Part shown: positions 1 through 64,000 of the stretch, piece after piece
How the letters are laid out: each line of letters starts with the position of its first letter
How positions within the stretch are numbered: position 1 is the stretch's first letter
Translations under genes and position numbers: made by a program
The notes under the pieces: model-generated
Databases searched by the model: none
Told to the model about the DNA's origin: nothing
Seen by the model: only the letters and a program-made list of their open reading frames with translations
Assembly (NCBI GenBank): GCA_963977015.1
Contig: CAXBMO010000008.1
Coordinates: 160,001 to 224,000 of the forward strand
From: an uncultured bacterium
GTDB lineage: Bacteria; Verrucomicrobiota; Verrucomicrobiia; Verrucomicrobiales; DEV007
Reading direction: 5' to 3'
DNA length: 64,000 nt

Positions 1-675
1 AGCCTCGTCCTGCTCGTCGTTGAGTTGCAGGGCGCTGCTTTCGAGAAATTCTTCATCCTGCTGAAACGGATCGCGTTGCTGAATTTGATCGCCGACTTCG
101 ACCCAACCCAATTCTTCGAGCCGTTTGACTGCGGAGGGGGCGCTGCCGTGCTCGGCGCTCAACGTCGACAAGAGCATTGGGGTTTCCGGATTGCGCATCA
201 GTGACTCGAGAATCGCGGCCTGGCGCCGGGCCCGTTTTTGCAACCCTTGGAGATCTTCCTCGGTCGGCTGCTTCTTGAGGAGAACCGCTTTCTGGGTCTT
301 GAAACCTCCCGAGCCGGTTCGCACAACTTCGGGAATCATGCCGCGGACGGCGGTTTCCAGCCGGCACGCGTAATACTCGCTCATCCACTCCGCCAAACGA
401 AGCAGAACGCTGGAAATCAGGGGCTTCGGGTGCAGCAGGTTGAGGACGTTCCGTAATTTGAAGCCTTCCTGACCGGCGATCGGCGCAACCTTGATAATCG
501 TTCCGTTGACCTTGCGGTTCCGCAGGGGAACGCCGACCCGGCATCCCGCCAGGGCGCGATCGCTCATCGCCTTGGGAATGGCATACCAAAGCTCAAGGTC
601 AGGTGCTTCATCGACGAGGACGAGGCACTTGGTCGTGGCTTGGTCGCTGATTCCGACGAGTTGCCCCTGCTGCAT
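1..675 (-). CDS. priA: Primosomal protein N' (PriA), N-terminal part; runs off the left edge
   Basis: Not in the ORF track (no stop in window). Manual translation gives MQQGQLVG...LELWYAIP...GCRVGVPLRNRKVNG...LLRLAEWMSEYYACRLETAVRGMIP...ALQLNDEQDEA, matching the PriA 3'-DNA-binding N-terminus leading into the helicase Q-motif. Start codon uncertain. Confidence 0.85.
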   Translation of the reverse strand, partial: MQQGQLVGISDQATTKCLVLVDEAPDLELWYAIPKAMSDRALAGCRVGVPLRNRKVNGTIIKVAPIAGQEGFKLRNVLNLLHPKPLISSVLLRLAEWMSEYYACRLETAVRGMIPEVVRTGSGGFKTQKAVLLKKQPTEEDLQGLQKRARRQAAILESLMRNPETPMLLSTLSAEHGSAPSAVKRLEELGWVEVGDQIQQRDPFQQDEEFLESSALQLNDEQDEA

Positions 676-792
676 CGGCGCAGGTTCATTTGCCGAGGAT
701 GTTGGTGGTTCGGTCAGGATACCACCTTGGACGGGTAAACGCGGGCTTTCAATCAGGGATTAGCCCTGCGAACGAATGCGCCGAACAGGCCG

Positions 793-1623
793 TCAGGCGA
801 CCAAACGCGGCTCGGGCAGCTTTTCCCCGCCGATTTCGAGTCCCCGAATCGCTCGGAGATCCTCGGCGCCTTGGCTGATCCGGAAATCCTCATAGTTGAT
901 CAGCTCAAATTCGCCCGGCTTTTTCTCAACGATCGCCGTCATGGATTCGACCCAGTCTCCGCTGTTGAGGTAGTGAACGTCCTCGATCATTTTGTTCGCC
1001 GCGGTGTGAATGTGGCCGCAAATAATGCCTTTGCAGTTCCGGCCTTTGGCAAACTGATGCAACTGATCCTCGTAACGATCGATAAAGCTCAAGGCGGATT
1101 TGACCCGGGCTTTGACGCGTTTGCTGAGTGAGTAATAGGTTTTGCCGCGCCAGGCACGCCAGCGATTGTAAAGGCGATTGATGCGGAGAAGCGTGTCGTA
1201 GCCGAACGAACCGAGAACGGCGATGGCCTTGCAACTGGTGGTTACGGAATCAAATCCGTCGCCGTGAACCACGAGATACTTCCCTTGCGGGGTCTCGTGA
1301 ATGTATTCCTGCTCCATCGTCAGTTTGCCGAAGGCAAGGGGAAGGAAGCGTTCGAGGACGTCGTCATGATTTCCGCGGAGGTAGATGACTTCCATGTCCT
1401 CTTTCTCCATTTTTTTGAGGACGGTGCGGACGAACTTGGTGTGGGAGTCGCGCCATTTTCCTCCGGCTTTGAGGGCCCACCCATCCACGATGTCTCCGTT
1501 CAAGACGAGGCGCTTGCAATGGTGCGCTTTGAGGAACTGGGTTGCTTCAACCGCTTTCGAGTCGCGGGTTCCGAGGTGGATGTCAGACAGGAAAAGAGTT
1601 TCGCAGTCGATCTTTTCTTTCAC
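793..1623 (-). CDS. Calcineurin-like metallophosphoesterase, LpxH/PlcP (phospholipase C) family
   Basis: Motifs SDIHLG, GDIVDGW, GNHD, HGD, CGHIH, NSGDW. Confidence 0.85.
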   Translation of the reverse strand: MKEKIDCETLFLSDIHLGTRDSKAVEATQFLKAHHCKRLVLNGDIVDGWALKAGGKWRDSHTKFVRTVLKKMEKEDMEVIYLRGNHDDVLERFLPLAFGKLTMEQEYIHETPQGKYLVVHGDGFDSVTTSCKAIAVLGSFGYDTLLRINRLYNRWRAWRGKTYYSLSKRVKARVKSALSFIDRYEDQLHQFAKGRNCKGIICGHIHTAANKMIEDVHYLNSGDWVESMTAIVEKKPGEFELINYEDFRISQGAEDLRAIRGLEIGGEKLPEPRLVA

Positions 1624-1628
1624 GGTGC

Positions 1629-2780
1629 TTAGTGGGTTAGGGTAGTGGTGGCTTGTTCTTCGGGTAGACTTGAATCCTCTCCAACCATCTCCATCAGGTT
1701 GGTCTCAAAACGCTTCGCCACTTTCTTCCAACGCACTTTGCGCGCACTGTTGCGGGCCTCTTCTCTCACTTCGGACAGTTTGGGGAATTGCGCGGCATGG
1801 ATTGCTTTTTCCACGAATGCCTCCTCATCCCCAAACGGTGCGGTAAAACCGTTTTCCTCATCAATAATGTGCTGCCGTGCGGCAACGTAGTGGTAGGCAA
1901 TCACGGCAAGACCGCTGGCCATCGCCTCCAGCGTGACGTTGCCGAAGGTTTCCGTCATGCTGGGAAATACGAACAGGTCTGCCGAGGCGTAGCATCGCCC
2001 CAATTCCTCGCCAAACTGGGGACCGGCGTAGACGAATTCCGGGTGCGTCGATTTCAGCTCTTCCAGTTTGGGTCCTTCTCCAACGAAGATGCCGCAAAAG
2101 TCCGGGTATCGTCGTTTCAACTCGGAAAACGTTCGCACGACGAGCGGCAGATTCTTCTCGGCGGCGATGCGGCCGACGAAGAGTCCGACGAGCGATCCTT
2201 CGGTGGCTCCCCATTGGTGGCGAAGAAATGGATCGCGCTTTTGCGGAGTGAATTTGTCGGTATCGACGCCTCGGGGAAGGAGTTCCAGGTTGCAGAACCC
2301 CTGACGCTCCAGTTCTTCGATCGTATCCTGGGTGGGAGCGAAGGTGCAGTCCGAGCGATTGTGAACGTGCCGAAGGTAGCTCATGGTTGCCCGTTCCAGG
2401 AGCGGGAGTTGGTAGTGGGCGACATACTGCTGGAAGTTGGTGTGGAAGCCGCTGGCGACGGGAATATCGAGCGCCCGAGCCGCGTTGATGGCGGAAGTGC
2501 CGAGCGGAGTCTCCGTGGCCACGTAAATCACGTCGGGCCGGTTGCGAAACCAGCGCGCCTGAAGAATCAGCCCCATGGGCAGACCGACCCGCACTTCGGG
2601 ATAGCCGGGAAGCGCCACCGAAGGGACCTGCATCCCCACTTCGTCGGAAGCGAGGCTGGAAGGCCGAATCACGTCAATGTCGTGCCCGCGTTGCCGGAGT
2701 TCCTCGACGAGGCGCCGCAAGGTGTTGGCCACCCCATTGAGTTGGGGGGCGTAGGTATCGGTAACGAACGTGATCTTCAT
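1629..2780 (-). CDS. Glycosyltransferase family 4 (Agt/PimB-like glycolipid synthase)
   Basis: TDTYAPQLNGV, FHTNF, RGVD, VGRIAAEKNL, FPSMTETFGNVTLEAMASG. Confidence 0.9.
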   Translation of the reverse strand: MKITFVTDTYAPQLNGVANTLRRLVEELRQRGHDIDVIRPSSLASDEVGMQVPSVALPGYPEVRVGLPMGLILQARWFRNRPDVIYVATETPLGTSAINAARALDIPVASGFHTNFQQYVAHYQLPLLERATMSYLRHVHNRSDCTFAPTQDTIEELERQGFCNLELLPRGVDTDKFTPQKRDPFLRHQWGATEGSLVGLFVGRIAAEKNLPLVVRTFSELKRRYPDFCGIFVGEGPKLEELKSTHPEFVYAGPQFGEELGRCYASADLFVFPSMTETFGNVTLEAMASGLAVIAYHYVAARQHIIDEENGFTAPFGDEEAFVEKAIHAAQFPKLSEVREEARNSARKVRWKKVAKRFETNLMEMVGEDSSLPEEQATTTLTH

Positions 2781-2795
2781 AAACCTCTGATTCGG

Positions 2796-2835
2796 GGATC
2801 ATAAAACTGTTTAAAGACGCCTAACAATTTGCCAT
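2796..2835 (+). promoter_or_regulatory. Degenerate Pho-box-like array in a divergent promoter region
   Basis: Heptamers ggatcat / ctgttta / cgcctaa / ttgccat at 11-nt spacing (consensus CTGTCAT-N4); weak matches. Confidence 0.3.
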
Positions 2836-2929
2836 TCGTTCCTTTTTTGTCACATGCCGCCGGATCGTTGGCCAATGTGACGAGATCGTCACGTTTTGGA
2901 GAAAAGCGAAGCTTCGTGTATGTGTAGTA

Positions 2930-4669
2930 TTGAGCTTGTCCAACCCCAATCCACTTTATCTGATCGATGCCATCGGCCCGTTTTTTCGGGGATACGAACG
3001 TGTTCGGATCAACTGGTCGAAAATTCCCTGGCGACGCTTTCGCAAGCTCAGTCCTGAGGATCGGGCCGAGTTGTTCGGCCAGGTTGAGGAGGACATGGAA
3101 CGTTTTACGCGACGGGCTGCGGAGACCGGGTTCAATGCGGTGAGTTTGGATGACGTTCCTCATTTGGCGCTCCACGAGCATTACGAGGGCGAAACCAACG
3201 ACCTGATTCACGCCTACCGCGAAGCGTTTCGCGCGATCTTTGAGATCTGCAATCGGGCTGGAATGGAAGTTTTCCTGACGATGGACGTGATGTCCTGGGC
3301 GCCGGGTTTGCGGGAGAAGATTGGCTCAGGCGAACGCGCGACGAACGCGTTCATCGCGGACCTGCTGGAACGGTTTTTCGAAGATTTTCCGGAAGTGGCG
3401 GGCGTGATTATTCGGATTGGGGAATCCGATGGCCTCGACGTGAAGGACGATTTTCACAGCGACCTGCATCTCAAGAATCCGGCCATGGTGAATCGATTTC
3501 TTCGCCACGTGTTACCGGTTTTTGAGAAGCACAACCGTCGTTGCGTATTTCGAACCTGGACCGTTGGGGCGCACCATGTGGGCGATCTGATTTGGCGGAA
3601 CAGTACCTTGGAACGCTCGATCGTCGGGATCGAAAGCGACGCGCTGATTCTGTCGATGAAATACGGGGAATCCGACTTCTTTCGCTATCTCAGCCTCAAT
3701 CGCAATTTCTACGTGACCAGGTTGCCGAAGATTGTGGAACTCCAGACCCGGCGAGAATACGAGGGAGCCGGTGAATATCCCAGCTTTGTGGGGTGGGATT
3801 ATGAAAGCATTGCGGATGATTTGAAAGAGGCCCCCAACGTCATTGGAATCATGGCGTGGTGTCAGACGGGCGGTTGGCACCCGTTCCGGCGTCTAACCTG
3901 GCTGGAAAGCAGCTCAATCTGGACGGAGATCGATACCCACGTCACCCTGCGGCTCTTCAAACATGATGAATCCGTCGAGACCGCGATTCAGACGTTTCCC
4001 GGTTGTGAGCCCGGAACCCGATCCGCCTGGGTTGAACTGTTGCGACTGTCTCACGAAGTGGTGACCGAACTGCTTTACGTTCCGGAATTCGCCCGGCAGT
4101 CGCTCTATTTTCGCCGGGTGCGAATTCCGCCACTGATTGGGGTCTATTGGCACAACATTTTTGTGAGTCATTCCATCAAGAAGGTGCTGAAGCATTTTGT
4201 GGATGACGGTGAAGCCGCGATTCGTTCCGGTCACACCTGTCTTCGCAAGATCGACAGGATGCGTGAGCTTGCCGAGGAATGTGGTCTGCCCGTCGAGGAC
4301 ATTGACTACATGAAACACACCTTCGGTCTTTTGGCTTTGGCGCGGGAATACTTCTTCAGGCCATTTGATGAGGAGATTGTCGACCGCCTCAAGAAAGCGA
4401 AGAAGGCCTACAAAAAGCGGTATCCCCGGAAGACGAGATATCGCTACGCCGTCAAACTCGACTTCAAACCGTTCCAGATCAGCCGCAGGTCGCTGAACTG
4501 GTTCCTCAACTACTGCCTGCGGGAGCAACACACCTACCGCATCAGCGATCGGCTCTTCTTCCTGCGCTTTCTCTCGCTAATCTATGGCTTGGTCAAGCGT
4601 GCCCGTCCCAAGATGATCCCGAAATTCGCGAGAAAGAGCGCCATGGGGATCGATGCGATTTTCCGATAA
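2930..4669 (+). CDS. Hypothetical glycoside hydrolase-like protein (GH67 alpha-glucuronidase-like catalytic barrel)
   Basis: 579-aa ORF with TTG start; GVIIRIGESDG, FRTW, SMKYGESDF, ELQTRREYEG recall GH67 motifs (GFLVKANSEG, KNGPxDF, ExQITQEYxG); no signal peptide. Confidence 0.5.
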   Translation: MSLSNPNPLYLIDAIGPFFRGYERVRINWSKIPWRRFRKLSPEDRAELFGQVEEDMERFTRRAAETGFNAVSLDDVPHLALHEHYEGETNDLIHAYREAFRAIFEICNRAGMEVFLTMDVMSWAPGLREKIGSGERATNAFIADLLERFFEDFPEVAGVIIRIGESDGLDVKDDFHSDLHLKNPAMVNRFLRHVLPVFEKHNRRCVFRTWTVGAHHVGDLIWRNSTLERSIVGIESDALILSMKYGESDFFRYLSLNRNFYVTRLPKIVELQTRREYEGAGEYPSFVGWDYESIADDLKEAPNVIGIMAWCQTGGWHPFRRLTWLESSSIWTEIDTHVTLRLFKHDESVETAIQTFPGCEPGTRSAWVELLRLSHEVVTELLYVPEFARQSLYFRRVRIPPLIGVYWHNIFVSHSIKKVLKHFVDDGEAAIRSGHTCLRKIDRMRELAEECGLPVEDIDYMKHTFGLLALAREYFFRPFDEEIVDRLKKAKKAYKKRYPRKTRYRYAVKLDFKPFQISRRSLNWFLNYCLREQHTYRISDRLFFLRFLSLIYGLVKRARPKMIPKFARKSAMGIDAIFR

Positions 4670-4678
4670 CGAGACTCC

Positions 4679-6295
4679 TCAGAGTCGGGCGATCGAATAG
4701 TGCGGATCGTCTTCGGCGACCTCGATTTCGATCAATGGCCCGGCTGTTTTGAGCAGTTTCTGGCATTCCGGGCTAAGATGGCGCAGCCGAACTCTCTTGC
4801 CGGCCTTTCTGTAGCGTTCGGTGAGCGTGTTGAGCGCCTCCATGCTCGAGTAGTCGCAAACCCTCGCCTCTTTGAAGTCGATAATGACTTCGTCCGGATC
4901 CTTTGCCGGGGTCAGCCGCTCCGAGAATTCTCGAACCGAGCCGAAAAAGAGCAATCCCTGGAGGTTGTAGACCCGGGTTCCGTCGTCGAGATCCTGGGGT
5001 CCCAGGCGAACGTGCTTTGCGCTTTCCCAGGCAAAAACCAGCGCGGAAACAATCACCCCGGCAAAAACGGCGAGGGCCAGATTGTGGAAAAACACGGTAA
5101 TGAGGGTGACCGTAAGAATCACGATAATCTCAGAAACGGGAACTCGGCCCACCGTTTGGAAGGTCGCCCACTCAAAGGTGCCGATCACGACCATGAACAT
5201 GACGCCGACGAGCGCTGCGATGGGGATCTGCCCGATGACGGACCCGCCCACCATGATGAAAAAGGCGAGGGCAACCGCGGCGACGATTCCTGAGGTTCGC
5301 CCGCGGCCTCCCGATTTGATGTTGATCAGGCTCTGCCCGATCATCGCACAACCGCCCATTCCGCCGAAGAGGCCGGACAGGAAATTCGCTCCACCCTGGG
5401 CAATGCATTCGCGGTTTCCGCGCCCACGGGTTTCGGTCAGGTCATCGATGAGCTGCAACGTCATGAGCGATTCAATGATTCCAACCATTGCGACGGTCAG
5501 GGCAACGGTCCCAATCATCTTGATGTTCTCCCAGGTCCAATCAATCCCGGAAGGGAAGGCGGGGAGGGGAAACGCGCCGCTGAGGACACCGCTTCCGGTT
5601 CCCTCAAACAACACGTCGGAAACGGTCTTCGATCCGACCAGGAAATAGCTGAGCAGGCCAACCGAAACAATGGCGACCAGGGTTGAGGGAACGGCCTTGG
5701 TCAATCGCGGGAAAAACTGGATGATCAACATCGTCAGGATCACCAGGAGTCCCATGCTGAAGAGCTGGTTTCCCGGAAGCCATGCGCCGTCGGGCGTTTT
5801 GAACGAGCCAAACTGGGCAAACAGAATCACGATCGCGAGGCCGTTGACGAATCCCATCATCACCGGATGCGGCACCAGGCGGATCAGGCGACCGAGGCGC
5901 AGGATACCGAAGGTGACCTGGATCAGTCCGGCAAGCATGATCGTCGCGAAGAGAAATTGGAGGCCGAGACCTTCGCCCTGGGCGTCACCGTATTGCACCA
6001 CTTTCCCGACAACGACAGCAATGGCGCCGGTTGCGCCGGAGATCATGCCGGGGCGTCCTCCGCAAGACGAGGTGATGAACCCCATGAACACCGCGGCCCA
6101 GAGCCCGACCAGCGGATCCACGCCTGCCGCAAACGAAAACGCGATGGCTTCAGGAACCAGGGCGAGGGCGACCGTCAGGCCCGAGAGAATATCGTCTTTC
6201 CAGTTTCCCCGCTTTTTGGCGGCCAAGGCAAAGCTGACTCCGGAGGCGACGCCGCGTTTCCAGTTGTCGCGATGTTTGTTGAAGAAATTGAGCAT
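4679..6295 (-). CDS. SulP family inorganic anion transporter with STAS domain
   Basis: DILSGLTVALALVPEAIAF, GGRPGMISGATGA, GGMGGCAMIGQS; C-terminal STAS (GLLFFGS...IIDF). Confidence 0.95.
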   Translation of the reverse strand: MLNFFNKHRDNWKRGVASGVSFALAAKKRGNWKDDILSGLTVALALVPEAIAFSFAAGVDPLVGLWAAVFMGFITSSCGGRPGMISGATGAIAVVVGKVVQYGDAQGEGLGLQFLFATIMLAGLIQVTFGILRLGRLIRLVPHPVMMGFVNGLAIVILFAQFGSFKTPDGAWLPGNQLFSMGLLVILTMLIIQFFPRLTKAVPSTLVAIVSVGLLSYFLVGSKTVSDVLFEGTGSGVLSGAFPLPAFPSGIDWTWENIKMIGTVALTVAMVGIIESLMTLQLIDDLTETRGRGNRECIAQGGANFLSGLFGGMGGCAMIGQSLINIKSGGRGRTSGIVAAVALAFFIMVGGSVIGQIPIAALVGVMFMVVIGTFEWATFQTVGRVPVSEIIVILTVTLITVFFHNLALAVFAGVIVSALVFAWESAKHVRLGPQDLDDGTRVYNLQGLLFFGSVREFSERLTPAKDPDEVIIDFKEARVCDYSSMEALNTLTERYRKAGKRVRLRHLSPECQKLLKTAGPLIEIEVAEDDPHYSIARL

Positions 6296-6574
6296 AATGG
6301 AGGATTCGAGGACGTGGAGTCTCAGAATCGGAAGAACAGAAACGCGCGATCAAGCGGCAGGATCTGATTCGTGCAAACGCTACAGCGTCTGGTTCCGATG
6401 GCTTGGCTTTGAGGGGCGCCAAACCAAACGGCAGAGAAATGGTGGAAGGCCGGGTTGGGAGACACAATTCATCGTCTCGCGGTCAAAAAGAAGCAGCCTC
6501 TTCGGGTGGGGAGCCTTCGAACCCCGATTGAAAAGCAACTGCGAACTCGAAAAGGATCGAGTCGGAGCGAAAAT

Positions 6575-6826
6575 CTAAGCAGCAGCTTCGTCAACATTGA
6601 CGCGACGACCATTCTGATCGAAGCGAACGACGCCGTCGGTAAGCGCGAAGATCGTGTAGTCTTTTCCGAGACCCACGTTCTTTCCTGGATGCCACTTGGT
6701 TCCGCACTGGCGGAGAATGATGTTGCCAGCAATGACTTGCTCACCACCGAATTTTTTTACTCCGCGGCGTTTGCTGTTGCTGTCGCGTCCGTTCTTGACG
6801 CTACCTTGACCTTTTTTGTGTGCCAT
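6575..6826 (-). CDS. rpmA: 50S ribosomal protein L27
   Basis: [24 protein letters not shown]. Confidence 0.98.
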
Positions 6827-6846
6827 GAGTCCGGAAAGTTAAACGA

Positions 6847-7155
6847 TTAGATGCTTTTGATGGTGAGGCGAGTCAGGTGCCGACGATGGCCCTTGGTTTT
6901 GTGGTAACCTTTGCGCCGCTTGTATTTGAAAGCGATGACCTTCTTTGCGCGAAATTGTTCGGTAACTTCAGCGGTTACCTTGGCTCCATCGACAAACGGG
7001 CTGCCGAGAGTGGCTGCATCTCCGTTGCTAACCATCAGGACTTCGTCAAAAGTAACGGTGTCGCCGACTTGGGCGTCCAGTTTCTCCACATCAAGCCGGT
7101 CTCCTTCTTTTACCCGGTATTGCTTGCCGCCAGTTTTGATGATCGCGTAGGACAT
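6847..7155 (-). CDS. rplU: 50S ribosomal protein L21
   Basis: MSYAIIKTGGKQYRV...KYKRRKGYHKTKGHR; start corrected to the ATG at 7155. Confidence 0.97.
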   Translation of the reverse strand: MSYAIIKTGGKQYRVKEGDRLDVEKLDAQVGDTVTFDEVLMVSNGDAATLGSPFVDGAKVTAEVTEQFRAKKVIAFKYKRRKGYHKTKGHRRHLTRLTIKSI

Positions 7156-7254
7156 GATGGTTCGTCTAGGTTCGCCCTCCATTCTAGAGGGGCGCGCAAA
7201 TTGTCACACGTTGGGGAAAATTCAAACCTGAATTTTCAAATTTAGAGCGGAAAC

Positions 7255-8325
7255 TTAGCGCTTCCGAAACAATCCCCAGCGATTGGCTCCCGCTTCCGAG
7301 TTGGAAGTGCTTTCCTCGGCGGGTTCGTCTTCTCTCTTTTTCCCGGTCGCTTCGTTGCGTTCTTTCCCTTTTTTGTAGCCAAGAACGCCGTGTTTTTCGA
7401 GGTTGGCGATCAGGCTTTTCATGTCGTTTTTGAGTTCTTCATCCGAAATGAGGGCGGCGATCAAGCCGTCGCCTTCGGAGATGTCCTCAATGGCCTTGTT
7501 GGCGTTTTTGACCGTGGTGCGGAGATCCGAAATCGTTGGTCCCAGTTCTTCAAAAGCCGGTTCCAACTCTTCGATCGCTTTGTCCAACTTTGCGATCATG
7601 ACGGTTGCTTCTTTGAAGGGTTCGGCGGCAGTTTCGACCGTTTTCTTACTTTCATCGATCAAAGGGGCCAACTTCCCACTGGCAAGCGCCAGGTTGTCAG
7701 TCGTTTCGCTCAATTTCTCGATGGTAGAGTTGAAGTTGCCGACATTTTGCTGGCTCATGATCTTCTGATCGAACTTTTCCGAAACACTGGTCAGGTTCTC
7801 CACCACGACGCGGGTCTCGCGGACGGCTGAATCCAACTCACTCAGCACCATTGACATTTGATCACTCAATTCGGTGGCTCGCTCCGAAAGGTCGGCAACC
7901 AAATCGGATCCTTCCCCGCTCACGGTTGATCCAGGCTCGATGTAGGCGCCGGTCGTTTTCCTGGGGGGGATGATTTTGATGTAGCTGTCTCCCATCAAAC
8001 CACTGGTGGCAGAGGTGAAATCCGAGTTGGCCGGAATGCGGTATTCCTCGTAAATCTCAAGATTCAGCTCAATTCCGCGGTAGCTCTCCAGAAAATTGCG
8101 GGATTTGACCTTCCCGATCGTGACTCCTGCGAGTCGAACTTGAGCTCCGTCGATCACTCCGGTGGCGTCGGGGAGAACGACTTTGAGGCCATATTTGGGC
8201 CGGAAACTGTCCGTCACCGAACCAAACTGCCAGATCATGGTGCCCATGATTGCAATTCCGACCACGATGAAGAGGCCGACGTAGAACTCGGTTTTCTCGG
8301 TGCGAATGACGCTTTCGTCTGACAT
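7255..8325 (-). CDS. mlaD: MlaD/MCE family substrate-binding protein
   Basis: N-terminal TM, MCE motif DATGVIDGAQVRLAGVTIGKV, SGLMGDSYI, long helical C-terminus; in operon with mlaE/F. Confidence 0.9.
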   Translation of the reverse strand: MSDESVIRTEKTEFYVGLFIVVGIAIMGTMIWQFGSVTDSFRPKYGLKVVLPDATGVIDGAQVRLAGVTIGKVKSRNFLESYRGIELNLEIYEEYRIPANSDFTSATSGLMGDSYIKIIPPRKTTGAYIEPGSTVSGEGSDLVADLSERATELSDQMSMVLSELDSAVRETRVVVENLTSVSEKFDQKIMSQQNVGNFNSTIEKLSETTDNLALASGKLAPLIDESKKTVETAAEPFKEATVMIAKLDKAIEELEPAFEELGPTISDLRTTVKNANKAIEDISEGDGLIAALISDEELKNDMKSLIANLEKHGVLGYKKGKERNEATGKKREDEPAEESTSNSEAGANRWGLFRKR

Positions 8326-8354
8326 GGGTCTCGGTGAAACGTGGTAGGTTCAAT

Positions 8355-9158
8355 TTAAAGTGCCGCAGAATTCCCATCGGGTCGAGACCGACCTTCAATG
8401 AAATCTTGGACGATGGGATCCTTGCTCGCCTTGATGTCGCTGGGCTTTCCAAGGAAATAGACCCGACCTTCGCGGGCGAAGGCAATCCGGTCGCCGACGT
8501 GGTAGGCACTCTTCATATCGTGGGTTACCACCAGGCTGGTCACCTTGTAGCGCGACTGCATCTCACGGATCAGAATGTTGATTTGGTCGGAAACGACAGG
8601 GTCGAGACCGGACGTGGGCTCATCGTAGAGGATGCATTCCGGATGGGTAACGATGGCCCGCGCCAGAGAGACGCGTTTCCGCATTCCGCCACTCAAATTG
8701 TTCGGCATCTTGGCGAGATGGGCTTCCAGATTCACCACGGAGAGGGCTTCGCGCACTCGTTCGAAGATTTCTTTCCGATCGCGAAGCCCCGCTTCAAACA
8801 AGGGAAAGGCGACGTTTTCGGCAACGTTGAAGCTATCGAACAGCGCGCCATCCTGAAACAGGATCCCGATTTTTCGCCGAATCGGCCCCAATTTCCGCTC
8901 CGGCAAGCCATTGACCTCGGTTCCATCGACGACAACGCGCCCGCGATCCGGCTGCAGAAGTCCCATGATGTGTTTGAGGGTGACGCTTTTTCCCGTTCCA
9001 CTGCCCCCGATGATGACCATGGATTCGCCGCGTTGGACTTCCAGGTTCATTCCCCGCAAGACCTCCTGCGTCCCGAAAGCCTTGTGAACGTCCTCAATCT
9101 TGATGAAGGGATCGTCGTTTTTGCCAATGGAAGGCGACTTTGGGGCGGGTTTGCTCAC
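8355..9158 (-). CDS. mlaF: ABC transporter ATP-binding protein MlaF
   Basis: Walker A GGSGTGKS, LSGGMRKR, YDEPTSGLDP; likely GTG start at 9158 overlapping the mlaE stop. Confidence 0.92.
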   Translation of the reverse strand: MSKPAPKSPSIGKNDDPFIKIEDVHKAFGTQEVLRGMNLEVQRGESMVIIGGSGTGKSVTLKHIMGLLQPDRGRVVVDGTEVNGLPERKLGPIRRKIGILFQDGALFDSFNVAENVAFPLFEAGLRDRKEIFERVREALSVVNLEAHLAKMPNNLSGGMRKRVSLARAIVTHPECILYDEPTSGLDPVVSDQINILIREMQSRYKVTSLVVTHDMKSAYHVGDRIAFAREGRVYFLGKPSDIKASKDPIVQDFIEGRSRPDGNSAAL

Positions 9159-9949
9159 GCGACACGAATGGGGAAAAAGTAGTTGAGGAGGACGCTGAGA
9201 AAGAAATTCGCGATCAAAATCATGAGGGAGGACGTGACGACGGCGGAGGTTGTGTTCTTTCCGACATCGACGGCTCCGCTGCGAACGGACAGTCCGTATT
9301 GGCAACTGACGAGGACAATGATGATCGCGAAAAAGAAGCCTTTGATCATGCCGATCCCGATGTCTTCCGGCGCCGTGAAGGTGCGGACGTGGTTCATGTA
9401 CCAGGCGCCCGGCACGCCGAAACCCTTCACAGTCACGAGATAGGACGCGAGAATGCCGAATCCGATCGATTCGGCAATCAAGAGGGGAATGGAGATGATC
9501 ATCCCGACGAAACGCGGAAAAACCAGGTAATCGACCGGGTGGACGCCGAGCGACCTGAGGGCATCGATCTGCTCGGTCACCTTCATCGTGCCGATTTCTG
9601 CCGCCATTGCGGCCCCGACCCGTCCGGTAACCATCAATCCGGTCAAAACCGGCCCCAGTTCCCGGCAAAGCGCGATGGAGACGACCGATCCGACCGCCGT
9701 TTCCAGGCCAACGGTGCTGAACGTGTAATAACTCTGCGCCGCAAAAACCGCGCCGGTAAACGCTCCGGTCACGATGACGACGAACTGAGAACCAAACCCG
9801 ATGCTGACGAGTTGCTGACCGATCAGGTTGGGGCGGATTTTCCCGACGACCGGCGATTTTACCGTCTCAACCCCCAGCAGGCCCACTTGGCCGGCATACC
9901 GAGACGCATTGACGACAATGCGACCCAAAAGGCTGAAAATGTTGGTCAT
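9155..9949 (-). CDS. mlaE: ABC transporter permease MlaE
   Basis: RELGPVLTGLMVTGRVGAAMAAEIGTMKVTEQIDALRSLG; start at ATG 9949. Confidence 0.95.
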   Translation of the reverse strand: MTNIFSLLGRIVVNASRYAGQVGLLGVETVKSPVVGKIRPNLIGQQLVSIGFGSQFVVIVTGAFTGAVFAAQSYYTFSTVGLETAVGSVVSIALCRELGPVLTGLMVTGRVGAAMAAEIGTMKVTEQIDALRSLGVHPVDYLVFPRFVGMIISIPLLIAESIGFGILASYLVTVKGFGVPGAWYMNHVRTFTAPEDIGIGMIKGFFFAIIIVLVSCQYGLSVRSGAVDVGKNTTSAVVTSSLMILIANFFLSVLLNYFFPIRVA

Positions 9950-10111
9950 AGGGGATTCTCGAACGTGGGATTCTCCGTGGCGCGACCATAACTTACCTGC
10001 GTGGTAAGGCAATTTTTGGATGAGACGGTCCCGCGCCGTCGTTCATTCGGAGGGTTCACATTCACGATGCGGCAGATCATTGAGGAGATTCTGGGAAAGG
10101 CTCCCGCAACT

Positions 10112-11506
10112 TCACCAATCCCCGCCGAGTGCTTGGATCAGTTGGACGGTTGTGGTGGCTTGCTCGCTCCGCAAGGCATTGGCGGTTCGGCGGGCTTGAA
10201 GTTCGGTTCGTTGCGCGTCGACAATCTCAAAGTAGCTCGCCGCACCTTTGTCGAAGCGCCTGCGGGCCAAATTCGTGGCACGGGTTGCGGCATCGACGGC
10301 TTCCTGCTGCGTGGTCGTCTGGCGATGCAGAACCTGGAGATCCAGCAGCGAATCCTCGACTTCGCGAACTGCGGTGAGCAACGCGCTGCGATAGTTCTCC
10401 GCGGATTCGTCCCACTTGGCTTTCGCTTCTTTTTCTGAAGCGCCGCGCCGTCCGGCCTGGAAAATCGGAATATCAAGCTGGGGCCCGAGATCGAAGAAGA
10501 TGCTGTCTCCGCTCGCGAAAAGATTGGAGCTGCTCAAGCTCGCCATCCCGCCAACTCCGGTCAGGCTCAAGCGCGGCAGAAAATCGGCTTTGGTGATTCC
10601 GACCTGCTGAGACGCAGCGAGCAGGGAGTTCTTTGCCGCGCGAAGATCGGGGCGGCGTTCGAGCAACTCGGAAGGCAAGCCGGATGGAACGGAGGGAAGC
10701 CGAATCCCGGCTTTGGGAGATTCGAGCGCAAATTCGGACGGCGCTTTGCCCGCCAAGGTTGCGATCGCATGCTCGAGTTTTCCGTGCCTTCGTTGGAGAC
10801 CCTGGGCTTGGCTTCTTGCCGTCTTCAATTCGGTTTCAGCCCGAGCGACATCCAGACTGGTGCCGGCCCCGCCTTCGAAGCGGGAATTCTGTAGATCGAC
10901 AGCCTCCTGGCGAACCGCGACCTCGTTTTGGAAAATCGCGATCTCTTTTTCCGTGTAACGGAGCGCGAAATACTGGCGCGCCAGCGTCGCCCGGGTCGAA
11001 AGCAGGGCGTCTTCGTAAAGTTCCCGCGTTGCTTCCGCGGTCAGTTTATCGCGCCGGTAAGCGCCGCGAATCCGCCCCCAGAGATCCACTTCCCAGGACG
11101 CGTTCAGCGCCACGCGATAGTTGTCGAACTCCACGCCATCGATCGGGAATCGCAGTTGGTTGATCGAATCCCGGTTGGTCGTGTAGGACGCGTCGCCGCG
11201 CAGCGACGGGAATCGCTGTGCTCCGGAGATGCCGAGAACGGCATTCGCCTGATTGAGTCGCGCGGCCGCTGCGCGAACATCCGGATTCTCCGCCTCAACC
11301 GCTTCCATCAGGGCGTTCAATGTCGGGTCGTGAAAAACGCTCCACCAGTGGCCGCTCTGGGGCGCGGGTTGTCCGGCCTGGGGGTGTCGAAATCCCGCTG
11401 GAGCCTCTGGCTCACCACCTTGAGGCGACCAGTGGTCAACAAGCGTGGGGGAACTGCATCCCACGAGAAAAAGCCCGAAGGATGCGATACAAAGTCGAAG
11501 AAACAT
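10112..11506 (-). CDS. RND efflux outer membrane lipoprotein (NodT/OprM family)
   Basis: Lipobox LVGC, WWSVFHDPTLN, ASWEVDLWGR, GLPSELLERRPD, ALGGDW. Confidence 0.93.
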   Translation of the reverse strand: MFLRLCIASFGLFLVGCSSPTLVDHWSPQGGEPEAPAGFRHPQAGQPAPQSGHWWSVFHDPTLNALMEAVEAENPDVRAAAARLNQANAVLGISGAQRFPSLRGDASYTTNRDSINQLRFPIDGVEFDNYRVALNASWEVDLWGRIRGAYRRDKLTAEATRELYEDALLSTRATLARQYFALRYTEKEIAIFQNEVAVRQEAVDLQNSRFEGGAGTSLDVARAETELKTARSQAQGLQRRHGKLEHAIATLAGKAPSEFALESPKAGIRLPSVPSGLPSELLERRPDLRAAKNSLLAASQQVGITKADFLPRLSLTGVGGMASLSSSNLFASGDSIFFDLGPQLDIPIFQAGRRGASEKEAKAKWDESAENYRSALLTAVREVEDSLLDLQVLHRQTTTQQEAVDAATRATNLARRRFDKGAASYFEIVDAQRTELQARRTANALRSEQATTTVQLIQALGGDW

Positions 11507-14500
11507 TATGCGGTGACTGGTTTGGCGAGAGAATCGCCGGAAGTGTTGATAGTTAACTTCCGCTTAGGATCGAAAAATGCAAACACCACGCTTAACATAC
11601 ACGGGGTCAAAATCAGGGTGAACACCGTCGAAAGCAGCAATCCGCCGACGACGACCGAACCCAGACCGCGGTAAAGCTCGGACCCCGAGCCGGGAAGGAC
11701 GACGAGTGGAATCATTCCCCCGACCGATGTCAGCGCGCTCATCAAAATCGGTCGGACCCGGCTTTTGACCGACGCGACAATCGCTTCGTCCGGTGTTTCC
11801 ACCTTTCGTTCCGTATCCTGGAGGAAATTGAGGGTCTGGTGAACAATCAGGATGGAGTTGTTCACGACCACACCCGCCAGAATCACGAAGCCGAGGATGC
11901 TGAGCATGTCCAAATTCTGCGTTGGCATGTAGCGATCGATCACGCTCCAGTGGTGGACGAGCGCCAATCCCAAAAAGCCGCCAAAGGTGGCCAGGGGCAC
12001 CGAAAGCATGATGACGAGCGGATAGCTCCAGCTTTGGAAGAGGACGACCATCACCAAATACACGACGAGAAATGCCAAAACGAGCGAACTCGTAAGCGTT
12101 CCGACGATGGAGCCATCTCCCAGCAGCGCGGTTTTGATTTCGTTGAGCTTTCCGGCCGATCCCGCCAGCTTGACGTCGACCGACGCGGGAATCGCGCCAC
12201 CGCCGCGAAGGTTCCCGACCAATTCGTTGACGCGATCAATGGCGCTCTCCAGCGGCATCCCCTCGGGCGGCGTGAGTTGGAGCGTGACGGCGCGGTCGCG
12301 GTCGACGTGTCGAATTTCGCTCGGACCGCGAACCCGATTCACTTCGGCCACGGTCCGCAGGTCCACAATCTGGCCCGTGCCCGTCGCCAGGGGAGTATTC
12401 AGGATGGCATCGATCGGGTGATCGCCGGACGCGTCCTTGCTGATCACCTTCATGTCGCGGAGCTCGCCTTCCTGCTCGTATTGGCGAAAGAGCAGGATGC
12501 CGTCGCCGTTGGCCTGCGCCGCCAACCCGGCGTCGGTCCGCGTCATCCCGAGTTTCCGCAGTTGCTTGTCAAGAGGAATAATCCGCAGTTCGGTGGACGA
12601 AAGCGCGAAATTCGCGGGATCCGGATTGATGCTGTAGGGGCCAAAGTCCCCAAAAAGCGTGAACATGAGCGCTTTCGCAGCTTCCGTCACCTCGTCCAGG
12701 TTTCGCCCGGTCAGGTCAATCTTGATGGCGGATCCCGTGTTTCCGCCGACCCGGAATAGCGGCATTTGAAAGGCAAAGGCAATCGTGTCGGGTGCGCTGT
12801 GGCCTCTGGTCGCCGCGTTCATCAGCGGAATGGCATCGGCCACCCGTTTTTTATCGGCCGAGATTGCGCCATGGAACATGCGTCCGTCAAAACTCACCAA
12901 AAAGTAGTGTTCGATCGGGGGCGGGAGGACAGAGGGTTCGCCACCGGGAAAAGGCGGAACCAGTTCGCGTTTGTCGAGCTTCGGATTCGGGCCGCCGCGA
13001 ACAACGCTTTCAACCTTGAAGCGATCATCAACGACCGACCAGGCCGGCTCCATTTTCTCCTCGATGCGTTCTCCGATATCCGACAACTGTTCCAGATTAT
13101 AGCCGGGTGGGGGAATGAGGAGCCCAAAGACGATGTTCCGGTTTCCGCGCGGAAGATAGTCGAGCGGTGGCATGAGGATCATGATGCCGAACACCGTCCC
13201 AATCGTGAAAACCAGAATGACGCTGATCCGGGCGGACCACGACTTGTTCACCGACGCGACAAAATTGCCAACGACATTGGGCAGCTCGTCGATCAACGTT
13301 CGGAACGCGTGAATGGGGTGGAGCCAATTCGATTTCCCGGCGTTCCCGTTCTCTTCCGGCTCCTCTTCGTGCAGCGAATCGCCGCGATGGAGAATCCGGG
13401 CTGCCGCCGCCGGAATGACGGTCAGGGAAACGAGCAGACTCAGCCCGACCGCCGCCATGATCGCGTAGGCGATGTCCTTGAACAATTGGCCCGCTGTCTC
13501 CTGGATCAGGAGAATGGGGAAGAAGACCACCATGGTCGTCACGGTTGAAGCCAGCACGGCGCCACCGACTTCCTTCGCGCCTTCGACGGAGGCTCTTCGC
13601 GCGCCTTTGCCCATCTCGAGATGGCGGAAGATGTTCTCGATCACCACAATCGCATTGTCGACGACCATTCCCACCGCGAACGCCATGCCCGCCAGCGAAA
13701 TAATGTTCACCGACCGGCCCAGCATCACGAGCACGACAATCGCGCCAATCACCGAAATCGGAATCGCGATCGCGATAATCCCGACCGTCCGTAACGAGCG
13801 GAGAAAGAAGAGCAATGTCAGCGTCGCCAGAACACCTCCAAACAGAATATTGCTCTGCACCAATTTGATCGCGTCGCGCACATAGGTCGTGGCATCGTAG
13901 GATTGCACCAGTTCGAGCGTTCCGTTCAGTCCGAGCGAACGCGAATGTTCTGCCAGCAAACCATCCGGTGCGTTCATCCGGTCGACCTCCGCTTTGATCT
14001 CGTTCATCGTGCCGATCAAATTCGCGCCGCGTTGAACCTGGAAATTGAAGAACGGCATTTCGTGGCCTCGAGCGCGTGCCCAGTTGGTCTTCTCCTTGTA
14101 CGTTTTGACGACTTCGGCGACATCGCGAACATAGACCGGGCCGGCGTCATCGCGGCGAATGATCATGCTCATGACTTCCTCCGGATTCTCGAATCGCCCG
14201 GTCGCCCGAATCCGGATGTCGCGCTTTCCTTCCGGAATCTGGCCACCGGAAAAATTCTCGTTCGAAACCCGAATCGCAGTGACGAGTTGTTGCCAGGTAA
14301 GGTTGCGATTGGCCAGCGCTCGGGCATCCACCCGAATCTGCAATTCCGCCTGTCGCGCCCCTCGAATGCCAACCTGGGAGATGCCGGGGATCCGGTCGAA
14401 ACGCGGCTTCATGCGCCGCTCCATGAAATCGAACAACGTCGTCGTATCGAAACTGGGATCGGTGGAGGAAAGGCCGATCCACGCCACATAATCGACCGAT

Positions 14501-14898
14501 TCCGGATCGATGTCCTCCACCACGGGTTGAATTACATTGGGCGGATACCCGGGAACCTCGTCCAGTTTCTGAAGCACTTCCGCCTTGGCTTCATCGATGT
14601 TCGTTCCCGTCAAAAACTCCAATCGCACCGTTCCCTGGCCAGCCTTGCTGTTGCTCGTCAACGAAGCCAATCCCGCGATATCGCCCAGCACCTTCTCCTG
14701 CTCCTCCACGATGTCACTTTCGATCTCTTCCGCCGAAGCGCCTTCCCAGTTGGTGCTCACGGAAATCACCACCGAGTCCACCTCCGGTTTCATCTGCACG
14801 GGAACACTCGTAAAGGCGAGCACACCGGCAAGCAGTGCCAAACCGACCCCGACTGCGACCGTCACCGGTTGCCGAACGCAATACTCGACGAGGTTCAT
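11506..14898 (-). CDS. RND efflux permease (AcrB/AcrD/AcrF family)
   Basis: 1130 aa; GMVVDNAIVVIENI, GVVVNNSIL, RVRPILMS. Confidence 0.95.
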   Translation of the reverse strand: MNLVEYCVRQPVTVAVGVGLALLAGVLAFTSVPVQMKPEVDSVVISVSTNWEGASAEEIESDIVEEQEKVLGDIAGLASLTSNSKAGQGTVRLEFLTGTNIDEAKAEVLQKLDEVPGYPPNVIQPVVEDIDPESVDYVAWIGLSSTDPSFDTTTLFDFMERRMKPRFDRIPGISQVGIRGARQAELQIRVDARALANRNLTWQQLVTAIRVSNENFSGGQIPEGKRDIRIRATGRFENPEEVMSMIIRRDDAGPVYVRDVAEVVKTYKEKTNWARARGHEMPFFNFQVQRGANLIGTMNEIKAEVDRMNAPDGLLAEHSRSLGLNGTLELVQSYDATTYVRDAIKLVQSNILFGGVLATLTLLFFLRSLRTVGIIAIAIPISVIGAIVVLVMLGRSVNIISLAGMAFAVGMVVDNAIVVIENIFRHLEMGKGARRASVEGAKEVGGAVLASTVTTMVVFFPILLIQETAGQLFKDIAYAIMAAVGLSLLVSLTVIPAAAARILHRGDSLHEEEPEENGNAGKSNWLHPIHAFRTLIDELPNVVGNFVASVNKSWSARISVILVFTIGTVFGIMILMPPLDYLPRGNRNIVFGLLIPPPGYNLEQLSDIGERIEEKMEPAWSVVDDRFKVESVVRGGPNPKLDKRELVPPFPGGEPSVLPPPIEHYFLVSFDGRMFHGAISADKKRVADAIPLMNAATRGHSAPDTIAFAFQMPLFRVGGNTGSAIKIDLTGRNLDEVTEAAKALMFTLFGDFGPYSINPDPANFALSSTELRIIPLDKQLRKLGMTRTDAGLAAQANGDGILLFRQYEQEGELRDMKVISKDASGDHPIDAILNTPLATGTGQIVDLRTVAEVNRVRGPSEIRHVDRDRAVTLQLTPPEGMPLESAIDRVNELVGNLRGGGAIPASVDVKLAGSAGKLNEIKTALLGDGSIVGTLTSSLVLAFLVVYLVMVVLFQSWSYPLVIMLSVPLATFGGFLGLALVHHWSVIDRYMPTQNLDMLSILGFVILAGVVVNNSILIVHQTLNFLQDTERKVETPDEAIVASVKSRVRPILMSALTSVGGMIPLVVLPGSGSELYRGLGSVVVGGLLLSTVFTLILTPCMLSVVFAFFDPKRKLTINTSGDSLAKPVTA

Positions 14899-16142
14899 AG
14901 CTTCGGCAGCGGTTCCTCAGGTTTACCTTTTACCTGTACCAGCAAGGGCTGACCCGGCATGAGGCGGTCGTTGCCTTCGGTGACGACGCGGTCGCCTTTC
15001 TTGAGGCCGGAATCCTTGGCGCGGACGAAGGCCATGCCGAAACGCTCGAAATTGACGGTGACGGGGGTCTGGCGGGCCACCGGCATGGGACCTTCGCCGG
15101 ATCCATCGACCACAAAGACAAAGTCGCCCATTCGCGAGCGAACCAAAGCGTCGACTGGAAAACTGTAGTGGGGCTCGTTGGCTCCGACCGGGACAATTCC
15201 GGTGATCGATTGGCCGGGCGCGAGTTTGGACTTCTTGTTGTCGAGGGTGGCGACAACGGTGAAGAGTTGACTCCGGGGTTCGACGTCCGGCACGATGGAA
15301 ACCTGGTTGGGGGTGAAGATTTCGCCGCTCGAGGAAAGTCGCACCTGGATGGATTCGGGTTTGGAGGAGACGTCCCCCAAATACCGCTCCGGAACGCTCA
15401 TCCACGCTTCCACGGGATCGACGGAGACGAGCGTCATGACGGATTGACCGGCGCTGACCCATTCACCCAGTTCAACGTGACGTTCGGCGATGACGCCGGA
15501 AAACGGAGCCTGGATCTCAAGGTCCTGCTTGCGAATTTCCATCAACTCGATCCGGCTTTGCGATTCGGCAACCGCCTGCCGGGCGGCTTCGGCCTGAGCT
15601 TCGGCGACCGCCAGTTCGCGCTCGGCATCGAGAAACTCGCTTTTGGAAATGGCTTTGTCGCGAAGGAGTCCTTCCTTCATCTGTAAATCCGAGGTCGCGC
15701 GTTTCAATTCCGCTTCGCGCTGGCTCACCAGTTTGGCCGCAGACTGCAGGTGGGCTTTGGCTTCGGCAAGTTGGGCAATGGTGCGGCGGCCGTCGAGCTG
15801 GACCAATTTGTCGCCCTTCTTGACCACGTCACCCTCGTCGGCAAAAACCTCGATCACGGATTCAGGCTCGTGGGCGGCGATGTTGGCCCGGGAAACCGCG
15901 CGGAGTGTTCCGGTCACGATCGATTCGTCCTGGGCGTTTGAGTTTTGAACGACGGTGACGAAGACGGCGGCAGGTGGGGGCCCTTGAGGCATGTCTCCTC
16001 CACCGCCCATGGCTCCCGCTGCGGGCGCCTTCTGAATCACCATCACAATGGCGACGACCACCCCGACGAGCAGCAGCGCCATCGCGGCAATCAAAAGGGG
16101 GCCTCGCTTGGAGGATGAGTCGGATTTTCCAGAGGTGGACAT
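14895..16142 (-). CDS. RND efflux periplasmic adaptor (membrane fusion protein)
   Basis: N-terminal TM, EGDVVKKGDKLVQLD, IQAPFSG, GLKKGDRVVTEG. Confidence 0.93.
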   Translation of the reverse strand: MSTSGKSDSSSKRGPLLIAAMALLLVGVVVAIVMVIQKAPAAGAMGGGGDMPQGPPPAAVFVTVVQNSNAQDESIVTGTLRAVSRANIAAHEPESVIEVFADEGDVVKKGDKLVQLDGRRTIAQLAEAKAHLQSAAKLVSQREAELKRATSDLQMKEGLLRDKAISKSEFLDAERELAVAEAQAEAARQAVAESQSRIELMEIRKQDLEIQAPFSGVIAERHVELGEWVSAGQSVMTLVSVDPVEAWMSVPERYLGDVSSKPESIQVRLSSSGEIFTPNQVSIVPDVEPRSQLFTVVATLDNKKSKLAPGQSITGIVPVGANEPHYSFPVDALVRSRMGDFVFVVDGSGEGPMPVARQTPVTVNFERFGMAFVRAKDSGLKKGDRVVTEGNDRLMPGQPLLVQVKGKPEEPLPKL

Positions 16143-16234
16143 CGGCGGGAATAGACGGTTGAGAGGCCCGTCCTGTCAATCGGACTCCGACGGAAGTTCC
16201 GCGCGATGCTTACACGAAGTTTTGGCGTTTTTTC

Positions 16235-18652
16235 CTACCGTTTCAGAAACGGAAAACGGGTCTTGGTACGAGGGCGTTCGCGCTTGTCTGAATTCAGTTT
16301 TTTGAGGTTCTCCGAACGCTCAAAATCGGCATCGAGCCGTTGCTCGGTGGGAACACCCGGATTGGGGAATTCCTCGGCTGCGTCAGCACCGACTTCGGTG
16401 CGGAGATCTTCGTCATAGCTGGCGCCCATCAATTCGTGATTGTCCATCACGACGACCGGTTGGATGAAGATCAGCAACTCCGTGCGGGTGAGATCGCGAT
16501 CGGTGTTCTTGAAGGCATGTCCAAGGACGGGAATGCGATTCACAAAAGGAAGGCCTTCGGTGCTTTTATTGTCGCTTTCCGTGATCAAGCCGCCGAGGAC
16601 GATGGTGTGGCGATCCGGAACCGTCAACGTGGTGGTCAGTTCTTCGGTACCAATGATGGGAACGCTGTTGTTCGCCACAATCTGTTGGCCAATGACGGTG
16701 TCGTTGATCTGGGCGATCTCGAGTGTGACTTCGCGATCGGCGTTGATGAGAGGAATGACTTCCAGCTTCAGGACCACATCCTCAAAGGCGATCGTCGTGT
16801 TGAGAGCCGCGTTGGCTGTTCCGGCGGTGGCATCCGTAATCGTGCTTTCCGGAACGGGGATGCGTTGACCGCTGGTGATGCTGGCGCGCTTGTTGTTCTG
16901 CACGCTGAGAACGGGGCGGGAAACGACTTTGAACTGGTTGCTCGTTTCGAGCGCGGAAATGAAGACGTCGAAGCTTCCGCCAAACGAGCCATAAAGGTTC
17001 AGCCCTTCTGATGGGCCAAATGCGTTGCTGATCAGGTTGCTGCGGACATCGGCAACGCTTCCGTTCGAGAGGATGTCATCCCGCTCGGTGATCAGGCTTG
17101 AGGCAAGACCGCCGGCGTTCAAATTGCCCGCGTTGAACGACTCAAACTGCTTCAGATAATCCACGCCAATATCCATGCCGTCACCAAGCGTGAGCTGGCC
17201 GATGACCATTGCCAGGTAAACCTGCGGAGGCTTGCGATCGAGGCGGTCAACCAGTTCATCGACCGTCTGCTTGGCTTCGTCCGAGCCAATCACGATGAGC
17301 ATGTTCGCCTGACGATCGGCAATCACCCGGGTTTTGCCAACCAACACGGAAATGGGGGCCGTTTCGTCGATGGGAAACGCGAGTCGATCCGCCTGGCCAC
17401 CTGTCGCGTCGGCCGCGTTTTGTTGTTGGAACCGCGTTTGTTGGGATTCGTTTTGGGTGCCGGTCAGCGCCTGAAGTTGAGACGAAGCGACCGGCGTTTG
17501 GCGGGTGTCGATCGTTCTTCCGCCGGGCAATTGCGTGGTGCCAGTTCCGGTGTCAGTCAAGATATCGACCACGACGGGAAGGATATCGATGACCTTGGCG
17601 TAGTTGAGGTGTTTCTCGAGTGGCGACTGATTGGGAAGCGGGCGATCGAATTCCTCGATCAAACTGAGGATGAATGCAAAGTCGAGCGGCGAGGCCTGGA
17701 CCATGATGCGGTTGAGGCGGTCATCTGCAATCAACTGGGCTGCGGGATCATTGGCGCTACCGATTCCAGCGGACTGATTTGCGTTTTGGTCCCGGTTCTG
17801 GTTTTGATTTCGGTTGTTATTATTGTTGTTGTTTTGCTGCTGCTGTTGTTGGCCGTTGATGGTGCGCCCCAATTCACTAAGCCGGGTTCGTTCTTCCTGG
17901 CGGGCATCCATCGCCGCCTGGATGATTTGGGCAACCGTATTGGAATCCGCGTAGATCAACTGGACGAACTGGGTCATGAGCCGGGCTTCATCCGGCGGAA
18001 CATCGATGATCTCCCGCAGCTTGGCCATCTTCCGAACCAACGCGGCGCTTTCCGTGATGAGGAGGCCCGGAGGCGACTCGACCGGAGTGATGCGCCCGTA
18101 GGGGTTGAGCTGAACGTGGTTCGACATGATCAGACCGGCGTCTTCGGGGCTGATGTGGTTCAGCTTCATGAAAAAGCCGATCAACGCCTCTCCGCCCGGC
18201 AATTCCATGGGATCGGTGAAGATGACTTCGCCATCGTTGAAGTTGTTCGCGGCCTCGCCCGCCCGGCCCAGCAACAGCTTGATCGACTTTTGGTCCGACT
18301 CGTGAATCACGACATAGCCATTGAGGATCAGTGCGGATTCGATCAACCGAATCGCCTCGTCATTCGGAACGGGCCGGGGTGTCACCAGACTGATCTGCGG
18401 GCCGTTGAAGACCGCGCTGTCTTTCATCACGACCTTGCCGGTTAGGCGCTCATAAACCGGCAGGATGTCGGTCACGGCATTGAGCGGGAACTGCAGCGTA
18501 ACGCCATCACCATCACCCCCGCCTCCTGGTCTTCCCATGCCGCCGCCGCGTCCTCCAGCCGGAGGAGTGTCGGTTGCCGCATCTTGGGCAGAAACTGGCA
18601 GGACCAGCCACAGGGCCAGCGCTCCAGCAATCCAGTAGGGGAAGGTTTTCAT
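16235..18652 (-). CDS. gspD: Type II secretion secretin GspD
   Basis: Signal peptide, N0-N3-like repeats, LDRKPPQV, SRPVLSVQNNKRASITSGQRIP, IVLGGLI, GLPFVNRIPVLGHAFK, ELLIFIQP. Confidence 0.92.
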   Translation of the reverse strand: MKTFPYWIAGALALWLVLPVSAQDAATDTPPAGGRGGGMGRPGGGGDGDGVTLQFPLNAVTDILPVYERLTGKVVMKDSAVFNGPQISLVTPRPVPNDEAIRLIESALILNGYVVIHESDQKSIKLLLGRAGEAANNFNDGEVIFTDPMELPGGEALIGFFMKLNHISPEDAGLIMSNHVQLNPYGRITPVESPPGLLITESAALVRKMAKLREIIDVPPDEARLMTQFVQLIYADSNTVAQIIQAAMDARQEERTRLSELGRTINGQQQQQQNNNNNNNRNQNQNRDQNANQSAGIGSANDPAAQLIADDRLNRIMVQASPLDFAFILSLIEEFDRPLPNQSPLEKHLNYAKVIDILPVVVDILTDTGTGTTQLPGGRTIDTRQTPVASSQLQALTGTQNESQQTRFQQQNAADATGGQADRLAFPIDETAPISVLVGKTRVIADRQANMLIVIGSDEAKQTVDELVDRLDRKPPQVYLAMVIGQLTLGDGMDIGVDYLKQFESFNAGNLNAGGLASSLITERDDILSNGSVADVRSNLISNAFGPSEGLNLYGSFGGSFDVFISALETSNQFKVVSRPVLSVQNNKRASITSGQRIPVPESTITDATAGTANAALNTTIAFEDVVLKLEVIPLINADREVTLEIAQINDTVIGQQIVANNSVPIIGTEELTTTLTVPDRHTIVLGGLITESDNKSTEGLPFVNRIPVLGHAFKNTDRDLTRTELLIFIQPVVVMDNHELMGASYDEDLRTEVGADAAEEFPNPGVPTEQRLDADFERSENLKKLNSDKRERPRTKTRFPFLKR
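17778..17852 (-). repeat. Low-complexity poly-Gln/poly-Asn coding tract within gspD
   Basis: Encodes QQQQQQNNNNNNNRNQNQNRDQNAN with mixed codons. Confidence 0.85.
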
Positions 18653-19533
18653 CAGTTCTGTTCGTTTTTCTCAATGAGTTGATCTGCCATCGCTCGAAAT
18701 TTTTCCCCCATCTGCTCGCGGGTCATGTCCGGGTTCTTTTCCCGCATCTCCCGCATCTTTGAGAAGAGCTTGTCGCGCTGTTCTTCGGACAGCTTGCTCA
18801 TTCGTTCCCGAATATCGGAGGGAGGGCCGCGACGCCGCTCACCGTCTCCGCGTCGTTCGCCCCGTCCATCGCCCCCGCTTCCGGCGGCAGGTTTTCCTTC
18901 ACCGGGTTTGAGCTGATTCTCGTCGAAGCGAATGGAAACGACCTCGCCGCCCGCCACGGAAATCCGCGCGGTGACTTTCTCCAGATCGGAGCGATCACCA
19001 TCCACCTCAATCATGCGCCAGCCCTGTGCATTGGCGTCTGAACCGACCACGTAACTCTCCTTTGATTTCTTATCGAGAATCGTCGCGATCGTTTCGTTCC
19101 CAATCTTGGCGATGCCAGTCAGAATCAGGGAATCGCTAAGATTGAGGGAGCGGGTAAAGGGGGAACTCGAGCGCAAAGCCTGGAAATCGTCATCCGTCAC
19201 CGGTTGAGGCATTCCGGGGAGCAGGGCGGCGGCAGAGGCGGGCTCTCGCCCCGGTTGTTCGGGTTCCGGAGCGGTTTCCGCTTTGGGCTCAGGCTTCGGT
19301 TCCGGTGGTGAATCGAGGGTGGGGGAGGGCGTGGAAGTGTCGTCCTCGATCCCGAAATCCAAGCCGTTGGCCAGCTCCATTGCCGCTGCATCGGCTTCTT
19401 CTTGGCTGACGATTTCGATCTCGCCGATTTCGACTTGAGACCAAGCGGGGAAGGCGCATGTCGCAAAAATGATCGAGCCAGCGAGCCAGGAGAGTTGTGT
19501 TGTAGGTTTCATTTGAGGAAGAGGTTCAGGCAC
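18652..19533 (-). CDS. Exported hypothetical protein, GspC-like by position
   Basis: Signal/TM segment, Pro/Glu linker, LILTGIAKIG...ATIL...GWRMIEV beta domain resembling the GspC HR domain; stop overlaps the gspD start. Confidence 0.55.
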   Translation of the reverse strand: MPEPLPQMKPTTQLSWLAGSIIFATCAFPAWSQVEIGEIEIVSQEEADAAAMELANGLDFGIEDDTSTPSPTLDSPPEPKPEPKAETAPEPEQPGREPASAAALLPGMPQPVTDDDFQALRSSSPFTRSLNLSDSLILTGIAKIGNETIATILDKKSKESYVVGSDANAQGWRMIEVDGDRSDLEKVTARISVAGGEVVSIRFDENQLKPGEGKPAAGSGGDGRGERRGDGERRRGPPSDIRERMSKLSEEQRDKLFSKMREMREKNPDMTREQMGEKFRAMADQLIEKNEQN

Positions 19534-19541
19534 GGAATCAA

Positions 19542-20105
19542 TCAGGAATCCGCGTTCGCCGGTTTAAACCACCGCGCGACGGTTAGGTTGCATCGTGCCT
19601 GGGGCTCCTTCTCCCGCGACGCCGTGTCGAGGGAGAGTTCAAGGTTCTTGACGACGTAGAACGCTTCCGGTTTCTGCAAAGTGGTGAGCCACTCATTTAT
19701 GGCGGCGAGATCTCCCCGAACGATGATGTTGACCGAGACCTCCTGGTAAAACTCGGTCGACTGTGGCTCGAGGAGATTTTGGCGCTCCAACTGCAGTTTT
19801 CGTTCGAACGCTTCGTTCTGGAGTTTTTCCAGCAGTTGGCCCTGATCCTTGCCCGCGCTTTGCAGGATCGGCATGTTTTCGCTGATCCATTTTCCCCGTT
19901 CAATCGGGTCATCCCAGTTGCCCGTGCGCTCGGCGAGCCAGCTTTGCTGCTCAATTTCCTCCTGCTTCAATGTATCGAGCGTCGCTCCGCTCTTCCGCAG
20001 TCCAACCACGATTCGTTGCAGCCCAATCAGGTTCGCCATCACAAACAGTGTGCCCAGGCACAGGGTCAAAAGGAGTTTCTCTCGGGACGTCAGGGAGCGC
20101 ATCAT
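19542..20105 (-). CDS. GspM/PilO family inner-membrane platform protein
   Basis: LTSREKLLL+TM, coiled coil, ferredoxin-like C-terminus (VSVNIIVRGDLAAINEWL). Confidence 0.7.
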   Translation of the reverse strand: MMRSLTSREKLLLTLCLGTLFVMANLIGLQRIVVGLRKSGATLDTLKQEEIEQQSWLAERTGNWDDPIERGKWISENMPILQSAGKDQGQLLEKLQNEAFERKLQLERQNLLEPQSTEFYQEVSVNIIVRGDLAAINEWLTTLQKPEAFYVVKNLELSLDTASREKEPQARCNLTVARWFKPANADS

Positions 20106-20688
20106 TCAACTGGGTTTGATGGCTAGACGCCTGGAACGCGACCCCGTTTCAGCGGAATGCGAGAATCGGGACGCAAGGTTGGTTCCTTCCAAGGCCCGAA
20201 GACACTCAGCCATGCCGTTGTCGGAAGTCCCGGCTTCTGTTGGGGAAGTTTTGGGGGCAAATGCATGGGTGCGAAGTGGCGTTGTTCTGGATGTATCGAG
20301 ACACAGAGAAGGTGGTCCGAATATTTTATCCAAGTACGGCGAGGGTTGTTGTTATCATGTTAGGATAGAGTTGTTTATATCGTTCTCTCCAACACCATCC
20401 CTACCGTGGCAGAACGTAATCAACTTTGCTTTCAATTCAAAGGATTAAAAGGTTGCCCCTGGGTCGGCAACGTCATCGAGCGGGCTCAACGCGAATGCGA
20501 TGCGATGGGACTGATGCGGCGCCTCTGCTCAGGCTATCTCTTGTGCCCCATGGAAAATCCGGGCGAACCTTGCAATTATACAATTAAGGTAAAGTTAACT
20601 GTATAGAAAAAGTAATATATTAGCTGTGGCAGGTATTCAGGTGAGTGAGCGCGGATGGTCCCCATCCCGCAACCGGCAACGGCCCCTG

Positions 20689-21918
20689 TTACTGACCTGC
20701 CGCAAACTTCCCTTCGAGCCGAAAGGAGGCGGTGTTGTTCTGGCTGTTGACCTGGGGTGGCGCCATGTCCCAGGCGTAGCCGCGAAAGTCGTCACTCTTT
20801 TCCAGGTCTTCCTTGAGCTGGTAGACGAGTTGGGAATCGCGGGCGAGTCCTTCCAATCTCAGGTTTTGCTCCTGGGTGATGAATTTGAGGAAGACGATTC
20901 CACTGGGCGGCATCAGGGAGGTTACCTGATTGAGTTGGCGCAGCGGGTAAAACCGTTTTTCGATCGCGGGAGCCAGGATTCGGGCGCGGGTCATGGACTG
21001 GCGGATGAACTCCGCTTCCGGGCGACGGTCTGAAATGCGCGCTTCCATGGTGATGGCGCGTTCGTTGCGATCGTGGAAGAGGATGGTCAATCCCACGGCA
21101 ATCGTGACATACAGAGCGGTGAGGGCGAGAATGCCGGTCCGGATTTTCTGAATGCGTTGCTTGCGGTGGCGCGCAGCCTGGACCGGCAGGGGCAGCATGG
21201 GACTGGAAGCTTCACTGGCAAAGGTGGCTTCGGGATTCGGGCGGGGGCGAACTTCGACGGGAACCGTAAGAGAGCTGGTGAGCAGGGTTTTGGCCTCCGG
21301 CGAGACTTCACTCCAGATTTCCAACGTCACCCGTTCGGAGAGCTGGCCCGCACCCTGTAGACTGAGGATCGCCAGGTTGAGTTCTTGAGCCAAAGCTGGG
21401 TTGAACTCCGAGCCGGCGGTCAAAATCTGGCTGTAGGTCATCTTGCCGTGCTTGCCGGCGAGAAGAATCAGACGCCCATGTTCGCGCAGGACGGCGGCGG
21501 TGTGGTCCGGGATATGAAAGAGCCGTCCCGAGGGAGTGTAGGCCACTGCTTGGTGAAGGCACAGGTCCTCGCTGAAGTCAGAGGGCAGGACGTCGACACT
21601 GATCAGGCTGCCCGTGCGCTCGCGCTCGACAACGTGATACGCGGAAACCGTTTCCAGGCCACCGTGGGCGGCCAAACCTCGTTTCTCAACTTGCGCCTGC
21701 ACCATGTCCCCGAAAAGTGCCTGGTCCGTCGTGGGGACGGTTACGGAAAAGGAAGTGCATTCCTGGGCCGGCAATCCAACGATCACGCCTTTGCCATCAG
21801 CCGGGACTTCATCGAGCATCTCCACGGTCTTTACCCGTTTCGGGGTGCGGCCTGAAAGCGCCCAAATGTCCCAGCCGCGTTCTTCGGTTGGCATGATGAT
21901 GGTGGTTGGGGATTTCAA
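20689..21918 (-). CDS. GspL/PilM-PilN-like protein
   Basis: Cytoplasmic actin-like N-terminal region, single TM, PilN-like C-terminus (LMPPSGIVF...LRLEGLA...LEKSDDF). Confidence 0.7.
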   Translation of the reverse strand: MKSPTTIIMPTEERGWDIWALSGRTPKRVKTVEMLDEVPADGKGVIVGLPAQECTSFSVTVPTTDQALFGDMVQAQVEKRGLAAHGGLETVSAYHVVERERTGSLISVDVLPSDFSEDLCLHQAVAYTPSGRLFHIPDHTAAVLREHGRLILLAGKHGKMTYSQILTAGSEFNPALAQELNLAILSLQGAGQLSERVTLEIWSEVSPEAKTLLTSSLTVPVEVRPRPNPEATFASEASSPMLPLPVQAARHRKQRIQKIRTGILALTALYVTIAVGLTILFHDRNERAITMEARISDRRPEAEFIRQSMTRARILAPAIEKRFYPLRQLNQVTSLMPPSGIVFLKFITQEQNLRLEGLARDSQLVYQLKEDLEKSDDFRGYAWDMAPPQVNSQNNTASFRLEGKFAAGQ

Positions 21919-22309
21919 AGGATACGGAAAGTGGGAAAAGTGGAGGTGTCGGTTCGGCGGTGCGGAGATGACAGATTGAAGGGTGGGGGAATTTGCGATT
22001 CAACCCGGTTGATGACGAAAGGATTCGAGGCCCGTCACCAAAAGTTTCATTTTGTTGAAAACCGCACTTCCGCCCCAAATTTACTAAAGGTTTGGCAAAA
22101 GCATAACGGTAACGAGAAAACTGCGGGTTGACCCCCGAAGAATTGTCTCAGCAAAGATTTGACAATGAGGTGGGCGTTTGCAGGTTGTGAGTCCGCGGTG
22201 GTGCCCGTTTCGTCTGGAATTTTCCAGATTTTTCAGAGTCCTCGTGAGGCCCGATTTCAGTGATTCGAATCGGGTTTCGGAAATCCTAAAATTTTTACCG
22301 CATTAGCGG

Positions 22310-22337
22310 TTGCGTGTTTTGGATTCGCCGCTAATAT
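22310..22337 (+). promoter_or_regulatory. Putative sigma70 promoter of the str operon
   Basis: TTGCGT-N16-TAATAT about 70 nt upstream of rpsL; a second TTGACA lies at 22159. Confidence 0.45.
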
Positions 22338-22405
22338 GCCCGCCCTTCCCGAAACGGGAACGGAGAAACCGGGCTGATCACCCACTTAATTAGAGCGTAT
22401 TTGTT

Positions 22406-22783
22406 ATGCCTACAATCAACCAACTCGTCAGAAAAGGTCGTCACGACAAAGTCCGGAAGAATAAAGCTCCGGCTCTTGCCTCTTGCCCACAGCGCCGCGG
22501 CGTTTGCCTGCAGGTGATGACCCGAACTCCGAAGAAGCCTAACTCTGCCTTGCGGAAAGTGGCCAAAGTTCGTCTGACGAATGGTGAAGAGGTGATCGCT
22601 TACATTGGTGGTGAAGGTCACAATCTCCAGGAGCACTCCATTGTGCTGGTTCGCGGAGGTCGAGTAAAGGATTTGCCGGGCGTTCGATATCATATCGTTC
22701 GCGGAGCTTTGGACTGCCTTGGTGTTGAGAAGCGCCGGCAGGGAAGATCGAAATACGGTGCCAAACGACCGAAGGAGAAGTAA
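22406..22783 (+). CDS. rpsL: 30S ribosomal protein S12
   Basis: [31 protein letters not shown]. Confidence 0.99.
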
Positions 22784-22879
22784 TTCCTAGGTTTCAAAGC
22801 TGAGCCAAGCGGTTCGGCCCCGATTCCCAGGTTTTCTCCGCGATACGAAAGTTTAAGTCTTTTGAACTGAAATTATCCT

Positions 22880-23353
22880 ATGTCACGAAGAAAACGAGTT
22901 TACGCGAAGCCGAAGCTTTCGGATCCGCGCTACGAAAGTCCCCTGGTTGCCAAGTTGGTCAACCGGGTCATGCAGGATGGCAAAAAGGCCTTGGCCGAGC
23001 GCATTGTCTATGCCGCCATCGATCGCGTGAATAAAGGAACCGAGACGGTTGATCCGTTGGAGGCTGTCAATCGTGCGATTGAAAACGCCAAGCCGCGGGT
23101 CGAGGTGAAAAGTCGCCGAGTTGGTGGTGCCACCTACCAGGTTCCTCTCGAAGTTTCCATTGATCGCCAGGAATCTCTCGCCATGCGATGGATCATTGCT
23201 GCAGCCCGCAAGCGTCGCGGAACGCCAATGCATATCGCTCTCGCTAATGAGATCCGCGATGCCTCGGTCAATACCGGGGCGGTTATCCGCAAGCGGGATG
23301 AGACCCACAAGATGGCTCAGGCAAACCGCGCGTTCGCTCACTTCCGTTGGTAA
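22880..23353 (+). CDS. rpsG: 30S ribosomal protein S7
   Basis: SRRVGGATYQVP, HKMAQANRAFAHFRW. Confidence 0.99.
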   Translation: MSRRKRVYAKPKLSDPRYESPLVAKLVNRVMQDGKKALAERIVYAAIDRVNKGTETVDPLEAVNRAIENAKPRVEVKSRRVGGATYQVPLEVSIDRQESLAMRWIIAAARKRRGTPMHIALANEIRDASVNTGAVIRKRDETHKMAQANRAFAHFRW

Positions 23354-23391
23354 CTCTTTTTGTTGTTTAACCCTGTTAATCTTTCCCTCTG

Positions 23392-25575
23392 TTGAGCACT
23401 GTTGTCACAGCACCCCAGGCTGATAGCCCCAACCACCCTGATCGGAAGCATCCGATCGAGGAGTTGCGGAATATCGGGATTGCTGCGCACATCGATGCCG
23501 GAAAGACGACGCTCACGGAGCGTATTCTTTTCTACACGGGGATGATTCACAAGATCGGTGAGGTGCACGATGGTGCGGCGACGACCGATTGGATGATTCA
23601 GGAGAGAGAGCGGGGGATTACGATTACGGCGGCGGCGGTGAGTTGTGAGTGGAAGCAGTTGCCGCAGGATGGTGTCGTCAAGCTTTGGGAGAATAAACCC
23701 TTCCAGGTCAATATTATCGACACTCCCGGTCATGTGGATTTCACGGCTGAAGTAGAGCGGTCATTGCGCGTTTTGGATGGTGCAGTGGCCGTTTTTTGTG
23801 GGGTCGCGGGAGTTCAGCCGCAAAGTGAGACGGTTTGGCGTCAGGCGGATCGATATAGTGTTCCTCGAATCGCGTTCGTGAACAAGATGGACCGGGTTGG
23901 GGCTGATTTCGACAATGTTGTCGCCGAGATTCGCGAGAAGCTGGGAGGCAATGCCTGCCCGATCTTGATTCCCATTGGATGCGAAGAGGATCTTCGAGGT
24001 CAATACGATGTCCTGAACAGGAATGCGATTCTTTACACCGAGAATGATGTTTTCGGTTCGACGTTTTCGGTCGCTGAAATTCCGGCGGAAGATCAGGCAA
24101 AAGTGGAGGAGGCGTTCGAGTATCTCCAAGCGCAGCTTGTGGATCTGGATGAGGAGATCGGGATGAAGTATCTCGAAGAAGAGGAGATTACCGTCGAGGA
24201 TTTGAAACGTGCGCTGCGGCGCCAGACGATCGCAGGGAAGATTGTTCCTGTTGTTGGCGGTTCCGCGTTCAAGAACAAAGGGGTTCAGGCGCTGCTGGAT
24301 GCGGTGATCGATTATTTGCCGAATCCGCTCGATGTTCTGCCGGCCGAGGGTCACGAACCTGGTAATTCTGAAAAGATCGTTAAGACCAAGGCGAGTGATC
24401 ATTCAAAGGCTTGCTGTCTCGCGTTCAAGATTGCGAACGATCAGCACGTGAAGAAGTTGGTCTTTTTCCGGGTTTATTCCGGCGTTGTGAAGAAGGGGGA
24501 TACGCTCTTCAATCCTCGCACTGGGAAGCAGAGTCGCATTGGTCGCATCATTAAGCTTCAGGCCAATGACCGCGCTGAGGTTGACAGGGTTTATGCGGGC
24601 GATATTGCGGCCTTTGCGGGTCTGAAATTGACGGCGACCGGGGATACGCTGGCGGAGCCGGGTTTCAAGATTCAGTTGGAGCCACCGACCTTTCCGGAGC
24701 CGGTTTTGTCCATGTCGATTGAGCCCAAGTCGACCGCGGATCAGGACAAGCTGAGCGATGTCCTTCAACAGCTTTCCGAAGAGGATCCGACTTTCAAGGT
24801 CACGATCAACGAAGAGACCGGGCAGCGAATCATTGCCGGAATGGGTGAGTTGCATCTCGAGATCCTGTGCGATCGGATGAAGCGCGAATACGGTGTGGGA
24901 ACAAATGCGGGTAAGCCGCGGATCGCCTACCGCGAAACGATTCGTTCCGAAGGCCGGGGTGAAGGGAAATTTATCCAGGAAGCGGGCGGTCATGCTCACT
25001 ATGGTCATGTCCAGGTTGCGCTTCGTCCTGTTAAGCGAGGGGAAGGGAACTCCAAGGAGAATAAAATCTCTGATGGTTCGATTCCTGCCGAATTTATTGA
25101 GCCCGCCCTGGAGGGGATCGGCGAGTCCTTTATCAATGGAGTGTTGGCCAGCTATCCTGTGGTGGATGTGCACGTGGACTTGGTCGGTGGGTCTGCTGAC
25201 GACTCCGACTCGAATGAAGCCGACTTCCGGATTGCTGCGATTTACGCCATGAAAGAGGCGATGATTGCAGCGGATCCCATCCTGCTCGAGCCGATCATGG
25301 CCGTCGAAGTTACGACGCCTGACGAACATCAGGGGGAGATTATCGGGGATTTGAATCGCCGTCGCGGCCAGGTTGATGCCATCGAGCCGCGCAACAAGGT
25401 CACGGTCATCAAGGCCAGCGTTCCTCTGGCGACGATGGTGGACAATTATTCGACAGCGGTTCGCACGCTTTCAAGCGGTCGCGCGGACTACAGCATGCAG
25501 CCTTCACATTTTGAAGAAGTTCCTCCCAATATCGCTGCAGAGATCAGCGAGCTTCGTGGTGGAGGTGGATTTTAA
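23392..25575 (+). CDS. fusA: Elongation factor G (divergent domain IV)
   Basis: [38 protein letters not shown] start. Confidence 0.95.
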
Positions 25576-25611
25576 TTTTTTTGAGATTTCGAACTTTAGA
25601 ACAAAGACAAG

Positions 25612-25920
25612 ATGGACAACCAACGCATCAGAATCCGGCTCAGAGCCTACGATCATCGCATTCTCGACAAGAGTGCGGGAGACATCGTTGAAACCGCCAA
25701 GCGCACGGGCGCCAAAGTAGCTGGCCCGATTCCGCTGCCGACTCGCGTCGAGAAGTTCAGCGTCAACCGCTCCGTTCACGTGAACAAGAAAAGTGCGGAC
25801 CAATTCGAAATGCGAACCCACAAGCGTTTGCTCGATATCGTCGATCCCACAGCACGCACCGTTGATGAGCTGAAGAAGCTCAATCTCCCAGCTGGTGTCG
25901 ACATCACCATCAAAATTTAG
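25612..25920 (+). CDS. rpsJ: 30S ribosomal protein S10
   Basis: [28 protein letters not shown]. Confidence 0.99.
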
Positions 25921-25953
25921 ATTGTTTAAACCCTCGAACCCGAACGCGTAATT

Positions 25954-26625
25954 ATGAGCATCGGATTAATTGGCAAAAAGGTCGGTATGACACGTGTCTT
26001 CGATGACGAAGGCAATGCCATCCCTGTGACCGTCGTTGACGTCAGCGATAACGAATTTCTCCAGGTTAAAACCAAGGACAAGGACGGCTATTCAGCCATC
26101 CAGGTGGGTTTTGGCGAACAGAAAGAGCAGCGTCTGAACAACCCCGAAAAGGGCCACTTCAAGAAATACCAGGGATCGCCGAAAAAGCGGATCATGGAGT
26201 TTCGCGTCGATAGTGATGACGAGCTGCCGAAGGCGGCTGAGGATGGCGGTAAAATTGATCACGCCGGTGTCGAGACTTTCGAGGCTGGACAGTGGGTTGA
26301 TGTGATTGGAACTTCCAAGGGCAAAGGCTTCCAAGGGGTTTACAAGCGCTACAACTTCGGTGGTTCCCCTGCCTCTCACGGCTGTATGATGCATCGCCGT
26401 CCCGGTGGTATCGGTTGTGGAACGGATCCAGGCCGCGTTTGGAAGAACAAGGAGATGCCTGGTCGTCACGGTAACTACAAGAAGACGATCCAGAATTTGA
26501 AAGTGGTCCAGACCCGCCCTGAGGACAAAGTGATCCTCATCAGTGGTGCGGTCCCGGGCGCGAAGGGTGGATACTTGGTGATTCGCCCGGCAATCAAGAA
26601 ACCTCTTCCCGAAAAGAAAGGCTAA
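25954..26625 (+). CDS. rplC: 50S ribosomal protein L3
   Basis: GKKVGMT, GTSKGKGFQG, PGRVWK. Confidence 0.98.
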   Translation: MSIGLIGKKVGMTRVFDDEGNAIPVTVVDVSDNEFLQVKTKDKDGYSAIQVGFGEQKEQRLNNPEKGHFKKYQGSPKKRIMEFRVDSDDELPKAAEDGGKIDHAGVETFEAGQWVDVIGTSKGKGFQGVYKRYNFGGSPASHGCMMHRRPGGIGCGTDPGRVWKNKEMPGRHGNYKKTIQNLKVVQTRPEDKVILISGAVPGAKGGYLVIRPAIKKPLPEKKG

Positions 26626-26628
26626 CCC

Positions 26629-27264
26629 ATGGCTAACGATTTCCAAATTTCAGACGCCCAAAAGGCGAATATCGTGACGATCGAGGATGATCGCGGCAAC
26701 CAGGCCGTTCATGACCTCATCACCGCTTATCGTGCCAATCGGCGCAGTGGCACGGCTCACACCAAAACGCGTGGTGAAGTCAGTGCGACGGGTAAGAAGC
26801 CATTCCGCCAGAAAGGAACCGGTCGTGCACGTCAGGGTGGTAACGCCTCTCCCATCCATCGTGGTGGTGGAATCGTTTTCGGTCCCCGCAACACGAAAGA
26901 CTATTCTAAGACTGTCCCGAAAGGTGTTCGCAAGCTTGCCTTTGCCAAGGCGCTTACGGAGCGGATCAAGGATGGCGACGTTCTTCTCGTCGATAGCATT
27001 ACGGTGAGTAGCGGGAAGACGAAGGACTTCGTTGCTGAAATCAAGAAGCAGGTGGAAGCCCGCAAGACCTTGATTGTCGGTAAGTTTGACGAAGCCACCT
27101 TCCGTTCGGCTCGCAATGTGCAGAACGTTCTGCTGATGTCCGCCGAAGAATTGAATGTCGAGCATCTTCTCTACCACGACAAGATCGTGCTGACGAAGGG
27201 CTCGCTCGAGGTCCTCGCTCGCCGCACTCAGGGAGTCCATTCGAAGAAAGAAGTTACTGCCTAA
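26629..27264 (+). CDS. rplD: 50S ribosomal protein L4
   Basis: TKTRGEV, KPFRQKGTGRARQG. Confidence 0.98.
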   Translation: MANDFQISDAQKANIVTIEDDRGNQAVHDLITAYRANRRSGTAHTKTRGEVSATGKKPFRQKGTGRARQGGNASPIHRGGGIVFGPRNTKDYSKTVPKGVRKLAFAKALTERIKDGDVLLVDSITVSSGKTKDFVAEIKKQVEARKTLIVGKFDEATFRSARNVQNVLLMSAEELNVEHLLYHDKIVLTKGSLEVLARRTQGVHSKKEVTA

Positions 27265-27267
27265 GCC

Positions 27268-27552
27268 ATGAAAGACATTTTCCAAGTCATCAAAACGATT
27301 CAGCTCAGTGAGAAAGCAACGCTTCTCAACGAGATGAACAACGAATACGTCTTCAAGGTCGATCGCAAAGCGAACAAGCTGGAGATCAAAGAGGCGGTCG
27401 AGAAACTGTTCGGCAAAAAAGTCGTGACGGTAAGGACTGCCAATTACCAAGGGAAGAAAAAGCGCGAGCGTCGCCAGGATTTTGGTCGCACCGCGCATTG
27501 GAAGAAAGCCATCGTGAAACTCGCGGATGGCGAAACCATTGATCTTGTTTAA
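27268..27552 (+). CDS. rplW: 50S ribosomal protein L23
   Basis: [24 protein letters not shown]. Confidence 0.98.
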
Positions 27553-27572
27553 CCCACCAATTTTCTAGACAC

Positions 27573-28415
27573 ATGCCGCTCAAAAAATATCGCCCGGTAA
27601 CGCCGTCGAGCCGCTACAAGTACCTCCCCGACTTCTCGGAATTGACCAAGAAGAAGCCGGAGAAGAACTTGACGAGTTCCCTGAAAAAGTCTGCCGGCCG
27701 CAACAACTCGGGTCGGATTACCTGCCGTCACCGTGGAGGTGGGCACAAGCGCAAGTATCGTCTGATCGACTTCAAGCGTGCTCGTCATGGTGAAGTCGCG
27801 AAAGTGATCGCGATCGAGTATGATCCCAATCGTACCGCACGCATTGCCTTGATCGAGTATGAGGATGGCCAGAAGAGCTACATCCTTGCGCCCGCCAAAC
27901 TCAAGGTTGGTGCCAAGGTTCAGTCCGGTGAAAATGCCCCGCCAGAAGTCGGCAACGCGCTTCCACTCGACAAGATTCCGCCATCCACCTCGATTCATAA
28001 CATCGAGTTGACGATTGGTCGCGGTGGTCAGCTTGCCCGCGGTGCGGGTCAGGCCGGAACGCTTACCAACAGTGACGGTGAATACGCCCTCGTGAAGCTT
28101 CCTTCCGGGGAGATTCGCAAGATCAACGCGCGTTGCTACGCCACGATTGGTGTCGTCGGAAATATTGAGCACATGAATGAGGTTAGCGCGAAAGCTGGCC
28201 GGACCCGCTGGAAGGGCGTTCGCCCGACCGTGCGCGGAATGTGTATGAACCCGGTCGATCACCCCAATGGTGGTGGTGAGGGTAAAAGTAAGTCAGGCGG
28301 TGGTCGCCAGCACTTGAAGAGCCCATGGGGCCACGTCAAGGGGCAGAAGACCCGCAAGAAGCATAAGCCGAGCGATAAGTTCATCGTGCAACGTCGCAAA
28401 TCGAAGAAGAAGTAA
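27573..28415 (+). CDS. rplB: 50S ribosomal protein L2
   Basis: [32 protein letters not shown]. Confidence 0.99.
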
Positions 28416-28436
28416 TTTTAAACCTGTCCAAACGTT

Positions 28437-28718
28437 ATGGGAAGATCACTCAAAAAAGGTCCATTCGTCGATGTCAAGCTTCTCGATAAGATTGACGCTA
28501 TGAATGAGTCCGGAAAGAAGCGGCCGATTAAAACCTGGTCACGCCGGTCCATGGTAACTCCAGATTTTGTGGGGCATACCTTCATGGTTCACAATGGAAA
28601 AGACTTCATCTCCGTGTTCGTTTCGGAGAACATGGTCGGTCATAAGCTTGGTGAATTCGCTCCGACCCGGTCCTTCAGATCGCACAGCGGACACAATCCT
28701 AAGATCAAGGGGGGCTAA
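28437..28718 (+). CDS. rpsS: 30S ribosomal protein S19
   Basis: [25 protein letters not shown]. Confidence 0.99.
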
Positions 28719-28757
28719 TCGCCTCTGCGAAATCATCTGCTTTTTAAACAACACGCA

Positions 28758-29573
28758 ATGAAACACTCCATTCACAGTCAGGTTTGCAACCTTCTCGTCG
28801 TTCTCGGCGTTGGGTTGGGCATGGCATGTGGTTGGGCGCAGGATCAACCCGATCCCGTCATTGCTGGTTTGATGAAGCAGGCTGAATTGGAACTCGCGCT
28901 TGAGGCGGCGAATCGAAAGATTGAGCAACTCGAGGCGAAGCTGGCGCTGCGGTCGGAGAAAGATATGCCGATCGAGGTGGCGCTTGCTGAATCCAATAAG
29001 GAGGCCAACGAGTTCCGGGAGTTGTATCGCGATCTACAGCTTCGGATTGAGGAACTCGGTCTTGAGACGATTCGTTCCGACAAGGCTCTCCAGGAGCGAC
29101 TGATCAAAGCGGTCCGGGAGCGTCAGATGTTTAAGGATCGCAATGATGCGGCTTACGAGCAGCTCATGAAGCTGAGCGAGGCGGTTATGGATTACGTCAA
29201 AACGGCGACCGCCGGAGATCCTTCCGCTCGACTCGCGGTCGAAGCCGAGTTGCGGGCCACGGATGAGATGTTGGGCTTTGGCGGTGCCCGCAAAGCACCC
29301 CTGGTGGATGTGGACCTCAATGATGGTCAGGTGGTGAGTTTCAAAGATGATTTGCGCCTCGCGGTGCTCAATATTGGACGCCGCAGCGGAGCCCGGGTGG
29401 GAATGCCTGTGGAGATTTTTCGGAAAGATCGCGCGATTGGAACCGCGATGATTGTGGATGTTCGTGATGCGATTAGCGGAGCGATTGTTCAAGAGACTTT
29501 TCGGGAGGGTGATCGCGTCCAGGTGCGTGATCGCGTGAAGCCGAGAACAACGGCAAAAAACTATAATTTCTAA
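28758..29573 (+). CDS. Exported coiled-coil hypothetical protein inside the S10 operon
   Basis: 271 aa; signal peptide, long heptad-rich helix, C-terminal beta domain (VLNIGRRSGARVGMPVEIFR); 39- and 14-nt gaps to its neighbours. Confidence 0.85.
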   Translation: MKHSIHSQVCNLLVVLGVGLGMACGWAQDQPDPVIAGLMKQAELELALEAANRKIEQLEAKLALRSEKDMPIEVALAESNKEANEFRELYRDLQLRIEELGLETIRSDKALQERLIKAVRERQMFKDRNDAAYEQLMKLSEAVMDYVKTATAGDPSARLAVEAELRATDEMLGFGGARKAPLVDVDLNDGQVVSFKDDLRLAVLNIGRRSGARVGMPVEIFRKDRAIGTAMIVDVRDAISGAIVQETFREGDRVQVRDRVKPRTTAKNYNF

Positions 29574-29587
29574 CTTCAAAACGTACG

Positions 29588-30220
29588 ATGGAAGTCAAAG
29601 CGACCTACAAATTTGCTCGAATCTCGCCGCTGAAAGCGCGCGATGTTGCTCGTGAAGTCACGGGAATGCCGGTTTCTGCGGCTCTCGATCTGATTCGATT
29701 CACCCCGAAGAAGGCTGCATTCTTGATTGGCAAGACGCTCAAATCAGCCATGGCCAATGCGGAAAACAATTTCGACCTGGCAGCTGATGATCTCGTTGTG
29801 AAGTCAGCGACAGTCACCGAAGGGCCGGTTTTCAAGCGGTGGAAGCCTCGTGCTCGTGGTGGTGCGGCTCCGATTCGCAAGCGCACTGCCCACATCAATG
29901 TCATTATCTCCAATGAGCTGGGTGAAGGCTCCGAAGCGGCTCCGGTTGCTGAAAAGGAAGCCAAGCCAGCGGCAAAGAAGACTGCGGCAAAGAAGCAGGC
30001 CAAGTCGGCTGCCGGCGGCGATGATTTGAAACTGATTAGCGGTGTTGGTCCCAAGTTGGAGCAGAAGCTTCACGAAGAGGGAATCACCACTTATGAGCAG
30101 ATCCTTGCTTGGACCGAAGACGACATGGTCGATTTCGGCGAACGACTCTCCTTCAAGGACCGAATCCAGCGCGATGACTGGCAAGGCCAAGTGAAGAAAC
30201 TCATCGAAGAACGCGGTTAA
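29588..30220 (+). CDS. rplV: 50S ribosomal protein L22 with C-terminal helix-hairpin-helix domain
   Basis: RISPLKAR...PRARGGA...RKRTAHI core, then an A/K linker and DDLKLISGVGPKLEQKL...GITTYEQI. Confidence 0.96.
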   Translation: MEVKATYKFARISPLKARDVAREVTGMPVSAALDLIRFTPKKAAFLIGKTLKSAMANAENNFDLAADDLVVKSATVTEGPVFKRWKPRARGGAAPIRKRTAHINVIISNELGEGSEAAPVAEKEAKPAAKKTAAKKQAKSAAGGDDLKLISGVGPKLEQKLHEEGITTYEQILAWTEDDMVDFGERLSFKDRIQRDDWQGQVKKLIEERG

Positions 30221-30247
30221 TCCAATTTTCCAAACCTACAGACTGTC

Positions 30248-31138
30248 ATGGGACAAAAAGTAAATCCGGTCGGCTTCCGACTCGCAGTAAATAAAGACTG
30301 GGCCTCCAAATGGTATGCGCCTCCAGGAGAGTTCCCGGAGTTCCTTCATGCCGACATTGCCGTCCGCAAATATCTCAAGGAGAAGCTCGCGTTCGCAGCG
30401 GTGTCCAAGATTTTGATCGAACGTGCCTGGAACAGCGTTCGGGTCACGCTTTACACCGCTCGTCCAGGTTTGGTGATCGGTCGTAAGGGATCCGAAATTG
30501 AGCGGATGACCGACAAGATTTCAGGAATGTGTGGCGGTCGTCAGGTCAAAATTGACATCGTTGAGATCAAGCAGCCGGAGACGGATGCACAGCTGGTTGC
30601 TGAAAGTGTTGCATTACAGTTGGAACGACGTATCTCTTTCCGCCGCGCCATGAAGCGTTCCTTGCAAACCGCAATGGACTTTGGTGCTGAGGGAATCCGA
30701 ATTCGATGCGCTGGCCGTTTGGGCGGTGCGGATATTGCCCGGGCTGAGTGGTATCGCGAAGGAAAAGTGCCTTTGCAGACCCTCCGCGTCCCGATCGACT
30801 ACGGTTTTGCCGAGGCAAAAACGGTTTATGGAATCATTGGCGTAAAATGCTGGATCAACCGCAACCCGGACTCCGAGAAATCCCGGATGGCCCGCGTGAC
30901 CGGCGACAATCGCCGTGATGGTCGCGGTGGACGTCGTGATGGTCGTGGACCAGGCGGTGGCGGACGCGGCCCAGGTGGCGGCGGTCGTGGACCAGGTGGT
31001 GGTGGCGGACGCGGCCCAGGTGGTGGTGGACGTGGCCCAGGTGGCGGCGCTCCAAGCCAGTCAGCACCAGCAGCAACACCAGCTCCAGCCGAATCTACAC
31101 CAGCCCCAGCTGCGACAGACACTCCAGCAGCGAGCTAA
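30248..31138 (+). CDS. rpsC: 30S ribosomal protein S3 with long Gly/Arg and Ala/Pro tail
   Basis: [32 protein letters not shown]. Confidence 0.98.
30941..31048 (+). repeat. Five tandem coding repeats of RGPGGG(G/GG) in rpsC
   Basis: ggtcgtggaccaggcggtggc / ggacgcggcccaggtggcggc units of 21-24 bp. Confidence 0.9.
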
Positions 31139-31176
31139 TTTTCTAACCCAGTTTTAATCCTAACTCTTCTCAGATC

Positions 31177-31584
31177 ATGGCGTTGATGCCCCGAAAAGTA
31201 AAGTATCGCAAGACCCAGCGCGGAAACCGTGGTGGAACTGCTCAGCGTGGAACCCGAGTTTCGTTCGGTGACTACGGCCTGCAGTCTTTGGGACGCGAGT
31301 GGATTACCAACAATCAAATCGAGGCCTGCCGGATTTCGATCAACCGTTACCTCAAGCGTAAGGGTAAAGTCTGGATCCGGATCTTTCCTCACAAGCCCGT
31401 TACCGGTCGTCCGCCCGAAACCCGGATGGGTAAAGGTAAAGGTGCTGTTGAGAAGTGGGTCGCGGTGGTGAAGCCGGGAACCATGCTTTTCGAAATCGCA
31501 GGTGTTCCTGAGAGCCAGGCTCGTGAAGCCATGCGATTGGCTGCCAACAAATTGGGAATCAAAACCCGCTTCGTGGTGCGCTAA
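31177..31584 (+). CDS. rplP: 50S ribosomal protein L16
   Basis: [16 protein letters not shown]. Confidence 0.99.
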
Positions 31585-31617
31585 GCCCGAACTTGGAACC
31601 TGAACGAACTTGATACG

Positions 31618-31860
31618 ATGAATCCGATCAAAGAACTGCGAGAGCTTACCACTGAAGAGCTGATTAATCAGCGACGTGACCTGAAGCATGAGGTGCTGAA
31701 TTTGCGCGTGCAGCAGCAGAGTGGCCAGCTTGAGAACACGGCCCTGTTGCGGAACAACCGCCGCAGAGTTTCCAAGATTGAAACCATTATGACGGAGCGC
31801 CGCCGAAAAGCTGAGATGGAAGCTGCTGCGAAACCTGCAGAAGCGGCTCCATCCGAATAA
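31618..31860 (+). CDS. rpmC: 50S ribosomal protein L29
   Basis: ELRELTTEEL...LNLRVQQQSGQLEN; position in operon. Confidence 0.95.
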   Translation: MNPIKELRELTTEELINQRRDLKHEVLNLRVQQQSGQLENTALLRNNRRRVSKIETIMTERRRKAEMEAAAKPAEAAPSE

Positions 31861-31887
31861 CCTGAATTTGTTACCTGATTTTTACTG

Positions 31888-32172
31888 ATGAGCGAAGAAA
31901 CCAAGACCGCCGAAGGAACTGAGGCCAAGCGTCACCTGCGGAAAACCCGTGTGGGGAAGGTCATCTCCAACAAAATGGATAAGACCATTGTTGTGGAGGT
32001 TGAGCGCCGTGTGCCGCACCCGAAGTTCAAGAAGATCATCAAGCGCTCGAGCAAGTTCTACGTCCACGACGAAGAGAACAAAGCTGCTCTCGGCGACAAG
32101 GTGTCAATCATTGAGTGCCGTCCTCTGAGCAAGAGTAAGCGCTGGCTTCTCCAGGAGATTCTCGCTCACTAA
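31888..32172 (+). CDS. rpsQ: 30S ribosomal protein S17
   Basis: [25 protein letters not shown]. Confidence 0.98.
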
Positions 32173-32229
32173 AGATCGCCTGACTGCGTATCCCTGTATT
32201 AACCCATTTAACCTGAAAGACTTTCTGCC

Positions 32230-32595
32230 ATGATCCAGATGGAATCAAAGCTCGATGTTGCCGACAATACCGGTGCCCGAGTCTGCAAAATGATTACCGT
32301 GCTCGGTAAACGCAGTCGCCAAGCGAGTGTTGGTGACATCATTACCGTGCACATTCGTGAGAGCACGCCGACTGCCAACGTCAAGAAAGGCGAAGTGGCC
32401 AAGGCGGTTGTGGTCCGGACGAAGGCGCCGATCCGTCGCGCTGACGGTTCCGTTCTTCGCTTCGACAACAATGCCGTTGTGATTATTGACAACAATAAAG
32501 AGCCTCGCGGAACCCGTATTTTTGGACCGGTTGCTCGCGAACTCCGCGATCGCAACTTCATGAAAATCGTGAGTTTGGCACCCGAAGTTTTGTAA
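32230..32595 (+). CDS. rplN: 50S ribosomal protein L14
   Basis: [26 protein letters not shown]. Confidence 0.99.
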
Positions 32596-32600
32596 GACCG

Positions 32601-32843
32601 ATGAAGCGTAACCGAATCAAGACCCACGTCAAAAAAGGCGACCAAGTCGAAGTCATCGCCGGCAACCATAAAGGATCGTCCGGTGCTGTATTGCAGGTTT
32701 TCCCTGCGAAAAAACAAGTGATCGTCGAAGGCGTCCGCATGATTAAGAAGCATGCGAAGCGCACGCAAGATCGTCCCGATGGTGGCATTATCGAGCGCGA
32801 AGGTCCCATCCATATTTCCAACGTGAAGTTGGCCTCCAGTTAA
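32601..32843 (+). CDS. rplX: 50S ribosomal protein L24 (short, 80 aa)
   Basis: KOW motif [20 protein letters not shown]. Confidence 0.96.
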
Positions 32844-32866
32844 ACGAATTTTTACCAAGTAGACCG

Positions 32867-33454
32867 ATGGAAGAACCGGCACTGAGAACGCACTACCGAG
32901 AGAATGTCATTCCTGCTCTGAGAGAGAAGCAGGGATACAAGAATATCATGCAGGTCCCCAAGATCCTGAAAGTCACGCTGAACAGTGGCATCGGGAAGGC
33001 GGATGACCGCAAAGCCGCTGCCGAAGAGGTGTCGCGCGAAATCGGATTAATTACGGGTCAAAAGCCAGTGGTTACCCGTGCCAAGAACGCGATTTCGAAC
33101 TTCAAGTTGCGTGCCGGTGAACCCGTCGGTGTCAAGGTGACGCTGCGCGGTCGCCAGATGTATGAATTTCTGGAGCGCTTCATGAAGATTGCGATTCCTA
33201 CGATTCGTGACTTTCGCGGGGTTTCGTTGAAGGCGTTCGACGGACGCGGCAACTATACCCTCGGCATCCAGGACCAGACCATTTTCCCTGAGATTGAACT
33301 GGAAAAGGTGAAGCGGACGACCGGGTTCGACATCTCCATTGTGACCAGTGCAAACACGGACGACGAAGCTCGTGAACTGCTGACGTTGATGGGAATGCCT
33401 TTCCGCAAGCCTGCTACCAAAGAGAGTGACGCGGGCGCCGAACAAGCCGCCTGA
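32867..33454 (+). CDS. rplE: 50S ribosomal protein L5
   Basis: ITGQKP, FKLRAG, RDFRG, FDGRGNY. Confidence 0.98.
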   Translation: MEEPALRTHYRENVIPALREKQGYKNIMQVPKILKVTLNSGIGKADDRKAAAEEVSREIGLITGQKPVVTRAKNAISNFKLRAGEPVGVKVTLRGRQMYEFLERFMKIAIPTIRDFRGVSLKAFDGRGNYTLGIQDQTIFPEIELEKVKRTTGFDISIVTSANTDDEARELLTLMGMPFRKPATKESDAGAEQAA

Positions 33455-33477
33455 TCTGGAATTTAGAACGAACGACA

Positions 33478-33876
33478 ATGAGCAACTTAAGTGATCCCAT
33501 TTCCGACTTTTTGACGCGTTTCAAGAACGCGAGCATGGCTCGGAAAGATGAATTCCTCTCTCCCTACTCCAAGATCAAAGTGGAGATTGCCCGCATTTTG
33601 CAGGAGGAAGGCTACCTCTGGTCCTACGAAGTAGTGACGGAGGGCAAGTTTCCCGAAATCAAATGTAAGGCCAAGTACGTCGATAATACGCCGGTGCTGA
33701 CCGATCTGAAGCGGGTTAGCCGTCCAGGGCGACGCAATTACAAAGGCTCGGAAGAGATCCCCCAGGTCATCGCTGGCATGGGAATCACGATTCTATCGAC
33801 CTCCAAAGGAATTATGACCGGCCATAAGGCCAAAAAGGAAAACATTGGCGGCGAAGTGCTGGCCATGGTTTGGTAA
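33478..33876 (+). CDS. rpsH: 30S ribosomal protein S8
   Basis: DPISDFLTR, RVSRPGRR, STSKGIMT, GGEVL. Confidence 0.98.
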   Translation: MSNLSDPISDFLTRFKNASMARKDEFLSPYSKIKVEIARILQEEGYLWSYEVVTEGKFPEIKCKAKYVDNTPVLTDLKRVSRPGRRNYKGSEEIPQVIAGMGITILSTSKGIMTGHKAKKENIGGEVLAMVW

Positions 33877-33903
33877 CCGACTCACCCCGAATTTTTAAGA
33901 ACG

Positions 33904-34443
33904 ATGTCACGTATTGGAAGACTTCCCGTCGCGATCCCCGATAAGGTGGAGATCAAAGTCAGCGACTCAGGTTCACTCACGGTCAAAGGACCAAAGGGTG
34001 AGCTCACCTATGATTTGCCAGCTGGACTTGAGGTCGAGCAGAAGGATGGCCAACTGGTTTTCAGCCGCATCAATGAGCGGCGTGAAAACAAGGCGCTTCA
34101 CGGCACGGCCCGCTCCATTGTTTCCAATATGGTCCAAGGAGTCACCGAAGGTTTCGTTAAGGAACTGGAGATTATTGGGGTCGGTTATCGTGCTGCTGTG
34201 AAAGGTAATAGCCTGGATCTGCAGCTTGGGTTTTCGCATCCCGTCTCTCACCCGATTCCCGACGGATTGACGGTGACCGTGCAGGAAAACACCAAGCTCA
34301 AGGTCGAGGGAATCGACAAGCAGGTGGTGGGTCAGTTTTCCGCCGAAGTTCGCTCCTATCGACCACCAGAACCTTACAAAGGAAAAGGCGTTCGCTACAC
34401 CGATGAATACGTGCGCCGCAAAGCCGGTAAGAGCGTCAAGTAA
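33904..34443 (+). CDS. rplF: 50S ribosomal protein L6
   Basis: MSRIG, GVGYRA, RPPEPYKGKG. Confidence 0.99.
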   Translation: MSRIGRLPVAIPDKVEIKVSDSGSLTVKGPKGELTYDLPAGLEVEQKDGQLVFSRINERRENKALHGTARSIVSNMVQGVTEGFVKELEIIGVGYRAAVKGNSLDLQLGFSHPVSHPIPDGLTVTVQENTKLKVEGIDKQVVGQFSAEVRSYRPPEPYKGKGVRYTDEYVRRKAGKSVK

Positions 34444-34464
34444 CCCGAATATTTCCCAGATACC

Positions 34465-34821
34465 ATGCCTCATCTTAATCGCAGACAAGTTCGCCAGAAG
34501 GTGCACCGTCGCATTCGCAAAAAGATCTCCGGATCTGCGGATCGTCCCCGCCTGGCCGTCTATTTTTCGAACAAGAACGTTTACGCCCAATTGATTGACG
34601 ATCAGTCCGGCAAGACTCTCGCTGCTGCGAGCACCTTGGACAAAGGAATCGGAACGCACTTGGCGAATGAAGCAACCGCCAAGCAGGTGGGTGAATTGAT
34701 CGCCAGCCGAGCGAAAGAGAAGAACATCGCTTCCGTTGTTTTTGATCGCGGCGGTTTCATCTATCACGGCAAAGTGAAAGCCCTGGCCGAAGCGGCTCGC
34801 GAAGGCGGTTTGAAGTTTTAA
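34465..34821 (+). CDS. rplR: 50S ribosomal protein L18
   Basis: [23 protein letters not shown]. Confidence 0.98.
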
Positions 34822-34842
34822 TTTTTTACAAGGATTCCCACG

Positions 34843-35388
34843 ATGGCAGACAATCGAAATCAATATCAAAATCGAGGTGGAGGCGGCGACGAGTCGTTCG
34901 ACGACAAACCCGAGATCATGGAAAAAGTGGTGCACATCAATCGATGCGCCAAAGTGGTCAAAGGGGGACGTCGCTTCAGCTTCAGCGCACTGGTTGTTTC
35001 CGGTGATCGACTTGGAAAAGTCGGCTTCGGCTTTGGTAAAGCGAACGAGGTTGCGGACTGCATTCGCAAAGCGAGCGAGGCATCCAAAAAGAATATGCGT
35101 CCCATCGTGATGAAGGACAACACCATCCCTCACGAAGTGATTGGTGAGTATGGTGGTGGCCGCGTGATGCTCCGTCCTGCGAGTCCCGGAACGGGGATTA
35201 TTGCTGGAGGAAGCGTCCGCGCCGTGGTTGAAGCCGCCGGTATCAAGGACGTTCTCGCCAAATCCCTTGGATCCAACAATCATGCCAACGTGGTGAAAGC
35301 GACGTTGGCAGCTCTTGAGAGCCTTCGCTCTCGCGATCAGATTTATCACCTCCGTGGCAAGAAATCTGCCAATCGGGAGGCTCTTTAA
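34843..35388 (+). CDS. rpsE: 30S ribosomal protein S5
   Basis: [23 protein letters not shown]. Confidence 0.99.
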
Positions 35389-35417
35389 TCATCTATCATC
35401 CCTAAAATTTTTTAGTC

Positions 35418-35897
35418 ATGCGTTTGCACGATCTCAAACCAAACAAAGGTGCCAAGCACCGCAAGAAGCGTGTTGGAAACGGCGAAAGCTCTGGTCTGGG
35501 TAAGACCTGTGGCCGTGGTCACAAAGGACAGAAGTCTCGCTCTGGCGGCGGCGTTCGTCCCGGTTTCGAAGGTGGTCAGATGCCACTCGCTCGTCGTCTT
35601 CCCAAGAAGGGCTTCAACAACACCCAGTTCAAGACCAGCTACGCTGTCGTGAATGTGGATCGTCTCGAGACGATCGAAGGTGACGTCATCAACGAGGCAA
35701 CGCTTCGTGAAGCAGGCATCGTCAAAGGTGTTTGGGACGGCGTAAAGATTCTGGGAAGCGGGGAACTCACGAAAAAGGTCACCGTCGAGGTCGACAAAGT
35801 GAGTGCCACTGCGAAAGCCAAGATCGAAGCTGCTGGTGGTTCCGTTAAGGAGGTCACGGCTGCGCCAAAGTCCGAGAAGTCTGAGAAAGACAGCTAA
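35418..35897 (+). CDS. rplO: 50S ribosomal protein L15
   Basis: [20 protein letters not shown]. Confidence 0.99.
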
Positions 35898-35942
35898 TTT
35901 GAGCACTGGCGGTAGTTCCGCTTTTCTTCGAATTTTCCACGT

Positions 35943-37475
35943 ATGATTTCCGCTTTCACTAACACCCTGAAGATTCCTGAGCTCCGCCAGCGAATCTTTT
36001 TCACGCTCATCATGGTCATCATTGTCCGGATGGGTGCGCATATCACCTTGCCCGGCGTGGATGGGGTTGTTCTTGACGAAGCGATTGATCGTTTGGCGGC
36101 CAAGCAGACGGAAGGTGGCGGCAGTGCCGCCGGCAACATGCTCGCGTTGCTCAACGTCTTCAGTGGTGGCGGCCTGATGAACTGCGCGATTTTCGCGTTG
36201 GGAATCATGCCCTACATCAGCGCATCGATCATGATGCAGCTGTTGAGCGCGGTCATTCCCCAACTCAGCAAGCTGCGCCGCGAAGAGGGTGGGCAGCAGA
36301 AGATCAACCAGTACACCCGGTTCATTACCATTGCGCTTTGTATCTTCCAGGGCGGAATGCTGGCCAAGTCATTGCTCGATCCCAAACGGAACCCGTTTCT
36401 TGCGGATCTTGCGGATGAAATGTCTCGACCGTTGGTCCCTCTCGTGGGTGGTGGCAGCGAAGTCTGGTTCATTATCACCGCCGTGATTACGATGACCGCG
36501 GGTGCCATGCTGTTGATGTGGATTGGTGAGCAAATCACGGAAAAGGGAATCGGGAACGGGATTTCGTTGATCATTACCGTAAACATCATCTTCAGCCTTC
36601 CGGGTGCTCTGGTTCAGGTCTGGAAGACGTTCATCAATCCAGAAAGCGCTGATCCGCTCGATCCGATCAAGCTGGTCGCGCTGATCGCACTCCTTCTTTT
36701 TGTGATCGCGGCCGTCATTGCCATCACGCAGGCTCAGCGTCGAATCAGTATTCAATACGCCAAGCGGGTTGTGGGCCGAAAGGTCTATGGCGGCCAGACC
36801 CAATATATGCCTCTCAAGGTAAACTATTCGGGTGTGATGCCGATCATCTTTGCCCAGGCACTCCTTTTGTTCCCGGCCAACCTCCTGGATTTCATGCTTC
36901 CCAACACCGATTGGGTGGGACGTTTTACCCAGCTGCTTTCTCAAGGCTGGCTCTATTATGTCGCTTCAGCTCTCTTGATCTTCTTCTTCAGTTATTTCTG
37001 GGTAGCAACCATGTTCCAGCCGCAGCAAATCGCGGAAGATCTCAAGAAGAACGGTGGATACATCCCTGGCGTTCGCCCTGGTAAACCGACTGCGGATTTC
37101 CTCGATTTCACGATGGGGCGCCTGACCTTTTTCGGAGCCGTTTTCCTCACGGCGTTGGCCGTTTTGCCAACACTTCTCGCACGGAAGATGGGCGTGCCGA
37201 TGCTTGCGGCTCAGTTCTTTGGAGGAACCAGTCTTTTGATTCTCGTCGGCGTGTTGCTCGACATCATGCGTCAGGTGGAGACTCACCTGATCCAGCGCCA
37301 CTACGATGGATTTTTGCGGAAAGGCAAGATTCGGGGGCGTTCTCAGACCCGTCAGGCTGGAGGAGCTGCCACGGCAGCCGCGGGTGGCGGAAGCATGCTA
37401 CTTCTTTATGTGCTTTTTGCCGTTCTGGTCATCGTTGGGATGAGCTATTTTGTTTACCAACAAGCCCAATCCTAA
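35943..37475 (+). CDS. secY: Preprotein translocase SecY with an additional C-terminal hydrophobic segment
   Basis: FALGIMPYISASI, GIGNGISL, GVMPIIFA, IPGVRPG, GGTSLLI. Confidence 0.98.
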   Translation: MISAFTNTLKIPELRQRIFFTLIMVIIVRMGAHITLPGVDGVVLDEAIDRLAAKQTEGGGSAAGNMLALLNVFSGGGLMNCAIFALGIMPYISASIMMQLLSAVIPQLSKLRREEGGQQKINQYTRFITIALCIFQGGMLAKSLLDPKRNPFLADLADEMSRPLVPLVGGGSEVWFIITAVITMTAGAMLLMWIGEQITEKGIGNGISLIITVNIIFSLPGALVQVWKTFINPESADPLDPIKLVALIALLLFVIAAVIAITQAQRRISIQYAKRVVGRKVYGGQTQYMPLKVNYSGVMPIIFAQALLLFPANLLDFMLPNTDWVGRFTQLLSQGWLYYVASALLIFFFSYFWVATMFQPQQIAEDLKKNGGYIPGVRPGKPTADFLDFTMGRLTFFGAVFLTALAVLPTLLARKMGVPMLAAQFFGGTSLLILVGVLLDIMRQVETHLIQRHYDGFLRKGKIRGRSQTRQAGGAATAAAGGGSMLLLYVLFAVLVIVGMSYFVYQQAQS

Positions 37476-37481
37476 TATTCT

Positions 37482-38321
37482 GTGAGTTCGATGCCTAAGG
37501 TTCCCATTCGACGCGGAAAAGATCTCGATAGAATGCGAGATGCGGGGGGAACTGCGGCTGAGATTTTGCGGATGACAGCGGCGTTTGTGGAGGCCGGAAA
37601 GTCCACCCGGGACGTTGAGGAATACGCGGTGGAACTGATGCGGGAGCGGGAGTGTAAGAGCATTTTCTACCGCTATCGCGGGTTCCCTGGCTATATCTGC
37701 ATTTCGCTGAATGACGAGGTCGTTCATGGTATTGCCAATCCCAGCCGAATCATCAAATCCGGAGATATCGTCAAGATTGACATCGGAATCGTCAAGAACG
37801 GTTGGATTGGTGACAACGCGACGACCGTGCCGGTCGGTGATATTGATGCGGCAACGCGCCACCTTCTCTGGGCGACGGAAGAGTCCCTCCATGTTGCGAT
37901 CGATTATTGCCGGGAAGGGTATCGATTGGGGGATGTGTGCTCTTCGGTTGATCGGACCGTCCGGCATTACAATTATACTGTCGTCGAAGAGTTTGTTGGT
38001 CATGGAGTGGGACGCAAGCTCCATGAACCGCCGCAGATTCCCAATTACGGGATTCCTCATCACAATCCAAAGCTGAAGGCTGGAATGATTTTCGCGATTG
38101 AGCCGATGGTGAACCTCGGTTCCAAGCAAATCGAGATTCTGGCGGACAATTGGACGGCAAAAACGCTCGATCGAAAGGCCTCTGCACACTTTGAGCATAG
38201 TGTCCTGATCACCAACGGCGAACCCGAAATTTTAACACCGAGACCCCGGCTCATGGAGGATCAACCTCCGGTTCCGGCAAGAAGCGCCCCGAATATCATT
38301 GGAGGACCGGTTTCCGTGTGA
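37482..38321 (+). CDS. map: Methionine aminopeptidase type I
   Basis: CISLNDEVVHGI, DIG, GHGVGRKLHE, AIEPM, SAHFEH. Confidence 0.97.
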   Translation: MSSMPKVPIRRGKDLDRMRDAGGTAAEILRMTAAFVEAGKSTRDVEEYAVELMRERECKSIFYRYRGFPGYICISLNDEVVHGIANPSRIIKSGDIVKIDIGIVKNGWIGDNATTVPVGDIDAATRHLLWATEESLHVAIDYCREGYRLGDVCSSVDRTVRHYNYTVVEEFVGHGVGRKLHEPPQIPNYGIPHHNPKLKAGMIFAIEPMVNLGSKQIEILADNWTAKTLDRKASAHFEHSVLITNGEPEILTPRPRLMEDQPPVPARSAPNIIGGPVSV

Positions 38322-38405
38322 CTTTCCCCTTGCGAGAGAAGAGTTTTGTGATAGTGGTTCCGGCCCGCCGCGAGCCGGTTGAAATTTTTTAGAAATTATA
38401 CAGAA

Positions 38406-38780
38406 ATGGCTAGATTACTCGGAGTTGAAATCCCCAATGAGAAGCGCATCGAAGCGTCGCTTCCCTACGTTTACGGAGTGGGACGAACCACCGCCAAAAA
38501 GGTGTTGATTCAAGCCGGGATCAACCCAGACACGCGGACGGGTGAACTGAGTGACGACCAACTGGGAAAGATTGCCCACGTCATCAATTCTGCCGGCATC
38601 ATCATCGAGGGCGATCTTCGTCGTGAGATTGGTGCAAACATGAAGCGATTGAATAGCATCAACTGCTACCGCGCACTGCGCCACCGCCGGGGACTTCCTG
38701 TTCGCGGTCAACGCACGAGCACGAACGCCCGGACTCGCAAGGGCAAACGGAAGACCGTTGGCGTCATCCGTAAGAAGTAA
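38406..38780 (+). CDS. rpsM: 30S ribosomal protein S13
   Basis: MARLLGV, YGVG, RHRRGLPVRGQRT; start corrected to the ATG at 38406. Confidence 0.98.
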   Translation: MARLLGVEIPNEKRIEASLPYVYGVGRTTAKKVLIQAGINPDTRTGELSDDQLGKIAHVINSAGIIIEGDLRREIGANMKRLNSINCYRALRHRRGLPVRGQRTSTNARTRKGKRKTVGVIRKK

Positions 38781-38810
38781 AAACTTTCCCACCTAGACTA
38801 AAATTGGATC

Positions 38811-39494
38811 ATGGCTGACGACGCCGAAAAGAAACCAGCGGAGGAGACTCCGGCCCCCGAAGAGACTCCTGCTGCTCCTGAAGCTGCTGCGAGCGAAGAA
38901 CCCAAGGCAGAAACTCCAGCCGCCCCTGAAGCTGCTGCGACCGAGGAAGCTAAGGAAGAAGCTGCTGAAGCTCCAAAAGCTGCTGCGACAGAGGACGCCA
39001 AGAAGGAGGAGAAGCCAAAAGCCGAGGGCGAAGCTGCTGAAGGTGAGGAAAAGGAAGATGGCCAGCCGCGCACCGCTGAAGAGGTCTTTTTGGCCCTTGA
39101 AGGTGACGACGAGAAGCCAAAGATCTTAAAAGCCAAGGGAAGCAAGAACGTTCACGCCGGTGTGGTTCACGTTCTGGCAAGTTACAACAATACCAAAGTG
39201 ACCATCACGGATCTCAACGGAAACGTGATTGGTTGGTCCAGCGCTGGCAAGCTCGGGTTCCGTGGTTCGCGTAAAAGCACCGCCTATGCGGCTCAGTTGG
39301 TTTCCCAGGACGCATGTCGTCAGGCAATGGGGCACGGCCTCAAGTCGGTCGAAGTAAAAGTCAAGGGCCCTGGTTCAGGTCGTGAATCGGCAGTTCGTGC
39401 CGTTCAAAATATCGGAATCGATATCACGACGATCAAGGACGTAACGCCGGTTCCGCACAATGGATGCCGCCCCAAGAAACCACGCCGCGTATAA
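38811..39494 (+). CDS. rpsK: 30S ribosomal protein S11 with ~100-aa acidic N-terminal extension
   Basis: Core [31 protein letters not shown]-terminus rich in E/A/P/K. Confidence 0.96.
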
Positions 39495-39531
39495 TCGGAT
39501 TTTCCCCAAGTAATTTTTATCGTTTTTAGTT

Positions 39532-40143
39532 ATGGCAAGACATCGAGGCCCAACAGAAAAGATTAGCCGCCGCTTTGGAGTTCCTTTGTTCGGACCCAGC
39601 AAGGCACTTGAGCGCCGCGCCTATGGCCCGGGTCAGCATGGTGCACGAAGCATGCGCCGCAAGCAGTCCGATTACGCGGTTGCATTGGCTGAGAAGCAGA
39701 AGCTTCGCTTCCAGTATGGCATCATGGAGAAGCAGTTTCGGGGTTACTTCAAGAAGGCTCAAAGCCAGCGTGGAGTTACCGGAACGGTCATGCTTCAACT
39801 GCTCGAAAGTCGCCTTGATAACGTTTGTTTTCGACTTGGACTCGGCAATACCCGCCGCGCCGCTCGTCAGTTTGTCGGCCACGGCCATGTGGAAGTGAAC
39901 GGCATTCGTGTCGACATTCCGTCTTACCACGTGAAGCCAGGTGATGTCGTGAAGGTTCGTGAAAGTCAGCGTTCCCAGCAGTTGGGGATGCGGATGCTCG
40001 ACCTCACGCAATCAACTCCTCATCCAGACTGGATGGAGATGGATCGCGACAAATTGGTTGGAGTGTTCAACCGTCTTCCCGAGCGGGAAGAAATCGATCC
40101 AATGGTGAACGAGCAGTTGGTGGTCGAGCTTTACTCTCGATAG
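39532..40143 (+). CDS. rpsD: 30S ribosomal protein S4 (no zinc-ribbon cysteines)
   Basis: PGQHG, LAEKQKLR, LESRLDN, ARQFVGHGH, VVELYSR. Confidence 0.98.
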   Translation: MARHRGPTEKISRRFGVPLFGPSKALERRAYGPGQHGARSMRRKQSDYAVALAEKQKLRFQYGIMEKQFRGYFKKAQSQRGVTGTVMLQLLESRLDNVCFRLGLGNTRRAARQFVGHGHVEVNGIRVDIPSYHVKPGDVVKVRESQRSQQLGMRMLDLTQSTPHPDWMEMDRDKLVGVFNRLPEREEIDPMVNEQLVVELYSR

Positions 40144-40241
40144 GCTGCAGAACCGGTCCGAATATCGGATCGGATCAACGTTCCAATCCAAGGAGATTGG
40201 CGGAGTGGATTGAGGCGGTTCCGTCGAACGCTGGTCCGACC

Positions 40242-41015
40242 CTATGGGCGAGTCATCGTGTCAAGAAAGGTCATCTGAGCTTGGACACGGAGATACAGCG
40301 AGTATTCTGATGGAGTTTCGAAGGTGAGAGATCGTTCGGCATGGTTGATCGCCAGCTGAATGGCTTCAGGGAGTCCTCCCTCTTCCTTCTCAAGCTCGGC
40401 AGTGAGCTCCTCGAGATCTCCGTCATGATAAATTAGCGCATTGTTCGCAGGTCTGCCCTCGATATGGGCGTCCGGCTCGCGCGGAATGATGGCTTCAGTC
40501 GCTTCCAGGCAGCGTTCGCCGAGACTCGAGCCGGGAGGGCTCAGCTCGTAGAGATAGCATCCCCGGGCATCGTAGTCTTCGTGGAGACAGGCTGCGGTTT
40601 GAAACCTATTTTTTCCAATGACCGCTGCCCAATCTTTGATGAGCGGATGGTTGGTTTGACCGAAGCAACGATTCAAATCCTCGTCATCGGCATTGTGGCG
40701 GCGATTGTTGATCAGCCCCCACGGGTTGAGACAGGGAAAAATCAGAATGGACTGCGTGGCGATCCATTCCACGCTTGTTTCTGCCCACTGAATCAACCCC
40801 AGCGTGGCCGCCGCTTCATCTCCATGAATCCCGGCTGACAGATAAACCCCTTCTGAATCAGCCTCCCCTCGGAGAAAGAAGTGGGGCAAATCGCCGGACT
40901 GATGAAAGCACTCCATCTGGAGCGAAGCAGATTGGGCCACCTGTTCCCATCGCCGGACAAGATCATCATAGTCGTGCGCTGAGTGTTGAAGGAGAAACTG
41001 GCGTTCGTTGGTCAT
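40242..41015 (-). CDS. M14 metallocarboxypeptidase / succinylglutamate desuccinylase-like protein
   Basis: SAGIHGDE, PCLNPWG, DLNR, LHED, TFETPS; start at ATG 41015. Confidence 0.85.
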   Translation of the reverse strand: MTNERQFLLQHSAHDYDDLVRRWEQVAQSASLQMECFHQSGDLPHFFLRGEADSEGVYLSAGIHGDEAAATLGLIQWAETSVEWIATQSILIFPCLNPWGLINNRRHNADDEDLNRCFGQTNHPLIKDWAAVIGKNRFQTAACLHEDYDARGCYLYELSPPGSSLGERCLEATEAIIPREPDAHIEGRPANNALIYHDGDLEELTAELEKEEGGLPEAIQLAINHAERSLTFETPSEYSLYLRVQAQMTFLDTMTRP

Positions 41016-41091
41016 CAATTGCGTTGAAAATAGGCGTTTTTCTTCTGCTGCACCTGCATATAGTGAAGGTAACGACAATTTCTCATACTCA

Positions 41092-41592
41092 ATGCAACTT
41101 ACCGAAGATCAGCAGCAAAAAGTGCGTCAGTGGGCCAGTGAAGGCGCGGATCTGGGCAATATCCAGAAACGACTTGCTGAAGAATTAGAAATCACGATTT
41201 CCTTTATGGAAACACGATTTTTGATCAGCGACCTGAACATCACACTTCATGAAGAGGTGGAGGAAGAGCCCGAAGAGCCTGCCGTTTCAGACCAGGCAAC
41301 CGAGGGGCCTGTGGGCGAAGAGGGTGGGTTGGGCGCGAAGGACGATCCCGAGGAGCCATCTCTTGGTGGGCCGGGCGAAGTTTCTGTAAGCCTCGACACC
41401 ATTGCTCAACCCGGGATGATGGCGAGTGGCAAAGCGACCTTCAGCGATGGCGAAACCGCCGTGTGGTACATTGATGAGATGGGCCGTTTGGGAATGGATG
41501 CCACCACGCCGGGTTATCGTCCGGCGGAAGCCGATTTGATGAAATTCCAGGAAGAGCTCGGCAAAGCGGCTCGGAAAGCCGGATTGGCCTAG
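41092..41592 (+). CDS. Hypothetical acidic protein
   Basis: MQLTEDQQQKVRQW... helical N-domain, acidic linker, C-domain SGKATFSDG.WYIDEMGRLG. Confidence 0.75.
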   Translation: MQLTEDQQQKVRQWASEGADLGNIQKRLAEELEITISFMETRFLISDLNITLHEEVEEEPEEPAVSDQATEGPVGEEGGLGAKDDPEEPSLGGPGEVSVSLDTIAQPGMMASGKATFSDGETAVWYIDEMGRLGMDATTPGYRPAEADLMKFQEELGKAARKAGLA

Positions 41593-41651
41593 CAGCGGTT
41601 TGACAGACAAGCGTGAGCTAGACTGTCGGCTCAAATTCGCTAGTTTTGGGG

Positions 41652-42644
41652 ATGCACCCCCTTCTAGCCCTCTTTCTGGTGTTCTGTGCCGCGCCGATTT
41701 ACGCGGAAGTCGAATGTGTGGAGACCGAGGAGGCCATTCTATTGAAATGGGGTGGGAAACCGGTTCTCTGTTACAACAAGGCGGAGCAACAACCGCGGGA
41801 AGGGATGAGCGACGACTATCGGCGGAGTGGCTATATTCATCCGGTTTACAATCCGGCAGGCCAAGTCGTCACGGGTGATTTTGCGGAAGATCATCCGCAT
41901 CAGCACGGGCTGTTTTTTGCGTGGACGAGGTGCAGCGTCGAGGGGCGGCCGTTGGAGTTTTGGAATCAACGCCTGAAACTTGGCCGGATCGAGCATGAGG
42001 AAGTCCTGAAGGTTGGGAGCGACTTCTTCAAGATCAGGTTGAAGTATATCGATGAGAATGCTCCCGATGGACCTCAGGTCGTTCTTCGAGAGACCTGGAC
42101 CGTCCGCATGGAAGACTCGACCGCTGAATCCTACGTGATTGAGATCCTCAGTGAACAAACGTGCACCACAGAATCACCACTGGTGATTGAGAAATATCAC
42201 TACGGAGGAATGGCGATTCGAGGATCCGGCCAATGGTTTGATCGGGACGACGCGGCCAAGGTAAAGGCATGGTCAAAGGCCAGAGAAGAGGATCCCGATT
42301 TTCCGCCGATCGAATCCGATTCCCTGGCTCGCGATTTTTTGACCAGCGAAGGAAAATCCTGGTTTGACGGGAATCACACCAGGCCTCGATGGGTGGATAT
42401 GTTTGGTCGGATTGATGGCAAATTCTCCGGGATCGCCGTCTTGTCCCATCCCTCCAATTTCCGCTTTCCGCAGTCTGTGCGGCTGCATCCATCGAAGCCC
42501 TATTTTTGTTTTGCTCCGATGGTTGATGAAGGGTTCAAGATCGAGCCGGGGAAAGCTTATCAATCACGTTACCGCTATGTCATCCACAATGGGAAGCCAG
42601 ATCCGGAAATGCTGAACAATCAGTGGGAATTATACACCAAGTAA
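41652..42644 (+). CDS. Exported DUF6807/PmoA-like family protein
   Basis: Signal peptide; RSGYIHPVYNP, DHPHQHGLFFAW, YHYGG, HPSNFRFP. Confidence 0.7.
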   Translation: MHPLLALFLVFCAAPIYAEVECVETEEAILLKWGGKPVLCYNKAEQQPREGMSDDYRRSGYIHPVYNPAGQVVTGDFAEDHPHQHGLFFAWTRCSVEGRPLEFWNQRLKLGRIEHEEVLKVGSDFFKIRLKYIDENAPDGPQVVLRETWTVRMEDSTAESYVIEILSEQTCTTESPLVIEKYHYGGMAIRGSGQWFDRDDAAKVKAWSKAREEDPDFPPIESDSLARDFLTSEGKSWFDGNHTRPRWVDMFGRIDGKFSGIAVLSHPSNFRFPQSVRLHPSKPYFCFAPMVDEGFKIEPGKAYQSRYRYVIHNGKPDPEMLNNQWELYTK

Positions 42645-42674
42645 CGGTCTCTTAGTCTCATCCGAATACCGATC

Positions 42675-43811
42675 ATGAAATCACTATCGTTCTACAATGC
42701 TCACATTATTTCTCCCGGCGTTGATCGCCCCGATTCGAGGGTGGACGTAGACGGAGGAGTGATTGCGGGGATCGCCGAATCGACCACGGGCGATATGGAT
42801 ATCCAGGGAAACTATTTGGTCCCCGGGTTTGTCGATATTCACACGCACGGAGCTGGAGGTGCCTCTGCCATGGATGGCACGGAAGAGGCGGTGCGAATCA
42901 TGGCGGAGACGAAGTTGAAGGAAGGGGTGACCAGCTTTTGTCCGACGACCTGGACCGAGAGTGAAGAAAGCCTGGTGGGTGCAATGTCAGGAATTGCGGC
43001 TTACATGAAAAGGCAGGAGTTCGCGCGAACTCCGTTCGTGCACATTGAAGGACCATACATCAATCCGGATTGCATCGGGGCGCAGAACCCGGCTTATGTT
43101 CGTCCGCCAGACATGGTCGAGATCGATCATCTCAACAACATCGCAAAAGTCGGGATTGTCTCCCTGGCCGTCGAGATGGCGGGAGGGATCGAGTTTGTCA
43201 GGGCAGCAACCCAGCGGGGGATCGTCACCTCGCTGGCGCACACCGCTGCGACCTACGCGCAGTTTCTTCAGGCCAAGGACGCTGGAGCGAAGCATTTGAC
43301 TCACTTCTGCAATCAGATGACGAAGCTGCATCATCGTGAGATCGGTCTGGTTGGAGCAGGGCTGCTGGATGACGAAATCCGGCTCGAGATGATTTGCGAT
43401 AAGATTCACCTGTCACCTGAAATGATCGCGCTCACGTTCAAGCACAAGCCGGTTGAACAGATCATGCTGATTACCGACAGCATCTCAGCGAGTTGGCTTC
43501 CCGATGGGGAATACGAGGAAGGCGGGCAAAAGATCCGGGTGGCCGACGGAGTGTGTCGACTGGAAAGTGGAGCGCTGGCCGGAAGCACGTTGCGCTATGA
43601 TCGTGGCCTCAAACATGTGGCGGAAATCACCGGCAAGCCGTTATCCGAATTGATTCAAACCACATCCTGGAATCAGGTGCAGTCGCTCGGGTTGGGCAAG
43701 TTCGGAAAGATCGAATCCGGATTTGCGGCGGACTTCGTGGTTTTGGACCGGGAATCGCTTGCTCCGGTTGCGACCATCGTTGGCGGCGAAATGCGATTCG
43801 AAGCTGGATAA
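42675..43811 (+). CDS. nagA: N-acetylglucosamine-6-phosphate deacetylase
   Basis: PGFVDIHTHG, PTT, HIEGPY, THFCN, ITDS, LAGSTL. Confidence 0.93.
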   Translation: MKSLSFYNAHIISPGVDRPDSRVDVDGGVIAGIAESTTGDMDIQGNYLVPGFVDIHTHGAGGASAMDGTEEAVRIMAETKLKEGVTSFCPTTWTESEESLVGAMSGIAAYMKRQEFARTPFVHIEGPYINPDCIGAQNPAYVRPPDMVEIDHLNNIAKVGIVSLAVEMAGGIEFVRAATQRGIVTSLAHTAATYAQFLQAKDAGAKHLTHFCNQMTKLHHREIGLVGAGLLDDEIRLEMICDKIHLSPEMIALTFKHKPVEQIMLITDSISASWLPDGEYEEGGQKIRVADGVCRLESGALAGSTLRYDRGLKHVAEITGKPLSELIQTTSWNQVQSLGLGKFGKIESGFAADFVVLDRESLAPVATIVGGEMRFEAG

Positions 43812-43862
43812 ACTGCTCCTTTACTCCGCGACTGAGGACTCCGATAGTCCTGACAAGTTACC

Positions 43863-45842
43863 ATGGTTCTAGTTGCCGTATTCTTAGAAGACCCGAGTCA
43901 GTGGGAATCCGTCGAAGTGTCGGTTGGCCAAAAGGTTCGAATTGGTCGTCAACCGCTCCTGAAAAATGGAGAGGCTGGTTTGCGCGTGCCGTGGAGAGAT
44001 CGCGTGGTAAACCGGAACCATTCACAGGCATGGTTGGAGGGTTCCACGCTCAAAGTGGAGCGGCTTCCGGCGGTGGAGAATCGGAGTGATCCCAACAAGT
44101 TCTACTCCAACGAGCCCCATTCCCAGCGCAGCGTGTTGTCAGAGCCGCTGGTTCTCAATCTGGGGGATTCCTTCAGCATTGGCGCCCATGGTCGGACGGC
44201 GTTTTTCTGGCTTGAATCGGAAAGCGATCTCAAGGAAGTTCTCAGTGAATTGCGACCTTTTGGAGGGATTCCGGGAGAGCAGACTTCCGGGCATCTCCAG
44301 AGCATGGTTCCCTCCGTTGACTACGATGAATTGGAGGGGCTCGATGATTACAGCCTTCGTTTGCAGCTCAAATTGCTCCAGAAGGAACTCCCGGAGAAAG
44401 TGTTGAGCGGTTGGACGACCGAAGAAGAGTTGTTAACCCGTGCCGCCGATTTTCTGAAAACCGCACTTCCCGGACAACTTGGAGTTTCCGTGGCTTTTTT
44501 GGCCATCAATCCCCATCAAGCCAAGGCGACCAGCGTCACCCCGGTCAGTCCATCGGGATACACACCGATTCCGACGCCTGTTCCCGGGACCAAGCCCGTC
44601 CATTTCAAGGTGTTGAATGAGGATCCGTCGACGCGGGCTGATTTTCGGGTGAGTTCGACGCTGCTGAGCCAGATCAACCTGCAGAATCCAGGAGCAGACG
44701 ACACCTATCTTTGGAACGCGTCGGATACCAACTCGAGCGAAATTTCCGACAGCAGTATTTTGAAGCGACTCGACTGGGTTGCGATTCTGCCCGTAGCAAC
44801 GCTCGATTCCGAGACCGGGCTCTATCGCGACCGGCGGGGAAGGCCGGTTTTTCTCTACGTGGAAGCACGCCAATCCCACAGCGCGTCGGCCGTCGCCTTT
44901 GTGCCCTTTCTTCGCTTGATCGTTTCGGTGGTCGCGAGCCTTCTTTCCGCGAGGGAGCGGCAACGAATCCAGGACCAGCTTTCGGGGCACTTTTCGCCGG
45001 CGTTGCGGAGAATTCTCCACGCGGGCGACGTTCGCCAGCTCAAGCCGACGTTGGCAGAGTGTACGGTTCTGTTTTGCGACCGCCGCGGTGCCTCCCGCGA
45101 GATGGAAACGGCTTCCACCGATGAGGATATTCTGCATCAACTCGGTGAGAATCAGGAAATTGTCGGGAAGATTTCGGCGACGGTTTTCAAGCATGATGGA
45201 GTGATCACCGATTTTGCCGGTGACGGTGTCCTCGCACTTTGGGGATGGCCAGTCGAAAGCAACGATCATGCGATTCGAGCCGTGATTACCGCGGAATCGA
45301 TCGCCTATCTGCTGGCTTCGCGGGTTGAAATGGATTCCGAGGGACTGGCGGAAGCCCCGGTTCGCATGGGGATCAGCACGGGGAGAATCGCGGTGGGCGA
45401 TACCGGCCCGGTTCAACAGGTCCACATCAGCGTCTTCGGAAATGTGGTTAACTTTGGGGCGCGTTTGGAAGCGTTGGGGAAACAATTCCGGGTGCCGGCA
45501 TTGCTCAGCGAAGACACGATGGCGCTGATGAAAAATTCGGGGAAGACGGTTCGAAAGCTGTGCTTTTTGCGGCCGGCCGGGTTCAATCGTTCCTACCCAA
45601 TTTACGAACTGGTTTTGCCCAAAGCCGTTGGCGGAAGTGGCGCGAACGCCGAGCAGATCGCGGAGTATGAGGCCGCGCTCGATGCGTTTGTGCAGCAAAA
45701 TTGGGACAAATGTCGATCCATGCTCAAGGAGTTACCTGATTCGGATGGTCCAGCTCACTGGCTTAGCGAACAGGCCAGCTTCTTTGAGAAGAATGATCCC
45801 GGAAGTAACTGGCAGGGAGAGATTGCGAGCTTGATGAAGTAA
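43863..45842 (+). CDS. FHA domain + class III nucleotidyl cyclase
   Basis: N-terminal IGR...DRVVNRNH (FHA-like); cyclase motifs TVLFCD, FAGDG, MGISTG, VFGNVVNFGARLE; TPR-like tail typical of this class. Confidence 0.85.
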   Translation: MVLVAVFLEDPSQWESVEVSVGQKVRIGRQPLLKNGEAGLRVPWRDRVVNRNHSQAWLEGSTLKVERLPAVENRSDPNKFYSNEPHSQRSVLSEPLVLNLGDSFSIGAHGRTAFFWLESESDLKEVLSELRPFGGIPGEQTSGHLQSMVPSVDYDELEGLDDYSLRLQLKLLQKELPEKVLSGWTTEEELLTRAADFLKTALPGQLGVSVAFLAINPHQAKATSVTPVSPSGYTPIPTPVPGTKPVHFKVLNEDPSTRADFRVSSTLLSQINLQNPGADDTYLWNASDTNSSEISDSSILKRLDWVAILPVATLDSETGLYRDRRGRPVFLYVEARQSHSASAVAFVPFLRLIVSVVASLLSARERQRIQDQLSGHFSPALRRILHAGDVRQLKPTLAECTVLFCDRRGASREMETASTDEDILHQLGENQEIVGKISATVFKHDGVITDFAGDGVLALWGWPVESNDHAIRAVITAESIAYLLASRVEMDSEGLAEAPVRMGISTGRIAVGDTGPVQQVHISVFGNVVNFGARLEALGKQFRVPALLSEDTMALMKNSGKTVRKLCFLRPAGFNRSYPIYELVLPKAVGGSGANAEQIAEYEAALDAFVQQNWDKCRSMLKELPDSDGPAHWLSEQASFFEKNDPGSNWQGEIASLMK

Positions 45843-45888
45843 GGCGATTTGCGGGAGAACGGCAAAGTGCCGGGAGAGGGATTGGAAG

Positions 45889-45928
45889 AAAAAAAAGAGA
45901 CGGCGCGCGATTACTCGTGCGCCGCCCC
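45889..45928 (-). terminator. Rho-independent terminator
   Basis: Minus strand GGGGCGGCGCACGA-GUAA-UCGCGCGCCGUCUC followed by U8. Confidence 0.85.
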
Positions 45929-45980
45929 CTTAACCCCTCAACACATTTAACAATTCTTCAGTGGATACCGAAGCTTTGTT
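45889..45980 (-). ncRNA. Candidate ~90-nt small RNA
   Basis: Own promoter, 5' hairpin, single-stranded G-rich segment and intrinsic terminator; no ORF seen. Confidence 0.6.
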
Positions 45981-45986
45981 GAAAAG

Positions 45987-46015
45987 AGCTTAAGCGATTT
46001 CGGGTAATCAGGCAA
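45987..46015 (-). promoter_or_regulatory. Sigma70-type promoter
   Basis: TTGCCT-N17-TAAGCT with an AT-rich UP-like tract upstream. Confidence 0.6.
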
Positions 46016-46114
46016 CTAGAAATATTAACTTTTACGAAATAAAATTGAATAGATCGGGGGTCTGGTGAATTGGCTGCTTCACGAGTATCTTACAATTAGC
46101 GAGTTAAGTGGCTT

Positions 46115-49100
46115 TCAAGGAAGGCGATGAAGCAGTCCATTCTCCATTTGCAGTTGGAGAATCTCTGCTCCGAACTGCATCACCTCCTCGGATGTGGGTG
46201 TCTCCAGGGGAACCGAAAGCAGATAAGCGCCGGGAAATCCCTGCCCGGGCATGCTCATCCCCTCGAAAATCAGGAGCTGATGATCCGGGAGAAAGCGATC
46301 GATCGTCAATTGACCAAACATTCCTGCCGGTAGCTTTGGGCTTTTCCAAGCGAGTGCTCCCTTGCGCCAATCCCAAAGGTAAGCGGCGAAACCATGGCTG
46401 GTTGCCAAAAACCTTCCGTCAGGGCTCAAAACCATGCCGCCACCGGGCTGCGCGGCGTTCTGAAGCAGGACGTCGGAACCGGCGCTCTTGGATTGAGGAT
46501 GTTGAAACCAGGAGATTTGCTCACCCGCCAAGGTTTGCACAGAGACTTCGCCTTTGGGAGTTGAGAATGCCACCAAGGTTTCAGCCTTCCAGGGAAGGAG
46601 CGTGGCGGAGGCAACCTGCGGGGCCAGTGTCCGCACCTTGCCGTCCCGGAAATTTGCCTGCTGAAGGGCAAAGCCGGGGTTCCTCCAAAGCACGGTATCG
46701 CCTTTCCACTCGAAGATGCGCTCGACGGCGACGGGTTGGTCGAGCGTCGAAAGGTCGCCATTCGCATCCCAACGCGCGATTCCCCCAAATCCGGCAACCA
46801 ATACCTCGCTACCATCAGAGTTCGTCCGAAACGCGGAAACCGGTTTTCCTGACAAGGATGATGGAAGTTCCGTGATTTCTCCGGTCGAACCGTCTGACGA
46901 GATGGGAGCCCAACCTTTCTCAGTCGCGAGGACAAAAAGGCGTTCGCCTCCGACCGCCAGCTTGTAGAAGGGTGAACCGGCGAAGTTTTCCGGCAACGTT
47001 GATCGCTGTTTCACGGCTCCGCCGGGAGAGAGCCAAACCATTTCCCCCTTCGCCGAGATTCCGACAAGCTCGCCGTTTGGAAGGGGAACAAGATCCCAGT
47101 AAGGATCCTTGCCAATCGCCTCATTTTCTCCGTTTCCAGATTTGCGGATGAGACCGGCGTCCGTCGCCAGCAGGAAACCGGATTCGCCGTTAACCACGTT
47201 TTGAATCATTCGAAACGGATCCCCATCCTGGCGAAGCACCTGAATTCCCGAGGTGCTGGATGGCGATTGCACATCCCAAATTCGCACCAAACCGTTTCGA
47301 GCCCCTGCCATGGCAAGCTCGGAATCTGGAGAGGAGGCAACGGTCGAAAGTGCGTCGGGATGCCAGGCTTCCTCAAGTTGCAATCCGCTTTCGTTCCAGA
47401 TCCTCAAGACGCCGTTGCGATCTCCGGTCGTTAGACTGCCGTTGCCGAGTGATCCGGTTTCGATGGCCCCCGGGCTGCCTTGCGATTCGGTCAGCAACGT
47501 TCCGTCGAGAAGACTCAGCGTTCGCATTTGGGACATCCCATCCACGCTGTGAACGTGCTCGCCAAGTATGGCCAGTTCGATGGCTGGTGCAGGCATGGAA
47601 TCACTCTGCCACGTCCACAAGACTTCCAGCGTAGCCGGGTTGAGGCAGCCAATCATCCCGCCTTCAAATCCGAGCACCAGGCGGTCGCCGGTCTGGGCAT
47701 GAGATTGGATTTTTTGCTGGATGGCGATCTCTTTAAGAAGTTTGCCCGATTCCCGGCTCCAGACGCGAAGCGCCATTCCGGTGAAGCCTTCGACCTCCGC
47801 ATGATAAAGCAACGTTGCGTCGGGTCCAAACCACCACGATGCTAGGTTCAGCGATTTGACCGAATCAATCTCGACTTCCCGGCCGTCCTCTTGAAGGGCG
47901 ATCACTGCCTGGCGTTCAGTTTCTCCGGGGACCGCGGGAATTTTGCGATAGAAGGCATACCGGCCATCCTGTGAAACCATCAAGTCTCTCACATTCGTCC
48001 ACGACTCAGGCCACGGTTTGGTGAAAACCTGCGCCTGGGTGGAAATCTGGCGAACTTCCAATTGCTTCCCGTTCGCCGAATTGACCAAACCGATCGCGTA
48101 ATCGCCGTTGAATGCCGCAGTCGAACATTCGACCGATCCGGGAAGCGATCGCCAGACCGTTTCCCGTTTCACCAGGTCACGGATCAGTATCCCTCCCAGC
48201 TGATCCTGAACGAGAAGTTGAGTAGAGTCCGGTGTGAACGTGGAAAATACCGGCGCTCGACCGGTTCGGAATTGGTCCCTGAGATTCCGGCAATGGCTCC
48301 AGGCGGATGCGAACGCCGGATCGTTTTCCAACTCCCGCCCCAGCTTTCTTGCCGCATCGAAGTAGAGGATCGATTCACCGAACTGCGAGTCGAGATAGGT
48401 TTCCCGGCCTGCCAATTCGTAGCGCGCCGAAAGCGCTTCCTGGGCGCGATTGCGCTCTAACAGAAACAAAACCGCCAATGCTGCCATGATCGACATGAGC
48501 GCGAGGCTGAGGGCTGTGAAACTCCACATTCTGCGCATTCTGCGGGCGTGATCCCGTTGAACCAATTCATCGTAGGCAACGCCCAACACACCGGCCAGAA
48601 TCTTGAGTTTGGCGTTGGTCTTCCCATCTCGGCCAGGTCGCGCGTCGGCCGCCAACGGCTCAAGACGATGTTCGGTTGGGGATCCGCTTTCGTCGGCCTG
48701 AAATCGAAGAGCCGGCGCGAAGCACTCGTCCTCCACCGAAAAGCCGGGCTTGCCATCGGAGGCGTTCGGCTCGCCATCGACGATGAGGCAGAGAATTCGG
48801 TCTTCGCGGCCCATTTTTTTAAACGCGCGGATCTCCTCGTTGACCCATTTGGATTTGGCCGAATTGGGAGAGCAAATCACCACGAGGTACTTGGCGGACT
48901 CCAACGCGGTTTCGATCATCCGACCAAAATTGGCGGAAGTCGGGAGCTCTTCGCGGTCGAGAAAGACGGGAAACGCGCGTTTCGGAACCTTGTAGCCGCG
49001 CTCCGTTTCACGACCCGCCAGGCGCTTCGGAACCTGATATTGCTCGAGAGCCCGATGCAGCCATTTGCCCCAATCCGTGTCGATTTGACTGTAGCTGATG

Positions 49101-49138
49101 AAGGCCCAGTATTCGCGATGAGGCGGCTTCTCTGACAT
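46115..49138 (-). CDS. TIR domain + transmembrane helix + WD40-like beta-propeller protein
   Basis: WAFISYS, VFLDREEL, LVVICSPNSAKSKWVNEEI; TM MWSFTALSLALMSIMAALAVLFLL; repeats such as SPDSELAMAGARNGLVRIWD and SPDGRFLATS..AYLWD; start at ATG 49138. Confidence 0.88.
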   Translation of the reverse strand: MSEKPPHREYWAFISYSQIDTDWGKWLHRALEQYQVPKRLAGRETERGYKVPKRAFPVFLDREELPTSANFGRMIETALESAKYLVVICSPNSAKSKWVNEEIRAFKKMGREDRILCLIVDGEPNASDGKPGFSVEDECFAPALRFQADESGSPTEHRLEPLAADARPGRDGKTNAKLKILAGVLGVAYDELVQRDHARRMRRMWSFTALSLALMSIMAALAVLFLLERNRAQEALSARYELAGRETYLDSQFGESILYFDAARKLGRELENDPAFASAWSHCRNLRDQFRTGRAPVFSTFTPDSTQLLVQDQLGGILIRDLVKRETVWRSLPGSVECSTAAFNGDYAIGLVNSANGKQLEVRQISTQAQVFTKPWPESWTNVRDLMVSQDGRYAFYRKIPAVPGETERQAVIALQEDGREVEIDSVKSLNLASWWFGPDATLLYHAEVEGFTGMALRVWSRESGKLLKEIAIQQKIQSHAQTGDRLVLGFEGGMIGCLNPATLEVLWTWQSDSMPAPAIELAILGEHVHSVDGMSQMRTLSLLDGTLLTESQGSPGAIETGSLGNGSLTTGDRNGVLRIWNESGLQLEEAWHPDALSTVASSPDSELAMAGARNGLVRIWDVQSPSSTSGIQVLRQDGDPFRMIQNVVNGESGFLLATDAGLIRKSGNGENEAIGKDPYWDLVPLPNGELVGISAKGEMVWLSPGGAVKQRSTLPENFAGSPFYKLAVGGERLFVLATEKGWAPISSDGSTGEITELPSSLSGKPVSAFRTNSDGSEVLVAGFGGIARWDANGDLSTLDQPVAVERIFEWKGDTVLWRNPGFALQQANFRDGKVRTLAPQVASATLLPWKAETLVAFSTPKGEVSVQTLAGEQISWFQHPQSKSAGSDVLLQNAAQPGGGMVLSPDGRFLATSHGFAAYLWDWRKGALAWKSPKLPAGMFGQLTIDRFLPDHQLLIFEGMSMPGQGFPGAYLLSVPLETPTSEEVMQFGAEILQLQMENGLLHRLP

Positions 49139-49414
49139 GACGGCATCCTTCAGGAGAGAGGTGGAGAACGCAATAGGATTAGGGCGAAACTCCCGACAGT
49201 TGGGCCGAAGGGCGATGGAGGAAACCAGGCTGAAAGCTCGGGAGTTGGGAGTCAAAGTGGTCGCCGGAAATTGCAAAATGTCGGATTGTATGACAATGTA
49301 TTGGCAGTTCATTTCCCAGTTCTTCCCAAGGTGCCGGGTATCCAGGAGAGGGCTGCGGAATGGAGTTTTGCCAGATCGCCTGATGGTCAGGTGAATTCTC
49401 GCCCCCCAAAAATC

Positions 49415-51535
49415 ATGTTAACTTCTGAAAAATCTCCTCATCAGGATGTACCCACTTCATCTCAGACCGAGTGGGAGCTTCCCAACATCCAGTTGGAGTT
49501 CGGGGACGACCGAGTTGCCGTTCTCAGGTTCGATCGCGCGGAAGGTTCGGCAAATATCTTTGATGATGAGACCCTTGATGAGCTGGGGAAACATCTGGAT
49601 TGGTTGGAAGGGGAACCGGAGCTTGAGGGCGTGGTCCTCCTGAGTGCCAAACCGGGAATTTTCATGGCGGGTGCTGATCTTGAGACGATGAGCGTGGCCT
49701 CAGAGGCTGACTTGAAGAAGTTTGCGGAGAAGGGGCAGGTGGTTTTCGGACGATTGGCGAAACTTCAGGTGCCCACGGTTGCTGCGATTCACGGAGCCTG
49801 CCTGGGCGGTGGACTCGAAGTCGCCCTCGCTTGTGATTGGCGGATCGCGACGCCTGCAAACGTGACGTCACTGGGATTGCCGGAAACGCAGCTTGGGATC
49901 CTTCCCGCATGGGGCGGCTCCACGCGACTCTCCAGATTGATCGGCCTACCCAAAGCGCTCAAATTGATTCTCGCCGGATCGCGATTGAATGGAAAGCGCG
50001 CCAAAAAACTTGGGATCGTGGATTCCATCGTTCATCGCGAACACCTGTTGGAGGAAGCGAGGAAGTGGATCGCGCGAGGAAAGGCAACCCGGCTTTCGCG
50101 GGTTTGGACGAACAACCCGGCTAGCGCGTTGATTCTCCAGGCGATCGTTGGCCGGAAGCTGCGGGAGCAGACGCGAAATAACTATCCAGCCCCGGTGGTT
50201 GCCCTCGAAGTGGTGTGCCGTGGGGCGAGCGGCAACCTGGAAGAGTCGCTGAAGCGGGAACAGCTGGCGTTGCAAGAGTTGCTGAAGACCGATGCGGCCA
50301 GAAATCTGATCCGGGTCTTCCTTCTGCAACAGCGTTCGCGGAAGCTGGTCCACGATGCGGCGGTGAAACCGCTTCCCAAATTGGTGGAGCGAACGGCGGT
50401 GATTGGCGCGGGAGTGATGGGCGCCGGAATTGCCCAATGGATCAGTTCGCGTGGGGTTCCGGTTGTGCTTCAGGATATCGACAACGCCCGAGTTGCCGCC
50501 GGGATGGAAGCGATTCGCAAGACCTACTCGGGAGGCATCAGGCGCGGCTTGTTTTCCCAGCACGAGGCCGAGCGGCTGATGGACGGAATTTCGCCTGCGG
50601 GGACGCCTGTTCCGCTGACGAATCAAGATGTCGTGATCGAGGCGGCGGTTGAGAATCTCGATCTCAAGAAAAAGATCTTTGCGGACCTCTGTTCGCGAAC
50701 GCGCGAGGACACGATTCTCGCGACGAACACGTCCGCGCTCCCGATTGGTGAATTGGCGAAGGCGGAGGGAATCACGAATCCCGGCCGAATCCTGGGCCTG
50801 CATTTTTTCAATCCCGTTCACCGCATGAAGTTAGTTGAGATTGTCGTGGCGGAGCAAACGGCTCCGGAAGCCGCAGAAGCTGCGCTTCGGTTTGTGAAGA
50901 AGATCGGGAAGCTCCCGGTGGTGGTCGCGGATTCTCCGGGCTTTCTCGTGAACCGCATTTTAATGCCGTATTTGATCTCGGCGGGAAGGCTTTTTGAGGG
51001 GGGCGTGGATCCGCGCGAGATTGATGAGGCGATGCTCGATTTTGGAATGCCCATGGGGCCGCTTCGTCTCCTCGATGAAATCGGGCTCGACGTTGCCATG
51101 CATGTGGCCCACTCGATGGAATCGAACTTCGGAGAGCGTCTCGCAACACCTCAAATTCTTCGACGGCTGGTCGATCACGGCTGCCTGGGACGAAAGTCGG
51201 GATCCGGATTCTTTAGCTACGGGGCGAAGAAGGCGAAGCCGACGGTGAATCCAGAGGCTCTATCGTCGCAATCGCAAAGCGGGAAGGAGCCACTCGATCG
51301 CAAGGTTATTGCGACGCTTTTGGCGGGATTGACCATTCACGAAGCCAAACTTTGTCTTGCCGAGGAAGTCACCAAGTCACCCGATGATGTCGACTTTGCG
51401 ATGATCATGGGGACGGGGTGGGCTCCTTATCGTGGCGGTCCCATGCGCTATCTGGAGACGATTGGTGAGCGCGAGTTCGAAGAACGATTTGAAGCTGCCC
51501 GGAATGCTGTCCGCGAGAACGGAGTTCAACCCTAA
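49415..51535 (+). CDS. fadJ: Fatty acid oxidation complex alpha subunit (enoyl-CoA hydratase / 3-hydroxyacyl-CoA dehydrogenase)
   Basis: FMAGADL, GACLGGGLE, LGLPE, GAGVMGAGIA, ATNTS, LHFFNPV, PMGP. Confidence 0.9.
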   Translation: MLTSEKSPHQDVPTSSQTEWELPNIQLEFGDDRVAVLRFDRAEGSANIFDDETLDELGKHLDWLEGEPELEGVVLLSAKPGIFMAGADLETMSVASEADLKKFAEKGQVVFGRLAKLQVPTVAAIHGACLGGGLEVALACDWRIATPANVTSLGLPETQLGILPAWGGSTRLSRLIGLPKALKLILAGSRLNGKRAKKLGIVDSIVHREHLLEEARKWIARGKATRLSRVWTNNPASALILQAIVGRKLREQTRNNYPAPVVALEVVCRGASGNLEESLKREQLALQELLKTDAARNLIRVFLLQQRSRKLVHDAAVKPLPKLVERTAVIGAGVMGAGIAQWISSRGVPVVLQDIDNARVAAGMEAIRKTYSGGIRRGLFSQHEAERLMDGISPAGTPVPLTNQDVVIEAAVENLDLKKKIFADLCSRTREDTILATNTSALPIGELAKAEGITNPGRILGLHFFNPVHRMKLVEIVVAEQTAPEAAEAALRFVKKIGKLPVVVADSPGFLVNRILMPYLISAGRLFEGGVDPREIDEAMLDFGMPMGPLRLLDEIGLDVAMHVAHSMESNFGERLATPQILRRLVDHGCLGRKSGSGFFSYGAKKAKPTVNPEALSSQSQSGKEPLDRKVIATLLAGLTIHEAKLCLAEEVTKSPDDVDFAMIMGTGWAPYRGGPMRYLETIGEREFEERFEAARNAVRENGVQP

Positions 51536-51553
51536 CCTTTATCGCAAAAATTC

Positions 51554-53425
51554 ATGAAGTCAGAAACCTCCCCAAAACCCAAGGACTCTTCCAACCTGAT
51601 TGATACCTCAAAGATGAGCCAAGGCGAACGTGCCGCCTTGGAAATGGCGGAAGCCGCTCGCGAACGGACCACTCGCGGTGGCAGCTTCGCCGGCTCTTTC
51701 TTTATGGGCGATCCCGATTTTTCCCGGCTTTTGCCTTTTCCGGAACAAAGCGCGGAAGACAAGGCCGAAGGTGATGTCTTTATCAAAAAGCTACGCCGAT
51801 TCCTGCTTGAGCATGTTGATCCCGATGCCATCGATCGGGAAGGGGAGATTCCGGATGAGGTCCTGGACGGACTCCGAAAGCTGGGAGCGTTCGGGATCAA
51901 GATTCCCAAGGAATATGGCGGCCTGGGATTGAGCCAGACGAATTATTCGCGAGCAGCCATGGAGTTGGGGAGCTACTGCGGAAACCTGACCGCGTTGCTG
52001 AGCGCGCACCAATCGATCGGCGTTCCCCAGCCCTTGATCGCGTTTGGTACCGAGGACCAGAAGAAGCGGTTTCTGCCCCGGTGTGCGGCGGGCGAGATTT
52101 CCGCGTTTGCGTTGACGGAACCGGATGTTGGTTCCGATCCTGCCAAGATGAAAACGTCCGCCGTTCTCAGTCCGGACGGGAAGTCCTACGTCATCAATGG
52201 TGAAAAACTCTGGTGCACCAACGGCGTGAAAGCCGGAATGATCATTGTGATGGCGCGGAGCGCAGAATCGGAGGCGGAACTTGCGGAGAGTCGCAGCATC
52301 ACGGCGTTCATCGTTGAAATGGATATGCCGGGTGTTGAGGTGACACATCGTTGTCGATTCATGGGACTCAAATCGCTCTACAATGGAGTGGTGACCTTTT
52401 CGGATGTTCGCGTTCCGGTTGAGAATATCGTGCTGGGTGAAGGCCGAGGACTGAAGGTGGCGCTGAGCACGCTCAACACCGGACGTATCACGCTCCCGGC
52501 AGCCTGCGCGGGAATGGCAAATCGTTGTCTGGAATGGAGCCTGGATTGGGCGTCGAGACGCGTGCAATGGGGATCGCAAATCGGGCGGCATGACGCGATT
52601 GCCCAGAAACTCGCGCGAATGGCCGGTGATGCCTTTGCGATCGAGGCGATGACACGGTTTACCAGCAGCCTCGTCGATCAAGACAAGAAGAACGACATTC
52701 GTCTGGAAGCTGCGTTTGGAAAGATGTGGGGAACGGAACGGGGGTGGCGGATTGTGGATGATACCATGCAGATTCGCGGCGGAAGGGGATACGAAACCGC
52801 CGAGAGTCTTCGCAATCGCGGCGATGAAGCGGTCCCGATCGAGCGGTTTTTCCGCGATGCTCGAATCAACACCATCTTTGAAGGCAGCAGCGAAATCATG
52901 CGCCTCTTCATTGCGCGGGAAGCCTTGGATCCGCATTTGAAGATCGGCGGTCCGGTGCTCAATACCACCTTGGATCGCGAAACCCGGCTTCGAGCCGTTT
53001 GGCGAAGCGCACTGTTCTATAGCCGCTGGTACCCGATGCTTTGGTTGCCACGACTCGGTGGATTGCCCCGGGATCTGGATCCCGAAATTCGGCGCGAGCT
53101 GAAGCGGGTGAGGGGACTGAGCCGGAAGTTGGCGCGGGGGCTCTTCCACGCGATGATGAAGCACGGCCCAAAGCTGGAGAAGAAGCAATCCCAGTTGGGG
53201 CGTTTCGTCGACATCGGCGCCGAGCTTTTTGCGATGAGCGTGACTTGTGCCCGGGCGCAGAGGCTTCTCAACGACGAAGACCAAAACCCGGAAGAGCTGC
53301 TGCGTTCCGTGCGGTTTTCCTGCAAGGATTCCCGCGCGCGGATTGCTGGCCTGTTTGCCCAATCGCGGAGAAATGCCGATGAGGAAGGTTATCGCCTCGC
53401 CAAGAATCTGCTGCGAGAAGCTTAG
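51554..53425 (+). CDS. Acyl-CoA dehydrogenase (VLCAD/ACAD9-like)
   Basis: AFALTEPDVGSD, NGEKLWCTN, QIRGGRGY, RDARINTIFEG. Confidence 0.93.
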   Translation: MKSETSPKPKDSSNLIDTSKMSQGERAALEMAEAARERTTRGGSFAGSFFMGDPDFSRLLPFPEQSAEDKAEGDVFIKKLRRFLLEHVDPDAIDREGEIPDEVLDGLRKLGAFGIKIPKEYGGLGLSQTNYSRAAMELGSYCGNLTALLSAHQSIGVPQPLIAFGTEDQKKRFLPRCAAGEISAFALTEPDVGSDPAKMKTSAVLSPDGKSYVINGEKLWCTNGVKAGMIIVMARSAESEAELAESRSITAFIVEMDMPGVEVTHRCRFMGLKSLYNGVVTFSDVRVPVENIVLGEGRGLKVALSTLNTGRITLPAACAGMANRCLEWSLDWASRRVQWGSQIGRHDAIAQKLARMAGDAFAIEAMTRFTSSLVDQDKKNDIRLEAAFGKMWGTERGWRIVDDTMQIRGGRGYETAESLRNRGDEAVPIERFFRDARINTIFEGSSEIMRLFIAREALDPHLKIGGPVLNTTLDRETRLRAVWRSALFYSRWYPMLWLPRLGGLPRDLDPEIRRELKRVRGLSRKLARGLFHAMMKHGPKLEKKQSQLGRFVDIGAELFAMSVTCARAQRLLNDEDQNPEELLRSVRFSCKDSRARIAGLFAQSRRNADEEGYRLAKNLLREA

Positions 53426-54849
53426 GACTCCAGGTTTCCCGATTTCAGAAGTTCAACGTTCGCACCAATCTCCAGTGGAGCACCAACGATGTTGTTGCTC
53501 ATCAGGTTGCCCTTGCCAACGCCCTTCCAGGTGACGGACTTTTTCATCAGGCTGGGAGTTCTCTGATCGTGAACCTGACAAGCCCCTAAACTGATGGAGT
53601 GGCTGTCTTCGAGGTGGACACCGACGGGGTTGGGATCCAGAAACTGACAGCCATTCACCGTGATGCGTTTGGACTTCACGATCTCGAGAAGCGCGCGGTG
53701 GACGCGGGGTGGTTTTCCGTGCCAGGTTTCGTCCCAGGTCGTCTTTCCGGCCGGCGCGCCCCGCATTTGCAGATTGCTGAGAACGCAATCCGAGCAGTTG
53801 CGAAGGCTGATGTTGTTGTCGATTTGGCGGGTCACCGTCCAGTTGTTGTGTCCGATGATATTGGACCCGATGGTCAACTCGCGGCTGTCTTCAACCAGCA
53901 GAGTATGTTGGTAACCACCGTAGATATGGTTTCCCGTTATCGCGATGCCGCTGCAGTGTTGCAGATGGAGATTGATCGCCTGATTGCCAATGAGGTTTCC
54001 GGAGATCGCAGCCATCCCCACCGGAAGCAGCCCACTGGGATCAGGCCCGATGATTCTGATGTTGGCGCCATTTGGGCTATGGGTTGCTTGAATCGTGTTG
54101 GAGGCAATGGTGAATTCACGAACGGAAGGGCGAGGGACGTCTTTGGAGGTGCCTCGGGAATCGATGTAGATTTCGGCGGTGGGATCATCCGGTTTGCCAA
54201 CGTCGAAGTTCTTGTAGTTGTTGTATTCGATGTCGTTTCCGGTGATCTGCAGGTTTCGAATCTCTGAACCCTCGATGCGGATTCCACCAAGCCGATTGTA
54301 ACTGATGTGGCTCCCGACGATGTTGATCTGATGGAGATTGACGCGGTCGAGAAAGACGCCGATTCCCGTGTTGTGATAGATCTGGCAGTTGGTGATGATC
54401 ACATTGCGATTGCGCTCGTGGAGATGAATGCCGTGCCGCAATCGATGCAGCCCGACTCGGGAAATCACCGCCTGCATCGTCCCTGCGAGCTGGATTCCGT
54501 CAGCCTCAGGATGAGCTCCCTCGATTTCCAGATTGGAGATCTGCGGCATCCGTTCGCGCTCCCAGACTTCGGGTTTGACACTTCCGGGGCTTGCCGTGCC
54601 GCCATGAGTTCCCACCAAGCGAATGGCGGGACCCGGGCCAGCCATCACCAACTTCGCGGTTCCGTCAGAACCTTCGAGCCCGATTCGACCGAACTCGGCC
54701 AGCGAGATCTCCAGAGTGCGGGTGATCCGGTAATCGCCCCGGTTGAATCGGACGGACCCTTCACCATCACGGATCGCATGTTCGATCGCGTCAGTATCAT
54801 CCGTGCTTCCGTCACCGGCTGCACCAAACTCGTAAACGTGGCTGCTCAT
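53422..54849 (-). CDS. Right-handed parallel beta-helix repeat protein (pectate lyase-like fold)
   Basis: FGAAGDGSTDDTDAI and repeated ITGN/ISGN/IVGS motifs. Confidence 0.85.
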   Translation of the reverse strand: MSSHVYEFGAAGDGSTDDTDAIEHAIRDGEGSVRFNRGDYRITRTLEISLAEFGRIGLEGSDGTAKLVMAGPGPAIRLVGTHGGTASPGSVKPEVWERERMPQISNLEIEGAHPEADGIQLAGTMQAVISRVGLHRLRHGIHLHERNRNVIITNCQIYHNTGIGVFLDRVNLHQINIVGSHISYNRLGGIRIEGSEIRNLQITGNDIEYNNYKNFDVGKPDDPTAEIYIDSRGTSKDVPRPSVREFTIASNTIQATHSPNGANIRIIGPDPSGLLPVGMAAISGNLIGNQAINLHLQHCSGIAITGNHIYGGYQHTLLVEDSRELTIGSNIIGHNNWTVTRQIDNNISLRNCSDCVLSNLQMRGAPAGKTTWDETWHGKPPRVHRALLEIVKSKRITVNGCQFLDPNPVGVHLEDSHSISLGACQVHDQRTPSLMKKSVTWKGVGKGNLMSNNIVGAPLEIGANVELLKSGNLES

Positions 54850-54890
54850 CCCCAAGTTTGGGGACTCCGCCGGTTCAGATCAAGTCGCGA

Positions 54891-56180
54891 TTAGTTGGTC
54901 GTGGTCTCCACTCCGGTGATGATTCGGGCGCCCCGCTTGTAGGTCATGTAGGAGTATACCCATTGCCAAAAGACGGCGACCTTGTTGCGAAAACCGATCA
55001 GGAAAAGGAGGTGGATAAAGAGCCACATCAGCCAGGCAATGAAGCCGGTGAATTTGGCTCCTCCGCTCGTGGCGACCGCGGCACTTCGTCCGATGGTGGC
55101 CATGCTCCCCTTGTCGAGATACTTGAAGGGGCCGGTTTGCCCGCGACCGAGCTGCCGGGCAACGTAATCGCCCATCTGAATCGCTGCCGGGCACAGACCG
55201 GGAACGGCCTTGCCGTTGGCATCGATCAACGAGACGATGTCACCAATGGCGTAGACTTCGGGATGACCGGGGAGGCTGAGATCGGGACGCACTTTGAGGC
55301 GACCGGCGCGATCCGTTTCGACTCCGAGATTGCGAACGATGGCCGGAGCCTCGACCCCGGCGGCCCACAAGACGTTGGCCGTTTCGATCCGCTCACCGGC
55401 CACGACAACGTAGCCGTCGCCAACATCCTCGACCATGGCGCCGACTCGAACTTCCACTCCTATTCCCTCCAGGCGTTGCTTCGTGTACTCAGACAGATCT
55501 TCCGGATACATCGTCAAGAGACGGTCCATCCCTTCGACGAGAATGATCCGGGTATCACGGGGATTGATGCGGCGAAAGTCGTGAGCCATGACTCGTTTCG
55601 CAAGCTCGGCAAAGGCTCCCGCGAGCTCGACGCCGGTTGGTCCACCACCGATCACCACCGTCGTCATCAGTTTTCGGATTTCATCTTCGTCGTCGCTGGC
55701 TTCCGCGAGTTCGAAGGCCCGGAGAATCGCCGCTCGAATCTGCGTGGCATCGCGCAGGGACTTCAGGGCGTGAGAATGCTTCGCCCAATGATCATGCCCG
55801 AAATAGCTTGTTTTGACGCCGAGCGCGATCACGAGATGGTCGTAGTTGAGCGTTCGTTCGCTGGTCGTGACTTCGCGATTCTCCAGATTGATGCTGGTAA
55901 CCTCTTCCATCAGCACATCCAGGTTCGTCCGTTCGCTCAGGATCGCCCGCAGAGGTTGGGCGATCTCGGGGGCTGCCAGCCCGGCACTTGCCACCTGATA
56001 GAGAAGGGGCTGAAAGAGGTGATGATTCTGGCGATCGATCAGGGTGATGTGGAAGCGCTCGGAATTGTCCAACTCCTTGCAGAATTCCAGACCCCCAAAG
56101 CCGCCACCGAGAACGACGACATGGGTTTTGCCCTCGGGAGGGCCGAGGTGAGGATGACTTTTTGCTTGCTGATTTTTCAT
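54891..56180 (-). CDS. ndh: Type II NADH dehydrogenase
   Basis: GGGFGG, FQPLLYQVA, GGGPTGVELAG, WAAGV, AIGD. Confidence 0.92.
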   Translation of the reverse strand: MKNQQAKSHPHLGPPEGKTHVVVLGGGFGGLEFCKELDNSERFHITLIDRQNHHLFQPLLYQVASAGLAAPEIAQPLRAILSERTNLDVLMEEVTSINLENREVTTSERTLNYDHLVIALGVKTSYFGHDHWAKHSHALKSLRDATQIRAAILRAFELAEASDDEDEIRKLMTTVVIGGGPTGVELAGAFAELAKRVMAHDFRRINPRDTRIILVEGMDRLLTMYPEDLSEYTKQRLEGIGVEVRVGAMVEDVGDGYVVVAGERIETANVLWAAGVEAPAIVRNLGVETDRAGRLKVRPDLSLPGHPEVYAIGDIVSLIDANGKAVPGLCPAAIQMGDYVARQLGRGQTGPFKYLDKGSMATIGRSAAVATSGGAKFTGFIAWLMWLFIHLLFLIGFRNKVAVFWQWVYSYMTYKRGARIITGVETTTN

Positions 56181-56247
56181 GGAGGAGCCAAATCCGGCTA
56201 TGACCTAATTCGTTTGGCATTTCCAGTTGGGAACCAAACATTTTTAC

Positions 56248-57633
56248 TTACCAACCCCCAGGTTGCGGCGTCGCGCCAGCCTGGGTTTCCGAATACCATG
56301 TTTTGAGTTGTTCCGCCATCAGGGCCGTTCGTTTTGGTTCCTGGCCAACGAGGTTCATGGACTCCTTGGGATCAGTTCCCAAATGATAGAGCTCCAGCGT
56401 CTCGTTTTCGAAAGTTCCCGGCTTCGCCTTGGGATGTTTGACGATCAACTTCCACGGGCCATCGCGCATGGCTTCAGAACGCGCTCCATTGTTGGAAAGC
56501 GACGCCCAGAAGAGAGGGCGCGGTTTGAGTTTCCCCTGGTTTCGAAGAACGGTCGCCAAATCGACTCCGTCGAGGGCCGGTTTGGAAGCTTGAATTCCGG
56601 CAAGGGAAAGGAGTGTGGGCATCACATCGAGGGAGATGATGGTTTCATTGGAGATGGAACCCGCTGGGATGGTCCCTGGCCACCACGCGATGGCTGGAAC
56701 CTTGTGGCCGCCCTCGTAGACCGAGCCTTTGGAGCCGCGCAATTCGGGACTGCCGCTGGGGAAATCTCCGGCCGCTCCATTATCGGAAAAGAAAAGCACA
56801 AGCGTGTTCTTCTCAATCCCGAGCTCGATCAGCGCATTTCGCAACTGACCAACCCCCTCGTCAACCGGCAGCGTCATTCCCCGATACTTCTCGATTCGTT
56901 CTTCGGCACTGACCTCACGCCATTTCCAGCGTTCCCAATGGTCCTCAGTTCGCCGCACCGGATCGCCGGGAACCTGAACGGGATTGTGAATTGCTTCGTG
57001 GGCGATGTACAAACAGAAAGGCTCGTTGGTTTGGCCATGGCGCTTCACGAAATCGAGCGCGTATTGATTGATGAGGTGAGTTGAGTAGCCTTCCTTCTCG
57101 GTTTCCTCTCGGCCGTGCCACCAATCGTGCTGGTAGTGATCGCCGACATGGCTGATAAAATCGATATTGCCGCTGTGATACCCGACGAACTCATCAAAGC
57201 CGTGATTTTGAGGGTGAAAGTCATCGGAGTTTTGAGGATAGCCCTGGTGCCATTTACCGATTAAGCCGGTCTGGTATCCTGCCGTTTGAAGACGTTCGGC
57301 GAAGGTCGTTTCCTGAAGCTGAAGACCCTTGCGATGCTCGGGATGATCCGAGACCGGATGGATCACCGCTTCGATTCCGGCCCGTTGTTGATAGCGTCCC
57401 GTGAGGAGCCCGGTGCGGGTCGGCGAGCAAACGGTTCCGGAGCTGTGAAAGTCCGTCAGCTTCATTCCTTCGCTGGCGAGCCGGTCCAACTCTGGAGTCT
57501 TGAAATAGGGATTCCCAAAACAGCTCAGCCCGGAATAGCCCATGTCATCGACCATGATGACGATGAAATTGGGGCGTTCAGCCGCAAGCGAAAGAAGCGG
57601 CAGAGCAAGGACAAAGGAAAGGAGGGGTTTCAT
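56248..57633 (-). CDS. Exported arylsulfatase (formylglycine-dependent)
   Basis: Signal peptide; PNFIVIMVDDMG, CSPTR, LLTGR, GKWH, SDNG. Confidence 0.93.
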   Translation of the reverse strand: MKPLLSFVLALPLLSLAAERPNFIVIMVDDMGYSGLSCFGNPYFKTPELDRLASEGMKLTDFHSSGTVCSPTRTGLLTGRYQQRAGIEAVIHPVSDHPEHRKGLQLQETTFAERLQTAGYQTGLIGKWHQGYPQNSDDFHPQNHGFDEFVGYHSGNIDFISHVGDHYQHDWWHGREETEKEGYSTHLINQYALDFVKRHGQTNEPFCLYIAHEAIHNPVQVPGDPVRRTEDHWERWKWREVSAEERIEKYRGMTLPVDEGVGQLRNALIELGIEKNTLVLFFSDNGAAGDFPSGSPELRGSKGSVYEGGHKVPAIAWWPGTIPAGSISNETIISLDVMPTLLSLAGIQASKPALDGVDLATVLRNQGKLKPRPLFWASLSNNGARSEAMRDGPWKLIVKHPKAKPGTFENETLELYHLGTDPKESMNLVGQEPKRTALMAEQLKTWYSETQAGATPQPGGW

Positions 57634-57733
57634 GCGAGGTTACCAACCGGCTTCATGATCAAAAATCAATTGGTCGAATTGACGAAGAAGCGATGGGGTC
57701 GGTCAGAACCTGTTGGTAGGAGTTTCTCGAGGG

Positions 57734-58525
57734 CTACCTGAAGAGCCGGGTGAAGTTCGTTTCCATCTCATCAGCCAAACTTCGTAGGGAGAGTTTCAGA
57801 AGGGACGCCACGCTTTCGTAAACCGTGACGAGGTTCCCGGGATCGTTGATGCGTTTCCCGGATTTGAGATCATTCCGTCCGAATTGGTCGAGGTCTTCAG
57901 GGAGGTATTGGTCTGGAGCGTCCGTTTCGATCAGCAGGCGGTGAAGAGGCACGTGCTTGAAGATCTCTCGAGTTTTGGCTTTGCGAGGGTGGAGGAAGTA
58001 GCCGCTGAAGGAAAAATAGGCGCCGAGATCGACAAAGGCATCGATCATCTCCGCGGAACCACCGTAGGAATGAAGGAGGAACCCCCGGTCGGGGAGGGGA
58101 TGGGCTTGGAGAAGTTCAAGCATTCGGCCCCAGGCGCGAAGGCAATGAATGGAAACCGGTCGATTCTGCTGCGCGGCGAGCTCGAGTTGGGCGAGAAAGA
58201 CGTCTTCCTGGGTTGGTGTGTCGTAGTTCTCGATCCAGCGGTCGAGCCCAATCTCGCCAATCCCGGCTTGGGGATGAGAATCCAGAAGTTCCTGGAGTTT
58301 GGTCAGCCAGTTGGAAGACCGGTTATCGACATGCCAGGGATGAAGTCCAAAGCTGGGCATGACTTCGGGCACCTCTTCAGCTAACCGGGAGACATCAGCC
58401 CAATCGGCTTCCCGGGTTCCGTTGACGACCCAGCCACCAATGCCGAGATCCCGGAGAGCATCGAAATCGAGACGATTGCCGAAACGCGAATCCTGGAGAT
58501 GGCAATGTGCGTCCAGGAACTTCAT
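57734..58525 (-). CDS. tatD: TatD family hydrolase
   Basis: DAHCHL, GLHPW, GEIGLD, HS, ETDAP. Confidence 0.9.
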   Translation of the reverse strand: MKFLDAHCHLQDSRFGNRLDFDALRDLGIGGWVVNGTREADWADVSRLAEEVPEVMPSFGLHPWHVDNRSSNWLTKLQELLDSHPQAGIGEIGLDRWIENYDTPTQEDVFLAQLELAAQQNRPVSIHCLRAWGRMLELLQAHPLPDRGFLLHSYGGSAEMIDAFVDLGAYFSFSGYFLHPRKAKTREIFKHVPLHRLLIETDAPDQYLPEDLDQFGRNDLKSGKRINDPGNLVTVYESVASLLKLSLRSLADEMETNFTRLFR

Positions 58526-58557
58526 GCGTGATCGATTCAGGCACTGGGCCTGTCGTT

Positions 58558-60438
58558 TTAGGCCGCGACCTCGACCAACTTTTCGGCACCCTCATCTCCC
58601 TCAACGATGTCAGCTTCAACCCGGAGATTCTTGATGATGAACTGTTGGCGTTCCTCGGTGTTTTTCCCCATATAGAACGCGAGTAGATCGCTGATTGTTT
58701 TGTTCTGGGGAGGAAGCTCGACCGGATCGAGGCGAATGTCTTCGTTGATGAAGTCCTTGAACTCCCCGGGGGAAATCTCACCAAGGCCCTTAAATCGGGT
58801 GATCTCGGGATTGGGCTTCAACTCGTTAATCGCCTGAACCCGCTCTTCGTCGCTATAGCAATAGAGGGTCTTCTTCTTGTTCCGAACCCGGAAGAGCGGT
58901 GTCTGTAAGATAAAGAGATGATTATCTCGAATCAGGTCGGGAAAGAACTGCACAAAAAAGGTAATCAGAAGAAGCCGGATATGCATGCCGTCGACATCGG
59001 CATCCGTGGCGATGACAACCTTGTTGTAACGGAGATTGTCAATGCCTGCTTCAATATTCAGAGCGTGTTGCAGAAGGTTGAACTCCTCGTTCTCGTAGAC
59101 GATTTTGCGAGATTTGCCATAGGTGTTGAGCGGCTTGCCTCGAAGGCTGAACACGGCTTGAAGATCCGCGTTGCGAGCGGTCGTGATCGAGCCACTGGCA
59201 GAATCACCCTCTGTGATGAAGACCATGGTTTCATCGCCAAGCTTGTGCTTGGTATTGTAGTGAACGCGGCAGTCGCGGAGTTTTTTGTTCACCACTTTGG
59301 CGGCGCGCGCTCCTTCGCGGGCAGCCTTTTGAATGCCCTTCATCTCTTTGCGCTCCTTCTCTGACAGCGCGACCTTGGCGAGCAGCTTTTCAGAAGTCTG
59401 GGCGTTGCGATGGAGGAAGTTGTCGAGGTGCTGACCGAGGAAGTTGCTGACGAACGTGCGGATGGTCTGTCCGTCCGGTTCCATGTGAGTTGAACCCAGT
59501 TTCGTCTTGGTCTGGGACTCGAAGACCGGCTCGATGACCCGCAGGCTGACGGCGGCGACGATGCCTTCCCGGATGTCGACGGCGTCGAACGCTTTCTTGG
59601 CGTAGTCGCGAACGACTTTGACGATCGATTCACGAAATGCGGCGAGATGGGTCCCTCCCTGGGTCGTGTTCTGGCCGTTGACGAAGCTGAAGTAGTCCTC
59701 GCCGTGTTGGTCGGAGTGGGCGAAGGCGATTTCGATGTCGTCACCCAAAAGGTGGATCACCGGGTAGAGCGGTTTTTGGCTCATGTTCTCGTTCAGCAAG
59801 TCGAGCAGGCCGTTTTTGGAGACGAACTTTTTGCCATTGAACTGGAGCGTGAGTCCTCGGTTGAGATACGAGTAGTTTCGCAGCATCTGCTCCACGAACT
59901 CAGGGTTGTAACTGTATTCGCCGAAGACACTGGCGTCGGCCTCGTAAACAATCTCGGTTCCACTTTCCGCCTTGCAGCGTTCGGGGCGCTTCATTTGTTT
60001 CACGACTTCACCACCGGTAAATTCGATCCGATTGGTCTTGTTTTCGCGAAAGGCTTGAATCTGGAAGTCGGAAGAGAGCGCGTTGACGGCTTTGATACCC
60101 ACTCCATTGAGGCCGACCGACTTTTTGAAGGCCTTGGAGTCGTATTTGGCACCCGTGTTGATCTTGGCTGCGCAATCCATCAGCTTACCGAGGGGAATGC
60201 CGCGTCCATAGTCGCGAATCCGCATCTTGGGCCCATCAAGCTCGATGTCGATCGTCTTTCCGTATCCCATGACGAACTCATCGATGGAGTTGTCGATCAC
60301 CTCTTTGAGGAGCACGTAGATGCCGTCATCAGGAGACGTGCCATCTCCAAGTTTGCCGATATACATGCCGGGGCGCAGCCGAATGTGTTCGCGCCAGTCC
60401 AGCGTTTTAATGTCTTCCTCGCGGTAATTTACGGACAT
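58558..60438 (-). CDS. parE: DNA topoisomerase IV subunit B (type IIA topoisomerase B subunit)
   Basis: [48 protein letters not shown]; short 626-aa form. Confidence 0.88.
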
Positions 60439-60676
60439 GGATTTTTGGGAGTAAACGAAACGTGTTCTCAGTAACAGTTAACAAGAGTTAACCGATTTCA
60501 ACCAAAAGTCCCCAGGGATTTTTGAGGAGGTCTCGATTTGGCGAGTCATTCGACTTGCGAAATGACTCTAGCAGAATGCCACAGCCTACGCGAGACTTGA
60601 AGGGGGTTGACCGCCTTAAAGAGCAGGAATTGGGCGATTCGGCAAGGCTTTCCGGAGTTTTCCAGGCTTGAGAAAA

Positions 60677-63013
60677 CTATCGGGTCATCGCGGTCAGCAG
60701 ATTCTTCGTCGAGGTGATCAGCACCGTGATCGGCTTGTTGACTTTCGCGGAATCCTCAACGGGCTGATCCGTTGATTGGATTTGCGAAGACTTTTGCCCT
60801 TTCCGGTTCGACTCGGGAATGCCGATGAAAATGAAGAGCGGGATGAGCAAAATGGCAGCGACCTGTGCGACGAGCGACGTGGTCGAGGCGATCCGACGTC
60901 CGAGAGGGGCCGTTGGCGTGTCGGCGCGATCGGTTTCCGGTTCCAGTTCCTCCGTCTTTTTGAATGGGATCGTTTTCGGATCCGCTTCGGGGCTCTCTGC
61001 GGCAATTTCGTCCGGAAGTTCGAGTTTCACTTCAGATGCCTCTTGGGTGGCTTCAGTTTCAGCCTCTCGTTCGGCGGCGGCTGCGAGCATGGCTTCGCCC
61101 ACGCCAAGGGGCGGTTCATAGCGATAATCCATTTCGCCGCGCGCCCAAAGCATTGCGGGCTCTTCGTCAAGAGGTGCAGCCGGGATGATTTCGCCGCTCT
61201 CCTCATCAATCAGTTCGCCCTTGTAAAAGGCACGGCGTTTGATGCCAATCGCGACGGTCTCGGGAACCTCTTTTTCGTCCTCATCAGGATGTGAGGACTT
61301 GGCCGACTCCGCATCCGTCACGACCTTGCCGTTGGGGGCACCGGCCCACAGATAGGAGCTGAACGCGGGCTCTTCCGGAGCGTCTTCAATGCCGGCGGCA
61401 AACGCGGCGACCAACTCGGCCGGAGTCTGGACGGGATCGTTTTCGCGAATTTTGCGACCACAACTCTCGAAAAGGCTGAAGAGACCATCGGAAAGGCTCT
61501 CACGGGGAAGTTCGCCGGTTCTGCCGGTCAGCAGCTCAATCGCGAGCGCGATGAAGCGTTGGTGAAGCAATTCCGGATGGCCTTGCTTGAGATCGACAAT
61601 GGCGGACTCAATCTCAGATTCCGGCTGAATCAGCGCTCGCATCGCGGCGTGGGTCCGCAGCTTGACCACAAACGTGGGCCACATTTCGATACGGCGTTCG
61701 AGCAGTTGGCGCAAATCGGCCTGGGTCGTTCGTTGCTGGAAGCAAACCTGGAAATCGCGGGGGCGCAGTTGGCGGACGTCAATTCCGCATTCCGTGGCCT
61801 GGTTGAGCCCGTGAACGACCTGACGCAGCAAGACCAAGGCTTCGACCGGCTTGAGTCGCCCTTTGATGCGCAGGAGATAGGGAAGCGGGAAACCCGGCCA
61901 GTTTTCTTCCGCGAGATAAATGGCGGTATTCGACTCCCACCCCTCAAAAACGTCCATCAAATGGGGAAACTGCGCCATATCCGCCTCGTCGAGTTGAGGC
62001 GGAATCGGAGTGTAGTGCTGCGAGGAAATGATGCGGAAAGGCGGCAAAATCTGCATGCCCACGCGGTCACCGGTGTCGGACTCCACCAAATGGCGGCGGA
62101 ACGGATCTTTCGGGCCAAACGCGCGTTCATCGTCTCGAAATCGCTCGGTCAATTCCGTGGGCAGGGCCGGATCGGGAATCAGATGTCGCTCAAGCGTGGT
62201 GCGGGGATAAAACTTGCTGGAGACAACCAGATGACGTCGCTGGGTCCGAGCCAGAAAACTCCGTTGAACGGATTTGAACGCTTCCTGAAGCGCCTCATCA
62301 AGAGCGGAAAGCTTGAGAGGCCCGGAAACGGCGCCCGTCAGCAGGTCCTTGATCAGCCGGCGCAGAGCCAGGGGCAGGCCGCTCAGTTTGATTTTCGCAC
62401 CGGTTTCGCCATCTGCCGGACGTTCCTGGCCGGTCATCATGGTGAGCAGCGTCCAGGCAAACTCCCGAACCAGACTGGAATCCCCCAAAGACGGATCCGG
62501 CTCTTCACAGGCCAACCCAAAATCGACAATCTGGATGGTGAGGTTTCCGCCTTCGCCGACCGTCAGCATCGCGTTGTTCAGGCTGATCGAACTGAGAACG
62601 CGCTGATAGTTGTTGCTCAACCTGGTCAGGCGCTCGCTCAGATCGACGGCAAGCCCAAGCGCGGTTTCCACTGGAATGGGGCCCATCCGGCGGACATATT
62701 CCGTGATCGGTTCGCCATTGTTGATGTTGGCGGTGTAAAACAGGCTGCCGTTGAGCGAATCGCCTTTGAGGAGAGATGAGAACCCGGCATTGCCGCGAAG
62801 GGCCCGGACCAACCGGAAGCGCTCAAAAAAGCAGTGGTGCTCGAACGCGGTAAATTTGGTCGGCTTTTGCAGCAGATGCAGCTCAACGAGATTGCGTTTT
62901 CCGGTGTCGTAGGCCAGGCAAACTGTTTCGCCACGAGCTTGATAAAGCTCGATTGGCTTGCCGTTGGAGTCCCGGGAGATCTCGTAACGGCCGAATTTCT
63001 CTAAATCTGGCAT
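60677..63013 (-). CDS. Membrane-anchored tandem Ser/Thr kinase-like (pseudokinase) protein
   Basis: FGRYEI start, IVDFGLA, second kinase-like block (LRIKGRLKPVEALVLLRQVVHGL), acidic linker, C-terminal TM. Confidence 0.6.
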   Translation of the reverse strand: MPDLEKFGRYEISRDSNGKPIELYQARGETVCLAYDTGKRNLVELHLLQKPTKFTAFEHHCFFERFRLVRALRGNAGFSSLLKGDSLNGSLFYTANINNGEPITEYVRRMGPIPVETALGLAVDLSERLTRLSNNYQRVLSSISLNNAMLTVGEGGNLTIQIVDFGLACEEPDPSLGDSSLVREFAWTLLTMMTGQERPADGETGAKIKLSGLPLALRRLIKDLLTGAVSGPLKLSALDEALQEAFKSVQRSFLARTQRRHLVVSSKFYPRTTLERHLIPDPALPTELTERFRDDERAFGPKDPFRRHLVESDTGDRVGMQILPPFRIISSQHYTPIPPQLDEADMAQFPHLMDVFEGWESNTAIYLAEENWPGFPLPYLLRIKGRLKPVEALVLLRQVVHGLNQATECGIDVRQLRPRDFQVCFQQRTTQADLRQLLERRIEMWPTFVVKLRTHAAMRALIQPESEIESAIVDLKQGHPELLHQRFIALAIELLTGRTGELPRESLSDGLFSLFESCGRKIRENDPVQTPAELVAAFAAGIEDAPEEPAFSSYLWAGAPNGKVVTDAESAKSSHPDEDEKEVPETVAIGIKRRAFYKGELIDEESGEIIPAAPLDEEPAMLWARGEMDYRYEPPLGVGEAMLAAAAEREAETEATQEASEVKLELPDEIAAESPEADPKTIPFKKTEELEPETDRADTPTAPLGRRIASTTSLVAQVAAILLIPLFIFIGIPESNRKGQKSSQIQSTDQPVEDSAKVNKPITVLITSTKNLLTAMTR

Positions 63014-63121
63014 GCTGGAAGGCTGCAAAACTGAAAATTGGCCTCAGTTATGATAATGCCTAATTTTTCCTAAGTATCAACAATTCTTATCTAAAAAATA
63101 ACAATTATTGATAGAAAATCC

Positions 63122-63940
63122 TTAATCCATTTTTTTCACAATAGCAAAAATTGCCGCGAAGCTCGTAGTCGTTTGGATTTCAGGATGAGTTTCCCGGTCG
63201 TAAAATTCCGAGATATCGCCATCGAGGTAGAGAGCGTTGGGGCAGTCCCATTCGAGAAAAAGACGGGCGAAAGTATGAAGATTGATCTGACCTTTTTCGC
63301 TCCGCTCGGTCGCCAGGAAAACGATTTTGCCCTCTCGATTCACCCCAACCCCGTTTCGCAGCAGCCGGCTGGTTGATCCAGCACGAAACGCGGGATGGAT
63401 CCTGCTCTGATGCAGCAACAACGGGCCGGATTGGACGCCGAGATGCGGTTTTCGACCGCTTCTCGCGAATTCCTCGGTTTCGAGAACGGCCGGTCCGGTC
63501 TCGTCGATGATGAAAACACCATTCGGCTTGAGGTAAAAGTTGGGCGTGTATTGCCCGGGTTTCAAAGGTGGAACTGGCTTTTGGTTCAGGGGCACCAGCG
63601 TCCGGCCGTTTTCGATGTGGAGGCCGGTTGGAATGAATCCCGGTTCATAGATCCCCGCATTGGTCGCGAAGCGGAGCTGATTACCCTTTTGATTCAAATT
63701 CGCCTCGAGTTTGCGAAAGGTCGTGAAGGGCTGGCCCGTCTCATCTTTCCAGAACAATTTTAACTCTTCTTTTGCCGGATCAACCACATAGACCTGATAA
63801 CGGATTCCTTCGAATTCCCGCGTTTGCGCCGTCGTCCTACCAAACACACCGCACATCACGAGCAGAACCGAGACGAGCTGCGAAACGGATCGAGCTAGAG
63901 ATTTGCGGGAGCACGCTAACAAAAAACGATCACAATTCAT
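63122..63940 (-). CDS. Phosphodiester glycosidase family protein (YigE/DUF2233-like)
   Basis: FATNAGIY, GLHIENG, NFYLKPNGVF, QSGPLL, RNGVG, ALYLDG; start uncertain. Confidence 0.85.
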   Translation of the reverse strand: MNCDRFLLACSRKSLARSVSQLVSVLLVMCGVFGRTTAQTREFEGIRYQVYVVDPAKEELKLFWKDETGQPFTTFRKLEANLNQKGNQLRFATNAGIYEPGFIPTGLHIENGRTLVPLNQKPVPPLKPGQYTPNFYLKPNGVFIIDETGPAVLETEEFARSGRKPHLGVQSGPLLLHQSRIHPAFRAGSTSRLLRNGVGVNREGKIVFLATERSEKGQINLHTFARLFLEWDCPNALYLDGDISEFYDRETHPEIQTTTSFAAIFAIVKKMD

Positions 63941-64000
63941 GAGCAAGGGGAGCAAATTGTTGTACCTTGCAGGGAAGAATTCCCTGCGAGACAAAAAACC

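Follow-up and report, generated by a model that had tools for sequence, protein, structure and literature searches.

The window analyzed here, a stretch of 64,000 nucleotides from an uncultured bacterium of the Verrucomicrobiales, encodes a class III nucleotidyl cyclase (P0001) that is neither a canonical adenylyl cyclase, nor a Pycsar enzyme, nor strictly of the Cya2 type. It belongs to a PVC family, as yet uncharacterized, of class III cyclases with FHA and GAF domains that is marked by a conserved aspartate. Because this acid occupies the base-selecting site at which cAMP synthases carry a lysine, P0001 likely makes cGMP, and it most likely works like Cya2, the guanylyl cyclase of Synechocystis PCC 6803. 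In our estimate, it is slightly more probable than not that P0001 is a guanylyl cyclase under the control of Ser/Thr phosphorylation.

Domain architecture of P0001

The motifs LFCD, TDFAGD, HISVFG, and VVNFGARLE are all in frame within a single open reading frame of 659 aa (Table 1). An AlphaFold2 model of the product had a mean pLDDT of 90.3; it was built on alignment A1, which comprises 147 hand-picked full-length family members and excludes fragments as well as Lys-type and Glu-type rows. Pfam identified the cyclase as the sole domain of P0001 (PF00211, 31.8 bits; curated cut-off 21.9) and made no FHA call, although it does call FHA on several relatives. No NCBIfam family scored above its cut-off, no membrane segment was annotated, and a promoter/terminator scan gave a result at chance level.

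An FHA fold of the N-terminal domain was indicated by structural matches to 3gqs (Z 10.5, rmsd 2.3, 96 residues aligned), 6ccd (Z 10.4), and 3hx1 (within Z 10.4–10.5), and the family profile matches GarA in this region. Phospho-threonine-binding FHA domains carry Gly-Arg, Ser-x-x-His, and Asn motifs. In P0001, Gly28, Arg29, His53, and Asn78 are kept, with the serine of Ser-x-x-His exchanged for Asn50, an asparagine also present in 24 of the 120 homologues. The following domain matched the GAF domain of NifA when the model was compared with solved structures (8jrc; Z 11.1, rmsd 3.5, 151 aligned). It contains a long insert, shared by only 4 of the 120 close homologues (P0001 among them), where the confidence of the model is lower. 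For the cyclase domain, the best structural match by VIA-align was CyaB (3r5g; Z 21.4, rmsd 2.4, 183 aligned); with CyaC and Cya2 both at Z 20.7, the three are tied by fold. Foldseek searches with the model also returned class III cyclases, and a tail similar to that of P0001 was matched in CHASE2-type cyclases. The same domain order, FHA-GAF-class III cyclase, is that of Anabaena CyaD, and FHA-GAF-cyclase proteins such as CyaD are known as adenylyl cyclases. Between GAF and cyclase lies a transducer-like segment; when the family profile was aligned to the Cya2 fusion 6fht, its counterpart was the FGRY segment, described as the CTE motif in PMC5995499.

Table 1. Position of the P0001 gene, its domains, and the residues discussed, in coordinates of the window.
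Feature	Position	Strand	Basis
Whole gene, FHA-GAF-transducer-class III cyclase-helical tail (P0001)	43863..45842	+	ORF, AlphaFold2 model, full-length homologues
FHA domain, aa 1–120	43863..44222	+	structural and profile matches, residue counts
GAF-fold domain, about aa 160–366	44340..44960	+	structural matches, NifA GAF 8jrc and others
Pro/Ser/Thr-rich insertion within the GAF domain, about aa 219–244	44517..44594	+	homologue alignment, model
Cyclase transducer element-like segment, about aa 370–392	44970..45038	+	family profile alignment
Class III nucleotidyl cyclase domain, aa 393–587	45039..45623	+	PF00211, structure match
First metal Asp406 (LFCD; 45078–45080), then clade-specific Arg407	45078..45083	+	both 120/120
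Asp450 (TDFAGD), base-selecting site 1	45210..45212	+	structure alignments, homologue counts
Second metal Asp454	45222..45224	+	alignment to solved cyclases, 120/120
Arg501, column of the pyrophosphate-binding Arg	45363..45365	+	120/120; aligned to CyaB Arg
His521 (45423–45425) and Ser523 (45429–45431; base-selecting site 2)	45423..45431	+	alignments, counts
Transition-state pair Asn530/Arg534; Ala533 in place of the Cya2 Tyr	45450..45464	+	alignments, homologue counts
Arg570-Pro571-Ala572-Gly573; usual γ-phosphate Lys replaced by Ala572	45570..45581	+	alignment to CyaB
C-terminal helical tail, aa 596–659	45648..45839	+	DSSP of the model

Catalytic and base-selecting residues

A sequence-only reading of this DNA had considered both metal-binding aspartates and the Asn-x3-Arg pair to be intact, and this was borne out: every one of the 120 close homologues, like all 147 rows of A1, has Asp406, Asp454, Asn530, and Arg534. 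Arg501, invariant among the 120 close homologues, presumably binds pyrophosphate, a role described in the accessible text of PMC7384201 and transferred here to P0001 by alignment. Given the invariance of these residues and a dN/dS of about 0.02–0.07, P0001 is likely an active cyclase. Running counter to activity, the γ-phosphate lysine and the Cya2 tyrosine are both replaced by alanine (Ala572 and Ala533, respectively). A phosphate-binding Arg and Lys are common among class III cyclases without being universal. Position 572 was Ala in 108 and Lys in none of the 120 close homologues, and only six of the A1 rows have the lysine there. In RhGC and sGC, it is a lysine that binds the γ-phosphate (PMC7384201, PMC6005667). 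Arg407, located in a column usually occupied by Ile, Leu, or Val and restricted as arginine to one clade, and Arg570, two residues ahead of the column of the lost lysine, may compensate for it. Arg407 and Ala410 render the loop after Asp406 unusual.

Asp450 aligned without gaps to the lysine of CyaB and CyaC, to Glu488 of Cya2 (2w01, the best sequence match among solved structures; E 3.6e-13), and to the engineered lysine of Cya2 E488K (6fht). The register behind the earlier claim that an aspartate replaces the adenine-specifying lysine was thus right: Asp450, not a lysine, occupies the specificity site. All 120 close homologues have Asp450, His521, Ser523, and Arg407; the Asp450 substitution reflects neither noise nor a sequencing error. 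The partner position, read previously from HISVFG, is altered as claimed, but the residue at base site 2 is Ser523, with His521 located two residues earlier, where Cya2-type enzymes have their supporting lysine. Ser523 is near to Thr yet is also found in guanylyl cyclases. The glycine at site 2 and the tyrosine at Asn+3, both typical of Cya2, are absent (Ser523 and Ala533 in P0001). That P0001 is no ordinary adenylyl cyclase, as had been proposed, agrees with the acid in place of lysine across the whole clade and with the lysine in six other cyclases of the same genome. The FHA and GAF domains and the kinase link described below are additions to that earlier reading.

A family marked by aspartate at site 1

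The 120 full-length homologues listed were 46–100% identical to P0001, and those with a taxon in their name were from Verrucomicrobia. In 151 more distant representatives, site 1 was Asp in 135, Lys in 10, Glu in 3, and a gap in 3; position 521 was Lys in 127 and His in 7; and site 2 was Gly in 65, Thr in 62, and Ser in 18. Three of the Lys rows were scanned and carry CHASE2, Cache-HAMP, or sigma/TPR domains. Aspartate and glutamate interchange within the family (P0129, L083, and L084), and Asp was present in all 147 rows of A1, which had been chosen from family members. Lys at position 521 accompanied an acid at site 1 in 181 of 240 rows and a Lys at site 1 in 0 of 17. The family pocket can accordingly be written as Asp/Lys/Gly-Thr-Ser versus Glu/Lys/Gly in Cya2, with Asp/His/Ser in the derived Verrucomicrobiales clade of P0001; the family consensus (Asp/Lys/Gly) aligned to Cya2 free of gaps at all three positions.

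A pattern scan of GTDB, which did not select for Asp450 because the pattern begins at the metal aspartate, yielded at least 605 stretches, of which at least 583 were confirmed as family members. Among the matches listed, the 78 loci retained are from Verrucomicrobiales, Planctomycetota, and, in three cases, Acidobacteriota. Within Verrucomicrobiota the distribution was narrow: the gene was present in 13 of 25 genomes of the bacterium's own taxonomic family (its own genome, G000, included) and in none of 16 from the order's other families. A search of the phylum at E 1e-40 matched 112 of 301 genomes; these were not counted as family members, as E was no better than 1e-69 outside G000 and most of the matches listed extended over the C-terminal half only. 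No full-length match was found in the 300 other Verrucomicrobiota genomes. With six candidates scored per genome, 12 of 201 Planctomycetota genomes had the gene, the centre genome included. Planctomycete loci from named strains, for example L066, carry family members, and named members are annotated merely as adenylate/guanylate or class 3 adenylate cyclases. Literature searches, which covered few subscription papers, returned no study of the family and no characterized cyclase with Asp at site 1.

Phylogeny was inferred with FastTree from 259 cyclase domains and, as a quick tree, with IQ-TREE from a 66-row subset (all 10 His/Ser rows and nine sister rows were hand-chosen, 22 others were random); the trait columns were kept in the alignment, and Cya2 was absent from the tree. 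Both methods placed the acid-bearing family on one side and the Lys-type cyclases on the other (SH-aLRT 100). As the acid rows of the family form one clade, the association of an acid at site 1 with Lys at position 521 is one event, not many. The His/Ser clade (support 97) was nested in the Arg407 clade (support 98), the rest of which has Lys together with Gly or Ser. The outgroup and nearest outside relatives in the tree were Lys/Thr cyclases, and when the tree was rooted on two PycC-like proteins, the family grouped with Lys-type cyclases.

For the cyclase domain, dN/dS ranged from 0.018 to 0.066 in eight pairs (simple counting method), values that are rough because dS was close to saturation. 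It was below that of the FHA and GAF domains in the comparisons with L098 and L099, the two pairs computable for FHA and GAF. The metal aspartates, the Asn/Arg pair, and the pyrophosphate arginine are maintained by strong purifying selection.

Comparison with characterized cyclases

Published enzymes are described here from the available parts of the cited papers. P0001 and Cya2 (2w01) have the class III fold in common (Z 20.7, rmsd 2.5), and both carry a transducer element and, at site 1, an acid; the wider family of P0001 also shares the lysine of Cya2 and often its glycine. P0001 differs from Cya2 in having Asp instead of Glu, Ala533 instead of Tyr at Asn+3, and no γ-phosphate lysine; its clade has His/Ser for Lys/Gly, and its input domains are FHA-GAF rather than CHASE2 and membrane helices. 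With E488K as its only exchange, Cya2 becomes a specific adenylyl cyclase (PMC5995499). In Cya2, the glutamate is assisted by the lysine, and the glycine works with the tyrosine (PMC6005667), the role of which is given in PMC4215837. In RhGC, the contact between glutamate and N1/N2 is the main contact to guanine, the second site being Cys or Ser and loosely conserved (PMC7384201). An acid at site 1 is nevertheless no guarantee of GTP preference, since Ma1120 mutants stay ATP-favouring: K101E and K101E/D157G increased guanylyl cyclase activity, yet kcat/Km was still higher for ATP than for GTP (0.82 vs 0.05 and 1.9 vs 0.29, respectively; PMC4215837, Table 3).

The Lys/Thr adenylyl cyclases (CyaB 3r5g, CyaC 1wc1, OaPAC/bPAC, and the CHASE2-type enzymes of PVC bacteria) resemble P0001 in fold, metal aspartates, Asn/Arg pair, Arg501, and the small hydroxyl residue at site 2. 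They differ in that the P0001 family has Asp for Lys, His/Lys for the Asp/Glu/Ser of the DYT motif, and PAG for VKG. PucC of the Pucsar system, a cGMP synthase, has Glu118 four residues before the metal Asp122, together with Lys195 (bioRxiv 10.64898/2026.08.12.744502). By this description, PucC and P0001 have in common an acid at metal-Asp minus 4 paired with a basic residue, and cGMP, the product of PucC, is the one proposed for P0001. Unlike P0001, PucC is a Pycsar-related defence cyclase encoded beside CNBD-TIR or membrane effectors, whereas P0001 is multidomain, kinase-linked, and slowly evolving, and has no such effector.

The earlier list of candidate products (cGMP, cCMP, or cUMP) stood only in part, with cGMP favoured and the pyrimidine products not: the columns used by PycC lie elsewhere, and no Pycsar effector is nearby. 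PycC-like genes were recovered from 3 of 401 genomes; one (of L094) aligned to BcPycC (7r65) at E 1.4e-50 and served as a bridge, as did bPAC. The pocket residues of PycC enzymes are Tyr50/Asp94/Arg97 in BcPycC, Phe100/Arg142/Gln144 in EaPycC, and Phe60/Lys104/Phe109 in AnPycC (PMC11224242). Counting along the printed chain of 7r65 identified Tyr50, Asp52, Ala92, Asp94, Asp96, and Arg97, and it is by this count that Asp94 and Arg97 map to Ala452 and Gly455; Tyr50 corresponds to Phe404, and Asp450 faces Ala92. Asp450 was considered as the counterpart of BcPycC Asp94 and rejected, as Asp94 is two residues, not four, ahead of the metal aspartate. Pyrimidine pocket residues of PycC were absent at the P0001 columns, where the EaPycC and AnPycC positions were placed by their distance from the metal aspartate as given in PMC11224242. 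PADLOC PycC profiles matched the cyclase core weakly (best 42.7 bits), a direct comparison of P0001 with PycC gave E 0.015, and structural Z scores (BcPycC 17.3, EaPycC 16.6, AnPycC 14.7) were below those of purine cyclases. What P0001 shares with PycC (7r65, 8jsf, and 8jsz) is the class III fold and the two metal aspartates; pocket residues, size, architecture, and gene context differ, as does the catalytic arginine (Lys in 7r65). A Pycsar or Pucsar effector (CNBD-TIR, membrane, or 3TM) was neither adjacent to P0001 nor among the recurring neighbour clusters of the 78 loci. Thus, with the BcPycC pocket mapping to Ala452/Gly455 and no adjacent Pycsar effector, a pyrimidine product on the Pycsar model fails.

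Gene neighbourhood

Upstream of the gene in the window lie nagA and a DUF6807 gene, and a TIR-WD40 gene is convergent to it. The upstream pair is common to L001 only. A Pycsar- or Pucsar-like pair with the TIR-WD40 gene was considered and rejected: its product has no cNMP-binding domain, and the gene recurs in none of the 78 related loci. A kinase-TPR orthologue, starting within about 300 bases, was located downstream in 28 of the 32 loci of L001–L034 that have downstream DNA (four lack it, and two further loci stop at the cyclase gene). In the 44 planctomycete-type loci (L035–L078), a kinase-dCache orthologue was upstream in 14 and a different kinase in four more; a class II cNMP phosphodiesterase adjoined the cyclase in eight; a cNMP-binding protein (MscS, patatin, or methyltransferase fusion) was nearby in four; and two loci had four tandem cyclase copies. 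All of these counts refer to loci that are kin, not to independent events. The neighbouring phosphodiesterases and cNMP-binding domains of the relatives do not separate cAMP from cGMP; product specificity was inspected from the latter and was not diagnostic.

In the genome of P0001, the kinase-TPR orthologue is encoded on another contig (G000:C3:390968-393163; 40% identity over 757 aa). Seven other cyclase-like ORFs were found there, of which six have Lys at site 1 and one is degenerate, as well as five proteins with cNMP-binding domains; a class II phosphodiesterase had no match in this genome, which is 95% complete. A link between exchange of the FHA serine for asparagine and loss of the adjacent kinase was also considered and rejected as unproven: 42 loci comprised 30 with Ser and kinase, seven with Asn and none, four with Asn and kinase (one a weak match), and one with Ser and none, amounting to two independent pairs (p = 1).

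Alternative explanations

P0001 might be a relaxed purine cyclase whose product in the cell is still cAMP, with or without cGMP, as a short aspartate plus histidine would have lost the ability to discriminate and ATP is the more abundant substrate. Acid mutants at site 1 of Ma1120 stay ATP-preferring or turn impartial (PMC4215837), Ser523 is conservative for the Thr of bacterial adenylyl cyclases (Thr in 62 of the 151 representatives), the GTP-favouring tyrosine of Cya2 is missing, and the closest outside relatives are Lys/Thr cyclases. We nonetheless consider such a relaxed enzyme unlikely, although it has to be reckoned with: the aspartate is fixed across the family, not only in the chosen A1 rows (147 of 147) but also in 135 of 151 unselected ones; it came with a basic residue 521, a pattern pointing to selection for a new base and not to lost selection; and the genome already holds six Lys-type cyclases. 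A very weak or inactive cyclase, serving as a nucleotide binder or dimeric scaffold in a kinase pathway, would fit as well: most members have lost the γ-phosphate lysine (kept in 6 of 147 A1 rows), the loop past the first aspartate is unusual (Arg407, Ala410), and the Pfam score is low (31.8 bits). The four catalytic residues invariant throughout A1, a dN/dS lower than that of FHA and GAF against L098 and L099, and the class II phosphodiesterase genes beside eight of 44 planctomycete-type loci speak against it, and we regard it as quite unlikely.

Also to be weighed is an unusual cyclic nucleotide (cCMP, cUMP, or cIMP/cXMP) made in a pocket built unlike that of Pycsar enzymes. The combination Asp/His/Ser plus Arg407 matches no characterized enzyme in the literature examined; Pycsar clades reach pyrimidine selection by different residues each time (PMC11224242, available part); the wider family has Gln or His at metal-Asp minus 2, a column that PycC uses (Gln144 in EaPycC); and human sGC makes cIMP and cXMP as well (PMC6005667, available part). 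This reading is very improbable in view of the BcPycC correspondences (Tyr50/Asp94/Arg97 to Phe404/Ala452/Gly455, with Ala92 at the Asp450 column), the small residues of P0001 where bulky ones narrow the PycC pocket, the weak profile and sequence matches to PycC, its lower structural Z, and the lack of a Pycsar effector among recurring neighbour clusters. A further idea, which we rate a long shot, is a widespread second-messenger branch of PVC bacteria: a Ser/Thr kinase would switch the FHA-GAF cyclase, and the Verrucomicrobiales pocket would have been re-tuned a second time (Asp/His/Ser plus Arg407) to make neither cAMP nor cGMP, as a housekeeping signal. The candidate products would then be cIMP, cXMP, cCMP, or cUMP, outside antiphage defence.

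Proposed mechanism and significance

A guanylyl cyclase under kinase control is favoured by the Cya2-like family consensus, the effect of E488K, the acids of RhGC and PucC, the basic residue 521 that comes with the acid, the six Lys-type cyclases of the same genome, the low dN/dS, and the kinase and phosphodiesterase neighbours. Against it count the aspartate, one carbon shorter than glutamate, the absence of Lys, Gly, and Tyr of Cya2 (His521, Ser523, and Ala533 instead), the ATP preference of the Ma1120 mutants, the tie of CyaB, CyaC, and Cya2 by fold, and the lost γ-phosphate lysine; so do, in the genome of P0001, the unlinked kinase, the asparagine in place of the FHA serine, and the class II phosphodiesterase not found there.

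As a guanylyl cyclase gated by phosphorylation, P0001 would form a head-to-tail dimer of two copies, in which guanine N1/N2 would donate hydrogen bonds to Asp450 of one chain, the part played by Glu in Cya2 and RhGC. Asp450 would fail to bind adenine N1, to which an acid should, on chemical grounds, be unable to donate as lysine does. His521 would replace the lysine that supports the acid, Ser523 would fill a loose second site, and Arg407 and Arg570 may take over from the lost phosphate-binding lysine. A phospho-threonine generated by the cognate kinase-TPR protein would be the docking site of the FHA domain, from which the signal would run through the GAF helix and the transducer element to the dimeric cyclase; cyclic-nucleotide-binding proteins would then sense the cGMP.

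Few bacterial enzymes are documented to make cGMP (in the sources available, Cya2, the Rhodospirillum centenum cyclases, Xanthomonas XC_0250, and Pucsar PucC), and their guanine-selecting acid, where these sources give it, is Glu. If the P0001 family makes cGMP, several hundred PVC loci (at least 583 confirmed) become a cGMP system, guanine would be selected by Asp as well as by Glu, and phospho-threonine signalling would feed straight into a cyclic nucleotide. With its natural series Asp/Lys/Gly, Asp/Lys/Thr, and Asp/His/Ser, the family lends itself to probing the rules that govern specificity in class III cyclases.

Neighbourhood and relatives of the cyclase

The cyclase gene converges with the TIR_2-WD40 gene, which is absent from the related cyclase loci (Table). 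Within the cyclase itself, the insertion in the GAF domain might be a phosphorylation site or a self-docking site for the FHA domain. A same-genus homologue (P0005, locus L099) is longer, about 970–1000 aa, and its cyclase domain sits about 310 residues further along the chain; the extra part had no Pfam match. The genome that holds the window (G000) has a further, degenerate cyclase-like domain, in which neither the first metal-binding Asp nor the Asn/Arg pair is present; it is probably inactive. The kinase-TPR gene follows the cyclase in most relatives but lies on a separate contig in G000, where it stands ahead of a TPR protein gene.

Table. Coordinates of the features
Feature	Location	Strand	Remark
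Pro/Ser/Thr-rich GAF insertion	window 44517-44594	+	4/120 homologues only
TIR_2 domain and WD40 beta-propeller repeats	window 46115-49312	-	1065 aa
Degenerate cyclase-like domain	G000:C7:49000-50322	-	
Kinase-TPR orthologue	L079:6966-9107 = G000:C3:390968-393163	-	
FHA-GAF-cyclase, four tandem copies each	L041:5239-13100; L054:1093-9143		two Planctomyces genomes
Class II cNMP phosphodiesterase	L035:5090-5845; also L037, L048, L052, L055, L063, L064, L071		immediately adjoins cyclase
PycC-like cyclases	L094:1492-2726; L095:1492-3203		planctomycete genomes

Planctomycete loci

All tandem cyclase copies carry the pocket Asp/Lys/Gly. Near the cyclase, MscS-cNMP-binding genes occur in L037 and L048, and a cNMP-binding-patatin gene in L035. 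One planctomycete subclade (L083, L084, L085, L087, L088 and L089) is a further pocket variant, in which Lys at position 521 is lost to Thr, Ala or Ser; two of its members have Glu at site 1. One of the two PycC-like cyclases is followed by a gene for a small hydrophobic protein, and the other adjoins a putative cNMP-binding-TIR ORF. Both loci are Pycsar-like.
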